64,000 nucleotides of DNA. Origin: an archaeon. Its GTDB lineage: Archaea > Undinarchaeota > CAZHTU01 > JBDRCC01. Of this stretch, positions 1 to 64,000 are shown piece after piece. The stretch is taken from positions 32,001 to 96,000 of the forward strand of contig JBDRCC010000007.1 of the NCBI GenBank assembly GCA_043822065.1, written 5' to 3'. Below the pieces are notes generated by a model. That model worked only from the letters and a program-made list of their open reading frames with translations, did no database searches and had not been told where the DNA came from. Both the position numbers and the translations under genes were made by a program. Within the stretch, counting starts at the first letter, position 1; each line of letters opens with the position of its first letter.

Positions 1-1478
1 TGCTGAAAAAAGAACCAAATCCCATCCTCGTGGCGTACTTTAGGAGCAACTCACTGGTTGAGCACCATGTTTCTTCGTTTAATGACTTCTTAGACCGCGG
101 GCTCCAGAGCGTAATTGACGAAATCAAGGTAATCGAGCCGGAGCTAGAAGACTATTACATAAAGCTCGGAAAGATATTCGTCGACGAGCCGGTTTCGAAG
201 GAGGCGGACGGAAGCACCAGGAAAATCTACCCGAATGAGGCAAGGCTCAGGGACAGGACCTATTCCGCGCCGATAACCCTTGAAATGACTGCTGTTGAGG
301 GCGGGGAGGAGCAGGAGACCATGAAAGTGGTCATTGGCAAGCTCCCAATCATGCTCAAGTCAAAGAAGTGCCTCCTGGCCGGGATGACCGATGACGAGCT
401 CATCCGTGTCGGGGAAGACCCGCAGGACCCGGGCGGCTACTTCATCATAAACGGGACCGAGAGGGTTTTAGTCCTTGTTGAGGACCTCGCATCAAACCGG
501 ATTCTTGCCGAGCACAACAACACGACCAACACAAACGTCGCAAAGATATTCTCCGCGCGCGGCTGGTACAGGCGCCCCTGCACCCTTGAAGTCCGCGGCG
601 ACTCGTCACTCAAATTCCTGTTCCCGCCCCTGGCCAAGCCGGTCCCAGTCTTCATAGTCCTGAAGGCACTCGGCCTCAAGACAGACCGCGAGCTGTTCGA
701 CTCTGTAACGAAGGACGCTGCAGTCCAGCAGGAGCTCCTCGTTGCGAACGAGGAGGCGGCAGAAGTCGTGACCGTCTCTGATGCTCTTGACTTCATCGGC
801 AAGCGCGTGGCAGTCGGGCAGCAGAGGGAGCAGAGGATTGAGCGCGCAGAGCAGGTCCTGGACAAGTACCTCCTCCCGCACGTCGGAATGGAGCGCGCAG
901 ACAGGGCGGCAAAGGCATATTTCATAGGCAAGATGGTCGAGAAGCTCCTCATGTTCAATATTGGAAAGATTCCAGCAGACGACAAGGACCACTACGCAAA
1001 CAAGCGCCTCAGGCTCGCAGGCGAGCTGATGGAGGACGTATTCCGCGTCGCGTTCCGGGGGCTCGTCGCAAACGCAGTATACTCACTTGAAAAGGCAGCC
1101 CGCAGGGACCGCAAGGTCGCAATAAGGACTGCAATCCGATCATCGCTTCTGACCGAGCGCATAGGCCACGCAATGGCGACAGGCGCGTGGGTCGGAGGGC
1201 GGCAGGGAATCTCCCAGCACCTCGACAGGCTCAACCACCTATCGACGCTTTCACACCTCAGGCGCGTAAGATCGCTCCTTTCTAGGACCCAGCCGCACTT
1301 CGAGGCAAGGGACTTGCACGCAACCCACTGGGGCAAGATTTGCCCGAACGAAACTCCGGAAGGCTCAAACATCGGGCTTGTCAAAAACCTCGCGCTTCTG
1401 ACCGAGATAACAAATCAAGTGGACGAGAAGCCAATTGAAGACGCCCTCATAGAGCTTGGCGTGCGGAGGGCATGGTAA
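1..1478 (+). CDS. rpoB2: DNA-directed RNA polymerase subunit B'' (Rpo2N); ATG probably begins 1 nt before the window
   Basis: Motifs YPNEARLRDRTYSAP, DPGGYFIINGTERV, CPNETPEGSNIGLVKN; frame is open back to position 1 ((A)TG CTG AAA...). Confidence 0.97.
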   Translation, partial: LKKEPNPILVAYFRSNSLVEHHVSSFNDFLDRGLQSVIDEIKVIEPELEDYYIKLGKIFVDEPVSKEADGSTRKIYPNEARLRDRTYSAPITLEMTAVEGGEEQETMKVVIGKLPIMLKSKKCLLAGMTDDELIRVGEDPQDPGGYFIINGTERVLVLVEDLASNRILAEHNNTTNTNVAKIFSARGWYRRPCTLEVRGDSSLKFLFPPLAKPVPVFIVLKALGLKTDRELFDSVTKDAAVQQELLVANEEAAEVVTVSDALDFIGKRVAVGQQREQRIERAEQVLDKYLLPHVGMERADRAAKAYFIGKMVEKLLMFNIGKIPADDKDHYANKRLRLAGELMEDVFRVAFRGLVANAVYSLEKAARRDRKVAIRTAIRSSLLTERIGHAMATGAWVGGRQGISQHLDRLNHLSTLSHLRRVRSLLSRTQPHFEARDLHATHWGKICPNETPEGSNIGLVKNLALLTEITNQVDEKPIEDALIELGVRRAW

Positions 1479-3280
1479 TGGCAAGCATATTCGTGAACGG
1501 CAAGTTTGTCGGACAGCACGAAAAGCCAGCCCAGCTGCTGAAGTCCGTAAAGGAACTGAGGCGCGATGGCAAGCTTCCGGGCGGAATCAGCATCGCACAC
1601 TACGCTGACCTGGACGAGATACAGATAAACACAGATGCGGGCAGGATACGGCGCCCTCTGCTTGTCGTCACCGGCGGCAAGTCGCCAATCACCCAGGAGA
1701 TAAACGACAAGCTCAAGAGCGGCCAGCTGACAATCGCAGAGCTCATAAGGCGTGGAATACTCGAGTACCTTGACGCAGAAGAAGAGGAGAACGCCTACAT
1801 CGCCCTTCACGCGAGGGACCTGACAAGCGAGCACACCCACCTTGAAATCCACCCAGAGACAATCTTCGGCATAAGCACAGGGATAATCCCTTACCTTGAG
1901 CACAACCAGGCGTCAAGGGACAACCTCGGCGCTAACATGTCCAAGCAGGCGCTCGGGATGTACGCCGCGAACTTCCACCACAGGGCAGACACCCAGCGGC
2001 ACATCCTCCATTACCCGCAGGCGCCGCTCGTGACAACCGAGATAGGCGAGGTTCTGAAGGTATGGAACAGGCCGTCCGGGCACAACGCAGTTGTGGCAGT
2101 CCTTTCCTACGAGGGCTACAACATGCAGGACGCACTCATACTCAACAAATCATCCTGTGACCGGGGATTCGCGCGCTCTACCTTCTACCGCACCTACGCG
2201 ACCGAGAAGATAAGGTATGCTGGCGGGCAGGAAGATGACATAATGACCCCTCCTGAGGACGTCTCAGGCTACAAATCGGAGCGGGCGTACCGGTTCCTTG
2301 ACGAGGACGGAATAATCACGCCAGAATGCGACATTGAGGCTGGCGACGTGCTCATTGGAAAGACCTCCCCTCCGCGGTTCCTTGAGAGCCTTGAGGAGTT
2401 CGGCGCCGCAGTCACGAAGAGGCGCGAGAGCAGCGAAGTGGTCAAGCACGGCGAGAGGGGCACGGTCGACATAGTCGTCCTGACAGAGACCGAGGACGGA
2501 AACAAGCAGGTCAAGGTAAAGCTCCGCGACCTCCGGGTCCCAGAGCTCGGTGACAAGTTTGCGTCCCGCCACGGGCAGAAGGGCACAGTGGGGCTTCTTG
2601 TAAACTCAGAGGACATGCCTTTCACAGAAAACGGCGTAGTCCCAGATGTCATAATCAACCCGCACGCCATCCCGAGCAGGATGACCGTTGCGCAGCTGCT
2701 CGAGACCATCGCCGGCAAGGTCGGCGCCATGGAGGGCAGGTACATCGACGCAACCGCGTTCTCAGGCGAGCCCGAGGCTGACCTTAGGAAGGCGCTCGAA
2801 AAGCTCGGCTTCAGGGACAACGGCAAGGAAGTCATGTACAACGGGATAACCGGCGAGAAGTACGAGGTTGAGATATTCATTGGCGTCGTCTACTACCAGA
2901 AGCTAAAGCACATGGTCGCAGACAAGATACGCGCAAGGTCAAGGGGCCCCGTGCAGGTTCTCACCCGCCAGCCTACAGAGGGCAAAGCCCGCGAGGGAGG
3001 GCTCAGGGTCGGAGAAATGGAAAAGGACTGCCTTGTCGCCCACGGCACTGCCATGCTGCTCAAGGAGCGGCTGCTCGAGGAGTCAGACAAGACGCAGGTT
3101 CCAATCTGCCTGTCATGCGGGATGACCGCGATATACGACCGGTACCGCGACATAAAATACTGCCCGCTCTGCGGAGAGGACACAAACGTCCAGCTCGTGG
3201 AGATGTCATACGCATTCAAGCTCCTCCTGGACGAGCTCAAGTCAATGTGCACGTACCCAAGGCTGGAGATAGGTGATTAG
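1478..3280 (+). CDS. rpoB1: DNA-directed RNA polymerase subunit B' (Rpo2C)
   Basis: GDKFASRHGQKG, NPHAIPSRMT, RQPTEGKAREGGLRVGEME, C-terminal Zn ribbon; TAATG coupling to upstream gene. Confidence 0.98.
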   Translation: MASIFVNGKFVGQHEKPAQLLKSVKELRRDGKLPGGISIAHYADLDEIQINTDAGRIRRPLLVVTGGKSPITQEINDKLKSGQLTIAELIRRGILEYLDAEEEENAYIALHARDLTSEHTHLEIHPETIFGISTGIIPYLEHNQASRDNLGANMSKQALGMYAANFHHRADTQRHILHYPQAPLVTTEIGEVLKVWNRPSGHNAVVAVLSYEGYNMQDALILNKSSCDRGFARSTFYRTYATEKIRYAGGQEDDIMTPPEDVSGYKSERAYRFLDEDGIITPECDIEAGDVLIGKTSPPRFLESLEEFGAAVTKRRESSEVVKHGERGTVDIVVLTETEDGNKQVKVKLRDLRVPELGDKFASRHGQKGTVGLLVNSEDMPFTENGVVPDVIINPHAIPSRMTVAQLLETIAGKVGAMEGRYIDATAFSGEPEADLRKALEKLGFRDNGKEVMYNGITGEKYEVEIFIGVVYYQKLKHMVADKIRARSRGPVQVLTRQPTEGKAREGGLRVGEMEKDCLVAHGTAMLLKERLLEESDKTQVPICLSCGMTAIYDRYRDIKYCPLCGEDTNVQLVEMSYAFKLLLDELKSMCTYPRLEIGD

Positions 3281-5794
3281 ATGATACGCTCTATTAGATT
3301 CTCACTGCTGAGTCCGGAGCTGCTGCGCAAGATGAGCGTCGCTAAGATTGTCACCCCTGACACCCACGACGCAGACGGCTACCCGATAAAGGGAGGGCTC
3401 ATGGACCCGAGAATGGGTGTAGTAGACCCAGGCCTCAGGTGCAGGACCTGCAGGTGCAGGATGGGCGACTGCCCAGGGCACTTCGGCCACATCGAGCTCG
3501 CAAGGCCCGTCCTCCACGTCGGATACGCAAAAAATGTTTACGAATTCCTCCGCTGCTTCTGCAGGAAGTGCGGACGGGTCCTCGTGCCTGAGAAGGAGAT
3601 AATCGAGCTGCACAAGGCGGTTGAAGAGGGCGAGGAGAAAGCCCGCATCTCTGATGCGACCCTCAAGGCAGCCCGCGACACGAAGAAATGCCCGCACTGC
3701 GGGGAAAAGCAGATTAAAATCATGTTCGAGAAGCCGACCGCGTTCTTTGAGGACAAGGACAGGCTCACCGCGACCGACATCCGCAAGCGGCTGGAGAAGA
3801 TATCGAATGAAGACCTCGAGATTCTCGGCATAAGCTCGAAGGACGCCAGGCCGGAGTGGATGATTCTGACAATTCTTCCGGTTCCGCCCGTAACTACAAG
3901 GCCGTCAATCACGCTTGAGAGCGGCGAGAGGTCTGAGGACGACCTGACCCACAAGCTTGTCGACATACTCCGGCTAAACCAGCGGCTTGCAGAGAACATC
4001 GAGGCAGGCGCACCGCAGCTCATACTTGAGGACCAGTGGGAGCTTGTCCAGTATCACGTCACTACTTATCTCGACAACGAGGTCTCCGGAATCCCGCCCG
4101 CAAGGCACAGGTCAGGACGGCCGCTGAAGACAATCGCCCAGAGGCTTAAGGGCAAAGAGGGCAGGTTCAGGTACTCGCTCGCAGGAAAGCGGGTTGACTT
4201 CTGCGCAAGGACGGTCATTTCCCCAGACCCGAACCTCAGGATTGACGAGGTAGGCGTGCCAATCCGAATCGCAAGGGAGCTCACCATACCTGAGCGCGTA
4301 ACCCAGTACAACAAGGACTTCCTTGTCAAGATAGTCAAGAACGGCGAGAATTATCCGGGTGCGAACTACGTCATCCGCGCAGACGGCAAGAGGCGCAGGA
4401 TAAACAACGAGAACTCAGAGGAGGTCTCCAAGGAAGTGGACACCGGCTTCACAGTCGAGAGGCACCTTGTCGACAATGACATAGTCCTGTTCAACCGGCA
4501 GCCCTCACTCCACCGGCTTTCAATCATGGCTCACCGCGTAAGGGTCCTCCCCGGAAACACATTCCGGCTCAACCTCTGCGTCTGTTCGCCATACAACGCC
4601 GACTTTGACGGGGACGAAATGAACCTCCACGTTCCTCAGACAGTTGAGGCCCGCGCAGAGTCGCTGATGCTCATGGGCGTGAACTACTCACTCCGCTCGC
4701 CAAGGTTCGGCGGCCCGATAATAGGCTGCATACACGACCACATAACCGGCGCATACCTTCTGACAAACGACAAGATGGTCCTCTCACGGGAGAAGGCTGC
4801 GCAGATTTTTGGAGCCTGCGGCATGGTGCTGGAGGGCGAGAAAGAAAAATACACTGGAAAGGAAATCTTCTCCATGCTCCTGCCGGACGACATGAACCTG
4901 GAGTTCAAGTCAAAGTTTGGCGAGATGGTCACAATAAAGAACGGCAAGCTCGTAAGCGGCGTGATTGATGACAAGGCAATCGGCGCATTCTCAGGGATTA
5001 TACTAGATTACATGATAACCAAGTACGGCTGTGAGTTCGTCGCCAACTTCCTCAACAAGTTTACAATAATCGCGATAGCTATTGCTGCCATGATTGGCGT
5101 TACAAACGGCCTTGACGAGGAGGACCTGCCGCCGAAGGCGCTCGAGGAGATAAAGTCATTGCTCGATGACACAGAGAAAAAGGTTTCAAAAATTGTCAGC
5201 ATGTACCACGAAGGCTCCCTGAAAATCCTGCCTGGCAAGACCCTCCAGGAGACGCTCGAACGGAAAATCATGTCCACCGTCAATAAAGGAAGGGACGCGG
5301 CAGGCAAAGTATCCGAGTCATACCTCAAGGAAAACAACCAAATCGCAATCATGGCAAGAACCGGCGCTAGGGGAAACATACTCAACATAACCCAAATGAG
5401 CGCATGCCTTGGCCAGCAGGCAGTCAGGGGCCAGAGGATAAACCGGGGATACCGCACTAGGACTCTTCCGCACTTTAGGGAGGGCGACCTCGGGCCGCGG
5501 GCGCACGGGTTCGTAAGGAGCTCATACAAGACCGGGCTTGGCCCGATTGAGTTCTTCTTCCACGCGATGGGCGGAAGGGAGTCTCTCACAGATACTGCAA
5601 TGAGGACGCCGAAGTCAGGCTACCTCCAGAGGCGGCTTATAAACGCGACCCAGGACCTTAAGGTCGAATACGACGGCACAGTCCGCGACAACAGCGGCAC
5701 AATCATCCAGTTTGAATACGGCGAAGACGGGGTCGACACAAGCAAGAGCGATCTCGGAACAGTAAAGCTCGAGAAGGTGTTTGGAACAAAATGA
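3281..5794 (+). CDS. rpoA1: DNA-directed RNA polymerase subunit A' (Rpo1N)
   Basis: Catalytic NADFDGD, N-terminal [10 protein letters not shown] Zn site, bridge helix near the C-terminus. Confidence 0.98.
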
Positions 5795-7068
5795 AGGCAG
5801 ACTTTGAGACAATAAAGGCGAGGCTTCCTCCGAAGATACTCTCCCAGGTAGAGGCGCACATAGCCGACAACAAGATTTCAGAGTCCAAGCAGGGTGACAT
5901 TTACTCAAAAGTCTACGAGCTATACAAGTCATACCGCGTCCAGCCGGGCGAAGCGGTTGGCACCATTGCTGCCCAGAGCATAGGCGAGCCTGGCACGCAG
6001 ATGATGATGCGGACGAAGCACTACGCCGGGGTCGCGATGGAAGTAACCAGGGGTCTGCCGAGGCTGATTGAGATATTCGATGCGCGCTCGATACCCTCAA
6101 CGCCGAGCATGGAAATCCACCTCGAACCGGAAATGGCGAAGAGCGAGGAAAAGGCAAAAGGGTGCGCAAACAAAATAGTCCAATCCTCAGTCAACCAGCT
6201 TGCGAAGTCAATAGAGATAGACTTTGGCCAGGCAAGGGTCGTAGTCAAGTTCGACCAGAACATGCTCAAGGAGCGGGCCATAGATGTCCTCGACACCGTC
6301 AAGCACCTCAAGAACGAGCTGAGGCACAAAATCGGGATAGAGGGCACCGAGGTTTACGTCCAGGCGAGAAAATCGTCCGCAGCGTCCCTTTATGCGCTCA
6401 GGGACAAAGTAAAGAACGCAAGGATTGCGGGCGTATCCGGAATCGAGCACGCGGTGCTCCAGGAAACCGGCGGCGAATTTATCATCTACACCAGGGGCTC
6501 AAACCTGAAGGACATACTAAACCTTGAATTCGTCTTGAAGGGCACGACAATCACAAACGACCTCTATCAGGTAGAAAAGGTCCTCGGCATTGAGGCGGCA
6601 AGGGCCACTATAATAAAAGAGGCGACCGAAACGCTTAGGGACGCGGGCTTGGTCGTCGACGCCAGGCACATCATGCTAGTCGCAGATGCCATGTGCGCAA
6701 CAGGCTCTATACAAGCTATTGGAAGGCACGGTGTTTCAGGCGATAAGGGCTCAGTCCTTGCGAGGGCAAGCTTTGAGGAGACAGTAAAGCACCTGCTACT
6801 TGCCAGCATATACGGCGAGTCAGACTATCTTAGGGGAGTCGTCGAGAACGTCATCGTCGGGCAGGTCGTCCCAGTAGGGACCGGTCTGCCGAAGCTCGTA
6901 ATGAAGTCGGGCGACGAATCAATCAAGACAATCCAGCCAGGCAGGCAAGCTCCAGCCCAGGCGCCGGCAGAGGAAGCCCCTCCTGCGGAAGAAGAAAAGC
7001 CAGAATCTGGCGAAGAAGAGCCAGAGCAAAAAGCTAAAAAAGGCAAAGGTACAAAGTCAAAGTCCTGA
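5791..7068 (+). CDS. rpoA2: DNA-directed RNA polymerase subunit A'' (Rpo1C)
   Basis: [46 protein letters not shown]; acidic/basic tail. Confidence 0.98.
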
Positions 7069-7073
7069 TTCAT

Positions 7074-7376
7074 ATGAACCTAGAAAACGCACTCAGAGCG
7101 GTAACGAAGACGGGAAAGGTGCAGATAGGCTCCAGGGCAGCCCTTAAAAATTCCAGGTCCGGGGCGGGCAAGCTCATAATCCTGTCGCAGAACTGCGTAA
7201 CTGAGACATTCTTCGGAGTGAAGCAGAACGCAGAGCTGACCAAGGTTCCAGTCTTCGTTTTCGAGGGTACGAGCAACGACCTGGGGACAGCATGCAAGAA
7301 GCCATTCCCGATTTCGGCTATAACCATCTTCGAGTCTGGCGATTCTGACATACTGGACCTTCTGAAGAAAAAATGA
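7074..7376 (+). CDS. rpl30e: 50S ribosomal protein L30e
   Basis: KTGKVQIG, DLGTACKKPF, GDSDIL; canonical position after rpoA''. Confidence 0.95.
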   Translation: MNLENALRAVTKTGKVQIGSRAALKNSRSGAGKLIILSQNCVTETFFGVKQNAELTKVPVFVFEGTSNDLGTACKKPFPISAITIFESGDSDILDLLKKK

Positions 7377-7798
7377 CGATAACCCTAGACAAGGCGACGA
7401 TTGAGTGCATAGGCCTTTTTCAGGGCATAACAACGGCAGCGGTCAGGGACTGCATCCTTGAGCCGACCCGCGCAGTCTATGTCGTCGAGGAAGGGCAGAT
7501 TGGTTCGGCAATCGGCAGGGACGGCGCAAACATCCATGCCGTCAGGTCAAGGGTCGGAAAAAGCGTCAAAGTTTACGAGTACAGCCCGGACCCAAAGAGG
7601 TTTATAGTGAACCTCCTTGACGGAGTCGAGCCGTATGAGATAACTATAAAAAACAACACGGCGTACATCACGATCTCAGCCGAGGACAAGGGGCGCGTTG
7701 TCGGAAAGGACGGAAAGAATATAAAGTCGCTCACAAAAATCCTTGAGCGCCAACACAACATAAGCAGCATAACAGTCAAGACAAAAACAGAGATATAA
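7373..7798 (+). CDS. nusA: Archaeal NusA (two KH domains)
   Basis: AIGRDGANI and [12 protein letters not shown] GxxG loops; synteny. Confidence 0.95.
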
Positions 7799-8235
7799 TG
7801 GCAAAGAAATCAAGAGGGCTCTTCGCAGCAAGGAAGCTTGAAAGCAGGCGGAAGAAGTTCAAAAACTCTGACAAGGACTGGAAGGTCCGGGCGCTAGGCA
7901 TTAGAATGAAGTATGCCCCCCTCAAGGGCGCGCCAATGGGCAGGGGAATAGTCATCGAGAAAGTAGGCCTTGAGGCAAAGCAGCCGAACTCCGCAATCCG
8001 CAAATGCGTAAAGATCCAGCTAATCGCCTCCGGCAGGCAGGTAACTGCGTTTGCCCCGGGCGTTGGCGCGATAAACTTCATAGATGAGCACGACGAAGTC
8101 GAAATCGATGGAATTGCCGGCGCAATGGGCAGGTCCATGGGCGACATACCGGGAGTCCGCTTCAAGGTCACAGCTGTAAACGGCGTATCCCTTAGGGAGC
8201 TCGTCAGGGGCAGGAAGGAGAAGGCCAGAAGGTAA
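7798..8235 (+). CDS. rps12: 30S ribosomal protein S12 (uS12)
   Basis: [20 protein letters not shown]. Confidence 0.98.
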
Positions 8236-8237
8236 AG

Positions 8238-8840
8238 ATGATAGTCAAAATATTCAACAAGTGGGAAACGACCGGGATAGAGTTCAGGGACCCGGGGATA
8301 AAGGAGTATATTTCGCTTTCTGCAGTTATTGCCCCCACTTCCGGCGGAAGGCACGCAAAGACCCAGTTCTGGAAGGCCAAGATGTCAATCGTCGAGCGGC
8401 TAGTGAACAAGCTTACAGTCACCGGCCACCTGAAAGAGGGCAGGGTCCACAAGCGCACTTCAGGCAGGGACACTGGAAAGAAAATCACAAGCTACAACTC
8501 AGTCAAGGGCGCATTTGAGGCCATAGAGGCAAAGACGAAGGAGAACCCAATCCAGGTTCTAATCCGGGCGATAGAGAATGCAGCCCCCATAGAGGAGACA
8601 ACCGCGTTCAGGCAGGGCGGAATAATCGCAAGGAAAGCAGTCGACCTCGCCCCCTCGCGCAGGCTTGACCTCTCGCTTAGATTCATATCCCACGGCGCAG
8701 GCCAGAGGGCGTTCAGATCCAAGGCCACCCTCTCCGAGGCGCTCGCCGCAGAGCTAATCTCCGCAGCAAACAACGATAACAAGACCTATTCAATACAAAA
8801 GAAAGAAGAGACCGAGCGCGTTGCAGTAGGCGCAAGGTAG
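8238..8840 (+). CDS. rps7: 30S ribosomal protein S7 (uS7)
   Basis: IVERLVNKL, NPIQVLIRAIENAAP, KKEETERVA. Confidence 0.98.
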   Translation: MIVKIFNKWETTGIEFRDPGIKEYISLSAVIAPTSGGRHAKTQFWKAKMSIVERLVNKLTVTGHLKEGRVHKRTSGRDTGKKITSYNSVKGAFEAIEAKTKENPIQVLIRAIENAAPIEETTAFRQGGIIARKAVDLAPSRRLDLSLRFISHGAGQRAFRSKATLSEALAAELISAANNDNKTYSIQKKEETERVAVGAR

Positions 8841-8906
8841 GGCTAATTCCGTCCGACTAAATCTTTAAAAACTAAACCCCCATATCTATCGTTGCCTTCG
8901 AGAAAC

Positions 8907-8914
8907 TATATAAA
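8907..8914 (+). promoter_or_regulatory. Putative TATA box for EF-2/EF-1a
   Basis: TATATAAA preceded by purine-rich GAGAAAC in the 138-nt rps7-fusA gap. Confidence 0.5.
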
Positions 8915-8978
8915 GAAGGGGAAATAATCTGTCGAATATCCTGGTTTAGCAGGCTATTTTAGGTTATACCGGAATACA

Positions 8979-11159
8979 ATGGGACGACGTGAACAAATGA
9001 TTGCGGACGCGGCGAAAATGAGCCGCGACCCGCTGCACATAAGGAACATTGGGATAGTGGCACACATCGACCACGGCAAGACCACCTTATCTGATTCGCT
9101 CATAGCGGGTGCAGGCCTGATGTCCGAGGGGCTTGCGGGCAGGCAGCTCGTCATGGACTCATATGACCTCGAGCAGCAGAGGGGAATCACAATATTCGCC
9201 GGCGTGGCATCCATGGTCCACGAGTTTAAGGGCCAGAAATACCTTGTAAACCTCGCCGACACCCCCGGGCACGTCGACTTTGGCGCTGAAGTAGTCAGGT
9301 CGATGCGGGCAGTCGACGGAGTCATTGTAGTCGCATGCGCGGTCGAAGGCGTGATGCCGCAGACCGAAACCGTCATCCGCCAGGCTCTCGAAGAGAGGGC
9401 AAGGCCGCTCCTTTTCATAAACAAAGTTGACCGGCTCCTGAACGAGCTCAAGCTCACTCCGGAGGAGCTCCAGAACCGGTTCCTGAAGACAATCAACGAG
9501 GTCAACAAGCTTATCCGGAGCATGGCTCCAGACGACCTCAAGGAGAAATGGCAGGTCAACGTAAACGATGGCTCCGTCGCGTTCGGCTCGGCTTACCACA
9601 CCTGGGCGCTGAACGTCCCGGTAATGAAAGAGAAGAAAATCACATTCAAGGACATAATCGACACTTACTCCAAGCACGGCTCAAACCTCGAAGCCGCCGC
9701 CGAGGAGCTGTCCAAAAAGGCCCCATCCTACCAGGTTCTCCTTGACATGGTCGTAACGCATCTTCCAAATCCACTCGTCGCCCAGAAGTACCGGATTCCA
9801 AAAATCTGGAGCGGGGACATATCCTCTGAACTCGGGAAGAGCCTTGTAAACTGCAATGCAGACGGCCCGCTCGCATTCATGGTAACGAAAGTCAATGTCG
9901 ACCCGCAGGCTGGCGAGGTCGCCACAGGGCGCCTTTTTTCAGGGACTATCAAGCCTGGAATGGACATAAAATATGTCACTGGGAAGTCAACAGGCAGGAC
10001 CCAGCAGATAAGCCTCATGATTGCAAACGAGAGGTACAACGTCGATGAGGTCTCAGCAGGCAACCTCGTAACCGTATCAGGCCTCAAGAATGCAATCTCC
10101 GGCGAGACCATCTGCGAGGTAGGCACCGAGATGGAGCCGTTCGAGTCCATCCACCTCTCTGAGCCGGTCATTTCCAAGGCCGTCGAAGCGAAGAACACGA
10201 AGGACCTGCCAAAGCTCATCCAAGTCTTAAGGGACCTTGAGAAAGAGGACCCCTCAATGAAGATTCAGATAAATGACGAGACCGGCGAGCACATAATCTC
10301 CGGCATGGGGGAGCTCCACCTCGAAATCATCGAGCACAGGATAACAAAGGACAGGGGCGTCCAGATTATCACCTCCCCTCCAATCGTCGTTTACCGGGAG
10401 ACTGTCGCAAAGGGCGCAGGCCCGATTGAGGGCAAGTCCCCGAACAAGCACAACAAATTCCTTATCGAGGTCATGCCCGTCGAGGAGAGCATAATAAAAG
10501 CCATTGACTCCGGCGAGCTGGACCTCACCCGGCTCAAGGGCAAGGAGCTCGCTACCTCCCTGATACAGTTCGGGATGGAGAGGGACGAGGCAAAGAGGGT
10601 TAAGGCGATACACGGGACCAACATACTCGTAGACGCGTCGAAGGGAGTTCAGAACCTCTTTGAGACAATGGAGCTGGTAGTCCAGGCATTTGAGGAGGCA
10701 ATGGACTCAGGTCCGCTTGCAAGGGAGAAAGCGGCACGAGTTAAGGTAAGGCTTACCGATGCGTCCCTCCACGAGGACACAATCCACAGGGGTCCGGGGC
10801 AGGTAATCCCGGCAGTAAAGGACGCTATATACTCAGCAATGCTGCAGGCAGCTGCCGGCCTCATAGAGCCGAAGCAGAAGATTTATATCCGCGTCCCGCA
10901 GGACTACATGGGTGCGGTTACCCGCGAGCTGCAGTCTAGGCGCGGGCAGATACTTGACATGAACCAGGAAGGGGATTTATCGATCATTGAAGCTAAGGCC
11001 CCAGTTGCCGAGATGCTCGGATTCGCGTCAGCGATCCGCTCGGCGGCAGAGGGCAGGGTTCTTTGGAGCACTGAAAACGCAGGTTTTGAGCTGCTTCCGA
11101 GAGAGCTTCAAGATGACGTTGTCCGGAAAATCCGGCAGCGTAAAGGTATAGGAGGTTAA
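8979..11159 (+). CDS. fusA: Elongation factor 2 (aEF-2)
   Basis: [34 protein letters not shown], diphthamide loop IHRGPGQ. Confidence 0.98.
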
Positions 11160-11164
11160 GACAC

Positions 11165-12445
11165 ATGGCGACCAACAAGCCACACATGAACTTGGTCTTC
11201 ATCGGACACGTAGACCACGGGAAATCCACCACAGTCGGGAGGATTCTCTTCGAAAAGGGAGTCATCTCAGAACAGGTGATTAAGAAATACGAAGACGAGG
11301 CTGCGAAGTCCGGTAAGGCAACGTTCAAGTTCGCGTGGGTAATGGATGCTATGAAAGAGGAACGTGAGCGGGGTCTTACAATAGACATCGCGCACAGGAG
11401 ATTCGACACGGACAAGTACTACTTTACCGTCATCGACGCTCCCGGCCACAGGGATTTCGTGAAGAACATGATCACGGGCACCTCGCAGGCCGACGCAGCT
11501 GTCCTTGTCATCGCCGCAAACGACGGTGTCATGGAACAGACGAAGGAGCACGCATGGCTCGCCAGGACTCTTGGGATACAGCAGCTGATAGTTGCTATGA
11601 ACAAGATGGACACGGTGAACTTTGACGAAAAGGTGTACAACGACCGCAAGAAGGAAATAGAGAGCCTCCTCAAACCGATTGGCTACAAGATGGAGAATGT
11701 CCCCGTCGTGCCGATAGCCAGCTATGCAACAGCCGAGAACCTTACTCAGAAGGCTGGCGCAAAGATGGGCTGGTACAAGGGTCCATCCATCATTGAGGCG
11801 CTCGATGCGCTTAAGGAGCCGCCCAAGGCGACAGACAAGCCGCTCAGGCTGCCCCTCCAGGACGTCTACTCCATAACCGGAGTCGGCACAGTCCCGGTAG
11901 GCAGGGTTGAGACCGGCGTAATCAAGCCCGGCATGAAGATTGCCTTCGAGCCGGCGGGCGTGACTGGCGAGGTCAAGACCGTGGAAATGCACCACGAGCA
12001 GCTCTCGCAGGCAGGTCCGGGCGACAACGTAGGCTTCAACGTAAGGGGCGTCGGCAAAGACGACATCCGCAGAGGAGACGTCGTCGGGCCGGCAGAAAAC
12101 CCGCCAACGGTTGTAGAGGAGTTTACGGCGCAGATAGTTGTTTTAAAGCACCCGTCTGCAATAACCGTAGGCTACACTCCTGTGTTCCACGCACACACGA
12201 CACAGTGCGCGTGCACCTTTACTGAACTGACAAAGAAAATTGACCCGAAGAGCGGCCAAGCGGTTGCGGAGAACCCGGACTTCATAAAGACCGGCGACGC
12301 TGCAATCGTCAAGCTGAAGCCATTACAGCCACTCGTGCTGGAAAAGGCTTCTGACTTCCCGCCACTCGGAAGGTTTGCAGTCAGGGATTCGGGTGCAACT
12401 GTCGCAGCCGGTGTTGTGCTGGACATAGTCCCGAAGAAGAAATAG
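11165..12445 (+). CDS. tuf: Elongation factor 1-alpha (aEF-1a)
   Basis: [39 protein letters not shown]. Confidence 0.99.
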
Positions 12446-12454
12446 GAAATAGCA

Positions 12455-12485
12455 TCCAGAAGCAGCCATAAGGCTGCTTCCTGGA
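12455..12485 (+). other. Stable intergenic stem-loop between tuf and rps10
   Basis: TCCAG-AAGCAGCC-ATAA-GGCTGCTT-C-CTGGA: 13 bp with one bulge. Confidence 0.7.
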
Positions 12486-12499
12486 ACATTTAGAAGAAC

Positions 12500-12808
12500 A
12501 TGTCAACAGCTCGAATAAGGCTGATAAGCACGAACCTGGACAGCTTAGCCAGCATTTGTGCCGAAATCGGCGACATAGCGAAGCGGACATCGACCAAACT
12601 GAAGGGTCCAATCCCACTTCCGACAAAGAAGATGCGGGTTACCACGCGCAAGTCTGTTTCAGGCGACGGCACGGCAACTTTTGACCGCTGGGAAATGCGA
12701 ATCCACAAGCGGCTCATAGACATCGAGACTACCGAGCGCGCCATGAGGCAGATAATGCGCATTCAGGTTCCGGAAGACGTCCAGATTGAGATAGAAGTCC
12801 CGACTTAG
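12500..12808 (+). CDS. rps10: 30S ribosomal protein S10 (uS10)
   Basis: [22 protein letters not shown]. Confidence 0.98.
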
Positions 12809-12858
12809 GGAGTAGTTTCTCGATAATTATTAAACCGAGCCAGCAATAGCTTTTTTTG

Positions 12859-13638
12859 ATGAAGACATCCATCCTAATTACCAACGACGACGGCCCGAAC
12901 TCGCCCTTTCTCGCCCCCCTTGCGAGCGAACTATCCTCGCTTGGCAACATTACAGTCTGCGTTCCCGCGGTCCAGCAGTCCGCAATAGGCACCGCGTTCT
13001 CCGCCCAGTACCCAATCTCCTACTATGAGGAGCAGCTCAACGGCGGCAAGATGTACATCGTCTCAGGCTCGCCAATCGACTGTTTCAGGATGGCGTACCA
13101 CAACCTCGTCGGAAAGCGCCCGGACATTGTCGTCAGCGGGATAAACCTCGGGGAGAACCTTTCCTTGATTTCAACAGCATCTTCCGGCACCCTTGGCGTC
13201 GTCAGCTATGCGGCAATGCACGGAATCTCGGGAATCGCATTCAGCCAGGAGGTCAGGCTCGAGGCCCTGAAGTACCACCGCGGCAGCATAGACCTTCCTG
13301 CGTCAATCCCCTCCAAACTGGCAAAGCGGATGGTGTCTGCCATTCTTAAGAAGGGAATGCCGGAGGGCGCCGACTTCCTGAACGTTAATTTTCCAGCCGG
13401 CGTGAAAATGTCAACCCCAATAAAGATAACGCCCTTATCTAAAGCATACTACAAGGACGCGTTGGATCCGAGGAAGGACCCCCACGGCAGGCTTTACTAC
13501 TGGAACGCAGGCAAGCCAGTGCTCAAGGGCGCCAAAGGGACGGACACATATGAGCTGAAAAGCGGATTTGTCTCGGTTACGCCAATAGCCCTGCCACACA
13601 GCCCGAAAACTCAGCTTCTTCCAGATTTTTTTAGGTAA
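12859..13638 (+). CDS. surE: 5'/3'-nucleotidase SurE
   Basis: ILITNDDG, SGINLGEN, SGT, DPHGRLYYW, VSVTPI. Confidence 0.93.
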   Translation: MKTSILITNDDGPNSPFLAPLASELSSLGNITVCVPAVQQSAIGTAFSAQYPISYYEEQLNGGKMYIVSGSPIDCFRMAYHNLVGKRPDIVVSGINLGENLSLISTASSGTLGVVSYAAMHGISGIAFSQEVRLEALKYHRGSIDLPASIPSKLAKRMVSAILKKGMPEGADFLNVNFPAGVKMSTPIKITPLSKAYYKDALDPRKDPHGRLYYWNAGKPVLKGAKGTDTYELKSGFVSVTPIALPHSPKTQLLPDFFR

Positions 13639-13709
13639 ACGCCGGAAAATATCCCCTGCGCGCCTATGAGTTAATGATTTAAATCACCTGCACATTTATT
13701 GCACTCCTA

Positions 13710-14246
13710 ATGCCGTTAAGCAACAACCAGATACTTGGCGTAGTCATATCGGTTGTAGTATTCACCCTCGTTGCCCATACCTTCTACCCGCGGCTTTTTC
13801 TTTTCACTGCTTTTGTCGCCCTTGGGCTGATAAGCAAGTACTATAAGGCGCTTTACGCAGTCTCCTTCCTCATAGTTGACCTGACTGACCTTTTTGTTTA
13901 CCTGACATTCTACAAGCTGGGGCCAAGCTACGCTTTCATGATTGCCCCAATATTCGCCTACACCTATCTTGCGATGGGATGGGCTGGAAACGAGGGGCCG
14001 ACCGACGCAACCGCCAGGCTAATCGGAATACTCATCTCAACCCTCCTCCTGTTCCAGCTTGGGGTGATGTTTCCGCCCATGATGGCGATAGTGATATACG
14101 TCACAGTCGCAGGCTTCATCTGGGGGATGCTGCAGATGCTGGTTTTTCACATACCCAATCCCATATACTTCCCCATCGCCCTATGCCGGGGCGTCCTTTA
14201 CTACAAGCTCCTTCCATATTTTATGCCCCTCCTCGGGTTAGGCTAA
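13710..14246 (+). CDS. Integral membrane protein, possible ECF S-component fold (paralog 1)
   Basis: About 6 hydrophobic segments; colinear paralog of the next gene; own TTTAAA box about 25-30 nt upstream. Confidence 0.7.
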   Translation: MPLSNNQILGVVISVVVFTLVAHTFYPRLFLFTAFVALGLISKYYKALYAVSFLIVDLTDLFVYLTFYKLGPSYAFMIAPIFAYTYLAMGWAGNEGPTDATARLIGILISTLLLFQLGVMFPPMMAIVIYVTVAGFIWGMLQMLVFHIPNPIYFPIALCRGVLYYKLLPYFMPLLGLG

Positions 14247-14293
14247 AACCCCGAAAGTTAAGGATTTAAAGCGGACCGTACTCTAGTGGATAG

Positions 14294-14842
14294 ATGCCGC
14301 TCAGCAAAAACAAGATAGTGGGGGCTGCCATAACTCTTAGCCTATTGACCGTACTAACCAACACCTACTATCCAAAGCTTTTCTACTTCCTGGTGTTCGC
14401 AAGCATCGGCCTCATCTCGAAGTACTACAAGGCGGTTTACGCAGTCTCTTTCCTGATAATCGACCTGACGGATTTTTTTGTAATCCTCGCCTTCTACAAG
14501 CTCGGCTCTACCTACGCGTTCGCGCTCGTGCCGATTTTTGCCTATTTTTACCTTGTAACTGGATTGTACGGCAATGAGGGCCCAACGGACTGCACCTCTA
14601 GATTCATAGGGCATTTGCTCAACACCCTCCTGTTGTTTTACACTGCCGCCGTGTACCCTCCTGCGACTGTCTTTTTCATCTATATACTATTGGCCGGCCT
14701 AATCTGGGGTACAAACCAGATGCTGATGTTCCACATAATAAACCCAGTCTACTACCCCATAGCTATCTGCCGCGCAGCGCTCTACTGGCGGGTTCTGCCA
14801 TACCTCCTTCCGCTTATCGGTTTAGCGACTATCCCCCCTTAG
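14294..14842 (+). CDS. Integral membrane protein, possible ECF S-component fold (paralog 2)
   Basis: Shares GLISKYYKAxYAVSFLIxDLTD and GNEGPTD with the upstream gene. Confidence 0.7.
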   Translation: MPLSKNKIVGAAITLSLLTVLTNTYYPKLFYFLVFASIGLISKYYKAVYAVSFLIIDLTDFFVILAFYKLGSTYAFALVPIFAYFYLVTGLYGNEGPTDCTSRFIGHLLNTLLLFYTAAVYPPATVFFIYILLAGLIWGTNQMLMFHIINPVYYPIAICRAALYWRVLPYLLPLIGLATIPP

Positions 14843-14891
14843 CCCCGCAACTGCATAAAGCATATAAAGATTTCCCGGCTATACTCCGGAT

Positions 14892-15476
14892 ATGAAACTC
14901 AGTGAAAGGTTGGCACATTACCTTCCGAACGACTGGAAGATATACGCGTTCACAGCCGTGGCTCTCCTCTCGCTTGGGCTATACTTCGTAATACTCGGGC
15001 TTATACAGTTTGCAGGCACGCTAAAGCTCATTTTCCTTTTCATCTCGCTCACAATCCTCATCATAATAATGCGGTTTCCCGAGAGGATATCCGAAGTGGG
15101 CGGGACGGACATAGAGCTCGTCCTGATAGCATTCATGGGCGCATTCTACGGCCCGACAATAGGCGGGGCGTTCGGCTTCCTGTCGACCGCAGTTTCCGAA
15201 TACTTCACTGCGAACACGCCGCAGTACCGGATAGCCGAGACTATAGCACACACGATAGTCGGGATAGTCGCCGGGCTTTGGCTCACCCTGACTCCAGAGA
15301 ACTACATGTTCGTCCTGATGGTTTTTGTCGTCGTTTCCCATGTAATCTCCCGCCCGATTTGCATCGCAATCGGCTGCCCGTTTGTCCCTCAGGTCGGCTA
15401 CATGTTCGTCAACATCCTCTGGTCCTACGTCATAATCCGCCAGTTCGGGCTTTACCTCTTCAGCATATTCGCGTGA
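14892..15476 (+). CDS. Integral membrane protein, ECF S-component-like
   Basis: Multiple TM helices; AFYGPTIGGAFG resembles the YGPxxG helix of S-components. Confidence 0.65.
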   Translation: MKLSERLAHYLPNDWKIYAFTAVALLSLGLYFVILGLIQFAGTLKLIFLFISLTILIIIMRFPERISEVGGTDIELVLIAFMGAFYGPTIGGAFGFLSTAVSEYFTANTPQYRIAETIAHTIVGIVAGLWLTLTPENYMFVLMVFVVVSHVISRPICIAIGCPFVPQVGYMFVNILWSYVIIRQFGLYLFSIFA

Positions 15477-15481
15477 GCCAA

Positions 15482-15811
15482 ATGGAAACAATAAGCTACT
15501 CAGACTTCAAAAAAATGGAGCTCAGGGTAGGGAAAATCCTCCTGGTCTCCCGCGTCGAGGGCGCAGACAAGCTCTACAAACTGAAGGTAGACATAGGCCG
15601 GGGTGAGCCAATATCGCTGGTCACCGGGCTTGTGCCATACTACTCTGAAGACAAGCTCCTTGGGAAAGAGATTGTAGTTCTCGTCAACCTAGAGCCGAAG
15701 AAGCTCAAGGGCGAAGTGTCCAACGGAATGCTCCTATGCGCCGAGGACGGCGGCAAGGTCGCGCTGCTGAAGCCCGACTTTGGCGTCTCACCCGGCTCAG
15801 TTGTGGACTGA
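15482..15811 (+). CDS. Stand-alone tRNA-binding OB-fold protein (MetRS C-terminal/Trbp111/CsaA family)
   Basis: ISYSDFKKMELRVGKI, GADKLYKLKVDIG, NLEPKKLKGEVSNGMLL. Confidence 0.92.
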   Translation: METISYSDFKKMELRVGKILLVSRVEGADKLYKLKVDIGRGEPISLVTGLVPYYSEDKLLGKEIVVLVNLEPKKLKGEVSNGMLLCAEDGGKVALLKPDFGVSPGSVVD

Positions 15812-15854
15812 GAAAAGTTTTAAACAAACACCCACTATACTTTAACTACCTCAT

Positions 15855-15942
15855 GCCGAGGTGGCAGAATCTGGCTAATGCGCTGGTCTTGAGAACCAGT
15901 GGGCCTTTCGGGTCCGTATGAGTTCAAATCTCATCCTCGGCG
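15855..15942 (+). tRNA. tRNA-Ser(TGA)
   Basis: Acceptor GCCGAGG/CCTCGGC + G73, anticodon arm CTGGT-CTTGAGA-ACCAG, long variable arm, T-loop TTCAAAT. Confidence 0.95.
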
Positions 15943-15998
15943 CTTTTCATTCAGAATCAATCCTAAGGTATATATATCGCGCGCATTTACACAGGGGC

Positions 15999-16574
15999 AT
16001 GGGGATACTAAAAGAGGCGCGTTTTGAAAAATCACTTCATGAGACGGAAAAAATACTGTACGCCATTGTACCGTCGCTTTTGAGCAGTCCACACATATGG
16101 TTGGGCGTTTTCCTGTTCTTCTACGGCATACTCTTAGGTTCTTTTATTTCAGGAGCAGGCATCTTCTTTCTCATTCTCAGTATCCTGATGATACAATGGG
16201 GATATGTCAAAATAAAAAGGACAACATACTACATCACAAACGTGCGGGTAGTTATGGAGTTGCCATTTTTTAATTATCACGTGATGGACATAACCTACGA
16301 CAAAATCACAGATGTCCAAGCACGCCAAAGCTTTTTAGAGCGCATCCTTGACTATGGTCACGTAATCATCAACACAGCAGGCACCCCTCTTTCTGAACTC
16401 AAGATTATGGGGGTTAGAAACTATGCTGAGCTGGGTGAGGCGATAAATGGCTGCCGCGCAAAAAAATCCACAACAACGGAAGAATCCCCCTTGGCTATCC
16501 TAAAGAAAAGGTTTGCCAGAGGCGAGATAAATGAAGACGAATTTTTGAAAAAGAAGCGACTCTTGGCAGAATAG
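15999..16574 (+). CDS. Membrane protein with bacterial PH (bPH_2) domain and C-terminal SHOCT domain
   Basis: Two TM helices, YYITNVRV...YDKITDV..RQSFLERILDYGHVIINTAG, ILKKRFARGEINEDEF. Confidence 0.85.
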   Translation: MGILKEARFEKSLHETEKILYAIVPSLLSSPHIWLGVFLFFYGILLGSFISGAGIFFLILSILMIQWGYVKIKRTTYYITNVRVVMELPFFNYHVMDITYDKITDVQARQSFLERILDYGHVIINTAGTPLSELKIMGVRNYAELGEAINGCRAKKSTTTEESPLAILKKRFARGEINEDEFLKKKRLLAE

Positions 16575-16695
16575 GACATCCTATGTGCTTTTTATTCCAA
16601 AGAAACAAAAACCCGTTTCCTTGGCACCTCTTTTTACGCGGTTTAGTTGAAACCTAAATAAAAGAATAAGAACTAGATGTTCTTTACTCACAAAT

Positions 16696-17343
16696 ATGTG
16701 GCCGTTCAAGAAGGACAAGAAAACCGAAATAGAAAAACGGAAGAAGACGCTCGAAAAGAAAAAGGCGAAAATTGACAAGAAAAAGAAGGACGCTGCCGAA
16801 AAGTCAAAAACGCCGAAGGTAAAGGGCGGCAAAGAGCCCCCTGCTGCAAAGATGGGGGGCGTCGCCGACCGGCTTGAGCGCGGGCTTGAGCAGCTCGAGA
16901 AGCTTGGCGAGGAGGAATATTACCAGCCGGACTCCAAGCCATACGAGTTCCGGTTTGGTCAGGGGATTGTCAACCTTAATGTGCGCGGCAAGACGCTAGC
17001 CGACCTGTTCGAGAACGCAGCCGAAGCCATGTTTGGCGTAATGGTCGACCTCAACCAGATCGAGGCTGTGGACTCTAAGACCGTTGAAGTCGAGTCGGCG
17101 TATCCTGCGGACATGCTGAAGGCGTGGCTCGACAGCCTGCTATTCCACTACGGCGTGGACTATCTTATCTTCAGCGACTTTGATGTCAAAATAACCGGCA
17201 ACAAGCTTACTGGAACGGCTACCGGCGAGGAGCTTGACAGCAAAATGCATGAAAAGAAATGCGAGGTCAAAAACATACTCAAGGACGTGCAAATCGAGCA
17301 AAAAAGGAACGGTTTTGAGGCGAAATTGTCCCTCGAAATATAA
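16696..17343 (+). CDS. Archease-like protein with Lys-rich N-terminal extension (catalytic motifs degenerate)
   Basis: GKTLADLFENAAEAMF, WLDSLLF, GEELD...EVK match the archease fold. Confidence 0.8.
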   Translation: MWPFKKDKKTEIEKRKKTLEKKKAKIDKKKKDAAEKSKTPKVKGGKEPPAAKMGGVADRLERGLEQLEKLGEEEYYQPDSKPYEFRFGQGIVNLNVRGKTLADLFENAAEAMFGVMVDLNQIEAVDSKTVEVESAYPADMLKAWLDSLLFHYGVDYLIFSDFDVKITGNKLTGTATGEELDSKMHEKKCEVKNILKDVQIEQKRNGFEAKLSLEI

Positions 17344-17360
17344 TTGCCGCCCCTCGATGA

Positions 17361-17373
17361 AAACCTTTATAAA
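17361..17373 (+). promoter_or_regulatory. BRE/TATA promoter core of the L3 superoperon
   Basis: AAACCTTTATAAA, identical to the cores upstream of rps13 and rpl7Ae. Confidence 0.75.
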
Positions 17374-17447
17374 TGAGGGCACTAAATATGTTGTCACCCT
17401 CGAGGGAATCGAGCGGTTTTTTCGATTTATCATATCGAGAATAGACT

Positions 17448-18440
17448 ATGACTAGATGGAAGGGTAAGCCCCGTGCGGGCTCTCGTGCATACAGCCCTAG
17501 GAAGAGGGCAGCATCGCAGTCAGCTCGCGTTAGGTCCTGGCCCGTTTCTGTGAAGTCCGAGAAGCCAGTTTTCCTTGCCGGCTTTGCAGGCTACAAGGCA
17601 GGGATGACCCACTGCTTTGCCATCGACAATCGAAAGGATTCCCATTCGTCCGGCAAAGAAATCATGCTCTCCTGCACAGTCCTTGAAACCCCACCTCTTG
17701 TTCTCTTCGGCGCCCGTGCGTACAAGAAAACCCCATACGGCCTTGTCATACTCTCTGAAACCTACTCAAGTGATAACAGCAAATACGTCCTCGCCCGCGT
17801 CCGGCCTGGCAAGCCAAATGCAAACTTCGCCCAGGAGTCCGCAGGCGCATACGATATACGTGCACTTCTCCACACCCAGCCTTACAAGCTGAAGGGCGTC
17901 CCGAAAAAGGTGCCGGAAGTAATAGAGCTCGGGCTTCTCGGCTCGAACGAGGAGAAGCTCAAGTTCATCCAGGAAAAGCTCGGCAAGGAAGTGCCAGTCT
18001 CTGAGGTCCTAAGCCCAGGGCAGTTTATCGATGCCCTTGCAGTGACGAAAGGCAAGGGATTCCAGGGCAGGATAAAGCGGTTCGGCGTAAAGATGATGAA
18101 GCGCAAGCAGGCATCGCTGAAGACCAGGCGCTCAGGCACCATCGGCGGAAGGCAGACTGGAACAAGGTGGCAGGTACCGATGCCAGGCCAGATGGGCTAC
18201 CACCAGAGGTGCGAATACAACAAAAAGCTCATACTCGTCGGGAGCGAGCCCATAACCCCGAAGGGCGGGTTCATACGCTACGGCGAAGTAGTCGGGGATT
18301 ACGTCCTTGTCGAAGGCTCAGTCCCAGGCCCGACGAAGCGGCTCATCACCATCCGGCACGCGCTCAGGTCGTCGCCAACTTACGCTCCAAAGCCAATCGA
18401 AATAACCTATATCAGCAGGGAGTCAAAGCAGGGAGCATAG
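17448..18440 (+). CDS. rpl3: 50S ribosomal protein L3 (uL3)
   Basis: GFAGYKAGMTH, TKGKGFQG, GQMGYHQR, GSVPGPTKRL. Confidence 0.98.
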   Translation: MTRWKGKPRAGSRAYSPRKRAASQSARVRSWPVSVKSEKPVFLAGFAGYKAGMTHCFAIDNRKDSHSSGKEIMLSCTVLETPPLVLFGARAYKKTPYGLVILSETYSSDNSKYVLARVRPGKPNANFAQESAGAYDIRALLHTQPYKLKGVPKKVPEVIELGLLGSNEEKLKFIQEKLGKEVPVSEVLSPGQFIDALAVTKGKGFQGRIKRFGVKMMKRKQASLKTRRSGTIGGRQTGTRWQVPMPGQMGYHQRCEYNKKLILVGSEPITPKGGFIRYGEVVGDYVLVEGSVPGPTKRLITIRHALRSSPTYAPKPIEITYISRESKQGA

Positions 18441-18441
18441 A

Positions 18442-19266
18442 ATGAAAGCAGCAGTATATTCCAAATCGGGTGCGAAGACAAAAGACATAGAGCTCCCGCG
18501 GGTTTTCAATACCGAATACCGCCCAGACCTGATAAAGCGCGCGCATCTCGCATTCATGTCCAACACCTACCAGCCGAAGGGCGCTGACCCAATGGCTGGC
18601 AAGAGGAACACTGCCGAAAACTGGGGCAAGGGCGGAGGCATCTCGAGGGTTAGGCGCATCAAGGCAGGCCCAATGCGGAAAGGGCGCGGGTCAAAGCGCT
18701 ACCGTGCGAAGTTCGGAAGCTTCCACGCAGCCGGCAGGGCGGCGTTCTCGCCATGCAACGTCGGCGGATACAGGGCGCACCCCCCTAAGGTCGCCAAGAT
18801 TCTCACTCTCAAGATAAACTCAAAAGAAAAGGCGTATGCAGTCAGGTCCGCAATTGCAGCCACTGCGCAGAAAGACGTTGTTTCCTCAAGGGGGCACGAC
18901 ATTGAAAAGCTCAAGTCGCTCCCGCTGGTTGTCGAGGACGATTTCTCAAAGATTTCAAAATCAAAGGATGCCGTCTTGGCGCTTGCAGCACTTGGCATTA
19001 TCGGAGATGTCGAAAAGTCAAAGCCAAAGAAGGTACGGGCCGGCCGCGGAAAGATGCGCGGCAGGAGATACCGCGAGAGGAAGGGCCCGCTTTTCGTGCT
19101 TGCATCAAACTCCCCTGCCTCCAAGGCGCTGAAGAACCTCGCAGGCTCAGACGTAGCCACAGCAAAATCAGTCAACATTGAGCAGCTCTCCCCTGGTGCG
19201 CACGGCGCGCGGCTAGTGGTCTGGACTGAGCAGGCGATAAAGGAAATTGGCGAGAGGTTCAAATGA
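18442..19266 (+). CDS. rpl4: 50S ribosomal protein L4 (uL4)
   Basis: RPDLIKRA, GGYRAHPPK, VRAGRGKMRGRRY, RLVVWT. Confidence 0.97.
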   Translation: MKAAVYSKSGAKTKDIELPRVFNTEYRPDLIKRAHLAFMSNTYQPKGADPMAGKRNTAENWGKGGGISRVRRIKAGPMRKGRGSKRYRAKFGSFHAAGRAAFSPCNVGGYRAHPPKVAKILTLKINSKEKAYAVRSAIAATAQKDVVSSRGHDIEKLKSLPLVVEDDFSKISKSKDAVLALAALGIIGDVEKSKPKKVRAGRGKMRGRRYRERKGPLFVLASNSPASKALKNLAGSDVATAKSVNIEQLSPGAHGARLVVWTEQAIKEIGERFK

Positions 19267-19520
19267 AGCCATACGACGTACTAATCAAGCCGCTGGTAAC
19301 TGAAAGGGCAATCGACCAGATTGAGAAGCAGAACAAGCTGCACTTCCTTGTGAAGTCCTCTGCCACCAAGAAGGATATCGCGGCGGCCGTTGAGAGCCTT
19401 TACAAGGTCAAGGTCCACTCAGTAAACGTACAGATAAAGTTTGGCATCAAGAAGGCATACGTCCGCCTTGCGCCGGAGAATTCCGCCGCAGATGTGGCAG
19501 CCAAGCTAGGGATAGTATAA
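19263..19520 (+). CDS. rpl23: 50S ribosomal protein L23 (uL23)
   Basis: PLVTERA, NKLHFLV, KKAYVRL. Confidence 0.97.
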   Translation: MKPYDVLIKPLVTERAIDQIEKQNKLHFLVKSSATKKDIAAAVESLYKVKVHSVNVQIKFGIKKAYVRLAPENSAADVAAKLGIV

Positions 19521-20215
19521 TGGGAAAACGAATCATCTCTCAGAGGCGCGGGAAGGGAAGCCCAGCATACAGGTTCCCAAGCCACCGCAGCAAGGGCATG
19601 ATAGCCCTCGCACCCCTCTCTAACCAGGATGCGTTCGTCGTCGAGGACATTTTCCACAACCAGGCGCATTCGACCCCGCTCGCAAGAATCGTGTCACAAA
19701 GCGGGTTCAAGACGCTCATACCTGCCGCAGAGGGAATGTACGTCGGGCAGAAGCTCGTTGGCGTCCAGCCGGGCGTTCCGATGACGATGCGGGACATACC
19801 TGTCGGCAAAAACGTATACAACATCGAGCTCAGCCCTGGCGACGGCGGAAAGCTCATGCGGAGCAGCGGGACCTCTGCACGGTTCGTCGCAATAGAAGGC
19901 AAGACTGCAGTCCTCCGCCTTCCGTCAGGCAAATTCAAGAACATTTCGCTCAACTGCCGCGCAATAATCGGCACAGCCGCTGGCGGCGGCAGGCGCGACA
20001 AGCCGCTGGTCAGGGCAGGCAACGCATACTATAAATACAAAGCAAGGAACAAGCTCTGGCCGAGGACTTCTGCGCTGCACATGAATGCAGTCGACCACCC
20101 ATTCGGTGGAGGCAGGCACCCGCACACAGGCAAGCCTGAGACGACTTCAAAGAATGCGCCTCCGGGACGGAAAGTAGGATACATCGGCGCCAGGCGGACG
20201 GGACACAAACGATAA
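19520..20215 (+). CDS. rpl2: 50S ribosomal protein L2 (uL2)
   Basis: MGKRIISQRRGKG, PGDGGKLMRSSG, MNAVDHPFGGG. Confidence 0.98.
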   Translation: MGKRIISQRRGKGSPAYRFPSHRSKGMIALAPLSNQDAFVVEDIFHNQAHSTPLARIVSQSGFKTLIPAAEGMYVGQKLVGVQPGVPMTMRDIPVGKNVYNIELSPGDGGKLMRSSGTSARFVAIEGKTAVLRLPSGKFKNISLNCRAIIGTAAGGGRRDKPLVRAGNAYYKYKARNKLWPRTSALHMNAVDHPFGGGRHPHTGKPETTSKNAPPGRKVGYIGARRTGHKR

Positions 20216-20592
20216 TGGCAAAGGAATTCACATACCGCGGAAAGACACTTGCAGAGCTCCAGTCCATGGATATCTCTGAATTTGCAAAGCTCGCGGACTC
20301 GCGCGCACGCAGGCGCCTGCTTGCGATGCCCGAGGTGGACAAGAAGCTCCTTAGGAAGATCCGCAAGGCATCAAAGCCGGTACGGACGCACCTTCGGGAT
20401 ATGGTAGTTGTCCCAGAGATGGTCGGCAAGGTACTCATGATTTACAACGGGAAAAGCTTCGAGCGGGTCGATATCCAGCCTGACATGGTTGGGCACCGCC
20501 TCGGCGAGTTTTCCATGACGCGGCCAAGGGTCAAACACTCGGCTCCGGGCATAGGCGCAACTAGGAGCAGCAAATACGTCTCACTCAAATGA
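20215..20592 (+). CDS. rps19: 30S ribosomal protein S19 (uS19)
   Basis: VRTHLRDMVVVPEMVG, MVGHRLGEFSMTR. Confidence 0.98.
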   Translation: MAKEFTYRGKTLAELQSMDISEFAKLADSRARRRLLAMPEVDKKLLRKIRKASKPVRTHLRDMVVVPEMVGKVLMIYNGKSFERVDIQPDMVGHRLGEFSMTRPRVKHSAPGIGATRSSKYVSLK

Positions 20593-21005
20593 AACTGAAA
20601 TACTGCTGTCAGACAAAGGGCGCGAAGGCGATGGGCAGGGACCTTCAGATTTCACCCAAACGGTCATACGAGGTTGCAAGGATGATCCGCGGGAAGAAGC
20701 TCGAAACCGCTAAGCGCGAGCTTGAGCTTGTCGTTGCAAAAAAGATGGCAGTCCCGCACGTCAGGTACAAGCGGAAGACCGGCCACAAGACAGGCATGAT
20801 GGCTGGCAGGTACCCGGTTAAGACTGCTGCAGAATTCCTTAAGGTGCTCAAGAATGCAGAATCAAACGCCAAAGACCTGAACAAGGACAAGCTCGTGGTA
20901 AGCCACATATCCGTCCACAAGGCGAGAATCATGTACGGGCGCAAGAAAGGCTCGCCCTACAACAAGAAAACATCGCATATACAGGTGGTATTGACTGAGG
21001 CATAA
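20589..21005 (+). CDS. rpl22: 50S ribosomal protein L22 (uL22)
   Basis: ISPKRSYEV..MIRG, GRYPVK, LKNAESNA, TSHIQVVL. Confidence 0.96.
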   Translation: MKLKYCCQTKGAKAMGRDLQISPKRSYEVARMIRGKKLETAKRELELVVAKKMAVPHVRYKRKTGHKTGMMAGRYPVKTAAEFLKVLKNAESNAKDLNKDKLVVSHISVHKARIMYGRKKGSPYNKKTSHIQVVLTEA

Positions 21006-21895
21006 TGGCGATAGAACGACATTTTATTGACGAGAACGTGAAGAAGCTTGTGGTCAAGAAGTTCACTGAGAAGAAGCTCGAGAGGGTCGGCTGCGGCAAC
21101 GTCATGATATACCGCACCCCGCTCGGAATGCGGGTCACCATATTCGCAGAAAAGCCAGGTCTTGTCATAGGTAGGAAAGGCAAGAGCGTACAGGAGCTAA
21201 CAGACATATTCCGCGAAGACTTCAAGCTGGAGAATCCGCAGATAGAGGTTCAGCAGATAGAAATTCCTGAACACAACGCCAACCTGATGGCTCAGAGGGT
21301 CGCCTCAGCGCTTGAGCGCGGAATAGCCTTCAGGCGCGCCGCCTACTCCGTGATAAGGCGCGTAATGGCATCCGGCGCCCTTGGAATCGAAGTCATAATA
21401 TCTGGCAAGCTAAGCGGCGAAAGGGCGAAGTCAGCCAAGTTCAAGGAAGGCTTCATACTTCACACCGGCGAGATATGCGACCGGGTTGTCCTGAAGGGCT
21501 ACGCCGTCGCTAGGCTGAAGCCAGGTATCCAGGGCGTACGCGTCAAGATAGTCCCGCCTGGCGTATCAGCCAAAAGCATAATCGAAAAACCGCTTCCGTC
21601 TGAGGTGCAGAAGCCGGCGGCAGAAGAGCCCGCAGCAAAGGCGCCCGCCGAGGCGTCAGCTGAGGCGCCAGAGGGAAAAGCGGCTGAACCCAAGGCGGAA
21701 GAGAAAAAAGCGCCGAAAGCCGCAGAAAGCAAGGACGCGAAGAAAGCGCCAGCTTCAGAGGAGAAATCCGAGACGACGCCAAAAGCAAAGGCTGAGAAGA
21801 AATCCAAAGAAGCGCCCGCAGCCGAGAAAAAAGTGTCAAAGGAAAAAGAGAAAAAGGCTCCGGCGAAACAAGAAACGAAGGAGTCAAAGTCCTAA
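21005..21895 (+). CDS. rps3: 30S ribosomal protein S3 (uS3) with long A/E/K/P-rich tail
   Basis: RTPLG, KPGLVIGRKG, LERGIAFRRA, SGKLSGERA. Confidence 0.98.
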   Translation: MAIERHFIDENVKKLVVKKFTEKKLERVGCGNVMIYRTPLGMRVTIFAEKPGLVIGRKGKSVQELTDIFREDFKLENPQIEVQQIEIPEHNANLMAQRVASALERGIAFRRAAYSVIRRVMASGALGIEVIISGKLSGERAKSAKFKEGFILHTGEICDRVVLKGYAVARLKPGIQGVRVKIVPPGVSAKSIIEKPLPSEVQKPAAEEPAAKAPAEASAEAPEGKAAEPKAEEKKAPKAAESKDAKKAPASEEKSETTPKAKAEKKSKEAPAAEKKVSKEKEKKAPAKQETKESKS

Positions 21896-21896
21896 A

Positions 21897-22094
21897 ATGG
21901 CAATACTCAGGTCCAAAGAGATCCGGCAAATGAAGCCTGCGGAAGTTTCCGCGAAGCTTGACGAGCTGAAGCAGACGCTCATGGAAGAGCGGTCTAAGCT
22001 CACAGCCGTCGGCGCCGCTGACAACCCCGGGAAACTAAGGGAAATCAGAAGGACAATAGCTAGGGCAGAAACCATCCGGAGAGAATCCAAGTAA
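21897..22094 (+). CDS. rpl29: 50S ribosomal protein L29 (uL29)
   Basis: [24 protein letters not shown]. Confidence 0.97.
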
Positions 22095-22402
22095 TGCCGG
22101 AAATCTGTCAGGTCTGCGGTCTGCCAAAGGAACTCTGCATCTGCCAGGAGCTGGCAAGGGAAAAGCAGAGAATCAAGGTCTATGTCCTGAAAAGGAAGTA
22201 CGGGAAGCTCATGACCGTCGTCGAAGGCTTCGACGAAAAGGAGATAGATGCAAAAGAGCTCACAAAAGGGCTGAAGGCGAAATGCGCCTGCGGCGGGACC
22301 TTCAAGGAAGGCCACGTCGAGCTCCAAGGCGACCACAGGAACAAGGTGAAAAACCACCTCGTATCGCTCGGGTTTTCCGAGTCAATGGTCGAAGTGAGAT
22401 GA
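22094..22402 (+). CDS. Translation initiation factor aIF1 (SUI1)
   Basis: [30 protein letters not shown]. Confidence 0.96.
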
Positions 22403-22662
22403 GGTCGAAGGAAAACCTCCACCAGCACGAGCTCATAGGGCTCAAGGTGGAAGTTGCCGAGTCCTCTAATACGGCCCTCATGGGGCTGAAGGGAACGGTC
22501 GCGGACGAGACGAGAAACATGCTCGTCGTTGATTCCGGCGGGATGAAAAAAGTCCCGAAAGCCGACTGCACCTTCCGGTTCCCGGAGTACGGGGTCAGCA
22601 TCGAGGGAAAAATCCTCGTCGCGCGCCCTGAAGACAGGATAAAGAAAAGGTTCGAAAAATGA
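22399..22662 (+). CDS. rnp1: Ribonuclease P protein component 1 (Rpp29)
   Basis: [28 protein letters not shown]; ATGA overlap. Confidence 0.95.
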
Positions 22663-22961
22663 CAGAAACAAAGAAAGCGGAAAAAAAGAAGGAAACTCCC
22701 AGCGTGGGCTATGCAACCCGCGGTTCGCAGTTCCAGGGGATAGTCGTCAGCACAAAGATGCAGAAGACCGCGACCGTCAGAATCGAGCACGTCCGCAAGA
22801 TCCAGAAATACGACCGGCTTGAGAAGAGGAGCAAGAAAGTAGCCGCCCACAACCCAGAGTCAATAAATGCAAAGCAGGGCGACCTCGTCCTAATCCAGGA
22901 GTGCAGGCCGATAAGCAAGACAAAATCATTCATAATCACAAAGGTGGTATCGCATGGTTAA
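22659..22961 (+). CDS. rps17: 30S ribosomal protein S17 (uS17)
   Basis: [25 protein letters not shown]. Confidence 0.97.
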
Positions 22962-23376
22962 GCGGGTCTCGAAGGTCCACGCAAAGCCAATTGCAGTGGC
23001 GCCGAAATACCTGCCGATAGGTGCACGGCTCGTCTGCGCCGATAACTCCGGCGCAAGGATTGTGGAGATAATCTCCGTCCACGGCCACAAAGGTCGTCAC
23101 AGGAGAATAGCGTCGGCTGGTGTCGGCGACATGGTAAACTGCACAGTAAAGAAGGGGAATCAGGACCTCAGGGGAGAGGTTTTCCAGGCGATAGTCATCC
23201 GCCAGAAAAAGGAATACAAGCGCGTGGACGGCACAAGAATCAAGTTCGAGGACAACGCCGCAGTACTAACTACTGCGGACGGAGACCTTAAGGGCACAGA
23301 GATAAAAGGCCCGGTGGCCAAAGAGGCGGCAACTAAGTGGCCGGGCATATCCGGCGCAGGAGCACTGCTCGCATGA
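22954..23376 (+). CDS. rpl14: 50S ribosomal protein L14 (uL14)
   Basis: [27 protein letters not shown]. Confidence 0.98.
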
Positions 23377-23708
23377 AGTCAAAACAGCCGAGAAAGCAGA
23401 GGTTTGCGCTGTTCAACGCGCCTCTGCACCTAAAGCAAAAAAAGCTCACTGCCCCGCTGAGCAAGGAGCTCAGGAAAACGAAGAAAAAGCGCTCCCTTCG
23501 GGTAAGGCGCGGCGACGAAGTCCAGGTATTGCGCGGAGCAAGCCGCAAGCGGCGCGGCGAGGTGCAATTCGTTGACTGCAAGAGGGGCAAGATATTCGTC
23601 AAGAATATCACCAAGAAAAAGACCGACTCTTCCGAGGTAATGGTCTCGCTTGAGCCGTCAAATGTCATGATAGTGAAACTCAATGAAGACGACAAACGGA
23701 GGTTTTAA
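23373..23708 (+). CDS. rpl24: 50S ribosomal protein L24 (uL24)
   Basis: [31 protein letters not shown]. Confidence 0.96.
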
Positions 23709-24388
23709 TGCACCTTAAGAGAACCTGTTCGCCAACATTTTGGCCCATAATACGGAAGCAGAAAACATGGGCGGTCAGGCCGGCTTCTCGCGGATTCATG
23801 CTTAACGAGTCTATGCCTCTGCTCCTGGTAATCCGGGATGTCCTTGGCGAGACAAAGACGCTTAGGGAGACAAAGAAGCTCCTTAACCAGGGTGTTGTCA
23901 CAGTCAACGGCAAGGACCGGACGGATTACCGGTTCCCGGTAGGCCTCTTTGACATAATACACATAACGCCGATTAAAAAAACTTACATCGTCGTCCCGTC
24001 CAAGAAAGGAATTGGGATAAAGGAGACTAAGCCGGCAAGCTCAGCTCTCATGAAGATAACGAACAAGGTAGCAAACGGCAAGGACGCTTACCAGTACACG
24101 TTCCACAATGGGATGACCATTAACCTGAACAAGAGCTACAAGATAGGCGACTCGCTCGTCATCGGCTTCGACGGAAAGGTCCAGGGCTCTTTTGAGATGA
24201 AAGAAGGCACCTACGCAGTAATCACTGGCGGAAGGCGGCGCGGCGCCCAGGGAAAAATTACGTCAATAACCCTACCTGCCTTCACCGGCTCTAAAATGGT
24301 TGCAATAGAGGGCGAGGGCGGCTCGTACATCACAAAATATGATTATGTCTTCCCATGCGGAAAGGCAAAGCCGGAGGTTGACTTATGA
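23708..24388 (+). CDS. rps4e: 30S ribosomal protein S4e
   Basis: HLKR...WPIIRK, DYRFPVGLFD, VITGG. Confidence 0.96.
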   Translation: MHLKRTCSPTFWPIIRKQKTWAVRPASRGFMLNESMPLLLVIRDVLGETKTLRETKKLLNQGVVTVNGKDRTDYRFPVGLFDIIHITPIKKTYIVVPSKKGIGIKETKPASSALMKITNKVANGKDAYQYTFHNGMTINLNKSYKIGDSLVIGFDGKVQGSFEMKEGTYAVITGGRRRGAQGKITSITLPAFTGSKMVAIEGEGGSYITKYDYVFPCGKAKPEVDL

Positions 24389-24897
24389 ACAAGATGGCTG
24401 AGCCTAAGATAGACAAGATATGCCTGAACATGGGCGTAGGGGAGAGCGGGGAGCCGCTGACCAAGGCCATGAAGGTTCTCACAGACCTTACTGGAAAGAA
24501 CCCAGTGAAGACATTCGCAAAGGCGACCGTGCCCGGCTTTGGCGTAAGGCAGAATCAGGAAATAGGCTGCAAGGTCACGCTACGGAACGAAGCCGCAGAG
24601 AACTTCCTTAGGAAAGCATTCAAGACTGTCGGGAACAAGCTTTCTCCAAAGTGCTTCGACAAGAACGGGAACTTTTCATTCGGCGTCTCTGAGCACATAG
24701 AACTTGAGGGAATGCGCTACGACCCGAAGATTGGGATATTCGGGTTTGACGTCGCCGTCAACCTCATCCGCCCCGGCTACCGCATTGCAAAGCGGAAGAA
24801 ATCCAAATCAAAGATTGGGAACAAGCACAAGCTGACTCCCGCAGACTCAATGGAATACGTAAAAAACAAATTCGGGGTGACTATCGGTGGCAAATAG
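24385..24897 (+). CDS. rpl5: 50S ribosomal protein L5 (uL5)
   Basis: NMGVGESGE, IGCKVTLR, GNFSFG, YDPKIGIFG. Confidence 0.98.
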   Translation: MNKMAEPKIDKICLNMGVGESGEPLTKAMKVLTDLTGKNPVKTFAKATVPGFGVRQNQEIGCKVTLRNEAAENFLRKAFKTVGNKLSPKCFDKNGNFSFGVSEHIELEGMRYDPKIGIFGFDVAVNLIRPGYRIAKRKKSKSKIGNKHKLTPADSMEYVKNKFGVTIGGK

Positions 24898-25033
24898 GAC
24901 ATGCGGCAAAGCCGTCAGGTGCTGCAGGATATGCGGCACAAGCGAGCGGCTGATTCGCTCATATGGGCTTTACATATGCGGACGTTGCTTCAGGGAGGTA
25001 GCAAGGGACGTCGGCTTCAAGAAATACTCCTAA
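24887..25033 (+). CDS. rps14: 30S ribosomal protein S14 (uS14, Zn-binding); absent from the supplied ORF track
   Basis: Translated by hand from GTG: MANRTCGKAVRCCRICGTSERLIRSYGLYICGRCFREVARDVGFKKYS; canonical slot between L5 and S8. Confidence 0.95.
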   Translation: MANRTCGKAVRCCRICGTSERLIRSYGLYICGRCFREVARDVGFKKYS

Positions 25034-25034
25034 A

Positions 25035-25412
25035 ATGAGACACGACCTACTCGCGGACGCAATGTCTGCAATAAAAAACGCGGAAAGAATGGGAATGCAT
25101 GAGCTTAAGGTTCCCTCTAGCAACCTTCTGAAAGACGTTCTTGGCGTCTTCAAGAAGGAAGGTTACATCGAGGACTACTCCTCGGAGGGCGCATACTCCC
25201 TTAAGGTCAAGCTTGCGAAGAAAATAACTGACTGCGGAGTCATAAAGCCGCGGTACTCAATAAACAAGAACACATACACCAAGTGGGAGAAGCGGTACCT
25301 TCCGTCGAGGGACTTCGGCATACTTGTCCTGTCGACACCGAAGGGCGTCATGACGCACCGCGAAGCCAAGGACAAGAACCAGGGGGGTGTCTTGCTCTCG
25401 TTCGTATACTAA
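25035..25412 (+). CDS. rps8: 30S ribosomal protein S8 (uS8)
   Basis: CGVIKPRY, WEKRYLPS, STPKGVMTH. Confidence 0.98.
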   Translation: MRHDLLADAMSAIKNAERMGMHELKVPSSNLLKDVLGVFKKEGYIEDYSSEGAYSLKVKLAKKITDCGVIKPRYSINKNTYTKWEKRYLPSRDFGILVLSTPKGVMTHREAKDKNQGGVLLSFVY

Positions 25413-25413
25413 C

Positions 25414-25941
25414 ATGAAATCCACAATAAAAATCCCTGACGGCGTTCAGGTAAGCGTTCAGCGAAAGAAGGTAACCGTCAAGGGCAAGAAGGGCGAGCTC
25501 ACTAGGCAGTTTGTATGCCCCACCATAAAGATTGAAGTCGCCGGAGACCAGGTCATCGTCACCTGCGAGTCTGCCAGGAAAGCAAAAAAGGCAACTGTCG
25601 GCACAATAGCTGCGCACGTAAAAAACATGATAATCGGCGTAACCAATGGGTACAAGTACTCGCTTCGCGCAGTTTATGCGCACTTCCCTATGGTGTGCAA
25701 GGTCCAGGGAAGCAAGTTCCTGATTGACAACTTCCTCGGCGAGAAATATCCGCGGAAGACAAATGTGCCGGCGGGCGTAGAAATCAAGATCAGCGGCCAG
25801 GACCTAACCGTCCTCGGCTTAAACAAAGAGGCAGTCGGAATTGCCGCTTCAAGGATAGAGCAGCTGACAAAGCTCAAGACGAGGGACAGGCGGGTTTTCC
25901 AGGACGGAATCTATCTCACAAAGAGGGAGTTGGCAGAATGA
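25414..25941 (+). CDS. rpl6: 50S ribosomal protein L6 (uL6)
   Basis: AHVKNMIIGV, YAHFPM, NFLGEK, DRRVFQDGIY. Confidence 0.98.
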   Translation: MKSTIKIPDGVQVSVQRKKVTVKGKKGELTRQFVCPTIKIEVAGDQVIVTCESARKAKKATVGTIAAHVKNMIIGVTNGYKYSLRAVYAHFPMVCKVQGSKFLIDNFLGEKYPRKTNVPAGVEIKISGQDLTVLGLNKEAVGIAASRIEQLTKLKTRDRRVFQDGIYLTKRELAE

Positions 25942-26294
25942 CGTTACTAGAGCTAAGGAAAAAGATTCAGGCAAGACGGAGCTATACGTGCAAGCGGGGC
26001 CACTGGAAGAAGTACGGCACCGGCTGGAACAAGCCGAAAGGAATCCACTCAAAGCTCAGGCAGCACTGGAAGAGCAGGGGCAAATACCCCTCAACCGGAG
26101 ACGGCTCGCCGGCAGAGGTCAGGGGCCTTAACCCGAAAGGCTTCAACGACGTCCGAATATCAAACCCCGCACAGCTGCAGGCTCTAAATCCAAAGACTGA
26201 CGCAGTCCTGATTGCGTCCTCGGTCGGCTTCAAAAAGCGCCAGATCATACTCAAGAAGGCTGACGAGCTCAAGCTGGAGGTTTCAAACAGATGA
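25938..26294 (+). CDS. rpl32e: 50S ribosomal protein L32e
   Basis: WNKPKGIHSKLR, SPAEVRGLNPKG, IASSVG. Confidence 0.93.
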   Translation: MTLLELRKKIQARRSYTCKRGHWKKYGTGWNKPKGIHSKLRQHWKSRGKYPSTGDGSPAEVRGLNPKGFNDVRISNPAQLQALNPKTDAVLIASSVGFKKRQIILKKADELKLEVSNR

Positions 26295-26713
26295 AGACCC
26301 AGAAACGGCTTGCGGCATCGCTGCTCAAATGCGGCGTAAAGAGGATACGGGTAAACCCAGCGGACGAGGAAGTCCAGATGGCCCTTACCCGCGATGACAT
26401 CCGCGCAGCAATCGCTAGGAAGGCAATATACAAAGTCAAATCAAACCAGCAGTCCCGCGTCAGGGCAAGAAAAATAAAGCTCGCAAGGAAAAAAGGCAGG
26501 TCCTCTGGCCACGGCAGGCGCAAAGGGCCAGCCGGCGCAAGGGAGCCGTCCAAACAGCAGTGGGTCAGGCGCATACGCGCAATACGGGACGAGCTGAGGA
26601 AGATGAAGGCCGAGGGCAAGATAACGCCGCACGAGTACAGGCGGCTCTTCAGGCTTTCAAAGGCAGGCGTCATCCATCACAGGGCTCACGCCAGGAGCAT
26701 GGGGGGTAAATAA
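26291..26713 (+). CDS. rpl19e: 50S ribosomal protein L19e
   Basis: QKRLAASLLKCG, GHGRRKG..GAR, WVRRIRAIR. Confidence 0.97.
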   Translation: MKTQKRLAASLLKCGVKRIRVNPADEEVQMALTRDDIRAAIARKAIYKVKSNQQSRVRARKIKLARKKGRSSGHGRRKGPAGAREPSKQQWVRRIRAIRDELRKMKAEGKITPHEYRRLFRLSKAGVIHHRAHARSMGGK

Positions 26714-27279
26714 TGGCACAAGGTCCAAGGTACAGGGTAATGTTCAGGAGAAGGCGCAAGGGCAAGACAGACTACACTGCGCGGCTGGGTATGCTTAGGG
26801 GCAACCTCCCGCGATTCGTTGTACGGTCCACGAACAGCAGGATACTCTGCCAGCTAGTTGACTACTCAAAAGAAGGCGACAAGACGACCGCATCCGTTGG
26901 AAGCGACGCCCTGAAGCAGTACGGCTGGAAGGCCGGCGGCGCAAACACATCCGCAGCCTACCTCACTGGCCTCCTGCTGGGAAAGAAGTCCGGCGCCAAG
27001 AAAGCCATACTTGACATCGGGTTGAGCACTTCCGTCAAGGGCGCAAAGGTGTACGCCGCTGCAAAAGGGCTTCAGGACGCAGGCGTCGAAATAGCCATAG
27101 GCGACGTAGTCCCGGACGAATCAAGAATAAGCGGCACTCATGTTCAGGAATATGCAAAATCGCTTCCTGAGGAGGAGCGCAAGAAGCGTTTCTCGCTTTA
27201 CTACAAAAACAGCATAGACCCGACTAAGCTCGTTGACCATTTCAACGCAGTCAAGGTCAAGATAGAAGGTGCAAAATGA
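26713..27279 (+). CDS. rpl18: 50S ribosomal protein L18 (uL18)
   Basis: RRRRKGKTDY, AAYLTGLLLG, AILDIGL. Confidence 0.97.
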   Translation: MAQGPRYRVMFRRRRKGKTDYTARLGMLRGNLPRFVVRSTNSRILCQLVDYSKEGDKTTASVGSDALKQYGWKAGGANTSAAYLTGLLLGKKSGAKKAILDIGLSTSVKGAKVYAAAKGLQDAGVEIAIGDVVPDESRISGTHVQEYAKSLPEEERKKRFSLYYKNSIDPTKLVDHFNAVKVKIEGAK

Positions 27280-27950
27280 GGCGCAGACGCTCAAATATGC
27301 AAAAAAGAGGCCCCAGAAAAGACGACGTGGCTGTCGAGTGGATACCAAAAACTGCCCTCGGAAAGCTTGTCAAGGCAGGTGAAATAACCTCTGTCGATGA
27401 GATATTCAAGAAGGGAATCAAGATACGTGAGGCTGAAATAGTCGACCACCTGATCCCAGACATGGAGGAGAGCGTCGTCGGCATTGGAATGGCGTCCAGG
27501 CCTTTTAAGATGGTCCAGAGGATGACTGACTCTGGCAGAAGGAGCAACTTCCTAGTGATCGTCATAGTCGGCAACGGCAACGGGTATGTTGGCCTTGGCC
27601 AGGGAAGGGCAAGAGAATACGGTCCTGCCCTCAGAAAGGCAATACGCAACGCAAAGCTCAATCTCATACACGTTCCTCGCGGCTGCGGCTCATGGGAATG
27701 CGGCTGCGGCGGGGGGCATTCCCTCCCTGTCGGCGTGTGGGGCAAGTCCGGCTCAATACGAATCCACCTCAAGGCGGCGCCAAAAGGGCTCGGCCTTGCG
27801 GCGAACAAGACAAGCTGCATCCTGCTCAAGCTCGCAGGCGTATCTGACATTTGGTCACAATGCCTTGGGCACACAAAATCGCGGGTCAACATGGCGAAAG
27901 CGACCTTCGACGCGCTTAACAACCTAAACAAGGTGAAGAACCTAAAATGA
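27276..27950 (+). CDS. rps5: 30S ribosomal protein S5 (uS5)
   Basis: WIPKTALGKLV, VQRMTDSGRR, RGCGSWEC, APKGLGL. Confidence 0.98.
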   Translation: MRRRRSNMQKRGPRKDDVAVEWIPKTALGKLVKAGEITSVDEIFKKGIKIREAEIVDHLIPDMEESVVGIGMASRPFKMVQRMTDSGRRSNFLVIVIVGNGNGYVGLGQGRAREYGPALRKAIRNAKLNLIHVPRGCGSWECGCGGGHSLPVGVWGKSGSIRIHLKAAPKGLGLAANKTSCILLKLAGVSDIWSQCLGHTKSRVNMAKATFDALNNLNKVKNLK

Positions 27951-28384
27951 AGCTGGCAATCGTAAGGATACGGAAGGGGGAGCCGAATCCCACTGCCAGG
28001 ACGACCCTTGAATGCATGAAGCTGACGCGGATTAACAACTGCATAATAATACCTGACACCAAGATTTACCTTGGCATGCTTCAGGCGATAAAGGACTACG
28101 TCACATGGGGTCCCGTGTCCGAAGACGGCATGATGGCGATACTCCCCAGGGCAAAGCCGGTCGGCATGACTCTTGAGGAATATCTCAAGAAAAACAAAAA
28201 GTCACTAAAGGACATTTCTTCTGCACTCCTCACGGACAAGTCCCTCAAGGAGCTCGGGCTCTCGCAGACAATAGGCCTTCACCCCCCGCGGGGCGGGCAC
28301 AAGTCAGTCAAGCGGGCGTACCCAAAGGGCGCGCTTGGCAACAGGAAGGACGCGATAAACAAGCTTCTCGTGAGGATGAGATAA
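27947..28384 (+). CDS. rpl30: 50S ribosomal protein L30 (uL30)
   Basis: KDYVTWG, LHPPRGG, GALGNRKDAINKL. Confidence 0.96.
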   Translation: MKLAIVRIRKGEPNPTARTTLECMKLTRINNCIIIPDTKIYLGMLQAIKDYVTWGPVSEDGMMAILPRAKPVGMTLEEYLKKNKKSLKDISSALLTDKSLKELGLSQTIGLHPPRGGHKSVKRAYPKGALGNRKDAINKLLVRMR

Positions 28385-28396
28385 TTAGAGGTTGAA

Positions 28397-28897
28397 ATGA
28401 CAGTAAAAATACGCTGCAAAAACATAAGGTTCAGGGGATACAGCACCCACGGGTGGGGCCACAAGAAGAAGCACCGCGGAGCCGGAAGCAGGGGCGGTCG
28501 CGGAAGGGCAGGCCTCCACAAGCACAAGTTCGTATACGCACTGGTCAATGGCTTGTTCCACAACGGCAGGCTGGCTGAATTCGGCTTCAAGTCAAAGCCA
28601 GCCCGTGAGGCGGTCCGTGTGATAAACCTGTTCCAGATTGAGGAGCTCGCCAAGGGAAGGCGGGAAGTCGACATCTCAGAGTACGGCTACGCGAAGGTCC
28701 TTGGCCGCGGCAGGCTTACAAAGCCGCTCACAATCAAGGCGGAATACTTCTCCGCGTCTGCAGTTGAAAAAATAAAGGCGGCAGGCGGAAAGGCAGTCGG
28801 CGCAGTCCAGGAAGAGGCGCCGGAGGAAGCCCTGCCTAAAGAGGAAAAGAAGGAAGAGAAGAAGGAATCCAAGCCTAAGGATAAAAAAGTTAAATAG
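28397..28897 (+). CDS. rpl15: 50S ribosomal protein L15 (uL15)
   Basis: THGWGHKKKHRGAGSRGGRG, KVLGRG, FSASAVEKIKAAGG. Confidence 0.97.
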   Translation: MTVKIRCKNIRFRGYSTHGWGHKKKHRGAGSRGGRGRAGLHKHKFVYALVNGLFHNGRLAEFGFKSKPAREAVRVINLFQIEELAKGRREVDISEYGYAKVLGRGRLTKPLTIKAEYFSASAVEKIKAAGGKAVGAVQEEAPEEALPKEEKKEEKKESKPKDKKVK

Positions 28898-28917
28898 GTT
28901 AACACATCCTACTCAAC

Positions 28918-30312
28918 ATGGGTATTTTAGATTATCTTCCAAAAGTCTCCGAGCCAAAGCGGAGCCTGACCTTCAAGGAGAAGATGAAGTGGACCGGGAT
29001 AATACTTATCCTCTACTTTATACTTGCGGAGGTTACCCTCTGGGGAATTGACCCGACCGCCACAGACTACTTTGAGTCCCTGAGGGCAATAATGGCCGGG
29101 CGGTTCGACTCAATAATCACCCTAGGCATAGGCCCAATCGTGATGGGCTCAATAGTGCTCCAGCTGCTTGCAGGGGCGAAGGTTCTGGAATTCGACCAAT
29201 CAACCTCGGAAGGCAGGGCGCTTTTCCAGGGGACCCAGAAGATTTTCGTCATTGGATTCATAATTTTTGAGGGCTTGGTCTTGGTCCTTTCCGGCCAGGT
29301 GCCGGCGGACCGGGCCCTTGGGGGAATCGCAGTCCCTGCCCTGATATTCCAGATAATGCTCGGCGCCACCCTCATCATGTTTATGGATGAGGTCTGCAGC
29401 AAATGGGGCTTCGGCTCGGGCGTCGGGCTGTTCATCGCGGCAGGCGTCTGCCAGCAGATATTCGTTGGCTCCCTGAACTGGATACCTGCCCACGCCGGCG
29501 AGGCAATACCGGGAGCCATACCATTCGCGCTTACTGCCCTGCGGGAGGGCCAGAGCTTCATGAACGTCTTTGTACGGTCTGGTGCGGGCGACCTCCTTGC
29601 GATATTCTCAACAGTTCTAGTCCTAATAGTCTCCATATACTCACAGGCAATGAAGGTCGAGCTTCCACTCGCCTACGGGAACATCCGCGGAATCGGCAGG
29701 AAATTCCCACTCCCATTCGTCTACGCGAGCAACATGCCCGTCATATTCACCGCCGCACTGCTTGCCAACATCCAGATATGGTTCGGCCTGCTGAACCGCG
29801 CAGGAGTCATCTCCCGCGCAACAATGGAGAAAATCCTGTTCTACCTGCTTCCGCACAGCAATTTTGGCGACCTTCTCGTCCTGCACATCGCCAAGGGCGG
29901 CGGAGTGCTTGGCGCCAGCAACATTATGGCTGCAGTTACCTATACAATCCTTATGGTCGTAGGCTCAATAGTATTCGCTTTCCTTTGGGTAAGCATGAGC
30001 AACATGGATGCAAAGTCCCTTGCTGAGAGGCTCACATCATCCGGCCTGCACAGGCCAGGCTTCCGCAAGGACCCGCGCGTCACAGAGAAAATCCTAGACC
30101 GCTTTGTGCCCCACATAACCCTGCTCGGAGGCGCCTTCGTCGGGCTTCTCGCGGCAGGCGCAACCCTGACCGGCGCTTTTGGAGGTGGCACTGGAGTCCT
30201 CCTTACTGCAGGAATAGTCTACAAGCTCTACGAGGACATAGCAAGCCAGCAGGCAATGGAGTCGCAGCCGTTGCTGAGGAAATTCATGGGCGAAACGTCC
30301 TTTGGAATATAA
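28918..30312 (+). CDS. secY: Preprotein translocase subunit SecY
   Basis: LGIGPIV, KWGFGSGVGLFIAAG, YASNMPVI, GFRKD, GTGVLL. Confidence 0.98.
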   Translation: MGILDYLPKVSEPKRSLTFKEKMKWTGIILILYFILAEVTLWGIDPTATDYFESLRAIMAGRFDSIITLGIGPIVMGSIVLQLLAGAKVLEFDQSTSEGRALFQGTQKIFVIGFIIFEGLVLVLSGQVPADRALGGIAVPALIFQIMLGATLIMFMDEVCSKWGFGSGVGLFIAAGVCQQIFVGSLNWIPAHAGEAIPGAIPFALTALREGQSFMNVFVRSGAGDLLAIFSTVLVLIVSIYSQAMKVELPLAYGNIRGIGRKFPLPFVYASNMPVIFTAALLANIQIWFGLLNRAGVISRATMEKILFYLLPHSNFGDLLVLHIAKGGGVLGASNIMAAVTYTILMVVGSIVFAFLWVSMSNMDAKSLAERLTSSGLHRPGFRKDPRVTEKILDRFVPHITLLGGAFVGLLAAGATLTGAFGGGTGVLLTAGIVYKLYEDIASQQAMESQPLLRKFMGETSFGI

Positions 30313-30313
30313 A

Positions 30314-30790
30314 ATGGGCATAGTATACACCATACTGAATCCTGTCCTGTCCCCCGTCCTCAGCCTTGGGACTATCTGGGCGATACTCACCCTTTCGATA
30401 ATAATCAACCTGATTTCGACATTACTCACCAAGGCCATGGTTGACACCAGGCGGATGAAGGAAATACAGGAGGAGCTCAAGAAATACCGCTCAAAGACAC
30501 TTGCCGCAGCCAAGTCTGGGGAGAAAGCCCAGGACAGTGCAGAGGAGCAGGCAAGGCTCATGGAGATGCAGCAGGAGATGATGAAGCTGCAGTTCCCGAT
30601 GTTCTTCACCATGATACCCATCCTGATAGTGTTCGTCTGGATGCGCGACGCGTTTATTGCAACTGGCGAAGTCATAACCCTGCCGTACACACTTCCAATC
30701 TGGGGCAACACCCTCGGCTGGATAGGGTGGTACATACTATGCTCGCTTCCCATGTCTTTGGTTATACGAAAGGGCCTGAGGGTGGCCTGA
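30314..30790 (+). CDS. DUF106/EMC3/TMCO1 (Oxa1 superfamily) membrane insertase
   Basis: TM-coiled coil-TM-TM layout, GWIGWYILCS, canonical position after secY. Confidence 0.92.
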   Translation: MGIVYTILNPVLSPVLSLGTIWAILTLSIIINLISTLLTKAMVDTRRMKEIQEELKKYRSKTLAAAKSGEKAQDSAEEQARLMEMQQEMMKLQFPMFFTMIPILIVFVWMRDAFIATGEVITLPYTLPIWGNTLGWIGWYILCSLPMSLVIRKGLRVA

Positions 30791-30835
30791 TGGCGGCACT
30801 ACCGTGCGCAACTGCAAACCCAGGAGTGATTTGAG

Positions 30836-31366
30836 ATGCGGATTGCACTTTCCGGCCCGCCTGGCTCAGGGAAAACAACGGTCGGCGAGATTATTGCCAA
30901 GCGGCTAAGCCTAAAATTTATTCCGGCAAGCCAGATATTCAGGGAAATGGCCAAGGAGCAGGGGATGCCGATAGAGCAATTCAACAAGTTCTGCGAGACC
31001 GACAAGGCGTTCGACAAGAAAATGGACGCGTCCCAGAAGAAGTACATGCTACAGGACAACGTTGTCATCGACAGCCGGCTCTCGGCGCACTTCATCACGA
31101 ACGCAGACTTCAAGGTCCACATCCGCGCTGACCTGAAGGAGCGTGCAAGGCGCGTTGCCGGGCGGGACAAAATGCCGCCAGCCGAGGCTGAAAAGAAGAT
31201 AACTGCCCGTGAGGCCAGCGAGCGCGCAAGGTACACGGAATACTACGGCATCGACATAACTGACCTGTCCATATACGACATAGTCCTAAATTCCACAAAA
31301 TGGACCGCTGACGAGGTTGCTGACATCATAGTAACAGCCATCAGACAGAAGGAGGTAAAAAAATGA
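30836..31366 (+). CDS. cmk: Cytidylate kinase (archaeal type)
   Basis: SGPPGSGKTT, IFREMA, DSRLSA, RYTEYYGID. Confidence 0.94.
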   Translation: MRIALSGPPGSGKTTVGEIIAKRLSLKFIPASQIFREMAKEQGMPIEQFNKFCETDKAFDKKMDASQKKYMLQDNVVIDSRLSAHFITNADFKVHIRADLKERARRVAGRDKMPPAEAEKKITAREASERARYTEYYGIDITDLSIYDIVLNSTKWTADEVADIIVTAIRQKEVKK

Positions 31367-31719
31367 TTGTTGGACAGGTTTGCATAAAGAAAAAAGGCCA
31401 CGACGCCGGTCGCGAGTGCGTCATAATTGAGCTAAAGGAGAAGGAGAACCGCGCCCTAGTAACCGGCCCGAAGGCAGTTACCGGTGTCAGGCGCAGGTAT
31501 GTCAACCTCGCCCACCTAACGCCCACCCAAAAGGCGCTCCAGATTAAGGCGAACGCCTCAGACAGCGAAATAGCGGCGCTCCTCGGCAGGAAGATAACTG
31601 AGCACCCAAAAAAGGAAACGCCAGTAAAAACGGAAGAGAAAAAAGAGGCGCATCCGAAGAAGGCAGAGGCAAAGCCCAAAGCAAAGCCGAAGGCTAAGCA
31701 CAAGGCAAAGAAGAAATAA
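31363..31719 (+). CDS. rpl14e: 50S ribosomal protein L14e with Lys-rich tail
   Basis: VGQVCIK..GHDAG, LVTGPK..TGVRRR.VNLAHL. Confidence 0.95.
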   Translation: MIVGQVCIKKKGHDAGRECVIIELKEKENRALVTGPKAVTGVRRRYVNLAHLTPTQKALQIKANASDSEIAALLGRKITEHPKKETPVKTEEKKEAHPKKAEAKPKAKPKAKHKAKKK

Positions 31720-31721
31720 TT

Positions 31722-32702
31722 ATGGAATGGCAAGTCAAGTCGGAAGCTGAGACCAATCCAGCCTATGGCTGCCTTCCCTCAAAGCGCCCTATAGTGGAAT
31801 ACCTCCGAAACGGGATTATCAACGTTGACAAGGTTGCAGGGCCCACATCCAGGCAGGTTGCGGACTGGGTCAAAAACATCTTTGGCGCCTCAAAGACGGG
31901 GCATTCCGGGACCCTCGACCCAAACGTTACCGGGGTGTTCGTCGTCGCTCTTGACAATGCAACCAAGGCGATACATGTCCTCCTCCACTCCCCTAAGGAA
32001 TACGTCTGCCTCATGCACCTCCACGAGGACGCCCCGCTCCGCGACCTGAAAACGGCAATGAAGGAGCTCACGGGCAAGACATACCAGCGCCCCCCTCTTC
32101 GTTCAGCCGTCAAGCGCGTCCTGCGCGTTAGGGAGGCATACGCCATCGACCTCATAGAAAAGGACGGCAAGGCAGTCCTGTTCCGCGTCTCCTGCGAAGC
32201 AGGCTACTACGTCCGCAAGCTCTGCCACGACATCGGGACAATCCTCGGGGTGGGCGCCCAGATGACCGAGCTCCGAAGGACTAGGACCGGGCCATATGAC
32301 GAGGGCTCAATTGCCAGCCTCCAGAAGCTTTCCGAGGCCAAATACCTATTGGACACCAAGGGCGACGAGTCCTACCTCCGCAGGCTTGTAATGCCCGTAG
32401 AGTCAGCAGTTTCCATGATTCCCAAGGTGGCCGTCCAGGACTCAGCAGTAGGCGCCCTGTGCAATGGCTCAAAACTCATGGCCCCTGGCGTTGCAAAGCT
32501 CCAGCGGTTCAAGAAGGGCAGCACAATCGCGCTCCTCACGCTCAAGGGCGAGCTGATATGCCTCGCAGTCGCAGAGGAGGGCTCTGACAAGATACTTAAG
32601 ATGCCAAAGGGCTTCTGCGCAAAATCCACCCGCGTTATTATGCCAGAGGGAATCTACCCCAGGATGTGGAAAACCCAGAAAACCAAGCCGCCCGACCAAT
32701 AA
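31722..32702 (+). CDS. cbf5: H/ACA RNA-guided pseudouridine synthase Cbf5
   Basis: GPTS, GHSGTLDP (catalytic Asp), YQRPPLRSAVKR, ELRRTR, PUA domain, YPRMW. Confidence 0.97.
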   Translation: MEWQVKSEAETNPAYGCLPSKRPIVEYLRNGIINVDKVAGPTSRQVADWVKNIFGASKTGHSGTLDPNVTGVFVVALDNATKAIHVLLHSPKEYVCLMHLHEDAPLRDLKTAMKELTGKTYQRPPLRSAVKRVLRVREAYAIDLIEKDGKAVLFRVSCEAGYYVRKLCHDIGTILGVGAQMTELRRTRTGPYDEGSIASLQKLSEAKYLLDTKGDESYLRRLVMPVESAVSMIPKVAVQDSAVGALCNGSKLMAPGVAKLQRFKKGSTIALLTLKGELICLAVAEEGSDKILKMPKGFCAKSTRVIMPEGIYPRMWKTQKTKPPDQ

Positions 32703-32819
32703 GCAACATACCTGCTTTGTTCTTGTCTAATGAACGGCATTAAACCAAAAACAGGCAAGCCAACCGTTTTTTAGACAAAAATGTTTATAAACATATACAG
32801 CCTATACTATGATGGCAAG

Positions 32820-32903
32820 ATGAATGTAGCAACTACAAAGCAAATAATAAAAGCGTTGCTGTTGTTTGTTGTGTTCTTCTTCGGTCTGAAGAAGAAGCAA
32901 TAG
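32820..32903 (+). CDS. Putative 27-aa single-TM small protein
   Basis: MNVATTKQIIKALLLFVVFFFGLKKKQ, with TTTATAAA at 32784-32791. Confidence 0.45.
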   Translation: MNVATTKQIIKALLLFVVFFFGLKKKQ

Positions 32904-32961
32904 TAACTGCTCATCGTCCCCCCAAAACCTTTTGTATATAATTCCCTCTATACCTGTACTT

Positions 32962-33432
32962 TTACTCTGCCGACCTGTCTACGAAAATTAGCGCATATCC
33001 TATCCGGTTGGTGGCCTGTGCAGGCAGGGCATCCACAAGCGTGACATCAAACCCCTGCATCTCCTTGGTGTTTCCCTCAAACAGCGTTACCGTCTTAAGC
33101 TGCCCGCCGCCAGCTAAGCTCAGCCGGGCGGCATCAGTTATACTCGCCTCTCCCTTGAAAACCGCGGTCAGGCATATACTGTACTCACCGCCTATCGGCT
33201 CGCAGCCCCCCTGGGTGCTTATGTAACCATAAAAGTCATGGCCTATGTCACAGTCCGGGCAGCTGTTTGATGTCTCGCCAACAGTGCACATGCCATCACC
33301 GCAAATAACCTGGATCTGGCCTGAAAACATGCCAGAGGTGGGCATCTGCGCCGGGACCATAGTGTAAAGTATGATTGCCCCTGAAACAGCTATTATCGCA
33401 ATCCCCAATTTTGCGCTGCTGTCAATCTTCAT
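32962..33432 (-). CDS. Hypothetical membrane-anchored surface protein with Cys motif
   Basis: N-terminal TM helix, CGDGMCTVGETSNSCPDC. Confidence 0.75.
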   Translation of the reverse strand: MKIDSSAKLGIAIIAVSGAIILYTMVPAQMPTSGMFSGQIQVICGDGMCTVGETSNSCPDCDIGHDFYGYISTQGGCEPIGGEYSICLTAVFKGEASITDAARLSLAGGGQLKTVTLFEGNTKEMQGFDVTLVDALPAQATNRIGYALIFVDRSAE

Positions 33433-33536
33433 GCCATAATTATGGCGCCAGTCCTATTTAAACCTAAGTAAATACTGAATGCTGGCTGGTTCCTGCCAAA
33501 AACTTAAAGAACAAACCACCCATAATACCAAATCAC

Positions 33537-33607
33537 GCGGGGGTGACAGACTGGCTATGTGACCGGCTGCAGACCGGTATAAGAGGGTTCAATTCCCTCC
33601 CCCCGCT
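33537..33607 (+). tRNA. tRNA-Cys(GCA)
   Basis: GCGGGGG/CCCCCGC + U73, ACCGG-CTGCAGA-CCGGT, GAGGG-TTCAATT-CCCTC. Confidence 0.95.
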
Positions 33608-33663
33608 CTATACCTTATAGCATTTCTAAAATCGATTGTGGCTGAGCAGCCTGTTTTCTCGCT

Positions 33664-34749
33664 TTATTGCTTGGAAAGCGTAACCGCGCTCGAGGCTGAG
33701 CCGGAGCAGCAGGTGGAGGTGAATTCAATATTTCCAGTTATGAAGTCGCCGCTCTTGGAACCAGCGAAGGCGCCCACATACGGGTTGCCGCCGGCTGTAA
33801 AAAAGCCGGTGCTGAACTGGAGGCTGGATGCCGTGCCGCTTACTACAGGGCTGTCCGCCCAGGGAACCTGGCTGTCCAGGCAGGTGAACCCCGCGGTCGA
33901 GCCGGCGATGCCATAAGAGGTAAACAAGGCGTCGACGCTGGCAGTCCCGCTCAACGCGCCGCTGGAATCCTCAATTACCGTCAGGGATATAGTGCCCCCG
34001 AACGTGTCGTCAAATGTGCAGGTGGTGTAATACTCCTGGAATGCCCGGTCATAGTTGCCCCTCACGCTGAATGTGCCGGCATAAACCTCCTCCACCGGCT
34101 CAACTTCTTTAAGCTTTTCTATTACTGCAGTCTCCTTCTCGCAGACAGACAGGCCGACCAAGTCAACCGCGCACACCCCAAACGTGTAAGTCCCCTCTGT
34201 CGTAGGTATCCCTATCAGGAGGCCGTCGATGCCGACTACTGTGCCCCACGGCGGGGTCCCCTCCCGGAACGTGTCTGATTGGTAGTGGTACGGCGGGGTG
34301 CCTCCTGCGACGCCGGCTATCATGTTGGCTTGGCACATCTGGTCAACAAAGCACAAAACTGGGGTAAGCTGGAGAGTAAGCGACGGCTGTTTGACTATAA
34401 TCGCAAGCTCAAGCGAAACCGCCCGCCCGGCAGAATCCGTTATGGTTATGGTGAAGGGCGGCGAGACGCTCTTGGTGCTTCCTGGGGCAAGCAATGGCGG
34501 TGTCCCGTCAAGTATGCAGTTTGCCAGTATGAAGCCAGGCGGCAGTGCGCCTGCAGTGACTGCGCAGGCGTAAGGCGGGGTGCCGCCTTGAGCGGTTATC
34601 GGATATATCCCCTGCTGGCCAGCAGTCCACTCAGGGAGCCCGGAGACCGTGGCTTGCAACGGCGCGTCGCCTCCATCGCCAGTGCACCCTGAAGCAAGCA
34701 GGATAGCTAACACAAGAAGGAAAACAGGCGTCTTATTACCGGCTCTCAC
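33664..34749 (-). CDS. Putative lipoprotein with two putative-Ig (He_PIG-like) domains; start codon uncertain
   Basis: LAILLASGC lipobox-like signal; two GGTPPY...PP...G.P repeats; TATA about 25 nt upstream of GTG 34749. Confidence 0.8.
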   Translation of the reverse strand: MRAGNKTPVFLLVLAILLASGCTGDGGDAPLQATVSGLPEWTAGQQGIYPITAQGGTPPYACAVTAGALPPGFILANCILDGTPPLLAPGSTKSVSPPFTITITDSAGRAVSLELAIIVKQPSLTLQLTPVLCFVDQMCQANMIAGVAGGTPPYHYQSDTFREGTPPWGTVVGIDGLLIGIPTTEGTYTFGVCAVDLVGLSVCEKETAVIEKLKEVEPVEEVYAGTFSVRGNYDRAFQEYYTTCTFDDTFGGTISLTVIEDSSGALSGTASVDALFTSYGIAGSTAGFTCLDSQVPWADSPVVSGTASSLQFSTGFFTAGGNPYVGAFAGSKSGDFITGNIEFTSTCCSGSASSAVTLSKQ

Positions 34750-34838
34750 AGCCCTACATAAAATAAACTTTCTTATATAGATTCTTAGCAAAGTGTGGCT
34801 TCAACATCCTTATAAACTCCACGATTTAGAGGATAATA

Positions 34839-36137
34839 ATGCCTGAATCCCAAGCATCCAAAAGCCATAGCCCTGAATGTGTAGACAAATTCAGGCAGTT
34901 GGGGATAGCCGAGCCCGTACTGAATGCCATAGCGGAGCAGGGATTCGAGATGCCGTCGGAGATACAACGCAAGTCCATACAGCTTGTCGTGTCCGGCAAA
35001 GATGTCATAGCCGAGGCGGCAACCGGTTCAGGGAAGACATTGGCCTTTGACGCCGGCATCATACAGAACACCGAGCCAGGATACGGCCTCCAGGCGCTTA
35101 TACTTACCCCTACCCGGGAGCTGGCAGAGCAGAACGCGAGGGCGCTCAGGTCATTTTCAAAATACAAGCCCCTCCATATTGTCACTATCTACGGCGGCGT
35201 GCCCATCAACAAGCAGATACACTTAGTCCGGACTGCCGACGTGGTCGTTGCCACGCCGGGGCGGCTCCTGGACCACATGGAGCGGGGCACCATTCAGCTG
35301 AATGAAATTACCATTCTTGTTCTTGACGAGGCGGATACCATGCTCGACATGGGGTTCATAAGGGACGTCCGGAAAATAATGCAAGCTTGCCCAAGGAGCC
35401 GCCAGACGCTCCTTTTCTCTGCCACAATCACGCGGGAGGTAGCCCGCCTCTCTCATGACTACATGCGCTCGCCGCAGCAGGTCTTCGCGGAGCCCCAGGT
35501 TGACCCGAAACAGCTGGCCCAAGTCTACTACGAGATATCTAGCAAGCTCAAGTTTTCCCTGCTAGCGCATCTGCTAATGCACGAAGACGCGAAGCTCGTT
35601 ATGGTGTTCTGCAATACCCGGCGCTTCGTGGATATAGTGGCAAGAAACCTCAACCAGGCAGGCATAGATGCGATGCCTATCCACGGCGGGCTTACCCAGT
35701 CAAAGAGGGGCAAGACCCTGCACCAGTTCCACTCCCAGGCGACGACGGTGCTCGTCTGCACTGACGTGGCTGCGAGGGGGCTGGACATACCCCATGTGTC
35801 CCACATTTACAATTATGACCTGCCAAAGGAAAGCAAGCAGTACATTCACAGGATTGGGCGGACTGCCAGAGCGGGAAAAGAGGGGAAAGTCATAAACCTG
35901 CTTTCCGAGCGGGACCATGACGCCTTTAGGCAGGTGCTGCATGATAATGGTGTTAAAGTCACGAGGATGGCTGTGCCCCCGATGAAAAGAATAGAGATGC
36001 AGCAAACTGGGCGGCGGGACTACCGCCAAGGAAACGACAGAAGGCGAAACCCACATAAGAATTATTCTCACCTGCAGAGGCGCCAGAGGTCTTCATCACA
36101 CAGCCAGCGGGCGCCAAGCCGGGGCTCCAGCAGATAG
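34839..36137 (+). CDS. DEAD-box RNA helicase
   Basis: Q motif, ATGSGKT, PTRELA, TPGRLLD, DEAD, SAT, ARGLD, HRIGRTAR; Arg-rich tail. Confidence 0.97.
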   Translation: MPESQASKSHSPECVDKFRQLGIAEPVLNAIAEQGFEMPSEIQRKSIQLVVSGKDVIAEAATGSGKTLAFDAGIIQNTEPGYGLQALILTPTRELAEQNARALRSFSKYKPLHIVTIYGGVPINKQIHLVRTADVVVATPGRLLDHMERGTIQLNEITILVLDEADTMLDMGFIRDVRKIMQACPRSRQTLLFSATITREVARLSHDYMRSPQQVFAEPQVDPKQLAQVYYEISSKLKFSLLAHLLMHEDAKLVMVFCNTRRFVDIVARNLNQAGIDAMPIHGGLTQSKRGKTLHQFHSQATTVLVCTDVAARGLDIPHVSHIYNYDLPKESKQYIHRIGRTARAGKEGKVINLLSERDHDAFRQVLHDNGVKVTRMAVPPMKRIEMQQTGRRDYRQGNDRRRNPHKNYSHLQRRQRSSSHSQRAPSRGSSR

Positions 36138-36418
36138 CCGCCATCCGCCCTCCCTGCTACCCCACTCCCTCAAGAGCAAAAGTTTAAATTACCCTTCTGC
36201 CTATTACCAGCCGTCAACGGCATATCACTGGCGCGTTGGCAGAGGCTAAATGCACGCAACAACCCGAATTGGGGACGAAGAAGACGACTGCGACGAGTAA
36301 ACGCACGCGAGTTTTTTCTTCTCGCCTTAGCTATACGCTCCTTCTGTTAAGGAATTCAACTATTTATTATTCAATGGTTGTCAATATCTTTTTATTTGCG
36401 GAGCGCATAGGTTAACAG

Positions 36419-37828
36419 ATGAAGATATACAACACCCTGAGCCGGGAGAAGGAGGAGTTTGCCCCGGTCAGCGGCAAGACGGTCAATATGTACGTCTGCG
36501 GCCCGACAGTCTATGACTACTCCCACCTCGGTCATGCGCGGGCTTACCTCGCTTTTGATGTAGTCCACCGGTACCTCCTCTACAAGAAGTACGAGGTCAA
36601 CTACATTCAGAACATCACCGACGTCGACGACAAGATAATCAACCGGGCAAACGAAACCAAGCGGAAGCCTTCGGACGTAGCTGAGAAATTTACCAAAGAG
36701 TACCTTGCAGACATGGACTCCCTCGGCATCCTTCGGCCGACCAGCCAGCCAAGGGCGACTGGAGTCATACCTGAGATGATAACGATAATAAAATCTCTAA
36801 TATCAAAGGGGTTCGCCTACGAGTCCGGCGGGGACGTCTATTTCTCCCTCCGGAAGTTCAAGGGCTACGGAAAGCTCTCCGGGCAAACAATCGACCAGAT
36901 GAAGGTGGGGGCGCGGGTGGAACCTGGCGAAAACAAACGGGACCCGCTGGACTTTGCCCTCTGGAAGAAATCAAAGCCGGGCGAGCCAGAGTGGGACTCC
37001 CCCTGGGGCAAGGGGCGCCCGGGCTGGCACATCGAGTGCTCCGCGATGTCAATGAAATACGGGGCTGAGACACTTGACATCCACGCTGGCGGGCAGGACC
37101 TCATATTCCCACACCACGAGAACGAAATCGCGCAGTCCGAGGCTTACACTGGCAAGCCCTTTGCCAAATACTGGCTGCACAACGGCTTCGTAACAATCAA
37201 CAAGGAGAAGATGTCAAAGTCGCTGGGAAACTTCTTCACAATCCGCGACATACTGAAGAAGTACAGCCCGCTTGCGGTCAGGTTTTTTCTCCTTTCGACC
37301 TCCTATCGGAGCCCGATAGACTTCTCGAACGACGCGCTCGAGCAGGCGCAGAGGGGTGCGGAGCGGCTGTTAAACACATATAGCCTCCTCATCCTCAACC
37401 TAAAGTCTGCGAAATCTTCTGCGCCCTCCGCCGGCGACAAGAAGCTGTCTGGCGAGCTAAAGGAGAAAAAACAGGGCTTCCTCAAGGCGATGGACGACGA
37501 CTTCAATACCAGCGAGGCGATTGCCAGGCTCTTCGAGATTTCTACTCTGGTGCACAAGTACCTCGAGAACGGCAAGCCGAATGCCGCCGTCCTTAAAGAG
37601 GCAGTGGACTTATTCAAAGACTTCGACAGGATACTCGGTTTCCTCCAGTTTGCCAAGACTGAGCTTCCCATTCCGGAATCTGAAATAACGCAGATGGTAA
37701 ACGACCGCGAGGCGGCGCGTAAGACTAAGGACTATGCAAAGGCAGACGCAATCCGCAGCCAGCTTCTTGGCAAGGGAATAATCATAGAAGACCAAAAGGA
37801 CGGGACCGTGAGATGGAAAATAAAGTGA
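36419..37828 (+). CDS. cysS: Cysteine--tRNA ligase
   Basis: YVCGPTVYD.SHLGHAR, GRPGWHIECSAM, FPHHENE, KMSKS. Confidence 0.99.
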   Translation: MKIYNTLSREKEEFAPVSGKTVNMYVCGPTVYDYSHLGHARAYLAFDVVHRYLLYKKYEVNYIQNITDVDDKIINRANETKRKPSDVAEKFTKEYLADMDSLGILRPTSQPRATGVIPEMITIIKSLISKGFAYESGGDVYFSLRKFKGYGKLSGQTIDQMKVGARVEPGENKRDPLDFALWKKSKPGEPEWDSPWGKGRPGWHIECSAMSMKYGAETLDIHAGGQDLIFPHHENEIAQSEAYTGKPFAKYWLHNGFVTINKEKMSKSLGNFFTIRDILKKYSPLAVRFFLLSTSYRSPIDFSNDALEQAQRGAERLLNTYSLLILNLKSAKSSAPSAGDKKLSGELKEKKQGFLKAMDDDFNTSEAIARLFEISTLVHKYLENGKPNAAVLKEAVDLFKDFDRILGFLQFAKTELPIPESEITQMVNDREAARKTKDYAKADAIRSQLLGKGIIIEDQKDGTVRWKIK

Positions 37829-38802
37829 CCGTCGGCTTTCTCGAAATTAACGAGATACAAAAGATTAAGCCCGCACTGGAAACGGAGTTCTCCAGTGGCG
37901 AATCTGTTGCAATAAAGCTCCATATGGGCGAAACTTACAACAAGAACTTCCTAAAGCCGGCTTTCGTCAGGCAGTTCGTGGATGCCCTGACAAGCATCGG
38001 GTGCGAGCCCTTCCTCTTTGACTCGCCGACGCTCTACCGGGGCGGGAGGTCGAATTCCACAGCCTACATGCTCACTGCCGCGAAGAATGGATTCACAAAA
38101 AAGGCAATTGGCTGCCCAATAAAAATCTCAAACCGCGCAGAATACTTCCCGTCCGAGCACTTCGACGTCGGCGTCTGCAAGCACCTCCTTGAAGCCGACG
38201 GCGTCTTTGTCCTCAGCCATGTGAAGGGTCATGTGTGCGCAGGGTTTGGCGCCGCCATAAAGAACATTGGCATGGGCGCGCTTGACAAGAAGACCAAAGG
38301 TGCGATACACAACGGGGGCAAGCCGGTTTACACCGAAGGCTGCACAGAATGCGGCGTATGCTCAAAGGCATGCCCATTCGGCAGCATATACTACAAGGGC
38401 AGCAGGCCGCATTTCGACGGCGGCTACTGCAGCGGCTGCGGCGTTTGCATACTCTCGTGCCCTCAAAAACTGATAAAGCCGAAGATTGCAATGTTCGACC
38501 TCCTGCTTGCAGAAGGCGCGGCGGTTGCGTACAAGCAATTCAAGAAATCGTATTTCGCGAACGCCATGCTGCAAGTCTCCAAGTGGTGCGACTGCGCCCC
38601 GTCCTCAGAGATAATCGCCAAGGACGTCGGAATTGTCCACGGCAAAGACCCGGTTGCAGCTGACAAGGCGGCCTACGACCTGCTAAAGGAACGCGAGGGC
38701 GGGGACGTCTTCTACAAGGCAAACCGAAAGAGCCCGCTTGACCACATCCGCGCCGCGAGCAGGCTCGACATGGGCACGCTCCAGTACTCTCTAAAAAAAT
38801 GA
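37813..38802 (+). CDS. DUF362 family Fe-S protein with 2x[4Fe-4S] ferredoxin domain
   Basis: AIKLHMGE, SHVKGH...GFGAAIKNIGMG, CTECGVCSKACP, CSGCGVCILSCP, CDC. Confidence 0.9.
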   Translation: MENKVTVGFLEINEIQKIKPALETEFSSGESVAIKLHMGETYNKNFLKPAFVRQFVDALTSIGCEPFLFDSPTLYRGGRSNSTAYMLTAAKNGFTKKAIGCPIKISNRAEYFPSEHFDVGVCKHLLEADGVFVLSHVKGHVCAGFGAAIKNIGMGALDKKTKGAIHNGGKPVYTEGCTECGVCSKACPFGSIYYKGSRPHFDGGYCSGCGVCILSCPQKLIKPKIAMFDLLLAEGAAVAYKQFKKSYFANAMLQVSKWCDCAPSSEIIAKDVGIVHGKDPVAADKAAYDLLKEREGGDVFYKANRKSPLDHIRAASRLDMGTLQYSLKK

Positions 38803-39413
38803 CCGAAAAAAAGCCAGAGCATTACTTTACAAGCAGGCAGACGTCAGAGATAAAGTACGGCATAGTAAAAGCGACAATCCTTGGCAGGGAATACAGCTTC
38901 TATACGTGCTCCGGGCTGTTCTCCTGGAAAGAAATAGACCGCGGCACATGGACATTGATAAAATACATGCGGCTCCCTGACGCAGGCAGCATACTCGACC
39001 TCGGCTGCGGCTTTGGCGCGGTCGGCATCGTCGCAGCAGCGCTCAAGCCGCAGGGCAAAGTCCTGCTCACTGACATCAACTACCGCGCAGTCCACATGGC
39101 AAGAAAAACCATCAAGGAGATGGAGCTGTCCAATGCAAGCGCCAGGACCGGGAACTTATTTGAGAAAATTCCTGAAAAGTTCGACACCATACTTGTAAAC
39201 CCCCCTTTTGCAGCAGGGCTTGAGACTGTCTTCCGCTTTATCGCCGAGTCTAAGCAACATTTATATCCGCACGGGACATTACAGGTAGTGGCGCGCCACA
39301 ACAAGGGCGGGGCGCGAGTGCAGGAGAAAATCGAGGACGTCTTCGGCAATTCCGAAGTGCTTGGAAAGTCCGGCGGCTTCCGGGTCTACATGGGAACTAA
39401 TGAACATAAATGA
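38799..39413 (+). CDS. Class I SAM methyltransferase, RsmC/MTS family
   Basis: EHYF, GLFS..EIDRGT, LDLGCGFG, NPPF. Confidence 0.92.
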   Translation: MTEKKPEHYFTSRQTSEIKYGIVKATILGREYSFYTCSGLFSWKEIDRGTWTLIKYMRLPDAGSILDLGCGFGAVGIVAAALKPQGKVLLTDINYRAVHMARKTIKEMELSNASARTGNLFEKIPEKFDTILVNPPFAAGLETVFRFIAESKQHLYPHGTLQVVARHNKGGARVQEKIEDVFGNSEVLGKSGGFRVYMGTNEHK

Positions 39414-40119
39414 GATAGTCGACCGCTACAAGTCTGCGAGCGAATCAGAGTTCTACGAGCGCATAAAAAACAGCCTTGACATCGAAAAAATCCTTTTCCT
39501 TTACGGCAGGTCTGTCTCCGTCTTTGAGCTTATGATACTCCTCCAGAAGAAGGCGGACTCCTGGAAGCTCCAGACAAACCGTGACCGCCTTTACTCAGCC
39601 CTTTCCCACAGGCTCAACGCCCAGTACGCCGGGGGCAATATCCTCCTCCAGCCAATGGCAAACTTTGACGAGGACCTGCACTTCCTGATACAGAAGGTTG
39701 TCCGGGACAATGGCATTCCCCTGTATGAGGGGGAGTTTAAGGTTGTATCTCCGAAGATGCTGACCCAGACCTCGAACAGCATACTTAGGACATACCTCAA
39801 GCTAAGGTTCACAACCGAGCGCGACTTCCTCGGCGCGTTTGAAAAAGCCGAATCCCAGCTTGCAAAGCACATAGCCCGCGCAACAGACGGCCTCCGCCTT
39901 GCCGCCACTGATGCGGAGCTGCTCACTTTTCTTGCGGCATTCTACAAGGACATTCTGAACCTTGAGAAGAACCAGGCCAAGGCTATTTATTCCCAGAAGG
40001 CTGCAGAGCTCAACCTGGTCAGCCGCATGAAAAGGAAGTACGCCTTGACAGACGAGGAAACAACCGCGCTCAGGTACACGATTTACAAGGCAGTCAAGGA
40101 CATCTGCGACCACGTCTAG
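39400..40119 (+). CDS. Hypothetical protein
   Basis: 239-codon ORF overlapping the upstream gene, host-like codon use, no recognised motif. Confidence 0.7.
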   Translation: MNINEIVDRYKSASESEFYERIKNSLDIEKILFLYGRSVSVFELMILLQKKADSWKLQTNRDRLYSALSHRLNAQYAGGNILLQPMANFDEDLHFLIQKVVRDNGIPLYEGEFKVVSPKMLTQTSNSILRTYLKLRFTTERDFLGAFEKAESQLAKHIARATDGLRLAATDAELLTFLAAFYKDILNLEKNQAKAIYSQKAAELNLVSRMKRKYALTDEETTALRYTIYKAVKDICDHV

Positions 40120-40571
40120 CTATAGCTGTGCTTTACGTCCTCTTTGTACACTTTTGCAATTCTTATCCCCTCTGTCTGGGCCACGCCCTCCACCTTTGCA
40201 AACTTCTTTGCGGACAGCTCATAGTAGGCGTCGTTGTCCTGCGTCCTTATCTTAAGTAGGATACCCCACGTGCCTATCATCCAGTATGCCTCTTCGACTT
40301 CTGGATTCTTAAGGAGCTCCTTGACGACTGTCTCGGCGTCCGCATTTGCCCGCAGCCGTATCCTCATGTATGTGAGTATGGGAAGCCCAATCTTTGCCGG
40401 GTCGACAAGCGGGACCATCTTCTTCACAGTACCATCCTTTTGCATCCTGCCTATGCGCTCCCTGACCGTAGACGGCGGGATGCCGAGCTTCCGCCCAATG
40501 CTGACGCTTTGGGGGACGCAGTAGCCTCCCTCCTGCATAATTTTTAGAATCTGCTTGTCCATGTCGTCCAT
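40116..40571 (-). CDS. Lrp/AsnC family transcriptional regulator
   Basis: DDMDKQILK, LGIPPSTVRERI HTH, VDPAKIG, RAM domain PEVEEAYWMIG. Confidence 0.93.
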   Translation of the reverse strand: MDDMDKQILKIMQEGGYCVPQSVSIGRKLGIPPSTVRERIGRMQKDGTVKKMVPLVDPAKIGLPILTYMRIRLRANADAETVVKELLKNPEVEEAYWMIGTWGILLKIRTQDNDAYYELSAKKFAKVEGVAQTEGIRIAKVYKEDVKHSYS

Positions 40572-40699
40572 AGTTTGTTCGAAAAGCGGATTTATTATAT
40601 ACTTTCCGCTTATTAAACGGCACAGGAAATCATCTCCTGTCAAGCCAAAACTAATAAAAGCAAGCACCAATATTACCTTCCCACTTTCTATCTGTCCGT

Positions 40700-40787
40700 G
40701 CGGAGGTGGCACAATCTGGTACTGCGCAAGCCTGGAAAGCTTGTGGGCCCTTGGCCCTTGGGAGTTCAAATCTCCCCCTCCGCGCCA
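40700..40787 (+). tRNA. tRNA-Ser(GGA), CCA encoded
   Basis: GCGGAGG/CCTCCGC + G + CCA, CAAGC-CTGGAAA-GCTTG, variable arm GGGCC/GGCCC. Confidence 0.95.
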
Positions 40788-40836
40788 TACTATCCGACAG
40801 CAAACTTCAAGAACAGGATTGCCTTACATAAATAAT

Positions 40837-41799
40837 ATGGCACATTACAGCCGATTTTTCGCCTATGGGCTCGTGGCGATTGTTTTGTTAGTTTCGACCG
40901 CGACGGCATATGTGAACCCTCCAGCATGCCCGCCTGATGCCCAGTTTGGACTAAAGCCGATGGATGAGGGTCTCGCCAGCGAATCGCTTTGCCGCGGGGC
41001 GTGCGGCCCGGACTGCCCGGATACGTGCACGGATGAGCCGGATGAACAGATTTGCATTACTGACTCCTCAGACGAGTCATTCTACACATGCACCTACACT
41101 GGGATAAAGCGGTGCGGGACGCATGAGGCGTGTATCGTGCACGACGCGCGCTATGACGCGTGCGCGGAAAAGGGTGAGACCAAGCTATGCCTCGAAGGTG
41201 GCTGGTGCCACTGCCGTGCAGACTTCATGTGCGGTGTAAACTCGTGGTACTCCCCATGGAACTGCTTCTCCTGGAAGAATGGCGAGGGGCCTTACACAGG
41301 TTACCAGAAATACTACGCAAAGGTGGTCGAGGACGGGCCGTTCCCGTATTGCCCTGGGAAGGAGCCAGAGAAAATCGCAGAGGTCGTGGCAGGCGATGCA
41401 TCATGCAAAATAATCGAGAAATACACCGGCGATGTCACGGGAGTACTCCGTAATATGGGCGCCAAATACGCCAGGATTTATGAGATACGTTCATCCGGTT
41501 CCATGTCTGGCTCGGTAGGGGCTAAGATGGACCTCTCAACAGATCCGATAGTGGGCACTGCGACGCCAGCTCAGCTGGACTGTGGCGGGTGGATGAACGA
41601 CTTGTTCTCCAGCGGGTGCGTGAGGCAATCAAATTCCGCGCCTGAACTGGCAGAGTGGTCGTATACTACGAGGGCCTACGGAGAACAGGTCAATGTGAAC
41701 CCCAACCTCCAGGTAAAAGTCAATTTGAAAGCGAGCATTGATTACAAGACCATGGACGAGGCGACTGCCACAGCAACCTGCCCTGCAGTGAATTATTAG
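40837..41799 (+). CDS. Secreted Cys-rich protein with PLA2-like CxxHD motif
   Basis: Signal peptide ending ATA-Y; CRGACGPDCPDTC; ACIVHDARYDAC; beta-rich C-terminal domain. Confidence 0.8.
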   Translation: MAHYSRFFAYGLVAIVLLVSTATAYVNPPACPPDAQFGLKPMDEGLASESLCRGACGPDCPDTCTDEPDEQICITDSSDESFYTCTYTGIKRCGTHEACIVHDARYDACAEKGETKLCLEGGWCHCRADFMCGVNSWYSPWNCFSWKNGEGPYTGYQKYYAKVVEDGPFPYCPGKEPEKIAEVVAGDASCKIIEKYTGDVTGVLRNMGAKYARIYEIRSSGSMSGSVGAKMDLSTDPIVGTATPAQLDCGGWMNDLFSSGCVRQSNSAPELAEWSYTTRAYGEQVNVNPNLQVKVNLKASIDYKTMDEATATATCPAVNY

Positions 41800-41849
41800 C
41801 GTTTTATGGATGAATCTGGGTGACTTTCGTGCCGCTAACTCAACTTGCG

Positions 41850-41864
41850 CCCCCTCCGCGCCAT
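41850..41864 (+). repeat. attR-like duplicate of the tRNA-Ser(GGA) 3' end
   Basis: 15/15 identity to 40774-40788. Confidence 0.8.
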
Positions 41865-41907
41865 CTCTGTCAAAAGCTTTAATAACTGCCTCAACTGTAT
41901 CAAGTGC

Positions 41908-43080
41908 ATGGGGGTTGGTTCATCTCTCAAGGGCAACCGCTACTTTAAAATTTTTCTTATATTCCTCGGCATCTACCTTTTCCTGTGCGCCCTGACCGGA
42001 TTCAAGGACAGCTGGGTCATGGCGTTCGCAATCGGGGGGAAGGAAAGCTTCGCAAGGAAGGTTGTCGGCGGCGTTGTCCAGAACCCGTTTACAGCTCTTT
42101 TTGCAGGAATACTCGCTACATCCCTAATCCAGAGCAGCTCCGCGACGGTTGCGATAACTATTGCGATGGTCGCGGCAGGCGGCATTACCATTGCCGAGTC
42201 AGTTCCACTCATCATGGGCGCAAACATCGGCACCACTGTGACGATGACTCTCGTAAGCATGGCATATGCCTTCCGGAAGCAGGAATTCTCAAAGGTAGTC
42301 CCAGCCGCCCTTGTTGACGACTTGTTCAAGTTCTTCAACGTAGCAATATTCTTCGCTTTGGAGCTCACGACGCATGTGCTAAGCAGGACCGCCGCGTACA
42401 TCTCGCAGTTCTTGGGCGCCCTTCCCCTCTTTGGGGAGTTCCTCAGCCTCTTCCCCGACTTTGTTGACATCCTGACCGCGCCAATCGTCGGCCCGATGTC
42501 TGGCGCCATCGCCGGTGCATTGGGCGAAACCCCCCTTTCCGCACTTGCTCTTGGCATCGCCTCGTTTATGCTCCTGGCGTACGGGCTGAAAGTAATGTCA
42601 GACTCTGTCCGGGACCTCACTGAGTCGCAGGCGGACCACTTGCTGAAAAAGGCATTCAAGAATCCTCGGCGGAGCCTTGCCGTCGGATTTTCGCTCTGCT
42701 GGATACTGCAGTCCAGCTCGGTCGCAACTTCCTTGATTGTCCCGTTTGTCGCAGCAGGGCTCGTTAAGGTGAAGGATGTCTACCACTACGCCATGGGCGC
42801 AGCGCTTGGAACGACCTGCGACGCCGGGCAGATTATTTCCTACTTGAAATTCGGGCTAATCGGGCTTGGCGTCGGCCTCGTCCACGTCCTCCTCAACCTT
42901 TTTGGCATTATCATATTCTCTTTCGTGCCAGTCCTGAAAGACCTTCCCATATTGGTCGCCGAAAAAATAGGGGATAGCATCGCCCGCTCCAAGCAGGGCG
43001 CGCTGCTTTTCATTATCCTGGTTGTGGCGGTTTTTTATATACTGCCGCTATTAGTGATATTTATTGGAGGGGGACTATGA
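41908..43080 (+). CDS. Na+/phosphate symporter (NptA/SLC34 family)
   Basis: Two QSSS repeats (LIQSSSAT, ILQSSSVATS), MGANIGTT, GAALGTT. Confidence 0.93.
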   Translation: MGVGSSLKGNRYFKIFLIFLGIYLFLCALTGFKDSWVMAFAIGGKESFARKVVGGVVQNPFTALFAGILATSLIQSSSATVAITIAMVAAGGITIAESVPLIMGANIGTTVTMTLVSMAYAFRKQEFSKVVPAALVDDLFKFFNVAIFFALELTTHVLSRTAAYISQFLGALPLFGEFLSLFPDFVDILTAPIVGPMSGAIAGALGETPLSALALGIASFMLLAYGLKVMSDSVRDLTESQADHLLKKAFKNPRRSLAVGFSLCWILQSSSVATSLIVPFVAAGLVKVKDVYHYAMGAALGTTCDAGQIISYLKFGLIGLGVGLVHVLLNLFGIIIFSFVPVLKDLPILVAEKIGDSIARSKQGALLFIILVVAVFYILPLLVIFIGGGL

Positions 43081-43724
43081 GCTTTTCAGAAATAGTGAGG
43101 ATGGTCAAGAGCAATACATTCCTATCGGAGGCGCTTGAGTCCTCAAAGATCATGCACACAAAAGTGCTGGAGATGATTGAGGACAGCTGGAAAGCGGTCG
43201 AGACTGGGGATAAGAAGCTCGCAGACGGCGTTATTGGCAGGGACGATGAGATCGATAACTTGGACAGGAAGATCCGCACTAATGTCCTTAACTACCTCTC
43301 CTCCATGCCAAAGGGCGGAAACGTGGCGCTTTCGCTCATACTTATCGACATATCGACCTACCTTGAGCGGACTGCGGACCACGCAGTCTGGATTGCAGAG
43401 GCTGCCCGCAGGTCTCCTCACCTGAGTGAGGGCCCATACAAAAAGAAGCTTCTCCAGCTCAAAGGTCTTGTCGTGAAAGTCGGCAACGGCGCAAAAGTCG
43501 CCTTCAAGGAGAGCGACCCCGAGAAAGCCAAGGCAGTGCTCCAGGACGTAGAAACGTCCAAACGGCTTTTCTTTGAGATTGTCGACGCGCTCCGCGAGGA
43601 CAAGAAGATTTCAACTTCACAGGCAATCTACAAATGGACCATCGCCCAGGAGCTGAGGCGCATGACGCAGTATGCGAAGAATATCGCGCTTAACGTTCTG
43701 GAGCCTTATCCGGACGCGAAGTAA
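43077..43724 (+). CDS. PhoU-family phosphate uptake regulator
   Basis: DDEIDNLD, LERTADHA..IAE, second repeat LRRMTQYAKNIA; coupled to the Na/Pi gene. Confidence 0.88.
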   Translation: MSFSEIVRMVKSNTFLSEALESSKIMHTKVLEMIEDSWKAVETGDKKLADGVIGRDDEIDNLDRKIRTNVLNYLSSMPKGGNVALSLILIDISTYLERTADHAVWIAEAARRSPHLSEGPYKKKLLQLKGLVVKVGNGAKVAFKESDPEKAKAVLQDVETSKRLFFEIVDALREDKKISTSQAIYKWTIAQELRRMTQYAKNIALNVLEPYPDAK

Positions 43725-44450
43725 TCAGGCGAGGCTTTCGGCAAATTTTGCCAGTGCAGAGAACACCGCAGTCTTTTCCAGCTTGGCAGCGTCGCCCAAG
43801 GAAGCCTCAATCTCCGGGTCGTAGGGAATCGCTCCAATCTGTGTTACTCCAGTCTCTCTGCAGAGCGCGCTTACAATAGCTGCTTCCCCGCAGGACATAT
43901 TTTCCGCAATTCCCAAGATGCTTATGCGTTCGCTCTTTAGGAGCCCGATAACCTTTCTCGCAGTTTCCGCTGCAAGCTTGGAGTTCATTGTAAGTATAAG
44001 GAACTCTGCGCCCTTAAGGTAGCGGACGACGTCAAGCATAGCGTCCCCAAGCCCCGGCGGCATGTCGATTATCAGGTAGTCGAGCTCGCCCCATTTGGTT
44101 ATTGCAAGCAGCTCGACAATTGCGTTTGTGACGTCTTCGCCCCTGAATGGCGACGGCGTGCCTCTGGCGTAGTAGTTAATCGTCATATATTCTATGCCCT
44201 TGAACTTAGGCGGTATAACCCCATTCTTCTCTTCCGGAAACAGTCCCTTCGCCCCAAGCACAAGGTGGGTTGACGGGCTCGTCAGGTCAAGGTCAAGCAG
44301 GCCGACCCGTTTCCCGCCCTTCGCAAGCGCGAGCGCAAGGGTCGAGGCGACCACGCTTTTCCCGATTCCGCCCTTGCCCCCTGAAACCGCTATAATCCGC
44401 TTGACATCTTCCAGGTTATTTCCTATTATCGCCTCTCTTGGGTCAATCAT
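43725..44450 (-). CDS. Mrp/MinD-family ATPase, Thermococcales-type HypB
   Basis: MIDPRE start, SGKGGIGKS, WGELDYLIIDMPPG, ENMS without CxxC; ATGA-coupled to hypA. Confidence 0.88.
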   Translation of the reverse strand: MIDPREAIIGNNLEDVKRIIAVSGGKGGIGKSVVASTLALALAKGGKRVGLLDLDLTSPSTHLVLGAKGLFPEEKNGVIPPKFKGIEYMTINYYARGTPSPFRGEDVTNAIVELLAITKWGELDYLIIDMPPGLGDAMLDVVRYLKGAEFLILTMNSKLAAETARKVIGLLKSERISILGIAENMSCGEAAIVSALCRETGVTQIGAIPYDPEIEASLGDAAKLEKTAVFSALAKFAESLA

Positions 44451-44860
44451 TTTGTCCCCTTTATCGACAAGACAGAGACTCCCCTGCCGCCGATGACCTC
44501 GAAATCGTGGCTTCCGCATTTTGGGCACTTCATGAATGCGTGCGCCATCTCCGGGATGAAGTGGATTGCTTCGGATATCTCTTCCCCCATTTCGCCCTTA
44601 ATCCCCTTTGGCGACCACACCTTCTGGCAGTTCCTACACTTCATGGATGCGCCCTTCTGCCGAATTGTGATTTTGGTCTTCTTCGTCACTTTGCTCTCAG
44701 GGCGGATTCCCTGGGTTATGGCAAACCGGAATGTCTCTGTGCTTATCTGCTGGAGCTTGCCGAGCTCGACAGCAATCTTCGTGATCCTCTTCAGCCCTTT
44801 CTTTTCCGCAAAATCGTCCGCAGTCCTTACGACCGCTTCTGCCAGCGCCCATTCGTGCAT
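44447..44860 (-). CDS. hypA: Hydrogenase nickel incorporation protein HypA
   Basis: MHEWALA, CRNC, IHFIPE, CPKCGSHDFEV..GRG. Confidence 0.95.
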   Translation of the reverse strand: MHEWALAEAVVRTADDFAEKKGLKRITKIAVELGKLQQISTETFRFAITQGIRPESKVTKKTKITIRQKGASMKCRNCQKVWSPKGIKGEMGEEISEAIHFIPEMAHAFMKCPKCGSHDFEVIGGRGVSVLSIKGTK

Positions 44861-44938
44861 GCAGAGTATCAGACGCCCCAAATTTAAACGTTTACTGCCG
44901 TCAAAAGGTTCATATACCGAGCCGCCAAAAATATTTAT

Positions 44939-46375
44939 ATGGATATCAAGCTGCTCAAAACGGACGAAAGCCGTGTCGCGTACATGATTTTCCGCGATTA
45001 CCTGTCTGGCACGGACGAGCAGGTTCTTGACGAGATTATCCGCAAGATGAAGGATATTGCTGTCCTTAACTCGCAGGGCGTCTTCACACTCTCGAAAGCG
45101 CTTCTTGTGGACATAGGGCTCGAAATTAATGTGGAAACGCGGAAGCTGCTTTCGCAGCAGGTGCTGACAATTAGGTTTTTGTCTGATGAGAACCTCCCTG
45201 ACGAGAACAATAAAATCCGCATCCAGCTTGTCAGGCGGCTGATTGAATTCTATTCAAAGTACTCTCCAGTTGCCTCCGATAGCGAAAATGCAGATGTTAC
45301 GGCGGCGATACAGAAGCATTTCAAGACGATCAAGAAAATCACCGACTACCTGATGGGGGAAGTGCACAAGGACGAGCGCCCGGAGCTCCTAGTGGAGCTT
45401 GCAAGGGCGCACCTTGCGATGGCGAACTGGTACCGGCGCCTGGAGGACTACGAGAACGTCGACGAGCAGACAGAAGCCGCTCTTGAGGACATGTGCGGCC
45501 AGCACAGCGACGTCCTGTTCGACATAACCCGCACGAGAGGCGTTGCACTTTGGAGGCTTGGCAGGCACAAGGAGGCAAAAACCGCCTTTGAAGGCTGCCT
45601 GAAGCTCGCCGAGAGCGGGCTCTTCAAAGGCAAAGAGCAGAAAAAGAGGATACAGCAGGCGGCAGGGAGCCTTGGAAACGTCCTTGTCGATCTTGGCGAG
45701 CATAACGACGCTGTCAAGAACCTTCTCAAATCGCTCATTATGATACAGGACCTTGGCACCCCCACTGACCTATGCATGGCATATAACAACGTCGGCACAG
45801 CTTATGATGACATGGACGATTCAGAATATGCCCAGCTGGACGAGAAGTTTAAGGCGGAGGGGACAAAGTGGCGCGATGCGATACATTACTACGAACTGGG
45901 GATAAAAGTCGCTGGCAAGCCGTCCGAGGGCGACAAGGCTGCAAACGACTCACTATGCAGGATACTTGCAAACGCGGCAAGGGCGTACGCCCAGAGCGGC
46001 GCGGCAAACTGCCAGCCGCAGGCGTATAAACTACTCACTCACGCAGACGAGATATACAAAAAAGGTTTGACACTCGGCAGCCACGAGCTTAAGTCGATAA
46101 TACTCTACGGTTGGGGCATCCATTACTACGTCCGCGGAAAGGAGCGGCACGGGGATGCTGAGAAGCGCTTCAAGGACAGCCTCAAGGAACTGGAGGGCAC
46201 AGGCGCGCTGGACTACAAAGCAAGGAGCCATGAGTTCCTTGGAATCCTCTACGAGAAAAAGGGTCAGCTTGGGAACGCCAAAGACGCCTATCAGGAGGCG
46301 TTAGAGCTGTATCAAAAGACGCACCAGGCGCGCAGGATTGCAAAGCTCAAGACCACCCTCGACAGGCTCGGCTAA
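44939..46375 (+). CDS. Tetratricopeptide repeat protein
   Basis: Repeated helical units (SLGNVLVDLGEHNDAV, YNNVGTAY, FLGILYEKKGQ..AYQEALELY). Confidence 0.85.
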   Translation: MDIKLLKTDESRVAYMIFRDYLSGTDEQVLDEIIRKMKDIAVLNSQGVFTLSKALLVDIGLEINVETRKLLSQQVLTIRFLSDENLPDENNKIRIQLVRRLIEFYSKYSPVASDSENADVTAAIQKHFKTIKKITDYLMGEVHKDERPELLVELARAHLAMANWYRRLEDYENVDEQTEAALEDMCGQHSDVLFDITRTRGVALWRLGRHKEAKTAFEGCLKLAESGLFKGKEQKKRIQQAAGSLGNVLVDLGEHNDAVKNLLKSLIMIQDLGTPTDLCMAYNNVGTAYDDMDDSEYAQLDEKFKAEGTKWRDAIHYYELGIKVAGKPSEGDKAANDSLCRILANAARAYAQSGAANCQPQAYKLLTHADEIYKKGLTLGSHELKSIILYGWGIHYYVRGKERHGDAEKRFKDSLKELEGTGALDYKARSHEFLGILYEKKGQLGNAKDAYQEALELYQKTHQARRIAKLKTTLDRLG

Positions 46376-46378
46376 TCT

Positions 46379-46391
46379 AAACCTTTATAAA
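46379..46391 (+). promoter_or_regulatory. BRE/TATA promoter core of the rps13 operon
   Basis: AAACCTTTATAAA. Confidence 0.75.
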
Positions 46392-46410
46392 CCCCGTATC
46401 CTAATATATC

Positions 46411-46482
46411 CGCACAAGCGCCGCCGGAAGGCGACCAATTGTGCGAGGACGCAATCCTAATTGTCCTGTCCTCTGCGCTTGT
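46411..46482 (+). promoter_or_regulatory. Structured 5' leader of the rps13 operon (candidate r-leader)
   Basis: ACAAGCGC/GCGCTTGT closing stem, CGCC-GGAA-GGCG hairpin, GAGGAC/GTCCTC hairpin. Confidence 0.55.
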
Positions 46483-46490
46483 TTGACTCA

Positions 46491-47111
46491 ATGGCTGAAT
46501 CTAAAGCACCTGAGAAGCAGATGAAAGAAGCTAAGCCCCAGGCGAAGCCGCAGGAGAAGCAGGCAAGGGAGCAAAAGCCCCAGGCCAAGGAAAACCTGGA
46601 CCCTAATTTTAACCAGATAATCCGCGTAGCTGGCGTCGACCTCGACGGGCACAAGAGGCTAAAGCGCGCCCTTAGGAAAATAATGGGTGTAAACCACCAG
46701 ATGTCACACGCCATAGTCTATCTCGCAGGGATCGGCGACAAGAAAGCGGGATATATCACTCCAGCTGAAGTCCAGAAGATTGAAGACATTATTCAGGATC
46801 CAGTCAAGAACGGGATGCCGGTATGGATGCTCAACCGCAGGAAAGACTACGAGACCGGCAAAGACATCCACCTCAGCGGGCTGTTCATATCCTCCAGCAA
46901 GAGAAACGACCTTAACAGGCTCCAGAAAATAAAGTCCTACCGCGGCCTGCGCCATGCAGTCGGGCTGAAAGTAAGGGGGCAGAGGACACGCTCCACTGGA
47001 CGGGGCAAGACCACAATCGGAGTCATAAGGGTCAAGACTAAGCCGGGCGCACCGCCCGCAAAGGCAGCCAAACCGGGCAAACCGGCCAAGCCGACCAAGG
47101 CGGCTAAGTAA
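46491..47111 (+). CDS. rps13: 30S ribosomal protein S13 (uS13) with N- and C-terminal extensions
   Basis: PVWMLNRRKDYETG, SYRGLRH..GLKVRGQRTRSTGR. Confidence 0.98.
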   Translation: MAESKAPEKQMKEAKPQAKPQEKQAREQKPQAKENLDPNFNQIIRVAGVDLDGHKRLKRALRKIMGVNHQMSHAIVYLAGIGDKKAGYITPAEVQKIEDIIQDPVKNGMPVWMLNRRKDYETGKDIHLSGLFISSSKRNDLNRLQKIKSYRGLRHAVGLKVRGQRTRSTGRGKTTIGVIRVKTKPGAPPAKAAKPGKPAKPTKAAK

Positions 47112-47116
47112 CCAAA

Positions 47117-47758
47117 ATGGGAGATCCAAAAAGAAGCAGGAAAAAATACTCAACTCCGCCGCACCCGTGGCAGGCTGAGCGGCTTTTGGCAGAAGCCAAA
47201 CTCTTGAAGTCATACGGCTTAAAGAGCAAGCACGAGCTTTGGAAGCACAAGACCCAGCTGGACAGATACCGCGAGCGCGCAAGGAAAATCGCAAGCATGA
47301 GGGGCGACCAGGGCGAGAGGCTCAAGAAGGAGCTCTTCTCAAAACTTACTACAATCGGCATCCTAAAAAAGCCGGAGCCGACGCTCGATGATGTCCGGAC
47401 ACTCAGTGTGGATGACTTCCTCAACAGGAGGCTCCAGACCTTCGTTTTTAGGAACGGGATGGCGTTCTCCCAGAAGCAGGCAAGGCAGTTCATAGTCCAC
47501 GGCCATATCACTGTTGGCCCAAACACAGTTTCAATCCCAAGCTACACAGTCTCAAAAGGCGAGGAAAGCCAAATAACGTTCAATCCGAACGGCAAGGTGC
47601 AGAAGGGGCACGCAGCAGTGCCTGCCGTCGTGAAGCACGAAGAGAAAAAATCGGGAAAGGCAGACGCTTCAAAGGCAGCGAAGAAGCTTGACGAAGTTGT
47701 CGAGACCGAAAAAGTGCTTGACAAGATAGCCGAAGTTGTGGAGGAGACCAATGAGTAG
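47117..47758 (+). CDS. rps4: 30S ribosomal protein S4 (uS4)
   Basis: [30 protein letters not shown]. Confidence 0.98.
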
Positions 47759-48146
47759 TCCGAAGGAGCGCTGGGGCATAGCCCACGTATTCGCGTCATT
47801 CAACGACACGATAATCACAATAACCGACATCAGCGGCGCCGAGACAATAGCAAGGTTCTCGGGCGGCATGATGGTCCGCTCCGACAGGGAGGAGTCCTCC
47901 CCGTACGCAGCAATGCAGGCAGCCCAGAGGGCAGCCGACGTTGCAAAAGAGCGCGGAATAACATGCATGAACGTAAAAGTCAGGGCGCCGGGCGGCCACC
48001 TTTCAAGGAGCCCAGGACCTGGGGCGCAGGCGACCATACGCGCACTCTCGCGCGCAGGCATAAAAATCGGCAAAATTGACGACGTCACTCCGATACCGCA
48101 CGACACTACCAAGGCGCCGGGCGGAAAGAGGGGGCGCAGGGTATGA
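47751..48146 (+). CDS. rps11: 30S ribosomal protein S11 (uS11)
   Basis: [30 protein letters not shown]. Confidence 0.98.
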
Positions 48147-48739
48147 AGATAAAAATCCTCGACCAGTCGGACACGAAAATAAGCTTCCAGCTTGAAGGCG
48201 CCACAACCGCGTTCGCAAACGCCCTCCGCCGGACGATGATTGCTTATGTCCCGACTTATGCTATAGATACTGTAGTGTTTGTCCAGAACTCCTCCATCCT
48301 CTACGACGAGATAGTTGCCCACCGGCTCGGGCTGATACCCCTCAAGACCGACCTTTCAGCCGACCTACTGCTCTCCAAGAAGACCCAAACAGTCAAGTTC
48401 ACCTTAGACAAAAAAGGCCCGTGTACGGTTTACTCCGCTGATCTGAAGACAAAGGACAAGGTTGTCAAGCCGGTGTACGAAAAGATGCCCATAGCAATGC
48501 TTGGCGCGGGGCATTCGCTTACCTTCGAGGCAGAGGCAATCCTTGGGATAGGAAAGGACCACGCCAAGTGGCAGCCGACCACAGTCTGCTACTACACCCA
48601 GCTGGAGGGCAAGAAGGACACATTCATATTCACCGTTGAAACATCCGGAGCACTTCCTCCGGAGAAGGTGGTGAAAACAGCCTCAAAGATACTCGAGCAG
48701 AAGGCAAAGGACTTTGAGTCTGCGATGAAGGAGCTATAA
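48143..48739 (+). CDS. rpoD: DNA-directed RNA polymerase subunit D (Rpo3), short form
   Basis: [38 protein letters not shown]. Confidence 0.96.
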
Positions 48740-48746
48740 CTGCCGT

Positions 48747-48830
48747 GCGGGGGTTCCCGAGCGGCCAAAGGGGCAGGGCTTAGGACCCTGTGGCTTAGTG
48801 CCTTCGCGAGTTCGAATCTCGTCTCCCGCA
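48747..48830 (+). tRNA. tRNA-Leu(TAG)
   Basis: GCGGGGG/CTCCCGC + A73, CAGGG-CTTAGGA-CCCTG, variable arm, TTCGAAT. Confidence 0.95.
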
Positions 48831-48849
48831 TCCTTCAAAAAAACAGAAA

Positions 48850-49212
48850 ATGAAACCGACTGGACCAACAAACCCGGAAACAAAGAAGCTTGTTGAAGAG
48901 CTTGCCCAGCTTGGCAGAGACAGCAAGGTAAAGCTTTGGGCAGACCTATCCAGGCGCATCATAGTCTCAAGGCGCAGCAGGCCAGTGGTTAACCTCAGCA
49001 AGCTACAACGGTTTTATAACAAGGACGAGACAATAGTCGTCCCAGGCAAGGTCCTCGGCTCCGGCCAGCTGACTAGCAAGGTCAACGTTGCGGCGCTTGA
49101 GTTTTCCGGCTCCGCGGCTGAAAAGATAAAAGCAGCCGGCGGAAGCGCAATGACAATTCCGGAGCTTGCGAAGTCCAAAAAGGACGGAAAAAGAATCAGG
49201 ATAATAAAATGA
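48850..49212 (+). CDS. rpl18e: 50S ribosomal protein L18e
   Basis: VNLSKL, VVPGKVLGSG, FSGSAAEKI. Confidence 0.97.
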   Translation: MKPTGPTNPETKKLVEELAQLGRDSKVKLWADLSRRIIVSRRSRPVVNLSKLQRFYNKDETIVVPGKVLGSGQLTSKVNVAALEFSGSAAEKIKAAGGSAMTIPELAKSKKDGKRIRIIK

Positions 49213-49799
49213 GCGAACAAAAAGCAGAGCCACAAAAGCAGAAGCCTGCAGAGGCTAAGCCAGAAGCTAAAGGGGCTAAGCCAGCCGCAGCCCCAGCTCA
49301 GCCAAAGCCCGCTGCCGCAAAGCAGGAGAAAGCTGCAGCGCCAAGGCAGAAGCGGCAGAAGTTCCCGTTTGACCAGAACTCTGTCCTCCTCGATGCTTCC
49401 GACGCAGTTTTGGGCAGGCTTGCATCCGTTGCTGCCAAGAAGGCTTTGGACGGGAAGAAGGTTTTCATAATCAACGCCGAGAACGCGATAATCTCCGGCG
49501 ACAGGTACAAGACGCTTGCGATGTGGAAATTCCTCCGCGGCGAAATCGGCAGCAGGTACCACGGGCCGTATTTCCCACGGCGCCCGGACATGTTTGTCCG
49601 GAGGTCAATCCGCGGAATGCTCCCCTGGAAGCGCTCGCGCGGAAGGGACGCATACCGCCGCATACGCGTGTACATCGGGGTGCCTGACGAGCTGCAGGGG
49701 AAAGTGGCAGCCAAGCCGGATGCAATCCTTGACAACCTCGGGACACTGAGGTTCGCGCGCATAGGCCCGCTCTGCAAGCAGCTGGGGTGGAAGCAATGA
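49209..49799 (+). CDS. rpl13: 50S ribosomal protein L13 (uL13) with N-terminal extension
   Basis: LGRLASVAAK, GPYFPRRPD, IRGMLP, YIGVP. Confidence 0.97.
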   Translation: MSEQKAEPQKQKPAEAKPEAKGAKPAAAPAQPKPAAAKQEKAAAPRQKRQKFPFDQNSVLLDASDAVLGRLASVAAKKALDGKKVFIINAENAIISGDRYKTLAMWKFLRGEIGSRYHGPYFPRRPDMFVRRSIRGMLPWKRSRGRDAYRRIRVYIGVPDELQGKVAAKPDAILDNLGTLRFARIGPLCKQLGWKQ

Positions 49800-50188
49800 T
49801 ATTTACTGGAAAACGGAAGAAATCAATAGCCCGCGCATCAGTCACGAAGGGCAGCGGCTTGGTAAGGGTTAACTCCCTGCCATTGCAGCTGTATATGCCT
49901 GACCTCGAGCGCCTCCGCATGCAGGAGCCACTCATACTCGCCGGCGAAGATGTCATAAACAAGCTCGAAATCAACGTCATCGTCACTGGCGGCGGAATAA
50001 GCGGCCAGACCGATGCGGCTCGGACTGCAATCGCCAAGGCGATTGTCGGCTTCACAAAAAACGAGGTCGTAAAGAAGCAGTTCAAGGAGTATGACAGGAG
50101 CCTGCTCGTAAGCGATATGAGGGGCAAGGAAACCTCAAAGCCGGGCGGCCACGGCGCAAGGAACAGGAGACAGAAGAGCTACAGGTAA
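49796..50188 (+). CDS. rps9: 30S ribosomal protein S9 (uS9)
   Basis: [29 protein letters not shown]. Confidence 0.98.
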
Positions 50189-50190
50189 AG

Positions 50191-50421
50191 ATGATAATAC
50201 CAATACGCTGCTACACATGCGGGAAGCCGGTTGCGCACTTGTGGGAGGACTACAAGAGGCGCGTTGACGCCGGCGAAGACGCAAAAAAGGTCTTAGACGA
50301 CCTTGGTGTTGATCGCTACTGCTGCCGCAGAATGCTCCTTACCCACGTAAATCTCATCGAGGAGGTAATGAGATTCGGTCCCCAGGGATTCACCGAGGAG
50401 AAAACCCGTGAGGGGTCGTAG
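50191..50421 (+). CDS. rpoN: DNA-directed RNA polymerase subunit N (Rpo10)
   Basis: [21 protein letters not shown]. Confidence 0.98.
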
Positions 50422-50484
50422 GGTAGTTTGGTATCCTACCGGCATGGGGTGCCGGTGACCCGAGTTCAAATCTTGGCGGCCCCA
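50412..50484 (+). tRNA. tRNA-Pro(GGG)
   Basis: GGGGTCG/CGGCCCC + A73, CCGGC-ATGGGGT-GCCGG, TTCAAAT; canonical position after rpoN. Confidence 0.93.
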
Positions 50485-50494
50485 CTCGCATAAA

Positions 50495-50722
50495 ATGCCT
50501 GAAAACAAAAAAGAAAACATGAAAACCGAAGCAGAATACACAAAGTATGAAGTCGCTAGGATAGTCGGAGCCAGGGCGCTCCAGATATCCATGGGCGCGC
50601 CAGTCCTTGTAAAAGTCCCCAAGGCACTCTACGATTCTATAGATATCGCGAAATTCGAATTTGACCAGGGCGCAACACCTCTCACAATCAAGCGGATAAT
50701 GCCCTACGGGGGCGCAGCATGA
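50495..50722 (+). CDS. rpoK: DNA-directed RNA polymerase subunit K (Rpo6); start may be 50519
   Basis: [21 protein letters not shown]. Confidence 0.97.
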
Positions 50723-51312
50723 GCGAAGACCTTTTAGTTTCACTGGACAAGTACCTCGCAGCTGGCGTGCACATAGGCACCCAGCAGAGGGAGGCAGGCA
50801 TGAAGCGGTTCATATACAACATACGCCCGGACGGCCTGTCAGTGTTCAACATCCAGCAGATAAACGACCGCATCCGCGAGGCTGCGACGCTTCTGTCAAA
50901 ATACGATGCGCCAAAAGTGCTTGTTGTTGTCTCAAGGGAGAACTCCAAAGACGCCGTTGCGAAGTTCGGCGAGATGACCGGCGTTAACGCGCTTGCGGGC
51001 AGGTTTATGCCAGGCACGCTTACCAACCCCAACTACAAGGAGTACATGGAGCCTCAAATCGTCCTTGTGGGGGACCCGAACCTCGACCAGAGGGTTATAG
51101 ACGAGGCCACAAAGGTTGGAATCCCTGTTGTAGCTTTCTGCGACACGAACAACAGCCCGAAGAATGTGGACGTAATACTCCCTGGAAACAACAAGGGCAA
51201 GAAGTCAACCGCGCTAATGCTTTGGCTCATTGCGAGGGAGATGCTCAAGGCACAGGGAAAAATAAAGTCTGACTCTGACATGAAGTACTCCCTGGACGAC
51301 ATCCAGGCGTAA
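50719..51312 (+). CDS. rps2: 30S ribosomal protein S2 (uS2)
   Basis: [27 protein letters not shown]. Confidence 0.98.
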
Positions 51313-51316
51313 TTAG

Positions 51317-52147
51317 ATGGAATCAATACAACGGCTTCCTGCAGTGGCAGGCCAGTTCTATACTGACAATCCAACCCAGCTCAGGCAGCAGATCCTCTCC
51401 TTTCTCCCGCAGTCAGTGAAGCCGACTGCGCTGGCAGTTATTTCCCCGCATGCCGGCTATATGTACTCCGGGCGGGTTGCGGGCTATTCTTTCAAGGCAC
51501 TTGCCGAGGCTGACACCTACATCCTTTTAGGCCCGGTCCACCAGATGGCAAAAGCCCATTTTGGCATGTCGCTCAAGGACTGGTCAACCCCCCTCGGCAC
51601 AGCGAGAATAGACGCGGGGCTTGCAAAAACCCTTGAACAAAAAACACAGATTGTCTGCGATGAAACCGCACACCTCCGCGAGCATTCACTCGAGGTGCAG
51701 CTTCCATTTCTCCAGGTGACAAATCCCAAAATGAAGTTTGTCCCCGTTGCAGTCCATCCAACTTCAACCTTCAAGGAGGACGCGGCAGAGCTCGGCTCCG
51801 CAATCGGCGGGATAATCAAATCTTCAAAAAAGAGCATAGGCATAGTCACAAGCTCGGACTTTTCCCATTTCATCCCAGAAGGCGAAGCAAAAGAGGTCGA
51901 CCTTGGGGCGATAGACCTTATAACACGGCTTGATGCGGACGGCTTTTTGGACTACGTCGAGTCAAACAACGCGTCAATTTGCGGGTACGCACCCATAACT
52001 GTCATGCTTCACGCCCTAAAAACAATAGGTATTAAAAAGGGCGAGCTCCTTAAGTATGATACTAGCGCATCAGTGACTCACGATACCAGCAATGTCGTAG
52101 GGTACGCGTCAGTTAAGTTTGACAAGAGGAAAAATGGGCCTGTTTAG
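51317..52147 (+). CDS. MEMO1 family protein
   Basis: PAVAGQFY, PHAGYMYSG, EHSLEVQLPFLQ, SSDFSH, SICG, VVGYAS. Confidence 0.95.
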   Translation: MESIQRLPAVAGQFYTDNPTQLRQQILSFLPQSVKPTALAVISPHAGYMYSGRVAGYSFKALAEADTYILLGPVHQMAKAHFGMSLKDWSTPLGTARIDAGLAKTLEQKTQIVCDETAHLREHSLEVQLPFLQVTNPKMKFVPVAVHPTSTFKEDAAELGSAIGGIIKSSKKSIGIVTSSDFSHFIPEGEAKEVDLGAIDLITRLDADGFLDYVESNNASICGYAPITVMLHALKTIGIKKGELLKYDTSASVTHDTSNVVGYASVKFDKRKNGPV

Positions 52148-52301
52148 CAACATACTGCTCTTCATTGTCTTCGTCGTCTCGATAGTTAGCGGCTTTTACT
52201 ACATCCGCGCCCACCTCTATGGCGAGGTGCGGCTTGAGCTTGCCGCGCTCTTTTTTGGAGGGCTCATCGCCTTCATAATTCTGACGCTGCTCCTTCTTTA
52301 G
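52134..52301 (+). CDS. Small two-TM hypothetical protein
   Basis: 55 aa, two hydrophobic helices, GAGG-type SD, fills the gap between MEMO1 and RNase J. Confidence 0.6.
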   Translation: MGLFSNILLFIVFVVSIVSGFYYIRAHLYGEVRLELAALFFGGLIAFIILTLLLL

Positions 52302-52337
52302 AAAAGCATTATAAGCTTGCGCTCTTTTACGTATAAC

Positions 52338-53696
52338 ATGGTAGAAATAATACCTCTTGGCGGATATGAGGAAGTCGGGCGCAACTCGACCGCTGTCAAG
52401 TACAAGGACGAAATAGTCATATTTGATTTCGGCTTCCACATGGAGCGCATAGCCTCGATGGGCGAGGACACCCACGTCCAGATACGGGACATGTCAATTT
52501 CCGAATTGCACGAGATAGACGCGATACCTGATGACAAGTGCATCCTGCCCATGAAGAACAAGGTAGTTGCATTAGTCTCAAACCATGGCCACCTTGACCA
52601 CATAGGCGCAATGCCCCAGCTCGCGCCCCAATACAAGGCGCCGATAATCGGGAGCCCATTCACCACCGAGCTCATAGAGGGCATGTTTGCTGACGCAGCC
52701 GTCAAGAACCGAAACAAGCTTGTTACCATGCACCCAGGCGAGCAGGTCGAGCTCTCAAAAAACCTGACCCTTGAATTTGTGCATACGACCCACAGCATAC
52801 CTGATACTGTCTTTTCCGTCCTCCACACTCCCGACGGCCCGCTCGTTTACTGCAACGACTTCAAGCTCGACAACCACCCGACCGTCGGCGAGAAGCCAGA
52901 CTACAAGCGTATACGGGAGCTCGGCGACGAGGGCGTCAAAGCTACCATAATCGAAACCGTCAGGATTGACAGGGAGCGGAAGACTCCGAGCGAAGCAGTC
53001 GCCCGCGCACTTTTGGAGGATGTCCTCCTCGGCAGGGAGCACGAAAACGCACTCTTCATAACGACGTTTGCTTCCCACATACACAGGATAATGATAATCC
53101 TCGAGACTGCAAAGAAAATGGGGCGCATTCCGGTCCTCCTCGGGCGCTCGATGTCACGATATTCTGCAATAGCCGAGCGGCTTGGAATAATGAAAATTCC
53201 AAAAGGCGTAGAAGTCGTCGGCAAGGGCAAGGCTATTGACGCCAAGCTAAAGAAATGCGCAAACGATATGGACAACTACATTTTCATATGCACTGGCCAC
53301 CAGGGCGAGCCCAATTCCGTCCTTGACAGGATAGCAAGCAAGAAATTTTCCTACAAAGTCCGCCCTGGGGATGAAATCGTGTTCTCAAGCTCAGTAATAC
53401 CATCGCCAATAAACGAGGACAACCACTACCGCCTGTCGACCAAGCTCAAGGCGCAGGGCGGCCGGCTCTTCCGCGACGTCCACGTGTCCGGACACGCCTC
53501 AAAGGAGGACCACCGCGACCTTCTCATGATGTTCCGCCCCGAGAACATAGTACCCTGCCATGGCGACCTCAAGAAGCTTGCCGCTTACGCGGAGCTTGCC
53601 TCTGAAATGAACGCAGTAAAGAACGAGATGGGCAGGGAGTACAAGCTCGGCCAGAATGTTCACCTTTTGCACAACGGCCAAAGGCACGAACTCTAG
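52338..53696 (+). CDS. rnj: Archaeal ribonuclease J (beta-CASP)
   Basis: GGYEEVGRN, HGHLDHIG, THSIP, DFKLD, HVSGHA, PCHG. Confidence 0.96.
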   Translation: MVEIIPLGGYEEVGRNSTAVKYKDEIVIFDFGFHMERIASMGEDTHVQIRDMSISELHEIDAIPDDKCILPMKNKVVALVSNHGHLDHIGAMPQLAPQYKAPIIGSPFTTELIEGMFADAAVKNRNKLVTMHPGEQVELSKNLTLEFVHTTHSIPDTVFSVLHTPDGPLVYCNDFKLDNHPTVGEKPDYKRIRELGDEGVKATIIETVRIDRERKTPSEAVARALLEDVLLGREHENALFITTFASHIHRIMIILETAKKMGRIPVLLGRSMSRYSAIAERLGIMKIPKGVEVVGKGKAIDAKLKKCANDMDNYIFICTGHQGEPNSVLDRIASKKFSYKVRPGDEIVFSSSVIPSPINEDNHYRLSTKLKAQGGRLFRDVHVSGHASKEDHRDLLMMFRPENIVPCHGDLKKLAAYAELASEMNAVKNEMGREYKLGQNVHLLHNGQRHEL

Positions 53697-53697
53697 A

Positions 53698-55353
53698 ATG
53701 TCCCTCGAAAAAGACATCCGGATAGCTGCCCTTAAAAATGCAGCTTCCCACAGCGGCAAAGCAGACCCGGGCGCCGTCATTGGCTATATTCTCGCAGGCA
53801 GCCCCGAATACCGCACAAAATTCAAGGAGATAGTCCTAGACCTCCAGCGAATTGTAAAGGATGTCAACAAGCTTACCGTAACTGCCCAGGTGAAGGAGCT
53901 TTCTTCCCTTGGCGTCAGCCTTGAGCGGAAGGTCGAGGAGAAAAAAGGCCTTCCAGAATTACCCGACCGCGGCCCTGTCAGAATGCGATTTGCCCCGTCC
54001 CCTTCCGGTCCCCTCCATATCGGGCACGCAAGGACGATACTCCTTAACGACGAGTACGTCCGCAAGTACGGCGGCAAATTTATCCTTCGGTTTGAGGACA
54101 CGGACCCAAACAACATACTTCCCGAAGCCTACGACTGGATACCGGAGGAAATCGCCTGGCTGGGCGTTAAAATACACGAGACCTACTACCAGTCAGACCG
54201 GCTCGAGGAGTACTACAAGGTCGCAAAGAAGCTTTTGGATGCGGGCCACCTGTACGTGTGCACCTGCAAGTCCGAGGATCACAAGTCTCTTTTAGACGCA
54301 GGCAAGCCCTGCCCCTGCCGCGGGCTTTCGAAGGACAAAAATCTTGAGCGCTGGCAGAAGATGTTCTCTTCCTACAAGAGCGGCGACGCAGTCATCCGGG
54401 CGAAGACCGACCTCAAGCACAAGAACCCGGCACTCCGGGATTTCCCACTTCTGAGAATTCTCGATGTAAAACACCCGCGGGCCGGTGACAACTTCAAAGT
54501 GTGGCCTCTGTACAACTTCTCCTGCGCCGTTGACGACCATGACATGAAAATCACCCACATCCTCCGCGGAAAGGACCACCTTACAAACACCGACCGCCAG
54601 GAATTCATCTACGACTGGCTCGGCTGGATGAAGCCATGGTTCTTCCACCACGGAAGGCTCAAAATCGGGGACCTCGAGCTCAGCAAGACAAAGACCAAGC
54701 AGAAGATACGCGAGGGACAATATACTGGCTGGGACGACGTCCGGCTCGGGACCCTCAAGGCGCTCGCTGCAAGGGGCATCAGGCAGGAGGCAATCCGCCA
54801 GACAATCCTTGACATGGGGCTGAAGGCCGTCGACGTAAACCTCTCCTGGAAGAACCTGTTCAACTACAACCGCCACCTGATAGAGGAGAGCGCCAACCGC
54901 TATTTTTTCGTCCCAGACCCCATGCAGATTGAGCTGCACCACCCAGACACTGCAGAAGTTTCGCTCCCGCTCCACCCCGACTACCCAAAGCGCGGCTCAA
55001 GGGTGTTCCACCTGTCTCCAGCAGACGGCAAGCTGAAGCTCTTCATATCCGCCCAGGACTACAAGCTTTTGGAGAAGGGGCCACTCCGGCTCATGAACCT
55101 CTTAAACATAAAGCTCGTCGGAAAGGGCAAAATCCACGCAGAGCTTGGCGAGAAGCTCGACAAGAAAATCCAGTGGCTCCCCGGCGGCATCCAGGTCACG
55201 CTCCAGACGCCGGAGGGCGAGATAACCGGGATTGGCGAGGAAACCCTGTCAGCCCTGAATGTTGGTGCCATAGTCCAGTTCGTCAGGACTGGCTACGCCT
55301 GCCTGTTCAAGAAGCAGAAGGACATGCTAATTTTCAGGCTAACCCACCCATAA
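53698..55353 (+). CDS. gltX: Glutamate--tRNA ligase (archaeal type)
   Basis: MRFAPSPSGPLHIGH, RFEDTD, YQSDR, LRGKDH, WDDVRLGT. Confidence 0.97.
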   Translation: MSLEKDIRIAALKNAASHSGKADPGAVIGYILAGSPEYRTKFKEIVLDLQRIVKDVNKLTVTAQVKELSSLGVSLERKVEEKKGLPELPDRGPVRMRFAPSPSGPLHIGHARTILLNDEYVRKYGGKFILRFEDTDPNNILPEAYDWIPEEIAWLGVKIHETYYQSDRLEEYYKVAKKLLDAGHLYVCTCKSEDHKSLLDAGKPCPCRGLSKDKNLERWQKMFSSYKSGDAVIRAKTDLKHKNPALRDFPLLRILDVKHPRAGDNFKVWPLYNFSCAVDDHDMKITHILRGKDHLTNTDRQEFIYDWLGWMKPWFFHHGRLKIGDLELSKTKTKQKIREGQYTGWDDVRLGTLKALAARGIRQEAIRQTILDMGLKAVDVNLSWKNLFNYNRHLIEESANRYFFVPDPMQIELHHPDTAEVSLPLHPDYPKRGSRVFHLSPADGKLKLFISAQDYKLLEKGPLRLMNLLNIKLVGKGKIHAELGEKLDKKIQWLPGGIQVTLQTPEGEITGIGEETLSALNVGAIVQFVRTGYACLFKKQKDMLIFRLTHP

Positions 55354-55388
55354 ATAGATTTATATATTGCAAACTCAAATAAGCCCTT

Positions 55389-55961
55389 ATGGGAGTATTC
55401 AGCCAGTCAGTTCCAATGCAATTTGATGCGGCATTTGTAGGTCCGGTGCATTATTTCTTGAAGGTATTCATCAACACTCAAGTGTATGGCAAGGATATTG
55501 ATCCGCACACCCTGACCAAAATCCTCCTCAAGGAAAAGCGCCTTTCCGAAGCCCACTCAAAGAAGGAGATCTACTATCTTGTATACGTCCGCGAGGGCAC
55601 AAACTTAGATAAAAAGAATGTCATCAACCTCCTCTCGTTCGGGAAGGATGGAAGCCTCATAGAGCACTTCAGGGAGGATTCTACCAAGCACATAATCGAC
55701 TTTGAAGCGGAAGCCATTACCGCGCCATTCGGCTTATTTTCCCTCTTGGAAAGGGGCCCGCCCGCAGATACTCACCACCCATTCACAGTGGACCTCCTAA
55801 CGGCTGTTGTTGAAGAGTCGGTCCGGCTTTGCGTGGATAAAACCCACCCAGAGCTTGTGCTTGAAGCCTTCATGGGCGGCAAAAAAGCGAAGCATGCGCT
55901 GGGCGCCTGCCCAGGCGTACAGTCCATCATAGACCGTTATGCGCCCCGCTGGGTGAAATAA
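55389..55961 (+). CDS. Hypothetical protein
   Basis: 190-aa ORF with TTTATATA about 25 nt upstream; no recognised motif. Confidence 0.7.
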   Translation: MGVFSQSVPMQFDAAFVGPVHYFLKVFINTQVYGKDIDPHTLTKILLKEKRLSEAHSKKEIYYLVYVREGTNLDKKNVINLLSFGKDGSLIEHFREDSTKHIIDFEAEAITAPFGLFSLLERGPPADTHHPFTVDLLTAVVEESVRLCVDKTHPELVLEAFMGGKKAKHALGACPGVQSIIDRYAPRWVK

Positions 55962-55994
55962 GTTTTTATCCTGTGTCATCCAATAATAATCAAC

Positions 55995-56453
55995 ATGATG
56001 TTCGAAGCCTCCGTGCAGTATGGGAATGAAACTGCCTACGCCATGGTCCTTTATCACGGTCGGGAGCTCTGGAAAAAGATACACAATGAGAAGCTTCTTG
56101 GCGATTTCCCTGACCCGCACCTGGTTGCGTATGCCGCAATTTTCGTTTTCAAAGGCCTCAAAAAGGCATCCTCCGAGATGAATTTCTTCGCATTTGACGA
56201 GCACTGCGGCCTTTTAGAGCGCATCAGGGAAGCCAAGCCGCCGCGGAAGGGGCCGAGTTCGGCAGAGCTGATAGAAAACGCCCTGCGCGGGTACGAGGCT
56301 GGTAACGCCGAGAAAATGGCGTATGATGCTGCCAAGAAGATAACACATTTCATCGTTGACGAGCTCAAATTGGAAGGCGCGGAAGTGGTCAAGGAAGCGC
56401 TCTTCGATAACCTGCTCGACAAGGGCTATATTAGGAAAGGCTTCCTCCTGTAG
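55995..56453 (+). CDS. Hypothetical protein
   Basis: 152-aa ORF, AT-rich upstream box; no recognised motif. Confidence 0.65.
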   Translation: MMFEASVQYGNETAYAMVLYHGRELWKKIHNEKLLGDFPDPHLVAYAAIFVFKGLKKASSEMNFFAFDEHCGLLERIREAKPPRKGPSSAELIENALRGYEAGNAEKMAYDAAKKITHFIVDELKLEGAEVVKEALFDNLLDKGYIRKGFLL

Positions 56454-56466
56454 CCGCCCAATCTCA

Positions 56467-56479
56467 AAACCTTTATAAA
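56467..56479 (+). promoter_or_regulatory. BRE/TATA promoter core of the rpl7Ae operon
   Basis: AAACCTTTATAAA. Confidence 0.75.
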
Positions 56480-56508
56480 GTTAGGATGAAATATAGACCA
56501 CACTTCAA

Positions 56509-56550
56509 GCCATAAATGCGTGATGAACCGTTGGAGGTGAATAATATGGC
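56509..56550 (+). promoter_or_regulatory. K-turn-containing 5' UTR of rpl7Ae (autoregulatory)
   Basis: GAT bulge, GA-ACC-GTTGGA-GGT-GA tandem GA pairs over SD GGAGGTGA; GCCATA/TATGGC covers the ATG. Confidence 0.7.
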
Positions 56551-57076
56551 AGATGTACCAGAAGCATTAGTTAATGAGTCCTTGAAAGTCCTTGAAATCG
56601 CCAGGAACACTGGAAAGATTTCACGCGGGACGAACGAGGCAACAAAGCAGATTGAATCAGGCAAGGCTAAGCTAGTTTTAGTGGCGACCGACGTCCAGCC
56701 GAAGGAGATAATTTCATTCCTTCCGGGGCTGTGCGCCGAGAAGAAGGTCCCCTGCATTAGCGTCCCGAGCAAGCAAGAACTCGGCAAGGCAGGTGGGCTT
56801 GACGTACCTGCAGCATCGATAGCAATAATCGACGCAGGCAACGCAAAGAAAGAGCTTACCCAGCTTGTAGAGAAGCTTGCCGCCGGCAAATCGAAGCCGA
56901 CGGAAGAGGCTCCAAAGCAGGCAGAGGCGAAGCCAGCCGAGAAAAAGGCTGAAGCCAAGCCGGCTGAAAAGCCAGCCGAGCATAAGCCAGCCGAAAAACC
57001 GGCCGAGAAAAAGGCTGAAGCCAAGCCGGCTGAAAAGCCAGCAAAAAAGGAAGAGACGCCTAAAGAGAAGAAATAA
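56546..57076 (+). CDS. rpl7ae: 50S ribosomal protein L7Ae with KPAEK-repeat tail
   Basis: [33 protein letters not shown]. Confidence 0.97.
56936..57042 (+). repeat. Perfect 41-nt direct repeat (56936-56976 and 57002-57042) in the L7Ae tail
   Basis: GCCGAGAAAAAGGCTGAAGCCAAGCCGGCTGAAAAGCCAGC twice, 66-nt period. Confidence 0.9.
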
Positions 57077-57375
57077 TGGCAGACGACCAGAAACCTGCTG
57101 AGAAACCAGCTGAGAAACCCGAACCCGCCCAGAAGCGGGGGCGCCCTGAAAGGGGCAAGGAATCAGTTGGCGCTCTGAGGTACCCTGCGCAGGTCCTGAA
57201 CATAATCGGCAGGACCGGCACGACTGGGGACATAACCCAGGTCAGGGTCAGGGTTCTCGACGGCTACGACAAAGGGAAGATTATGCGCAGAAACGTCAAA
57301 GGGCCAATCCGGGTAAACGACGTACTCCTTCTCAGGGAGACTGAGATGGAAGCCCAGAAGCTCAGGCAGGTATAA
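57076..57375 (+). CDS. rps28e: 30S ribosomal protein S28e with N-terminal extension
   Basis: [33 protein letters not shown]. Confidence 0.97.
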
Positions 57376-57376
57376 A

Positions 57377-57715
57377 ATGCCGAGGCACCAGAGATGCTCA
57401 TTCTGCGGCAGGGACTTTGAGCCAGGCACTGGGATAAATCTCGTCACGAACGACGCGATTGTCCACCCCTTCTGCACGAGCAAGTGCAGGAAGAACTACG
57501 CCCTTGGGCGAAACCCCATTCGCGTAAGGTGGACTCTCAGGTACAAGCAGTTCCGCGAGGAGACCCTTGGTATCCGCAAGGCATCCGAGCAGAAGGCTGA
57601 GGCTAAGAAGGCCGAGCCGCCGAAAGCGGAGAAGCCAGCCGTAAAGAAGCCGGCAAAAGAGAAGACGGTTTCCCAGCGCAAACTCAGAAAGAAGGAATCA
57701 AGGCAGAAGAAATAG
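57377..57715 (+). CDS. rpl24e: 50S ribosomal protein L24e with Lys-rich tail
   Basis: CSFCG..FEPGTG, FCTSKC, RNP..VRWT. Confidence 0.97.
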   Translation: MPRHQRCSFCGRDFEPGTGINLVTNDAIVHPFCTSKCRKNYALGRNPIRVRWTLRYKQFREETLGIRKASEQKAEAKKAEPPKAEKPAVKKPAKEKTVSQRKLRKKESRQKK

Positions 57716-57718
57716 TGC

Positions 57719-58609
57719 ATGCCTTTAGAGCGCTATAGCCGGGTTCTCTCCGGGAACGAGCTTCCAAACTTCAAAATCTCGCGCGAGCAGGGCGACCTAT
57801 CCCAAAAGGCAGGCGAGGCGGAGATACTTCTCCACTCCTGCGCCCTCTGCGAGCACAACTGCAGGGTCGACCGCCATACTACGGCCGGGGTCTGCGGTGT
57901 GGGCGCAGAAATGCGGGTCGCATCCGACTTCATTCACCTCGGCGAGGAGCCCGAGCTTGTCCCGAGCTACACTATATTCTTTGCAGGCTGCAACATGAAG
58001 TGCCAGTACTGCCAGAACGCTGACATCTCGCAAAACGCGCTGGCAGGCCACCCAGTCAAGCCGTGGTCCCTGGCTTATATGATCGACAGCCATCCGACGG
58101 CAAAGAACGTCAATTTCGTCGGCGGCGAGCCCACCCCCCACCTCGCAGGCATACTTCGCGCCCTGACCGAAGTCAAGTCAAACATCCCGGTCGTCTGGAA
58201 CTCAAACATGTACCTTAGCGAAAAGGGCATGTCCCTCCTCGACGGGGCGGTCGACGTCTGGCTTACCGACTTCAAGTACGGCAACGACAAGTGCGCAAAG
58301 CGGCTGTCCAAGGTTGGCAATTACTGGAAAGCCGTCACGCGCAACCACAAGCTGGCTGAAACGACCAAATACCCAAGCGAGCTGCTTATCCGCCACCTTG
58401 CCCTGCCGGGGCATCTTGAATGCTGCACCAAGCCAATCATCGACTGGATTTCAGAGAACCTAAACAACCCCAGAATCAACATCCTGGACCAGTACCGCCC
58501 ACAGTACGAAGCACATAAATATAAAGAAATCAATAGACCTCTGAAGCCGGAGGAGCATGGCGAAGCGGTGCGCTACGCCAAAAAGCTCGGCTTAACCAAC
58601 ATAGTATAA
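57719..58609 (+). CDS. Radical SAM protein, PflX-like
   Basis: CALCEHNCRVDR, HLGEEPEL, CNMKCQYCQN, GGEPTP, WNSNMY, DFKYG, QYRP. Confidence 0.92.
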   Translation: MPLERYSRVLSGNELPNFKISREQGDLSQKAGEAEILLHSCALCEHNCRVDRHTTAGVCGVGAEMRVASDFIHLGEEPELVPSYTIFFAGCNMKCQYCQNADISQNALAGHPVKPWSLAYMIDSHPTAKNVNFVGGEPTPHLAGILRALTEVKSNIPVVWNSNMYLSEKGMSLLDGAVDVWLTDFKYGNDKCAKRLSKVGNYWKAVTRNHKLAETTKYPSELLIRHLALPGHLECCTKPIIDWISENLNNPRINILDQYRPQYEAHKYKEINRPLKPEEHGEAVRYAKKLGLTNIV

Positions 58610-58632
58610 TCCAACAATCCTAAAACGACTTT

Positions 58633-58720
58633 GCGGGAGTGGCGGAGTCTGGAAAACGTGCCCGGTTCAGGGCCGTGTGGCTTAGTGCCTACGAGGGTTC
58701 AAATCCCTTCTCCCGCACCA
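58633..58720 (+). tRNA. tRNA-Leu(CAG), CCA encoded
   Basis: GCGGGAG/CTCCCGC + A + CCA, loop TTCAGGG, one C-T mismatch in the anticodon stem, variable arm as in tRNA-Leu(TAG). Confidence 0.9.
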
Positions 58721-58733
58721 TATCTCTCTGCGT

Positions 58734-59489
58734 TCAGCGGCTCTTCCAATCCGAGACGAAGCGCTCTAGCTTCCTGAAGTCCTTTTCTGTGTCTTCGATT
58801 GCGGTTGGCACGTATTTCGCAGTCCTGCTGGCGTCGCCCAGCTCCCCTTTAATCATCTCCCCCCACTTTTTCATTTCGCTTATGTCTTGCCTCGCCCTGC
58901 CCAGGATGAACTCCGCGCCAAGCCCGAGCTCCTTCGCGAGCACCAATGAGTTGTAGAGCCCGCATTTCGAATCATCATAAAAGTCGTCCATCTCGCCCAC
59001 AAACTCGCCGTGGTCCAGCCGCGGGCGCAGGAACTCTCGCATCATCTTCAGGCATTTAGGCTGAACCCTGCCGTACCCTTCCGCAAGCCTGAAGCAGATG
59101 TCGAAGTCGCAGTGCTTGCGCGCCCAGATGTCCACCATCATCCGCATCGCAGTCTTTTTGTCCAGCGAACGCTTCCTGCGGAGCTCCATGGCGGTGCATT
59201 CCAGGGAGAACAGCTCCTCTACCCTGCTTATCATTGCCTGGCTTTCCGCCCCTGGCGCTAAAAACCTGCCGATGTCCAGTCTCATCTTCCCGGCTTCCTT
59301 TCCAAACTCGCTGCAGCTTGCGCTTCGCATGCACTCAAACTTCTCGTCGTACTTGTATACTACGCGGAAAAAGCGTAGAAGAAGGTCAGCCAGCTCATGC
59401 GCTTTGGCGGCAGGTATGTCATAAAGCTCCAGCGCGTCGCCCATCACAAAATTTACGTGGGTGCGGCACTTTTTCTCAGCCCCGTCCAT
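58734..59489 (-). CDS. Hypothetical all-alpha protein with Asp-rich motif (possible isoprenoid synthase fold)
   Basis: YDEKFE and EMDDFYDDSKCGLYN. Confidence 0.65.
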   Translation of the reverse strand: MDGAEKKCRTHVNFVMGDALELYDIPAAKAHELADLLLRFFRVVYKYDEKFECMRSASCSEFGKEAGKMRLDIGRFLAPGAESQAMISRVEELFSLECTAMELRRKRSLDKKTAMRMMVDIWARKHCDFDICFRLAEGYGRVQPKCLKMMREFLRPRLDHGEFVGEMDDFYDDSKCGLYNSLVLAKELGLGAEFILGRARQDISEMKKWGEMIKGELGDASRTAKYVPTAIEDTEKDFRKLERFVSDWKSR

Positions 59490-59596
59490 ATTACCAAAAT
59501 GGCAGGCATATTATTAATACCTTGTGCCGGTCTGTCCGACTCAAAACAAAGTACCCACTCCAGGTGGGTTCTGCCATCCTGGCGTGTTCTGGCACC

Positions 59597-59821
59597 CTAT
59601 TTTGTGGATTTCTTCTTCTCTGTGATGCCAAAAAGGTCGTACCACATCATCAGGCCGCTTCCAAGAAGGAGCATGCTGACGAGGTAGTACGCCACCGGCA
59701 TCAAAGTTATTGCGCCGCCCGCGTTCCACTGCACTGCAAAGCCCTTCACAAATAGGGCTATGCCAGCAGTCCCCAAAACAGTCATACTAAGGAAATGGCC
59801 CTTATTCTTGGTATTGTACAT
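59597..59821 (-). CDS. Small two-TM hypothetical protein
   Basis: Two hydrophobic helices, basic tail; TTTATAA upstream on the minus strand. Confidence 0.65.
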   Translation of the reverse strand: MYNTKNKGHFLSMTVLGTAGIALFVKGFAVQWNAGGAITLMPVAYYLVSMLLLGSGLMMWYDLFGITEKKKSTK

Positions 59822-59904
59822 AATTCTATTTCCAAAAGCATCCCTTCTTATAAACCTTTGCCTGAGAGCAAAGTTATATACCGTGGCGCAATGGTAATTT
59901 TTAA

Positions 59905-60582
59905 ATGGAATCTTCCGAGGTCTTACGAAAATTGCAGTCCCTATCTGACCCGAAAAACGTTGCAGGCATGGCGCGGTTTGGGATTAGCTCCAAGAACACG
60001 CTTGGAGTCCCCGTCCCGGAGCTTCGCGCAATCGCAAAGCAGGCAGGGAAGGACCACAAGATTGCTCTTAGGCTTTGGAAGTCCGGAATCCACGAGGCGC
60101 GGATTCTGGCGAGCATGGTGGAAGAGCCGGCGAAGGTGACAGAGGCGCAGGCCGATGCATGGGTTGCCGGATTCGACTCCTGGGATGTGTGCGACCAGTG
60201 CTGCATGAACCTCTTCTGGACGCTGCCCTTTGCGAATAAAAAAATATTCGAATGGGCGAAGCGGGACGAGGAGTACGTCAGGCGGGCCGCGTTCGCCCTC
60301 ATCGCCAGCATTTCCGTGAAAGACAAAAAGATGCCTGGCAGTGAAATCGAGCGGTTTTTCCCGTTGATAAAGGAGTACTCCACAGATTCTCGGAACTACG
60401 TCCGGAAGGCCGTAAACTGGGCGCTGCGGCAGATCGGAAAAAGGAACTCAAAGCTGAACCTGAAGGCGGTCGCGGTCGCGAAGGAAATCCAGAGAATAGA
60501 CTCGAAATCTGCGAAGTGGGTTGCGGCTGATGCCCTGCGGGAATTGACCAGCGGGGCGGTCCAAAAACGGCTTAAAAAATAG
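59905..60582 (+). CDS. DNA alkylation repair protein (AlkD-like HEAT-repeat glycosylase)
   Basis: GMARFGI, LGVPVPELR, DSWDVCDQ, DSRNYVRKAVNWALRQIGKR. Confidence 0.93.
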   Translation: MESSEVLRKLQSLSDPKNVAGMARFGISSKNTLGVPVPELRAIAKQAGKDHKIALRLWKSGIHEARILASMVEEPAKVTEAQADAWVAGFDSWDVCDQCCMNLFWTLPFANKKIFEWAKRDEEYVRRAAFALIASISVKDKKMPGSEIERFFPLIKEYSTDSRNYVRKAVNWALRQIGKRNSKLNLKAVAVAKEIQRIDSKSAKWVAADALRELTSGAVQKRLKK

Positions 60583-60637
60583 ACCTACCAAAAGCTATTT
60601 ATGTGCGGGTTTCTTTTCTTGTATGGGGTGAACCAAA

Positions 60638-61066
60638 TTGCCAGCTAAAAAGAAAGCCGCAAAGCCGAAAAAAGCGGCCGCAAAGCCAAAGAAAAAGGTT
60701 GCAAAATCTGCACCAAAGCCAAAGGTAGCACCACTTGCGCCGAGGCCAGCCTTCGCAAGGCCAGCTCAGGTCCAGGCGCCGGCAGCACCTGCAGGACCGC
60801 AGGCTCCAGCAAGCAAAGAGTATGTGGGGGACGTCGCAGCATATTTCGGCGGCGTGAGCGTCATAGCGATTGACCTGACCGCCGGCCTGAATGTAGGCGA
60901 CGAGATATGGGTTGAACGCGGGGACAACCTGAGCTTTAGGCAGAGGGTTGACTCAATGCAGATAGACAGGGTGCCAGTCCAATCCGCGACGAAAGGCCAG
61001 TCCGTCGGCATAAAAGTTAGCCAGAAAGCAGCCCCTGGAAACAAGGTTTACAGAATCACTAAGTGA
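60638..61066 (+). CDS. Translation-factor-like beta-barrel protein with K/A/P-rich N-terminus
   Basis: GDVAAYFGGVSV, LNVGDEI, FRQRVDSMQIDR, GQSVGIKV, KVY; GGGGTGA SD before TTG. Confidence 0.82.
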   Translation: MPAKKKAAKPKKAAAKPKKKVAKSAPKPKVAPLAPRPAFARPAQVQAPAAPAGPQAPASKEYVGDVAAYFGGVSVIAIDLTAGLNVGDEIWVERGDNLSFRQRVDSMQIDRVPVQSATKGQSVGIKVSQKAAPGNKVYRITK

Positions 61067-61760
61067 CCTTAATGCCCATGCTCTGCAGGGCGGTTTTTGC
61101 CTTGCCGGCTGCAAGGCCCTTGTGAAGCCTTACGGCAGTTTTTAGCTCATGCACGTTTTCGTGCAGCGAAAGGTGCTCTAGCACGTAAAGCGAGATTCCA
61201 AGCATCTCCTCCGCGGTGAATATGCCGTGGTGGGTCTCTTTCGCCCCGAACAGCTTGGTTTCGATTTTGCCGATGAGCCCGGTGCCGTCTTTAAGCTTGT
61301 CTGCGAGCAGCTCCTCTGCGATTTCTTTCCTGACGTCCCACATTACATAGAACAGGTACATCCCGGCAGTTATCCTGGCAGCCTTCATCATGGACTCCGG
61401 CGCCGCAAGGAACTCCTCTAGAACATATATGTCTCCAATATCGCTGCCTGAAATCTTTTCTTTTGGTATTATAAGTATCTCGACCGGTCGTCTGGAGCTG
61501 GTCATCATCCACTCCTTGAATGCCTCCCACGAGCTGCGCCTGCCGCCGATTTTCATCTTTTTGAGGTAGAGGCTGAGCCTGAGCTGGTCCATCATGTTCC
61601 GGCTCTTGATAATTTTTATCTCCCCCCTGTTGGGGTAGTACTGCTCCAGTCGCACTCTCTCTGCTTTGCCAGTCTTGGGGTTAGTAAGTGTGAGGGGGTG
61701 CGCATATGCCTCCCTAAGCACGTCGCAAATCTCTGAGTAAAGCTCGTTTGCAGTTTCCAT
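61059..61760 (-). CDS. Hypothetical protein with C-terminal HExxH motif
   Basis: LSLHENVHELK. Confidence 0.7.
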   Translation of the reverse strand: METANELYSEICDVLREAYAHPLTLTNPKTGKAERVRLEQYYPNRGEIKIIKSRNMMDQLRLSLYLKKMKIGGRRSSWEAFKEWMMTSSRRPVEILIIPKEKISGSDIGDIYVLEEFLAAPESMMKAARITAGMYLFYVMWDVRKEIAEELLADKLKDGTGLIGKIETKLFGAKETHHGIFTAEEMLGISLYVLEHLSLHENVHELKTAVRLHKGLAAGKAKTALQSMGIKVT

Positions 61761-61840
61761 GCGTTGCCTAAATACTGAGTTCTATTTAACCTTTACTTGA
61801 TAGGCAAATTATAAAAGATACGCAGGGCTAGTTCTGGGAT

Positions 61841-63592
61841 ATGATACGCCAGCCAATTATTTCCATACTTGGCCATGTCGACCACGGGAAGACGTCGCTC
61901 CTAGACTGGATACGCGGCTCGTCTGTTGTTGACAAGGAGGCTGGCAAGATAACCCAGCACGTTTCTGCCACTGAGGTGCCATTTGACGCCCTTAAGCGGA
62001 TATGCTCAAGCATATCATCCGGCAAGTTCAGCGTCAAAGTCCCCGGCCTGCTCTTCGTTGACACTCCCGGGCACGAGGCGTTCACCACCCTGCGGCGCAG
62101 GGGCGGCGCGCTTGCAGACATAGCCGTGCTCGTTGTCGACATAAACGAGGGCGTAATGCCCCAGACCGAGGAGAGCATAAGCATACTCAAGCACACGAAG
62201 ACGCCGTTTGTCGTTGCAGCCACCAAAATAGACCTTCTGCCCGGCTGGAAGGAGAAAAAAAACTGCACTTTCTCCGAAGCGCTTTCGGCCCAGAAAGATT
62301 CGGTAAAAGAGGAGCTTGACAAGAAGCTATACCTGCTCGTTGGGAAGCTGAGCTCGTACGAGATATCCTCCGAGCGCGTTGACCGGGTTAACGATTTCAC
62401 GAAGGAAATATGCATTGTTCCCGTTTCCTCGAAGCATGGCGTGGGAATCCAGGACGTCCTTACGCTCCTCTTGGGTCTTTCCCAAAAATTCCTGCAGGAG
62501 CAGCTCAAGGTCGAGGTCTCCGGCCCTGCCAAGGGCTCAGTGCTGGAAGTAAAAGAGGAGAAAGGCATAGGATCGACTGCGGACGTCATAGTCTACGATG
62601 GAGTCCTGAAAAAGGGAGACCGCATCGTCCTGATGTCGAAAAACGGCCCGGTTGAGACGCGCGTCAGGGCGCTTTTCAAGCCTGCGCCAATGACTGAGAC
62701 AAAATTCGGCAAGCAGTACCAGTCTGTTGACTCTGTATCTGCGGCAAGCGGGGTCAAGCTTTCAGCCCCGGGCATAGAGGACACGCTCGCAGGTTCGCCC
62801 CTGCGGGTGGTCGCCGGTGACAGCGAGGAGCTCAAGACGCAGATTTCCACTGAATTTGAGCACATAAGGATTGAGACAGAGGACCTCGGGTGTGTCCTAA
62901 AGGCGGACACCTATGGCTCCCTTGAGGCGCTGATTGCCTTCCTGAGCGAGAACCAGATTCCAATCCGGTACGCAGACATAGGCGCGGTTTCGAAGAGGGG
63001 AATTGCCGAGGCGGAAACGGTTGCGATTGCAGACCCGTTCCTCGGCGTGGTGTTTGCTTTCTGTGTTGACGTTCTGCCGGATGCGCGCGAGAAGGCGAAG
63101 AACTCAGGGATAAAAATATTCGAGGAGAACATCATCTACAAGCTGGTGGACGAATACAAGGCGTGGAAAGACGCAGAGATGGTGCGCCAGAAGTCAAAGA
63201 AGCTTGACGGAATACCAAAGCCGGCGTACATCAGGTTCCTGCCCGGCTACGTCTTCCGCCAGAAGGATCCTGCTGTCTTTGGGATTGAGATTCTTGAGGG
63301 CACCCTCTTGCCCAAAACCCAGCTGACGAACGCCTCAGGCAAGGTGGTCGGCACCGTAAAAGAGATGCAGCACGAGGGTGAAACCATCCAGTTCGCGTCC
63401 TCCGGCCAGAAGGTAGCGCTTTCCCTTGAGGGCCCAACTATAGGCCGGCACATAAAAGAGGGGGAGTATTTCCTATCATACGTCACCGAAACCCAAATGG
63501 AAACTTTAAAAAACAACAAGAACCTACTCTCAGAGAGCGAAATTGCAGCTCTTAAACGAGTTATAATTTTAGCGCTTGATCAAAATGACTGA
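61841..63592 (+). CDS. infB: Translation initiation factor aIF5B (IF-2)
   Basis: IRQPI..LGHVDHGKT, ITQH, DTPGHEAF..LRRRGG, KADTYGSLEAL, VFRQKDPAVFG. Confidence 0.98.
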   Translation: MIRQPIISILGHVDHGKTSLLDWIRGSSVVDKEAGKITQHVSATEVPFDALKRICSSISSGKFSVKVPGLLFVDTPGHEAFTTLRRRGGALADIAVLVVDINEGVMPQTEESISILKHTKTPFVVAATKIDLLPGWKEKKNCTFSEALSAQKDSVKEELDKKLYLLVGKLSSYEISSERVDRVNDFTKEICIVPVSSKHGVGIQDVLTLLLGLSQKFLQEQLKVEVSGPAKGSVLEVKEEKGIGSTADVIVYDGVLKKGDRIVLMSKNGPVETRVRALFKPAPMTETKFGKQYQSVDSVSAASGVKLSAPGIEDTLAGSPLRVVAGDSEELKTQISTEFEHIRIETEDLGCVLKADTYGSLEALIAFLSENQIPIRYADIGAVSKRGIAEAETVAIADPFLGVVFAFCVDVLPDAREKAKNSGIKIFEENIIYKLVDEYKAWKDAEMVRQKSKKLDGIPKPAYIRFLPGYVFRQKDPAVFGIEILEGTLLPKTQLTNASGKVVGTVKEMQHEGETIQFASSGQKVALSLEGPTIGRHIKEGEYFLSYVTETQMETLKNNKNLLSESEIAALKRVIILALDQND

Positions 63593-64000
63593 ATTTAAAC
63601 TTTCAGTGTCCGGCAAAGACGGGAAGGCATACAAGAAGCAGCTTTCCGGCAGCGACGCCGATGCACTCATTGGCAAAAAACTCGGCGAAACAATAAGCGG
63701 AGACATGTTAGGCCTCCCTGGGTACGAGCTCAAGATAACCGGCGGCTCGGACAAGGACGGCTTCCCAATGCGCCCCGGATTCCATGGTAGCAGGGTCGTA
63801 GAGCTTCTGCTTGCAGAGGGGCCAGGCTTCAGGCCGGCAACCAAAGGCGCAAGGAGGAAGAAGCGGGTCCGCGGAGACACGGTATCCGAATCAATCTGCC
63901 AGATAAACTTCAAAGTCACAAAGCAGGGCGGCAAAACACTCAGAGTGCTCCTTGGCGGAGATCAGGGCGCGGCTGAAAAGTCTCGGGACGAAGTTCTTGA
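63585..64000 (+). CDS. rps6e: 30S ribosomal protein S6e (3'-truncated by window edge); absent from the ORF track
   Basis: Translated by hand: LIGKKLGETI, GYELKITGGSDKDGFPMR, GARRKKRVRG, QINFKV. Confidence 0.96.
   Translation, partial: MTEFKLSVSGKDGKAYKKQLSGSDADALIGKKLGETISGDMLGLPGYELKITGGSDKDGFPMRPGFHGSRVVELLLAEGPGFRPATKGARRKKRVRGDTVSESICQINFKVTKQGGKTLRVLLGGDQGAAEKSRDEVL

Follow-up and report, generated by a model that had tools for sequence, protein, structure and literature searches.

Lysine in place of phenylalanine before the catalytic histidine of the RNA polymerase trigger loop in Undinarchaeota

How fast and how accurately every cellular RNA polymerase works is set by its trigger loop, whose Phe-His pair, to our knowledge, is usually regarded as almost universal. 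The closest described counterparts of the gene analyzed here are the canonical archaeal RpoA''/Rpo1C subunits, for which structures have been solved from Sulfolobus/Saccharolobus, Thermococcus, and Pyrococcus, and for which P. furiosus and M. jannaschii have been study organisms. In P. furiosus A'', H87 is the catalytic/positional His and L83 is the base-stacking residue (PMC3737540).

The Phe before this His, F1084 in yeast Rpb1, has been replaced in scanning mutants of Pol II, among which a basic residue was engineered experimentally at this position. F1084K and F1084Y are reported as loss-of-function mutants, and F1084 and F1086 were suggested to orient H1085 (PMC10069792). F1084I is described as a faster enzyme with a larger rise in misincorporation (PMC3325174). 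F1084R is reported to be lethal and to be rescued by Q1078S or Rpb2 Y769F; F1084, Q1078, and Rpb2 Y769 are described as mutually close in the closed trigger loop, and the effects of trigger-loop mutations as strongly dependent on enzyme context (bioRxiv 10.1101/2023.02.27.530048). F1084 and H1085 have also been named as contacts of the triphosphate (bioRxiv 10.1101/2023.04.30.538882). T1080 was placed in a hydrophobic pocket of the open state, in which variants are mostly gain-of-function (PMC5127505). In the neighboring bridge helix, the M. jannaschii A' mutants S824P and Q823D are superactive and A822P is active, and yeast T834P is a gain-of-function mutant.

A natural polymerase lacking Phe at this position is plant Pol V (NRPE1), which is described as a specialized additional polymerase with a much shorter loop and without equivalents of both F1084 and H1085 (bioRxiv 10.1101/2023.04.30.538882).

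The rpoA'' gene and its trigger loop

The window, a stretch of 64,000 nucleotides from a contig of an Undinarchaeota draft genome, contains the genes for the two large polymerase subunits on the forward strand. Subunit B is split into rpoB'' (30–1478; N-terminal half, Pfam Rpb2 domains 1–3) and rpoB' (1472–3280; C-terminal half, Pfam Rpb2 domains 4–7), followed by rpoA' (Rpo1N; 3281–5794; 837 amino acid residues, Pfam Rpb1 domains 1–5) and rpoA'' (Rpo1C; 5791–7068), which encodes the trigger-loop subunit in an ORF of 425 residues. According to the ORFs and Pfam matches, the operon has the order rpoB''-B'-A'-A''-L30e-NusA-S12-S7-EF2-EF1a, in which NusA was recognized by a NusA-KH match. RpoA'' is thus a separate polypeptide encoded directly 3' of rpoA' in a canonical operon. 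It matched PF04998 (RNA_pol_Rpb1_5, Rpb1 domain 5) with an E-value of 2.2e-45 (155.7 bits; cut-off, 28.5), and its residues 7–373 matched solved archaeal Rpo1C/A'' chains with an E-value of 6e-89, which identifies it as a subunit A'' of the Rpb1 domain 5 family.

The source genome is small, about 1 Mb, and the draft consists of 22 contigs and is 82% complete. Within it, a single RpoA'' match and a single trigger-loop-like motif were found, and the reading frame of rpoA'' is intact, without an internal stop. A single copy, an intact frame, and signs of purifying selection are what is expected of the gene for a sole polymerase, in a genome of this completeness. The sequence evidence indicates that the Lys-bearing RpoA'' serves the only RNA polymerase of the cell, which is presumably catalytically active.

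The trigger loop spans G65–R91 of RpoA'' (5983–6063, in frame with the ORF of 425 residues). Positions 5983–6024 read GGC GAG CCT GGC ACG CAG ATG ATG ATG CGG ACG AAG CAC TAC, so that G65, Q70, M71, M72, M73, R74, T75, K76, H77, and Y78 can be numbered. The original prediction gave exactly these bases and this translation, and its end coordinate of 6033 additionally covers A-G-V. Correspondence to Rpb1 was assigned by offset, with P. furiosus A'' H87 equated with Rpb1 H1085 (PMC3737540). On this basis, the AAG codon of Lys76 (6016–6018) occupies the position of F1084, and the codon of Met72 (6004–6006) that of T1080; the catalytic/positional His is retained as His77 (6019–6021). As calculated in the original prediction, replacing a TTY codon for Phe with AAG takes three base changes.

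The loop shares GEPGTQ, a Met/Leu at the base-stacking position, Arg, Thr, the catalytic His, YAG, and GLPR with canonical archaeal trigger loops. Both H77 and the base-stacking M73 are present, as in a trigger loop of subunit A'', and the substrate-contacting residues Q70, M73, R74, and H77 are unchanged. Against the consensus of the archaea compared, Q-M-T-[ML]-R-T-F-H-Y-A-G, it differs in having Lys instead of Phe before the His (K76), Met instead of Thr five residues upstream of the His (M72), and a tip between YAG and GLPR that is one residue shorter. The yeast F1084 mutants are laboratory single changes in a eukaryotic enzyme, whereas the Lys described here is the wild-type residue of whole phyla. 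In contrast to Pol V, the enzyme of the window keeps the His and appears to be the only polymerase of the cell.

Distribution of the Lys-bearing trigger loop

The motif T-Q-M-x-M-R-T-K-H-Y-A-G was found in 16 of 17 Undinarchaeota genomes, that is, in all 16 that have rpoA''; the seventeenth (G009, 84% complete) did not yield any RpoA'' match. The original prediction would have fallen if close relatives carried TFH; Lys is present in every one of the 16 gene-holding genomes, as is His at the position of His77. The codons for R, T, and K vary among these genomes, Lys being encoded by AAG in 15 and by AAA in one (G016). Because the codons differ, the residues R-T-K are under selection at the protein level. 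Among 120 RpoA'' proteins, comprising that of the window and the 119 matches listed, 51 have RTKH and 69 have RTFH, and the RTKH proteins score closest to the RpoA'' of the window. The dismissal of a read error in the original prediction was borne out by the same residues, with differing codons, in 16 genomes and by the RTKH motif, for which it had suggested a search, in 51 of the 120 listed proteins. The Lys76 trigger loop is a real natural variant fixed across the phylum and not an error, since Lys is fixed in two archaeal phyla and recurs in microbes with tiny genomes.

In 75 aligned archaeal rows, position 72 is Met in all 16 Undinarchaeota rows and Thr in 56 of the 59 others. Position 76 is Lys in the 16 Undinarchaeota rows, in all 22 Iainarchaeota-type rows, and in 12 Nanoarchaeota rows, and Phe or Tyr in the remaining 25; Phe is the residue of the non-DPANN relatives. 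All other archaeal rows have one additional tip residue, except one (L181, from G025) that was aligned ungapped. With this row noted, the Thr-to-Met change at position 72 and the shorter tip are peculiar to Undinarchaeota among the 75 rows, and QMMMRTKH combined with the short tip occurs in every Undinarchaeota genome with rpoA'' and in no other lineage examined.

The genome collection was scanned for G-E-P-x-T-Q-x4-T-K-H-x-[AG]-G, which yielded at least 119 loci, and all of those listed are polymerase trigger loops. Lys was found in every readable row among the matches listed for the Iainarchaeota-labelled phylum (that of G041; 149 rows), in about 4 of 116 sampled genomes of Nanoarchaeota (the phylum of G042), and in 14 of 128 sampled genomes of Patescibacteria (the phylum of G044), including Saccharibacteria, Woesebacteria, and Shapirobacteria. 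Exact-pattern counts in control phyla were 0 of 201 (the archaeal phylum of G026) and, besides the genome at the center of the sample, 0 of 150. Since the patterns behind these genome counts are exact at the nucleotide level and demand G-E-P-x-T-Q and the His, loops with other flanks or interrupted by inteins are missed. Lys also occurs in a few genomes labelled Clostridia and in one of Planctomycetota, and one bearer, G544, has a genome of 7.2 Mb; the bearers are concentrated in DPANN archaea and Patescibacteria. Patescibacteria also show Tyr and Arg at this position, and of the small archaeal genomes, three have Tyr and others Lys. A Phe described in the original prediction as close to invariant is therefore not so in lineages with small genomes.

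In all of these T-K-H loops, Lys adjoins a retained His, as in the window. Unlike those of Undinarchaeota, the loops of the Iainarchaeota-labelled phylum, Nanoarchaeota, and Patescibacteria retain Thr at the Met72 position and have a longer tip; the Iainarchaeota-type loops also have GIQR in place of the C-terminal GLPR, and their bridge helix is very different. The trigger loop deviates, as noted in the original prediction, and Met72 and the short tip are specific to the phylum in which the loop is fixed (16 of 16 genomes), whereas the Phe-to-Lys change itself, also termed lineage-specific in the original prediction, is found elsewhere too. A published account of a Lys-bearing trigger loop was not found in the literature on Undinarchaeota, DPANN, and Patescibacteria/Candidate Phyla Radiation, and position 1084 goes unmentioned in the text of the Pol II haplotype paper; the supplementary tables of natural archaeal and bacterial trigger-loop sequences in papers of the Kaplan laboratory may nonetheless record Lys.

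A tree of the 75 archaeal rows was built by a quick method after removal of the trigger-loop columns. Twelve rows had been excluded: six duplicates from genomes already represented (L188, L180, L185, L193, L189, and L192), five filled under 35% (L023 and L030, both intein-interrupted, and L203, L075, and L143), and one without a trigger-loop match (L183). The tree needs seven changes between Lys and other residues, of which the strongly supported branches force at least three; Lys rows are over-represented in it, many having been taken from the scan for the Lys pattern. The placement of DPANN lineages in trees is notoriously unstable. The sequences indicate that the Phe-to-Lys change arose several times.

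Search for partner sites

To look for residues that change together with Lys76, 610 aligned positions (A' 338–837 and A'' 1–110) were scanned column by column in the archaeal rows, and RpoB was covered at the link motif. Across loci, positions in the link motif and bridge helix were taken from tblastn projections. Compared with the residues reaching at least 70% consensus in the non-Lys, non-Nanoarchaeota rows, only M72 and K76 are fixed differences of Undinarchaeota. Lys- and Phe-bearing Nanoarchaeota differ consistently at column 76 only, and weakly at A' 704. Thus, a site co-varying with Lys76 was not found in the 610 columns of A'/A'' and the RpoB' link motif of these rows, and the sequence gives no pointer to the contact made by the Lys amine.

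The link-domain motif of RpoB', HNQASRDNLGANMSKQ, is encoded at 1901–1948. An ungapped match of B' residues 131–180 to yeast Rpb2 748–797 equates R149 with Rpb2 R766 and L152 with Rpb2 Y769. The Y769 position is Leu in all 16 Undinarchaeota rows and Met or Tyr in non-DPANN archaea; it is Leu, Ile, Val, Gln, or His in Lys bearers and Ile, Gly, Phe, or Met in Phe-bearing Nanoarchaeota. Because both Lys and Phe bearers vary here, the proposed packing residue at L152 does not track the Lys swap, and it was rejected as a specific partner of Lys76.

The bridge helix of RpoA' comprises G764–L786 (5570–5638). Its Pro777-Lys778 lies at the positions of M. jannaschii A822-Q823, in the hinge that touches the base helices of the trigger loop, with Pro one residue before the site of the superactive S824P; unlike the M. 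jannaschii substitutions, it is natural, not engineered. Ser768, Pro777, and Lys778 are common to Nanoarchaeota whether their trigger loop has Lys or Phe, and T-P-K-S-G-Y is identical in the Phe-bearing members. Since Nanoarchaeota carry the Pro whatever their trigger-loop residue, Pro777 is not tied to Lys76, and the Pro-Lys pair was rejected as its partner. Thr770 is peculiar to Undinarchaeota among the groups compared, and Met774 is nearly so, being found also in four Nanoarchaeota rows. The bridge helix and the link domain are both unusually variable in these small-genome lineages.

Explanations for the lysine

The best overall explanation, which we consider probable, is that rpoA'' is a single intact gene and that selection maintains its trigger loop as a fixed natural variant. 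The altered kinetics or fidelity suggested in the original prediction are plausible in the light of the yeast Pol II genetics cited above. How Lys76 acts in the enzyme can be proposed only tentatively: it may retune the position of the His and the grip on the NTP, and so the rate or accuracy of nucleotide addition, without disabling the enzyme. Lys76 would lie immediately before His77 on the N-terminal trigger helix. The corresponding face of Pol II adjoins Rpb2 Y769 (RpoB' Leu152) and Q1078, and a contact between it and the NTP triphosphate has been described. With the aliphatic stretch of its side chain, Lys could preserve the packing on Leu152, and its amine would bring a positive charge to the side of His77 and the vicinity of the phosphates. 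The resulting shift of the His and of the hold on the NTP would be expected to retune the rate and accuracy of addition, probably toward somewhat slower catalysis, because yeast F1084K is a loss-of-function mutant. In Undinarchaeota, Met72 and the shorter tip may also shift the balance between the open and closed loop. This proposal carries over to an archaeal enzyme what is described for yeast Pol II, in which the effects of trigger-loop changes are said to be strongly shaped by context. Lys-bearing and Phe-bearing Nanoarchaeota show no other consistent difference over the 610 columns, save for the weak one at A' 704, and Lys is thus tolerated there without a partner change.

A less likely but still possible explanation is drift, in which the change was nearly neutral or slightly harmful and Lys, like Tyr and Arg elsewhere, became fixed by chance under relaxed constraint in symbionts with small populations and reduced genomes. 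The non-Phe residues do cluster in small-genome lineages (Lys, Tyr, and Arg in Patescibacteria; Tyr in three small archaeal genomes and Lys in others), where unusual variability extends to the bridge helix and link domain, and the 610 columns did not reveal a partner substitution. Yeast F1084K is likewise reported to be viable in spite of its loss of function (PMC10069792). However, Lys is unbroken across divergence at the level of phyla, in 16 of 16 Undinarchaeota rows and 149 of 149 Iainarchaeota-labelled rows among the matches listed, with synonymous AAA/AAG variation. Such strict retention of the residue with varying codons argues for purifying selection on Lys and not for free drift. Each swap takes three base changes, yet the tree forces at least three separate changes, and most Nanoarchaeota and Patescibacteria, which are equally reduced, retain Phe.

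We regard an adaptive gain as doubtful. Under this explanation, the Lys amine would bind the NTP triphosphate together with the His, so that the loop closes at lower NTP concentrations, to the benefit of organisms scavenging host nucleotides. Lys is enriched in DPANN and Patescibacteria (16 of 16, 149 of 149 listed, 4 of about 116, and 14 of 128 in the groups above) compared with 0 of 201 and 0 of 150 in the control phyla, it is strictly conserved once acquired, and F1084 is described as a contact of the triphosphate (bioRxiv 10.1101/2023.04.30.538882). In its broadest form, which we hold to be equally improbable, the change would be a convergent adaptation of the ultra-small nucleotide scavengers among DPANN and Patescibacteria to grip the triphosphate at low NTP, and Undinarchaeota would have gone furthest by rebuilding the loop with Met72, the short tip, and Thr770/Met774 of the bridge helix. 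Most sampled Nanoarchaeota and Patescibacteria nevertheless retain Phe, one Lys bearer has a genome of 7.2 Mb (G544), and yeast F1084K is reported to lose function, not to gain it (PMC10069792).

An artifact of sequencing or assembly, or a degenerating or additional copy of the polymerase gene, is highly improbable: the draft genome has 22 contigs and is 82% complete, but the same residues recur with different codons in 16 genomes and in 51 database proteins among the matches listed, and the ORF is intact, lies in the canonical operon, and provides the sole RpoA'' match and trigger-loop motif of its genome.

With the loop taken as a maintained natural variant, whole phyla appear to operate their only polymerase with Lys-His. 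The repeated three-base swap, concentrated in DPANN and Patescibacteria, offers enzymologists a natural experiment on the role of the Phe, and QMMMRTKH with the short tip is of use for the annotation and phylogeny of Undinarchaeota genomes. Even a neutral swap would be of value, as evidence that a change impairing yeast Pol II can be borne without harm by a polymerase of another background.

The rpoA'' gene and its trigger loop

The rpoA'' gene (Rpo1C; 5791–7068, + strand) encodes a 425-aa protein that matched Pfam RNA_pol_Rpb1_5 (E = 2.2e-45) and solved archaeal Rpo1C/A'' chains (E = 6e-89). It is the last polymerase gene of the standard archaeal block, in which rpoB'' (30–1478) and rpoB' (1472–3280) are followed by rpoA' (3281–5794), directly 5' of rpoA''. 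Genes for L30e, a NusA-type KH protein, S12, S7, EF-2, and EF-1a come next. Beyond its conserved end, RpoA'' continues for 46 residues (380–425; 6928–7065), a tail in which Ala, Pro, Glu, and Lys are abundant; most relatives have 375–397 aa, and the closest match, database protein P0003, is at 480 aa longer than the window's protein.

The trigger loop, G65–R91 in the translated ORF, lies at 5983–6063 (+), with the codons of Met72, Lys76 (AAG), and His77 at 6004–6006, 6016–6018, and 6019–6021 (all +). The bases and translation on which the original prediction of TKH in place of TFH was founded agreed exactly with the window sequence. PMC3737540 equates L83 and H87 of Pyrococcus furiosus A'' with yeast Rpb1 L1081 and H1085; there, H87A is inactive, and deletion of the loop tip lowers rate and raises substrate affinity at a discrimination cost of only about 4-fold. 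By offset from the H87/H1085 pair, Lys76 corresponds to F1084 and Met72 to T1080.

The motif T-Q-M-x-M-R-T-K-H-Y-A-G was found in 16 of the 17 species genomes of the window's phylum, and the remaining one (G009, 84% complete) had no RpoA'' match. Among 120 RpoA'' proteins (the window's own and the best 119 listed matches), 51 carried RTKH (50 MMMRTKHY and 1 MIMRTKHY) and made up the top of the similarity ranking, and the other 69 carried RTFH. The best named match (74% identity) was labelled Candidatus Undinarchaeota; this label and that of contig L054 (see the tree below) are why the phylum is taken to be Undinarchaeota.

Distribution and origins of Lys before the catalytic His

When prokaryotic genomes, one for each species, were scanned with G-E-P-x-T-Q-x4-T-K-H-x-[AG]-G, at least 119 loci were found, and all matches listed were polymerase trigger loops. 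By record title, 27 of the listed loci were archaeal (Iainarchaeota, Nanoarchaeota/Woesearchaeota, Parvarchaeota, and Undinarchaeota, plus 15 with no phylum given and one under Methanosarcinales). The non-archaeal ones were, by title, mostly Patescibacteria groups (Saccharimonadota 19, Woeseibacteriota 8, Shapironibacteriota 7, Minisyncoccota 6, Kaiseribacteriota 4, and others); also listed were 18 bacterial records without assigned phylum, many titled 'Patescibacteria group', together with Bacillota 7, Planctomycetota 1 (7.2-Mb genome), and Caldipriscota 1. Sixteen listed loci carried a Pseudomonadota label and Microgenomates-like loops, and the two genomes checked, G540 and G541, were ~0.8 Mb each. 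On these 16 contigs (L031, L032, L035, L047, L066, L077, and 10 more), titled uncultured Gammaproteobacteria or Pseudomonadales, the T-K-H loop was uninterrupted; the Pseudomonadota-type labels are probably wrong.

Phylum surveys used a pattern with the pre-His residue free for the phyla of G041, G042, and G044, and a K-specific pattern for the window's phylum and two controls. Lys was present in 16/16 matched genomes of the window's phylum (17 searched). In the G041 phylum (title Candidatus Iainarchaeum; 215 searched, 187 matched), Lys occurred in 149/149 on-target loops among the matches listed, alongside 1 off-target row and 39 further matches outside that 149-row reading. In the G042 phylum (title Nanoarchaeota; 141 searched, 117 matched), four genomes had Lys (G042, G300, G384, and G335), and all other on-target rows had Phe (about 116 genomes). 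The G044 phylum (title Saccharibacteria, i.e., Patescibacteria; 141 searched, 128 matched) had Lys in 14 (5 T-K-H, 8 S-K-H, 1 V-K-H), Phe in 111, Tyr in 2, and Arg in 1, the Tyr and Arg (V-R-H) genomes being G447, G419, and G505. With the K-specific pattern, Lys was found in 0/201 genomes of the G026 phylum (non-DPANN archaea; 158 high quality) and in none beyond G543 itself in its phylum (Clostridia label; 151 genomes). As judged from these loops, the Phe-to-Lys change is widespread in small-genome lineages; the variant is less singular than had been supposed.

Among the window's 24 'same domain' relatives, G035 and G037 had Lys, G021, G031, and G036 had Tyr, and the remaining ones with a readable loop had Phe, including two with an intein-interrupted loop. 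This tally leaves out G020, G033, and G038; G020 gave no trigger-loop match on projection to the window's proteins, and the G038 loop (L029) reads RTFH. The Tyr loops of these three small archaeal genomes are S-Y-H, T-Y-H, and A-Y-H (L025/L188, G021; L182, G036; L184, G031), and Tyr, one base change from Phe, could be an intermediate on the way to Lys. In G035 (L180/L208, G035:C2, about 47–48 kb; 0.8 Mb, 100% complete, Nanoarchaeota-like), the loop reads …QMTLNTKLLAG…, so that the Phe position holds Lys and the catalytic His is replaced by Leu; it was the sole genome of this kind, and its nearest row, L095, has T-K-H. In L023 (G040) and L030 (G039), the loop is interrupted between …TQMS and TMRTFHYAG; the insert, whose last residues are …THN, looks like an intein within the loop-coding region.

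A tree of 75 archaeal rows (IQ-TREE quick method, LG+G4, loop columns removed) recovered the 22 Iainarchaeota-type rows, all with Lys, as a clade with support 100, and the 16 of the window's phylum as another with support 87; 19 Nanoarchaeota rows also formed a clade (support 100), with Lys in several separate sub-clades amid Phe bearers. Public contig L054, labelled Candidatus Undinarchaeales, grouped within the phylum clade, its loop and bridge helix identical to the window's. Lys and non-Lys states required 7 changes, at least 3 of them forced by starred branches, on a quick-method tree in which Lys rows are over-sampled (many come from the Lys scan) and deep DPANN relationships are unstable.

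Surrounding residues and candidate partners

For comparison, the C-terminal 500 residues of RpoA' and the N-terminal 110 of RpoA'' from the 75 loci were projected onto the window's proteins. Position 72 was Met in 16/16 phylum rows vs Thr in 56/59 others, and the phylum's loop tip was one residue shorter than in all other aligned archaea except L181/G025. Thus, the original view of a lineage-specific loop holds for Met72 and the short tip but not for Phe-to-Lys, which recurs in other small-genome lineages. In the bridge helix of RpoA' (5570–5638, +), Thr770 was phylum-specific among these rows and Met774 nearly so (Met also in 4 Nanoarchaeota rows); Ser768, Pro777, and Lys778 were common to the phylum and Nanoarchaeota, whether the loop residue was Lys or Phe. 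The natural Pro-Lys (P777–K778, …RTPKSGY…; 5609–5614) occupies the hinge positions A822–Q823 of Methanocaldococcus jannaschii, with Pro in 19/19 Nanoarchaeota rows vs 1/18 other archaea compared. In M. jannaschii A', according to PMC2776397, S824P and Q823D are superactive, A822P retains detectable activity, and Q823 and S824 contact the base helices of the trigger loop; the window's Pro-Lys adjoins the S824P site.

The Rpb2 Y769 position was examined as a partner candidate because yeast genetics suggested it: in bioRxiv 10.1101/2023.02.27.530048, lethal F1084R is rescued by Rpb2 Y769F or Rpb1 Q1078S, and F1084, Q1078, and Rpb2 Y769 cluster in the closed loop. RpoB' 131–180 and Rpb2 748–797 aligned without gaps, so that R149 corresponds to R766 and L152 to Y769. 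This residue was Leu at all loci of the window's phylum, Met or Tyr in non-DPANN archaea, I, G, F, or M in Phe-bearing Nanoarchaeota, and I, V, L, Q, or H in other Lys bearers; it does not track Lys vs Phe, and L152 was rejected as a specific partner of Lys76. Across the 610 projected columns, only Lys76, and weakly A' 704, separated Lys-bearing from Phe-bearing Nanoarchaeota, so it seems that the swap does not depend on a second change in the RpoA'/RpoA'' parts compared or, in RpoB, in the link motif. In that motif (1901–1948), Pro precedes the phosphate-binding Arg elsewhere in archaea (…SPR…), vs Ser in the window (…ASR…) and Thr in the rest of its phylum (…ATR…); the following …GANM… occurred outside the phylum in one compared archaeon only, L176. 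The whole active centre is divergent in the Iainarchaeota-labelled G041 phylum (L193–L198, L185), with loop end …VSVGSGIQR vs …VTLGLPR, bridge helix GGRQGEVDTGVSTKVSGYLYRRL, and link motif …AGKALHGAKM…, in which the R766 and Y769 equivalents are Lys and His.

Possible effects of the Lys-His loop

According to PMC10069792, F1084 and F1086 are suggested to keep H1085 oriented, F1084K and F1084Y are loss-of-function, F1084I is gain-of-function, and F1084D/N distort the site; PMC3325174 reports that elongation by F1084I is faster and that its misincorporation rises even more. Tentatively, we propose that the methylenes of Lys76 would preserve the hydrophobic contact with RpoB' Leu152 while its amine would bring positive charge close to the NTP phosphates, next to His77, so that His position and NTP grip may be retuned. 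Addition would probably be slower, judging from the loss of function of yeast F1084K. Met72 and the shorter tip may alter the open/closed balance of the loop in this phylum; T1080 lies in a hydrophobic pocket stabilising the open loop, pocket variants being mostly gain-of-function (PMC5127505). A TFIIS-type zinc ribbon (PF01096) was found in 15/17 phylum genomes, G000 included, so factor-dependent transcript cleavage has probably been kept.

Nearly neutral drift within reduced genomes, to be set beside the apparent lack of an obligatory second change, is an unlikely origin of the substitution; Lys is, on comparative grounds, under purifying selection in every lineage where it is fixed. An adaptive rise in NTP affinity, suited to nucleotide scavengers, is more doubtful still. 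F1084 and H1085 are described as triphosphate contacts that have been lost from plant Pol V (bioRxiv 10.1101/2023.04.30.538882). That Lys76 is an error, or belongs to a spare gene copy, can practically be dismissed: genome-wide searches of the source genome G000 (~1.03 Mb, 22 contigs, 82% complete) gave one RpoA'' match and one trigger-loop-like motif, and the Arg, Thr, and Lys codons of the motif differ among the 16 phylum genomes, Lys being AAG in 15 and AAA in 1. These comparisons indicate that the Lys-His polymerase is functional and the only one in the 82% of G000 that is covered.

In the literature on DPANN and Patescibacteria polymerases, Lys at this position was not found described, and it may be recorded in the supplementary tables of natural loops that accompany the yeast scanning papers. 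The Lys-His loop adds a natural variant to a well-known element and does not amount to a system of a new type. Its fixation across whole phyla and recurrence in both ultra-small radiations would be moderately surprising to RNA polymerase specialists and are easily testable.

What the first reader, a model, noticed from the sequence alone, without database searches (positions are those of the whole stretch)
40774..41864. Minimal integrase-less islet: one gene between perfect tRNA-derived att repeats
Seen: the last bases of tRNA-Ser(GGA) including CCA (CCCCCTCCGCGCCAT) are duplicated exactly 1076 nt downstream. Between them is a single secreted-protein gene with only about 50 nt of spacer on each side, and no integrase or replication gene. 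Known: tyrosine-integrase elements duplicate tRNA 3' ends as attL/attR. Inference: a non-autonomous cassette mobilised in trans and possibly expressed by read-through from the tRNA promoter, or the remnant of a larger island.
Basis: partly seen in the sequence, partly recalled or inferred. Interest (0 to 1): 0.75.

Follow-up and report, generated by a model that had tools for sequence, protein, structure and literature searches.

The report
One-gene insert behind tRNA-Ser
A single gene for a secreted, toxin-like protein sits behind a serine tRNA gene of a tiny uncultured archaeon, bracketed by a second copy of the tRNA's last 15 bases: a probable insertion scar with no recombinase gene of its own, a known kind of footprint in an unusually minimal form.

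Summary
The 15-mer CCCCCTCCGCGCCAT ends tRNA-Ser(GGA) at 40774-40788 and recurs at 41850-41864. The 1,061 nt between hold one ORF (40837-41799, 320 aa) with 48- and 50-nt spacers, no recombinase and no inverted ends.

Chance is unlikely, given E 2e-4 in a 10-kb search. In this genome tRNA-end copies lie almost only outward and direct: 9 hits against 1 weak hit in six control geometries, over 34 tRNAs.

A second locus on the same contig, behind tRNA-Tyr, has four one-gene units separated by decayed tRNA-Tyr ends. I therefore read the islet as a real, non-autonomous one-gene insertion.

Cassette integrated in trans or trimmed relic cannot be settled. There are no close relatives, no informative reads, and the only tyrosine recombinase in the 82%-complete genome is XerA.

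The cargo joins a Cys-rich His-Asp domain, common in eCIS-core proteins and found next to PLAT domains, to a beta-sandwich domain of DPANN-type lipoproteins.

Earlier notes of this scan report similar integrase-less tRNA-anchored cassettes in other small-genome archaea. This is a new member of a known kind, of moderate interest.

The parts
40700..40787 (+). tRNA-Ser(GGA), intact, CCA encoded; the only tRNA with this anticodon found in the genome
   Evidence: ARAGORN; Rfam RF00005 56 bits
40774..40788 (+). left copy of the 15-nt direct repeat (attL-like): last 3 nt of the T stem, the 3' acceptor strand, the discriminator, CCA and 1 further nt
40789..40836 (+). 48-nt left spacer; no T-run terminator after the tRNA; a TATA-like CATAAATAAT only at -10..-1 of the ATG, none at the genome's usual -35..-26
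40837..41799 (+). cargo gene, 320 aa, stop included: N-terminal hydrophobic segment (residues 12-26), Cys-rich His-Asp domain (about residues 25-175), beta-sandwich domain (about residues 173-320)
40909..41361 (+). N-domain coding part: H102, D103 and D107 are invariant in 36 aligned sequences. In the 24 long relatives tested, the family occurs in eCIS_core proteins (16 of 24) and beside PLAT domains (4 of 24)
   Evidence: model pLDDT 93.2
41353..41796 (+). C-domain coding part: beta-sandwich with 4 conserved Cys; relatives are the C-terminal domains of lipobox/He_PIG proteins, including two DPANN-type MAG records
41800..41849 (+). 50-nt right spacer with a T4 run at 41802-41805 just after the stop; no inverted repeat with the left end
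41850..41864 (+). right copy of the 15-nt repeat (attR-like); no tRNA-like or hairpin structure around it
41878..41885 (+). TATA-like TTTAATAA at -30..-23 of the Na/Pi cotransporter ATG: the right-hand neighbour has its own canonical promoter just outside the repeat
41908..43080 (+). right neighbour: Na+/Pi cotransporter, followed by PhoU at 43077-43724; not part of the insert
   Evidence: Pfam PF02690 2.3e-37, PF01895 2.4e-26
40116..40571 (-). left neighbour: Lrp/AsnC regulator; not part of the insert
   Evidence: Pfam PF01037, PF13404

Best explanation
The 15-nt repeat is a genuine insertion footprint. A piece of about 1.06 kb, carrying one gene plus about 50 nt on each side, entered the chromosome at the 3' end of tRNA-Ser(GGA). 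Recombination took place within a short stretch identical to the tRNA's last 14 nt plus 1 nt. This left an intact tRNA on the left (attL-like) and a displaced tRNA end on the right (attR-like), next to the untouched promoter of the Na/Pi transporter gene.

The piece has no recombinase, so it is non-autonomous. I think it most likely arrived as a small cassette integrated by an enzyme supplied in trans, from a virus, a plasmid, the unassembled 18% of the genome, or possibly the host XerA. The one-gene units stacked behind tRNA-Tyr on the same contig would have arisen the same way.

The cargo is a secreted or membrane-anchored two-domain protein: a toxin-type Cys-rich His-Asp domain plus a beta-sandwich binding-type domain. 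It may be transcribed from the tRNA promoter.

Shown: the repeat, its register on the tRNA, the single gene, the lack of a recombinase, the same-genome analogues and the domain kinship. Inferred: integration by site-specific recombination, the trans-acting enzyme, the cassette form, and the mode of expression.
For: The repeat is exact, and its left copy is the functional tRNA end.

Geometry in this genome: over 34 tRNAs, end copies occur as 3'-end-downstream/direct (4) and 5'-end-upstream/direct (5). The six control geometries gave 1 weak 12-nt hit.

A second gene-sized case lies 50 kb upstream on the same contig. The tRNA-Tyr 3' end has copies at C7:22981 (94% over 31 nt, z 19) and decayed copies at 24114, 24699, 25951 and 26408 (z 9.1, 4.3, 3.7, 4.8). 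Of the five copies, four score above and one equals the 99th percentile of 400 control windows. Each of the first four intervals holds exactly one ORF of 90 aa or more: a 118-aa protein, ACR3, a 170-aa membrane protein and an MFS transporter.

There is no integrase fragment or other ORF in the 48- and 50-nt spacers. The cargo was not found in 40 relatives. Its two domains are otherwise found only separately: no other protein of 244 clusters carries both.

The perfect repeat together with host-like codon usage (76th percentile of 643 ORFs) and tetranucleotide usage (74th percentile) fits exchange within a related gene pool. So does the DPANN-type C-domain.

The Na/Pi promoter lies immediately outside the right copy, as expected if that flank is the original tRNA downstream region.
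Against: No mobility was shown. No empty site, circular junction or second location of the cassette turned up in one low-coverage run, metagenome contigs, genome contigs or viral contigs.

No dedicated integrase was found. The single tyrosine recombinase is an XerA equivalog at 258.9 bits against a cut-off of 220.

Fifteen nt is short, and only one cassette is present here. The gene's composition gives no sign of foreign origin.

The tRNA-Tyr units differ in detail: their scars follow the stop codon within 1-5 nt, are longer, and their genes have atypical codon usage (84th-99th percentile). The two loci therefore need not share a mechanism.

In two relatives, 0-1 of 68 tRNAs has a gene-sized insert of this kind within the flank of up to 1.5 kb held for each locus.
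Confidence: 0.45

Rival explanations
1. Deletion relic. A larger integrase-bearing element (virus, plasmid or island) integrated at tRNA-Ser(GGA). Genome streamlining then removed everything except one useful gene and the two att copies. This would be a CIME-like remnant that never moved as a one-gene unit.
For: This is the documented route to att-flanked, integrase-less elements (CIME definition, passages of PMC5704250). Remnants and partial tRNAs are reported in tRNA-anchored islands (passages of bioRxiv 10.1101/2020.12.28.424599). Archaeal elements of 9-23 kb flanked by partial tRNA genes are also documented (passages of PMC9897764). The genome is small and compact. Host-like composition of the gene would fit long residence.
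Against: Two clean deletions flush to both att copies would be needed, and no gene fragment is left in 98 nt of spacer. Long residence sits badly with a still perfect, apparently unconstrained right copy. There is no residual similarity to the tRNA upstream of the right copy, so the original identity was probably only about 15 nt. That is shorter than the 44-bp repeats quoted for the archaeal island PYG1. Four further one-gene units at tRNA-Tyr would each need the same history.
Confidence: 0.25
2. Target-site duplication. The 15 nt were duplicated by a staggered-cut, transposition-like insertion, by the same unknown machinery that spreads the small hairpin inserts at tRNA ends in this lineage (casposon-like in its geometry). 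The element did not bring them.
For: tRNA-end duplications of 16-22 nt around inserts of about 45-75 nt are very common here. There are 8 strong hits on 7 of 34 tRNAs in this genome. In the same-order genome G002, 9 of 32 tRNAs have perfect copies 63-69 nt downstream. There are many more in G011. The duplicated stretch changes with the tRNA, as a target duplication would. The islet's repeat has a similar register, ending at or just past the tRNA end. Casposons are said to make 14-15-bp duplications and to use tRNA 3' ends (recalled; no paper read here).
Against: The islet has no terminal inverted repeats: the best local score was 12, against a shuffle mean of 14.4. The islet shows no similarity to any small insert of this genome (blastn-short). 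No Cas1 was found, and no resolvase; the only TnpB-like hit is below threshold, though the genome is 82% complete. The islet's repeat starts 4-6 nt later than the (A)ATC start typical of the small inserts.
Confidence: 0.12
3. Coincidence. The second 15-mer is a chance C-rich match in the upstream region of the Na/Pi gene, and the 320-aa gene is an ordinary resident gene.
For: The repeat is short and C-rich. Exact 15-mers of the islet match elsewhere in the 1-Mb genome several times by chance. There is no compositional anomaly. No relative is close enough to show the ancestral state.
Against: The match is E 2e-4 in a 10-kb search. The 14-mer occurs nowhere else in the genome. It covers exactly the tRNA's terminal bases, in direct orientation, on the outward side, as do all strong tRNA-end copies in this genome. 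It brackets exactly one gene that was not found in 40 relatives.
Confidence: 0.08

Closest known systems
tRNA-targeting integrative elements with attL/attR (archaeal and bacterial islands, proviruses, integrated plasmids)
   Same: An intact tRNA gene on one side, a partial copy of its 3' end on the other, in direct orientation, with accessory cargo between (passages of PMC9897764).
   Different: There is no integrase inside. The size is 1.06 kb with one gene, against the 9-23 kb quoted for archaeal cases. The repeat is 15 nt, against 44 bp for the PYG1 example.
CIMEs (cis-mobilizable elements) of streptococcal ICE/IME systems
   Same: An element that keeps attL and attR but has no integration or transfer genes (definition in PMC5704250).
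   Different: CIMEs are defined as decay products of ICEs or IMEs and move by accretion with an incoming ICE. Neither the origin by decay nor any helper element was seen here. The host is an archaeon.
Additive tRNA-anchored islands (tycheposon islands of Prochlorococcus)
   Same: Successive insertions at one tRNA push older ones inward, leaving partial tRNA copies between units. Remnants without integrases occur (passages of bioRxiv 10.1101/2020.12.28.424599). The tRNA-Tyr array of this genome has that layout.
   Different: Tycheposons carry their own tyrosine or serine recombinase and often replication genes. Here the units are single genes, and no such recombinase was found in the genome.
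Integron gene cassettes and CALINs, also reported in archaeal MAGs
   Same: One gene per unit, a recombination site at the cassette's end, and arrays without a nearby integrase (CALINs) that could be served in trans (passages of PMC9668308).
   Different: There is no attC-type imperfect palindrome at the boundary. The site is a tRNA 3' end. The only recombinase scores below the integron-integrase cut-off.
Casposons (Cas1-solo transposons)
   Same: A duplication of about 15 nt at a tRNA 3' end (recalled, not read here).
   Different: There are no terminal inverted repeats, no Cas1 or polymerase, and only one cargo gene.

Membership tests
tRNA-targeting tyrosine-integrase element (attL/attR) | Direct repeat that duplicates part of the target tRNA, one copy being part of an intact tRNA gene | tested here: met
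   15/15 nt at 40774-40788 and 41850-41864; tRNA intact
tRNA-targeting tyrosine-integrase element (attL/attR) | Integrase gene inside the bounded segment | tested here: not met
   One long ORF only, with no Pfam or NCBIfam match; spacers of 48 and 50 nt
tRNA-targeting tyrosine-integrase element (attL/attR) | Excision or integration shown by empty site or circular junction | not testable with these tools
   The single run holds only fragments, none across the repeats. Exact-pattern scans found no relative
CIME (cis-mobilizable element) | attL and attR retained, integration and transfer genes absent | tested here: met
   definition from PMC5704250
CIME (cis-mobilizable element) | Derived by decay of an ICE/IME, and mobilisable by an incoming element using the same att | not testable with these tools
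   No related full element and no close relatives
Integron cassette | attC site: imperfect inverted repeat forming a hairpin at the cassette end | tested here: not met
   No inverted repeat at the ends. Folding of 41795-41905 is no better than shuffles, z +1.95
Integron cassette | Integron integrase (IntI) in the genome | tested here: not met
   The only tyrosine recombinase is a XerA equivalog. TIGR02249 scores 194.3 bits against a cut-off of 265. The genome is 82% complete
Casposon | Terminal inverted repeats and a Cas1 casposase | tested here: not met
   No TIRs. PF01867 was not found in the 82%-complete genome
Secreted phospholipase A2 (N-domain of the cargo) | Match to a PLA2 sequence family | tested here: not met
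   0 of 36 aligned members match any PLA2 Pfam family at E up to 1. No PDB sequence match at E up to 10
Secreted phospholipase A2 (N-domain of the cargo) | PLA2 fold | tested here: inconclusive
   The model has pLDDT 93.2. Foldseek against PDB gave a best E of 2.2. VIA wide gave a best Z of 3.4 over 48,161 chains
Secreted phospholipase A2 (N-domain of the cargo) | His-Asp catalytic pair in a disulfide-rich helix | tested here: inconclusive
   H102, D103 and D107 are invariant in 36 sequences and lie on a predicted helix. That this equals the PLA2 motif is recalled, not tested. Atlas feature hits of 0.81-0.83 to clusters partly carrying PLA2 families are a lead only

The most novel reading that the evidence does not exclude
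Small-genome (DPANN-type) archaea have a gene-capture system that works like an integron but is anchored on tRNA 3' ends. Single genes would circulate as tiny cassettes whose only mobility feature is a short mimic of a tRNA end. They would be inserted behind the matching tRNA by an enzyme encoded elsewhere, perhaps the housekeeping XerA or the unknown machinery that also spreads the small hairpin inserts at tRNA ends. Successive captures would build arrays such as the one at tRNA-Tyr. The tRNA-Ser(GGA) islet would be a fresh one-cassette case, expressed from the tRNA promoter.
Probability: 0.3. Interest if true: 0.75.

Novelty: new member of a known kind. Interest (0 to 1): 0.45.

Why it matters
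How tiny, streamlined archaea gain accessory genes is poorly understood, because they show few recognisable mobile elements. If one-gene, recombinase-less inserts at tRNA ends are a regular route, a simple sequence signature would mark recently gained genes in such genomes. A signature of an intact tRNA, one gene and then a displaced tRNA end would also point to an unidentified trans-acting insertion activity.

The cargo has some interest of its own. It joins a domain otherwise seen in eCIS-core multidomain proteins and beside lipid-binding PLAT domains to a cell-surface beta-sandwich domain of DPANN-type archaea. This suggests a contact-dependent or secreted effector of an episymbiont. As a single case with a 15-nt repeat and no comparative proof of mobility, the finding itself is modest.

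Tried and rejected
Locus comparison in relatives. The cargo protein was not found in 40 relatives searched. The nearest genomes are only same-order (tRNA-Ser(GGA) 87% identical) and have different downstream genes, so the ancestral state cannot be read.

Na/Pi transporter relatives in genome contigs reach at most 36% identity.

An exact 24-nt tRNA-end pattern was scanned in metagenome and genome contigs. It gave 5 + 1 loci, all tRNA-Ser(TGA) genes of unrelated organisms with no flank similarity.

Sequencing runs. There was one run with a 0.08 share of words. The laid contigs are fragments, none bridges a repeat, and there is no joint at the islet. This says nothing either way.

Viral contigs. 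There was no relative of the cargo and no exact match to either junction stretch.

Casposon idea. No TIRs and no Cas1.

Link to the small hairpin inserts. There is no sequence similarity between the islet and any of them.

RNA element at the right copy. No Rfam family and no stable fold.

Foreign composition. GC, GC3, codon usage and tetranucleotides are all ordinary.

PLA2 membership of the N-domain. No sequence-family match and no fold match.

A joint alignment of both domains (A3) aligned the C-domain relatives poorly and was replaced by A4 and A5.

An alignment-based locus search failed for lack of conserved columns and was replaced by a single-protein search.

Context of C-domain relatives. 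No tRNA is present in the two loci fetched.
Full report
OBSERVATION. ARAGORN places tRNA-Ser(GGA) at 40700-40787 on the + strand, with CCA encoded. Rfam confirms a tRNA at 56 bits. The 15-mer CCCCCTCCGCGCCAT covers the last 14 nt of the tRNA plus one base (40774-40788). It recurs exactly at 41850-41864, 1,076 nt start to start. Allowing 2 mismatches, these are the only two matches in the window; shuffles gave a mean of 0.25, and 3 of 100 reached two matches. The 14-mer has just these two places in the whole 1,026,769-nt assembly, and the reversed-pattern control has none. The 1,061 nt between the copies hold one long ORF (40837-41799, 320 aa) with 48 nt before it and 50 nt after it.

IS IT CHANCE? 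A blastn-short search of each tRNA's last 32 nt (+3) against 10 kb on either side gives E 2e-4 for this match. The genome holds 143 direct repeats of 15 nt or more with spacing up to 2 kb, most of them inside repeat-containing genes. My rough estimate from that rate for such a repeat landing on the terminal bases of one of the window's six tRNAs is 0.1-2%. The geometry is more telling. Over 34 tRNAs (ARAGORN with introns), copies of tRNA ends were found as 3'-end-downstream/direct (4 hits) and 5'-end-upstream/direct (5 hits, one of them weak). The six other combinations of end, side and strand gave a single weak 12-nt hit. The tRNA-Ser(GGA) repeat belongs to a non-random class.

THE INSERT. 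There are no terminal inverted repeats: the best local score of left end against reversed right end was 12, against a shuffle mean of 14.4. There is no further similarity to the tRNA upstream of the right copy. No RNA family or stable fold lies at the right copy. GC shows no step. Codon usage is at the 76th percentile of 643 long ORFs, GC3 is 0.647 against a genome mean of 0.673, and tetranucleotide distance is at the 74th percentile of 1,061-nt windows. The gene looks compositionally native.

THE CARGO, GENERAL FEATURES. The protein has a hydrophobic N-terminus (residues 12-26) and 20 cysteines, and matches no Pfam or NCBIfam family. An exhaustive HMMER search found 244 clusters at E up to 1e-3. 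These match either residues about 25-175 or residues about 173-320. Apart from the protein itself, none carries both parts.

THE CARGO, N-DOMAIN. In the alignment of 36 sequences, H102, D103 and D107 are invariant. The window protein alone has lost two otherwise near-invariant cysteines, C105 to R and C128 to A, each Cys in 35 of 36. This is a probable paired disulfide loss. I picked 24 long relatives of the N-domain for Pfam scanning. This choice was mine and is biased towards long proteins. Of them, 16 carry an eCIS_core domain, and 4 carry PLAT domains after the N-domain, directly following it in two (P0069, P0113). The AlphaFold model is confident (pLDDT 93.2) but has no solved look-alike. 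Foldseek gave a best E of 2.2, and VIA wide gave a best Z of 3.4 over 48,161 chains. A phospholipase-A2-like function is only a lead. It rests on the His-Asp pair (the resemblance is recalled), the PLAT neighbours, and ESM-Atlas feature hits of 0.81-0.83 to clusters partly annotated with PLA2 families. No PLA2 Pfam family matches any of the 36 members at E up to 1.

THE CARGO, C-DOMAIN. The model (pLDDT 94.1) is a beta-sandwich with weak matches to adhesin and fimbrial domains; the best is E 3e-4 with TM 0.43/0.49. Its relatives are C-terminal domains of lipobox or He_PIG proteins: 4 of 7 scanned carry He_PIG. Two lie in MAG records titled uncultured archaeon and Pacearchaeota.

SURROUNDINGS AND EXPRESSION. 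To the left lies an Lrp/AsnC regulator on the minus strand. To the right lie a Na/Pi cotransporter and PhoU. In this genome TATA-like hexamers pile up at -35..-26 from the ATG of long ORFs: 284 motif hits in those two bins, against 12-41 in the other bins, over 535 ORFs. The Na/Pi gene has such a motif at 41878-41885, just outside the right repeat copy. The cargo gene has none there, only an AT-rich stretch at -10..-1, and no Shine-Dalgarno-like motif. Of the 32 tRNAs from the default ARAGORN run, 15 are followed by TTTT within 20 nt, while tRNA-Ser(GGA) has not even TTT within 15 nt. A T4 run follows the cargo's stop codon. Co-transcription with the tRNA is therefore plausible but untested.

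RECOMBINASES. The assembly has 22 contigs, is 82.35% complete and has 0.05% contamination. It has one Phage_integrase-family gene, on contig C10. This gene is an XerA equivalog at 258.9 bits against a cut-off of 220, and it falls below the integron-integrase cut-off. No Cas1 and no resolvase were found, and the only TnpB-like hit is below threshold.

RELATIVES AND PUBLIC DATA. The cargo was not found in 40 relatives. The organism is alone in its family in the collection. The two same-order genomes have a tRNA-Ser(GGA) 79-87% identical to this one; the closer one lacks encoded CCA and has unrelated downstream genes. One same-phylum genome keeps the methyltransferase-to-tRNA-Ser(GGA) adjacency seen upstream in the window. 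Of 13 relatives' tRNA-Ser(GGA) loci, 2 have a perfect 17- or 21-nt copy of the tRNA end 246 or 115 nt downstream. The 246-nt insert, which I read, is non-coding; I did not read the 115-nt one. No locus showed a copy farther than 246 nt downstream. About 1.3-1.5 kb was held downstream of each, and no integrase search was run on them. Pattern scans, one sequencing run and viral contigs gave nothing usable.

SAME-GENOME CONTEXT. Earlier notes of this scan pointed me to other tRNA-end duplications in this genome, and I checked them.
(a) Short inserts of about 50-75 nt, each with a hairpin, sit behind tRNA-Arg(TCG) and tRNA-Arg(TCT). They also sit in front of tRNA-Pro(TGG), tRNA-Tyr, tRNA-Asn and one more tRNA. 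Each is bracketed by 16-20 nt of that tRNA's own end.
(b) In the same-order genome G002, 9 of 32 tRNAs have a perfect 17-22-nt copy of the 3' end (up to 30 nt where two inserts lie in tandem) 63-69 nt downstream. G011 has many more such copies.
(c) Behind tRNA-Tyr (C7:22333-22445), 50 kb upstream of the islet, the tRNA's 3' end recurs at C7:22981 (94% over 31 nt). It recurs in decayed form at 24114, 24699, 25951 and 26408, with shuffle z of 19, 9.1, 4.3, 3.7 and 4.8. Of the five copies, four score above and one equals the 99th percentile of 400 control windows.
(d) The first four intervals of that array each hold one ORF of 90 aa or more: a 118-aa basic protein, an ACR3 arsenite transporter, a 170-aa membrane protein and an MFS transporter. 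Their codon usage is atypical, at the 84th-99th percentile.
Gene-sized units bounded by tRNA ends thus occur at 2 of 34 tRNAs in this genome. They occur at 0-1 of 68 tRNAs in G002 and G011, within the flank of up to 1.5 kb held for each locus.

READING. The repeat is best explained as an insertion footprint at the tRNA's 3' end. The left copy completes the tRNA, and the right copy marks the old end next to the original downstream flank with the Na/Pi promoter. The insert is non-autonomous.

I favour integration of a small one-gene cassette by an enzyme supplied in trans (0.45). The reasons are the one-gene units at tRNA-Tyr, the absence of any gene debris in 98 nt of spacer, the sharp 15-nt limit of identity, and the combination of a perfect repeat with native-like composition. 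That combination fits exchange among related archaea better than long residence.

The classical alternative is a larger integrase-bearing element trimmed down to one gene (0.25). It is well documented elsewhere: the CIME definition (passages of PMC5704250), remnants in tycheposon islands (passages of bioRxiv 10.1101/2020.12.28.424599), and archaeal islands with partial tRNAs (passages of PMC9897764).

A transposition-like target duplication by the machinery of the small inserts (0.12) is suggested by their abundance and similar register. It lacks inverted ends, shared sequence or a candidate enzyme. Chance (0.08) is not excluded for a 15-mer.

COMPARISON AND NOVELTY. Structurally the islet meets the CIME definition and the att geometry of tRNA-targeting elements. 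It fails their integrase criterion, the attC and IntI criteria of integrons (archaeal integrons and CALINs: passages of PMC9668308), and the TIR and Cas1 criteria of casposons.

My literature searches listed no paper on recombinase-less one-gene cassettes at archaeal tRNA genes. I read only listings and passages of four papers, so I do not claim that this is unpublished. The 'gene capture' idea for Sulfolobus and the casposon duplication length are recalled, not read.

The scan's own earlier notes describe similar integrase-less tRNA-anchored cassettes in several other archaeal genomes. These are unchecked AI notes and not independent evidence, but they mean the kind has been seen before in this scan. 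I file this case as a new member of a known kind (an att-flanked, non-autonomous insert). The bolder, unexcluded reading is that it samples an integron-like, tRNA-anchored capture system of small-genome archaea (probability about 0.3).

LIMITS. The evidence comes from a single MAG and a short repeat. There are no close relatives, no reads across the junctions and no RNA data. Start codons and promoters were inferred from sequence only. Supplementary files of the cited papers were not consulted.

Noticed in passing
G000 contig C7:22333-26430 (9.6-5.6 kb before the window's start; locus L034:2333-6430): An intron-containing tRNA-Tyr is followed by five copies of its own 3' end: one at 94% identity and four decayed. 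The first four of the five intervals they bound each hold one gene: a 118-aa protein, ACR3, a 170-aa membrane protein and an MFS transporter. The codon usage of these genes is atypical.
   Followed up: partly
G000 C1:28624-28733; C7:20609-20703; C7:22264-22352; C8:15555-15656; C8:18349-18441: Short inserts of 49-74 nt, each with a T/A-rich hairpin, sit at tRNA 3' or 5' ends. Each is bracketed by 16-20 nt of that tRNA's own end. The same kind is seen at 9 of 32 tRNAs in the same-order genome G002 and at many tRNAs in G011.
   Followed up: partly
locus L019 (G011:C10), 1588-1850: Behind the tRNA-Ser(GGA) of a same-phylum relative there is a 246-nt non-coding insert, apparently two tandem units. 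It is bounded by a 17-nt copy of the tRNA end. The displaced copy is followed by a T-run and lacks CCA, whereas the tRNA copy has CCA.
   Followed up: partly
window 40837-41799, residues 105 and 128: The cargo's N-domain has lost two cysteines that are Cys in 35 of 36 aligned relatives (to Arg and to Ala). This is a probable coordinated loss of one disulfide, while the invariant His-Asp is kept.
   Followed up: partly
G000 contig C6:39784, 40880, 42499: A repeat of 20-25 nt, preceded by a GGCAGTTCCC-like stretch, recurs three times at spacings of 1,096 and 1,617 nt between small minus-strand genes. It could be a shared promoter or terminator, or another boundary repeat.
   Followed up: no
G000, all contigs: About a third of the tRNA genes encode CCA. 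Of the five Ser tRNA genes found (GGA, TGA, CGA, GCT), only tRNA-Ser(GGA) does. Its closest relative's gene, in G002, does not.
   Followed up: partly
window 38799-40119 compared with locus L018: In a same-phylum relative the methyltransferase gene lies directly before tRNA-Ser(GGA). In the window a 252-aa ORF without family and the Lrp gene lie between them, so the upstream side of this tRNA has also been remodelled.
   Followed up: no
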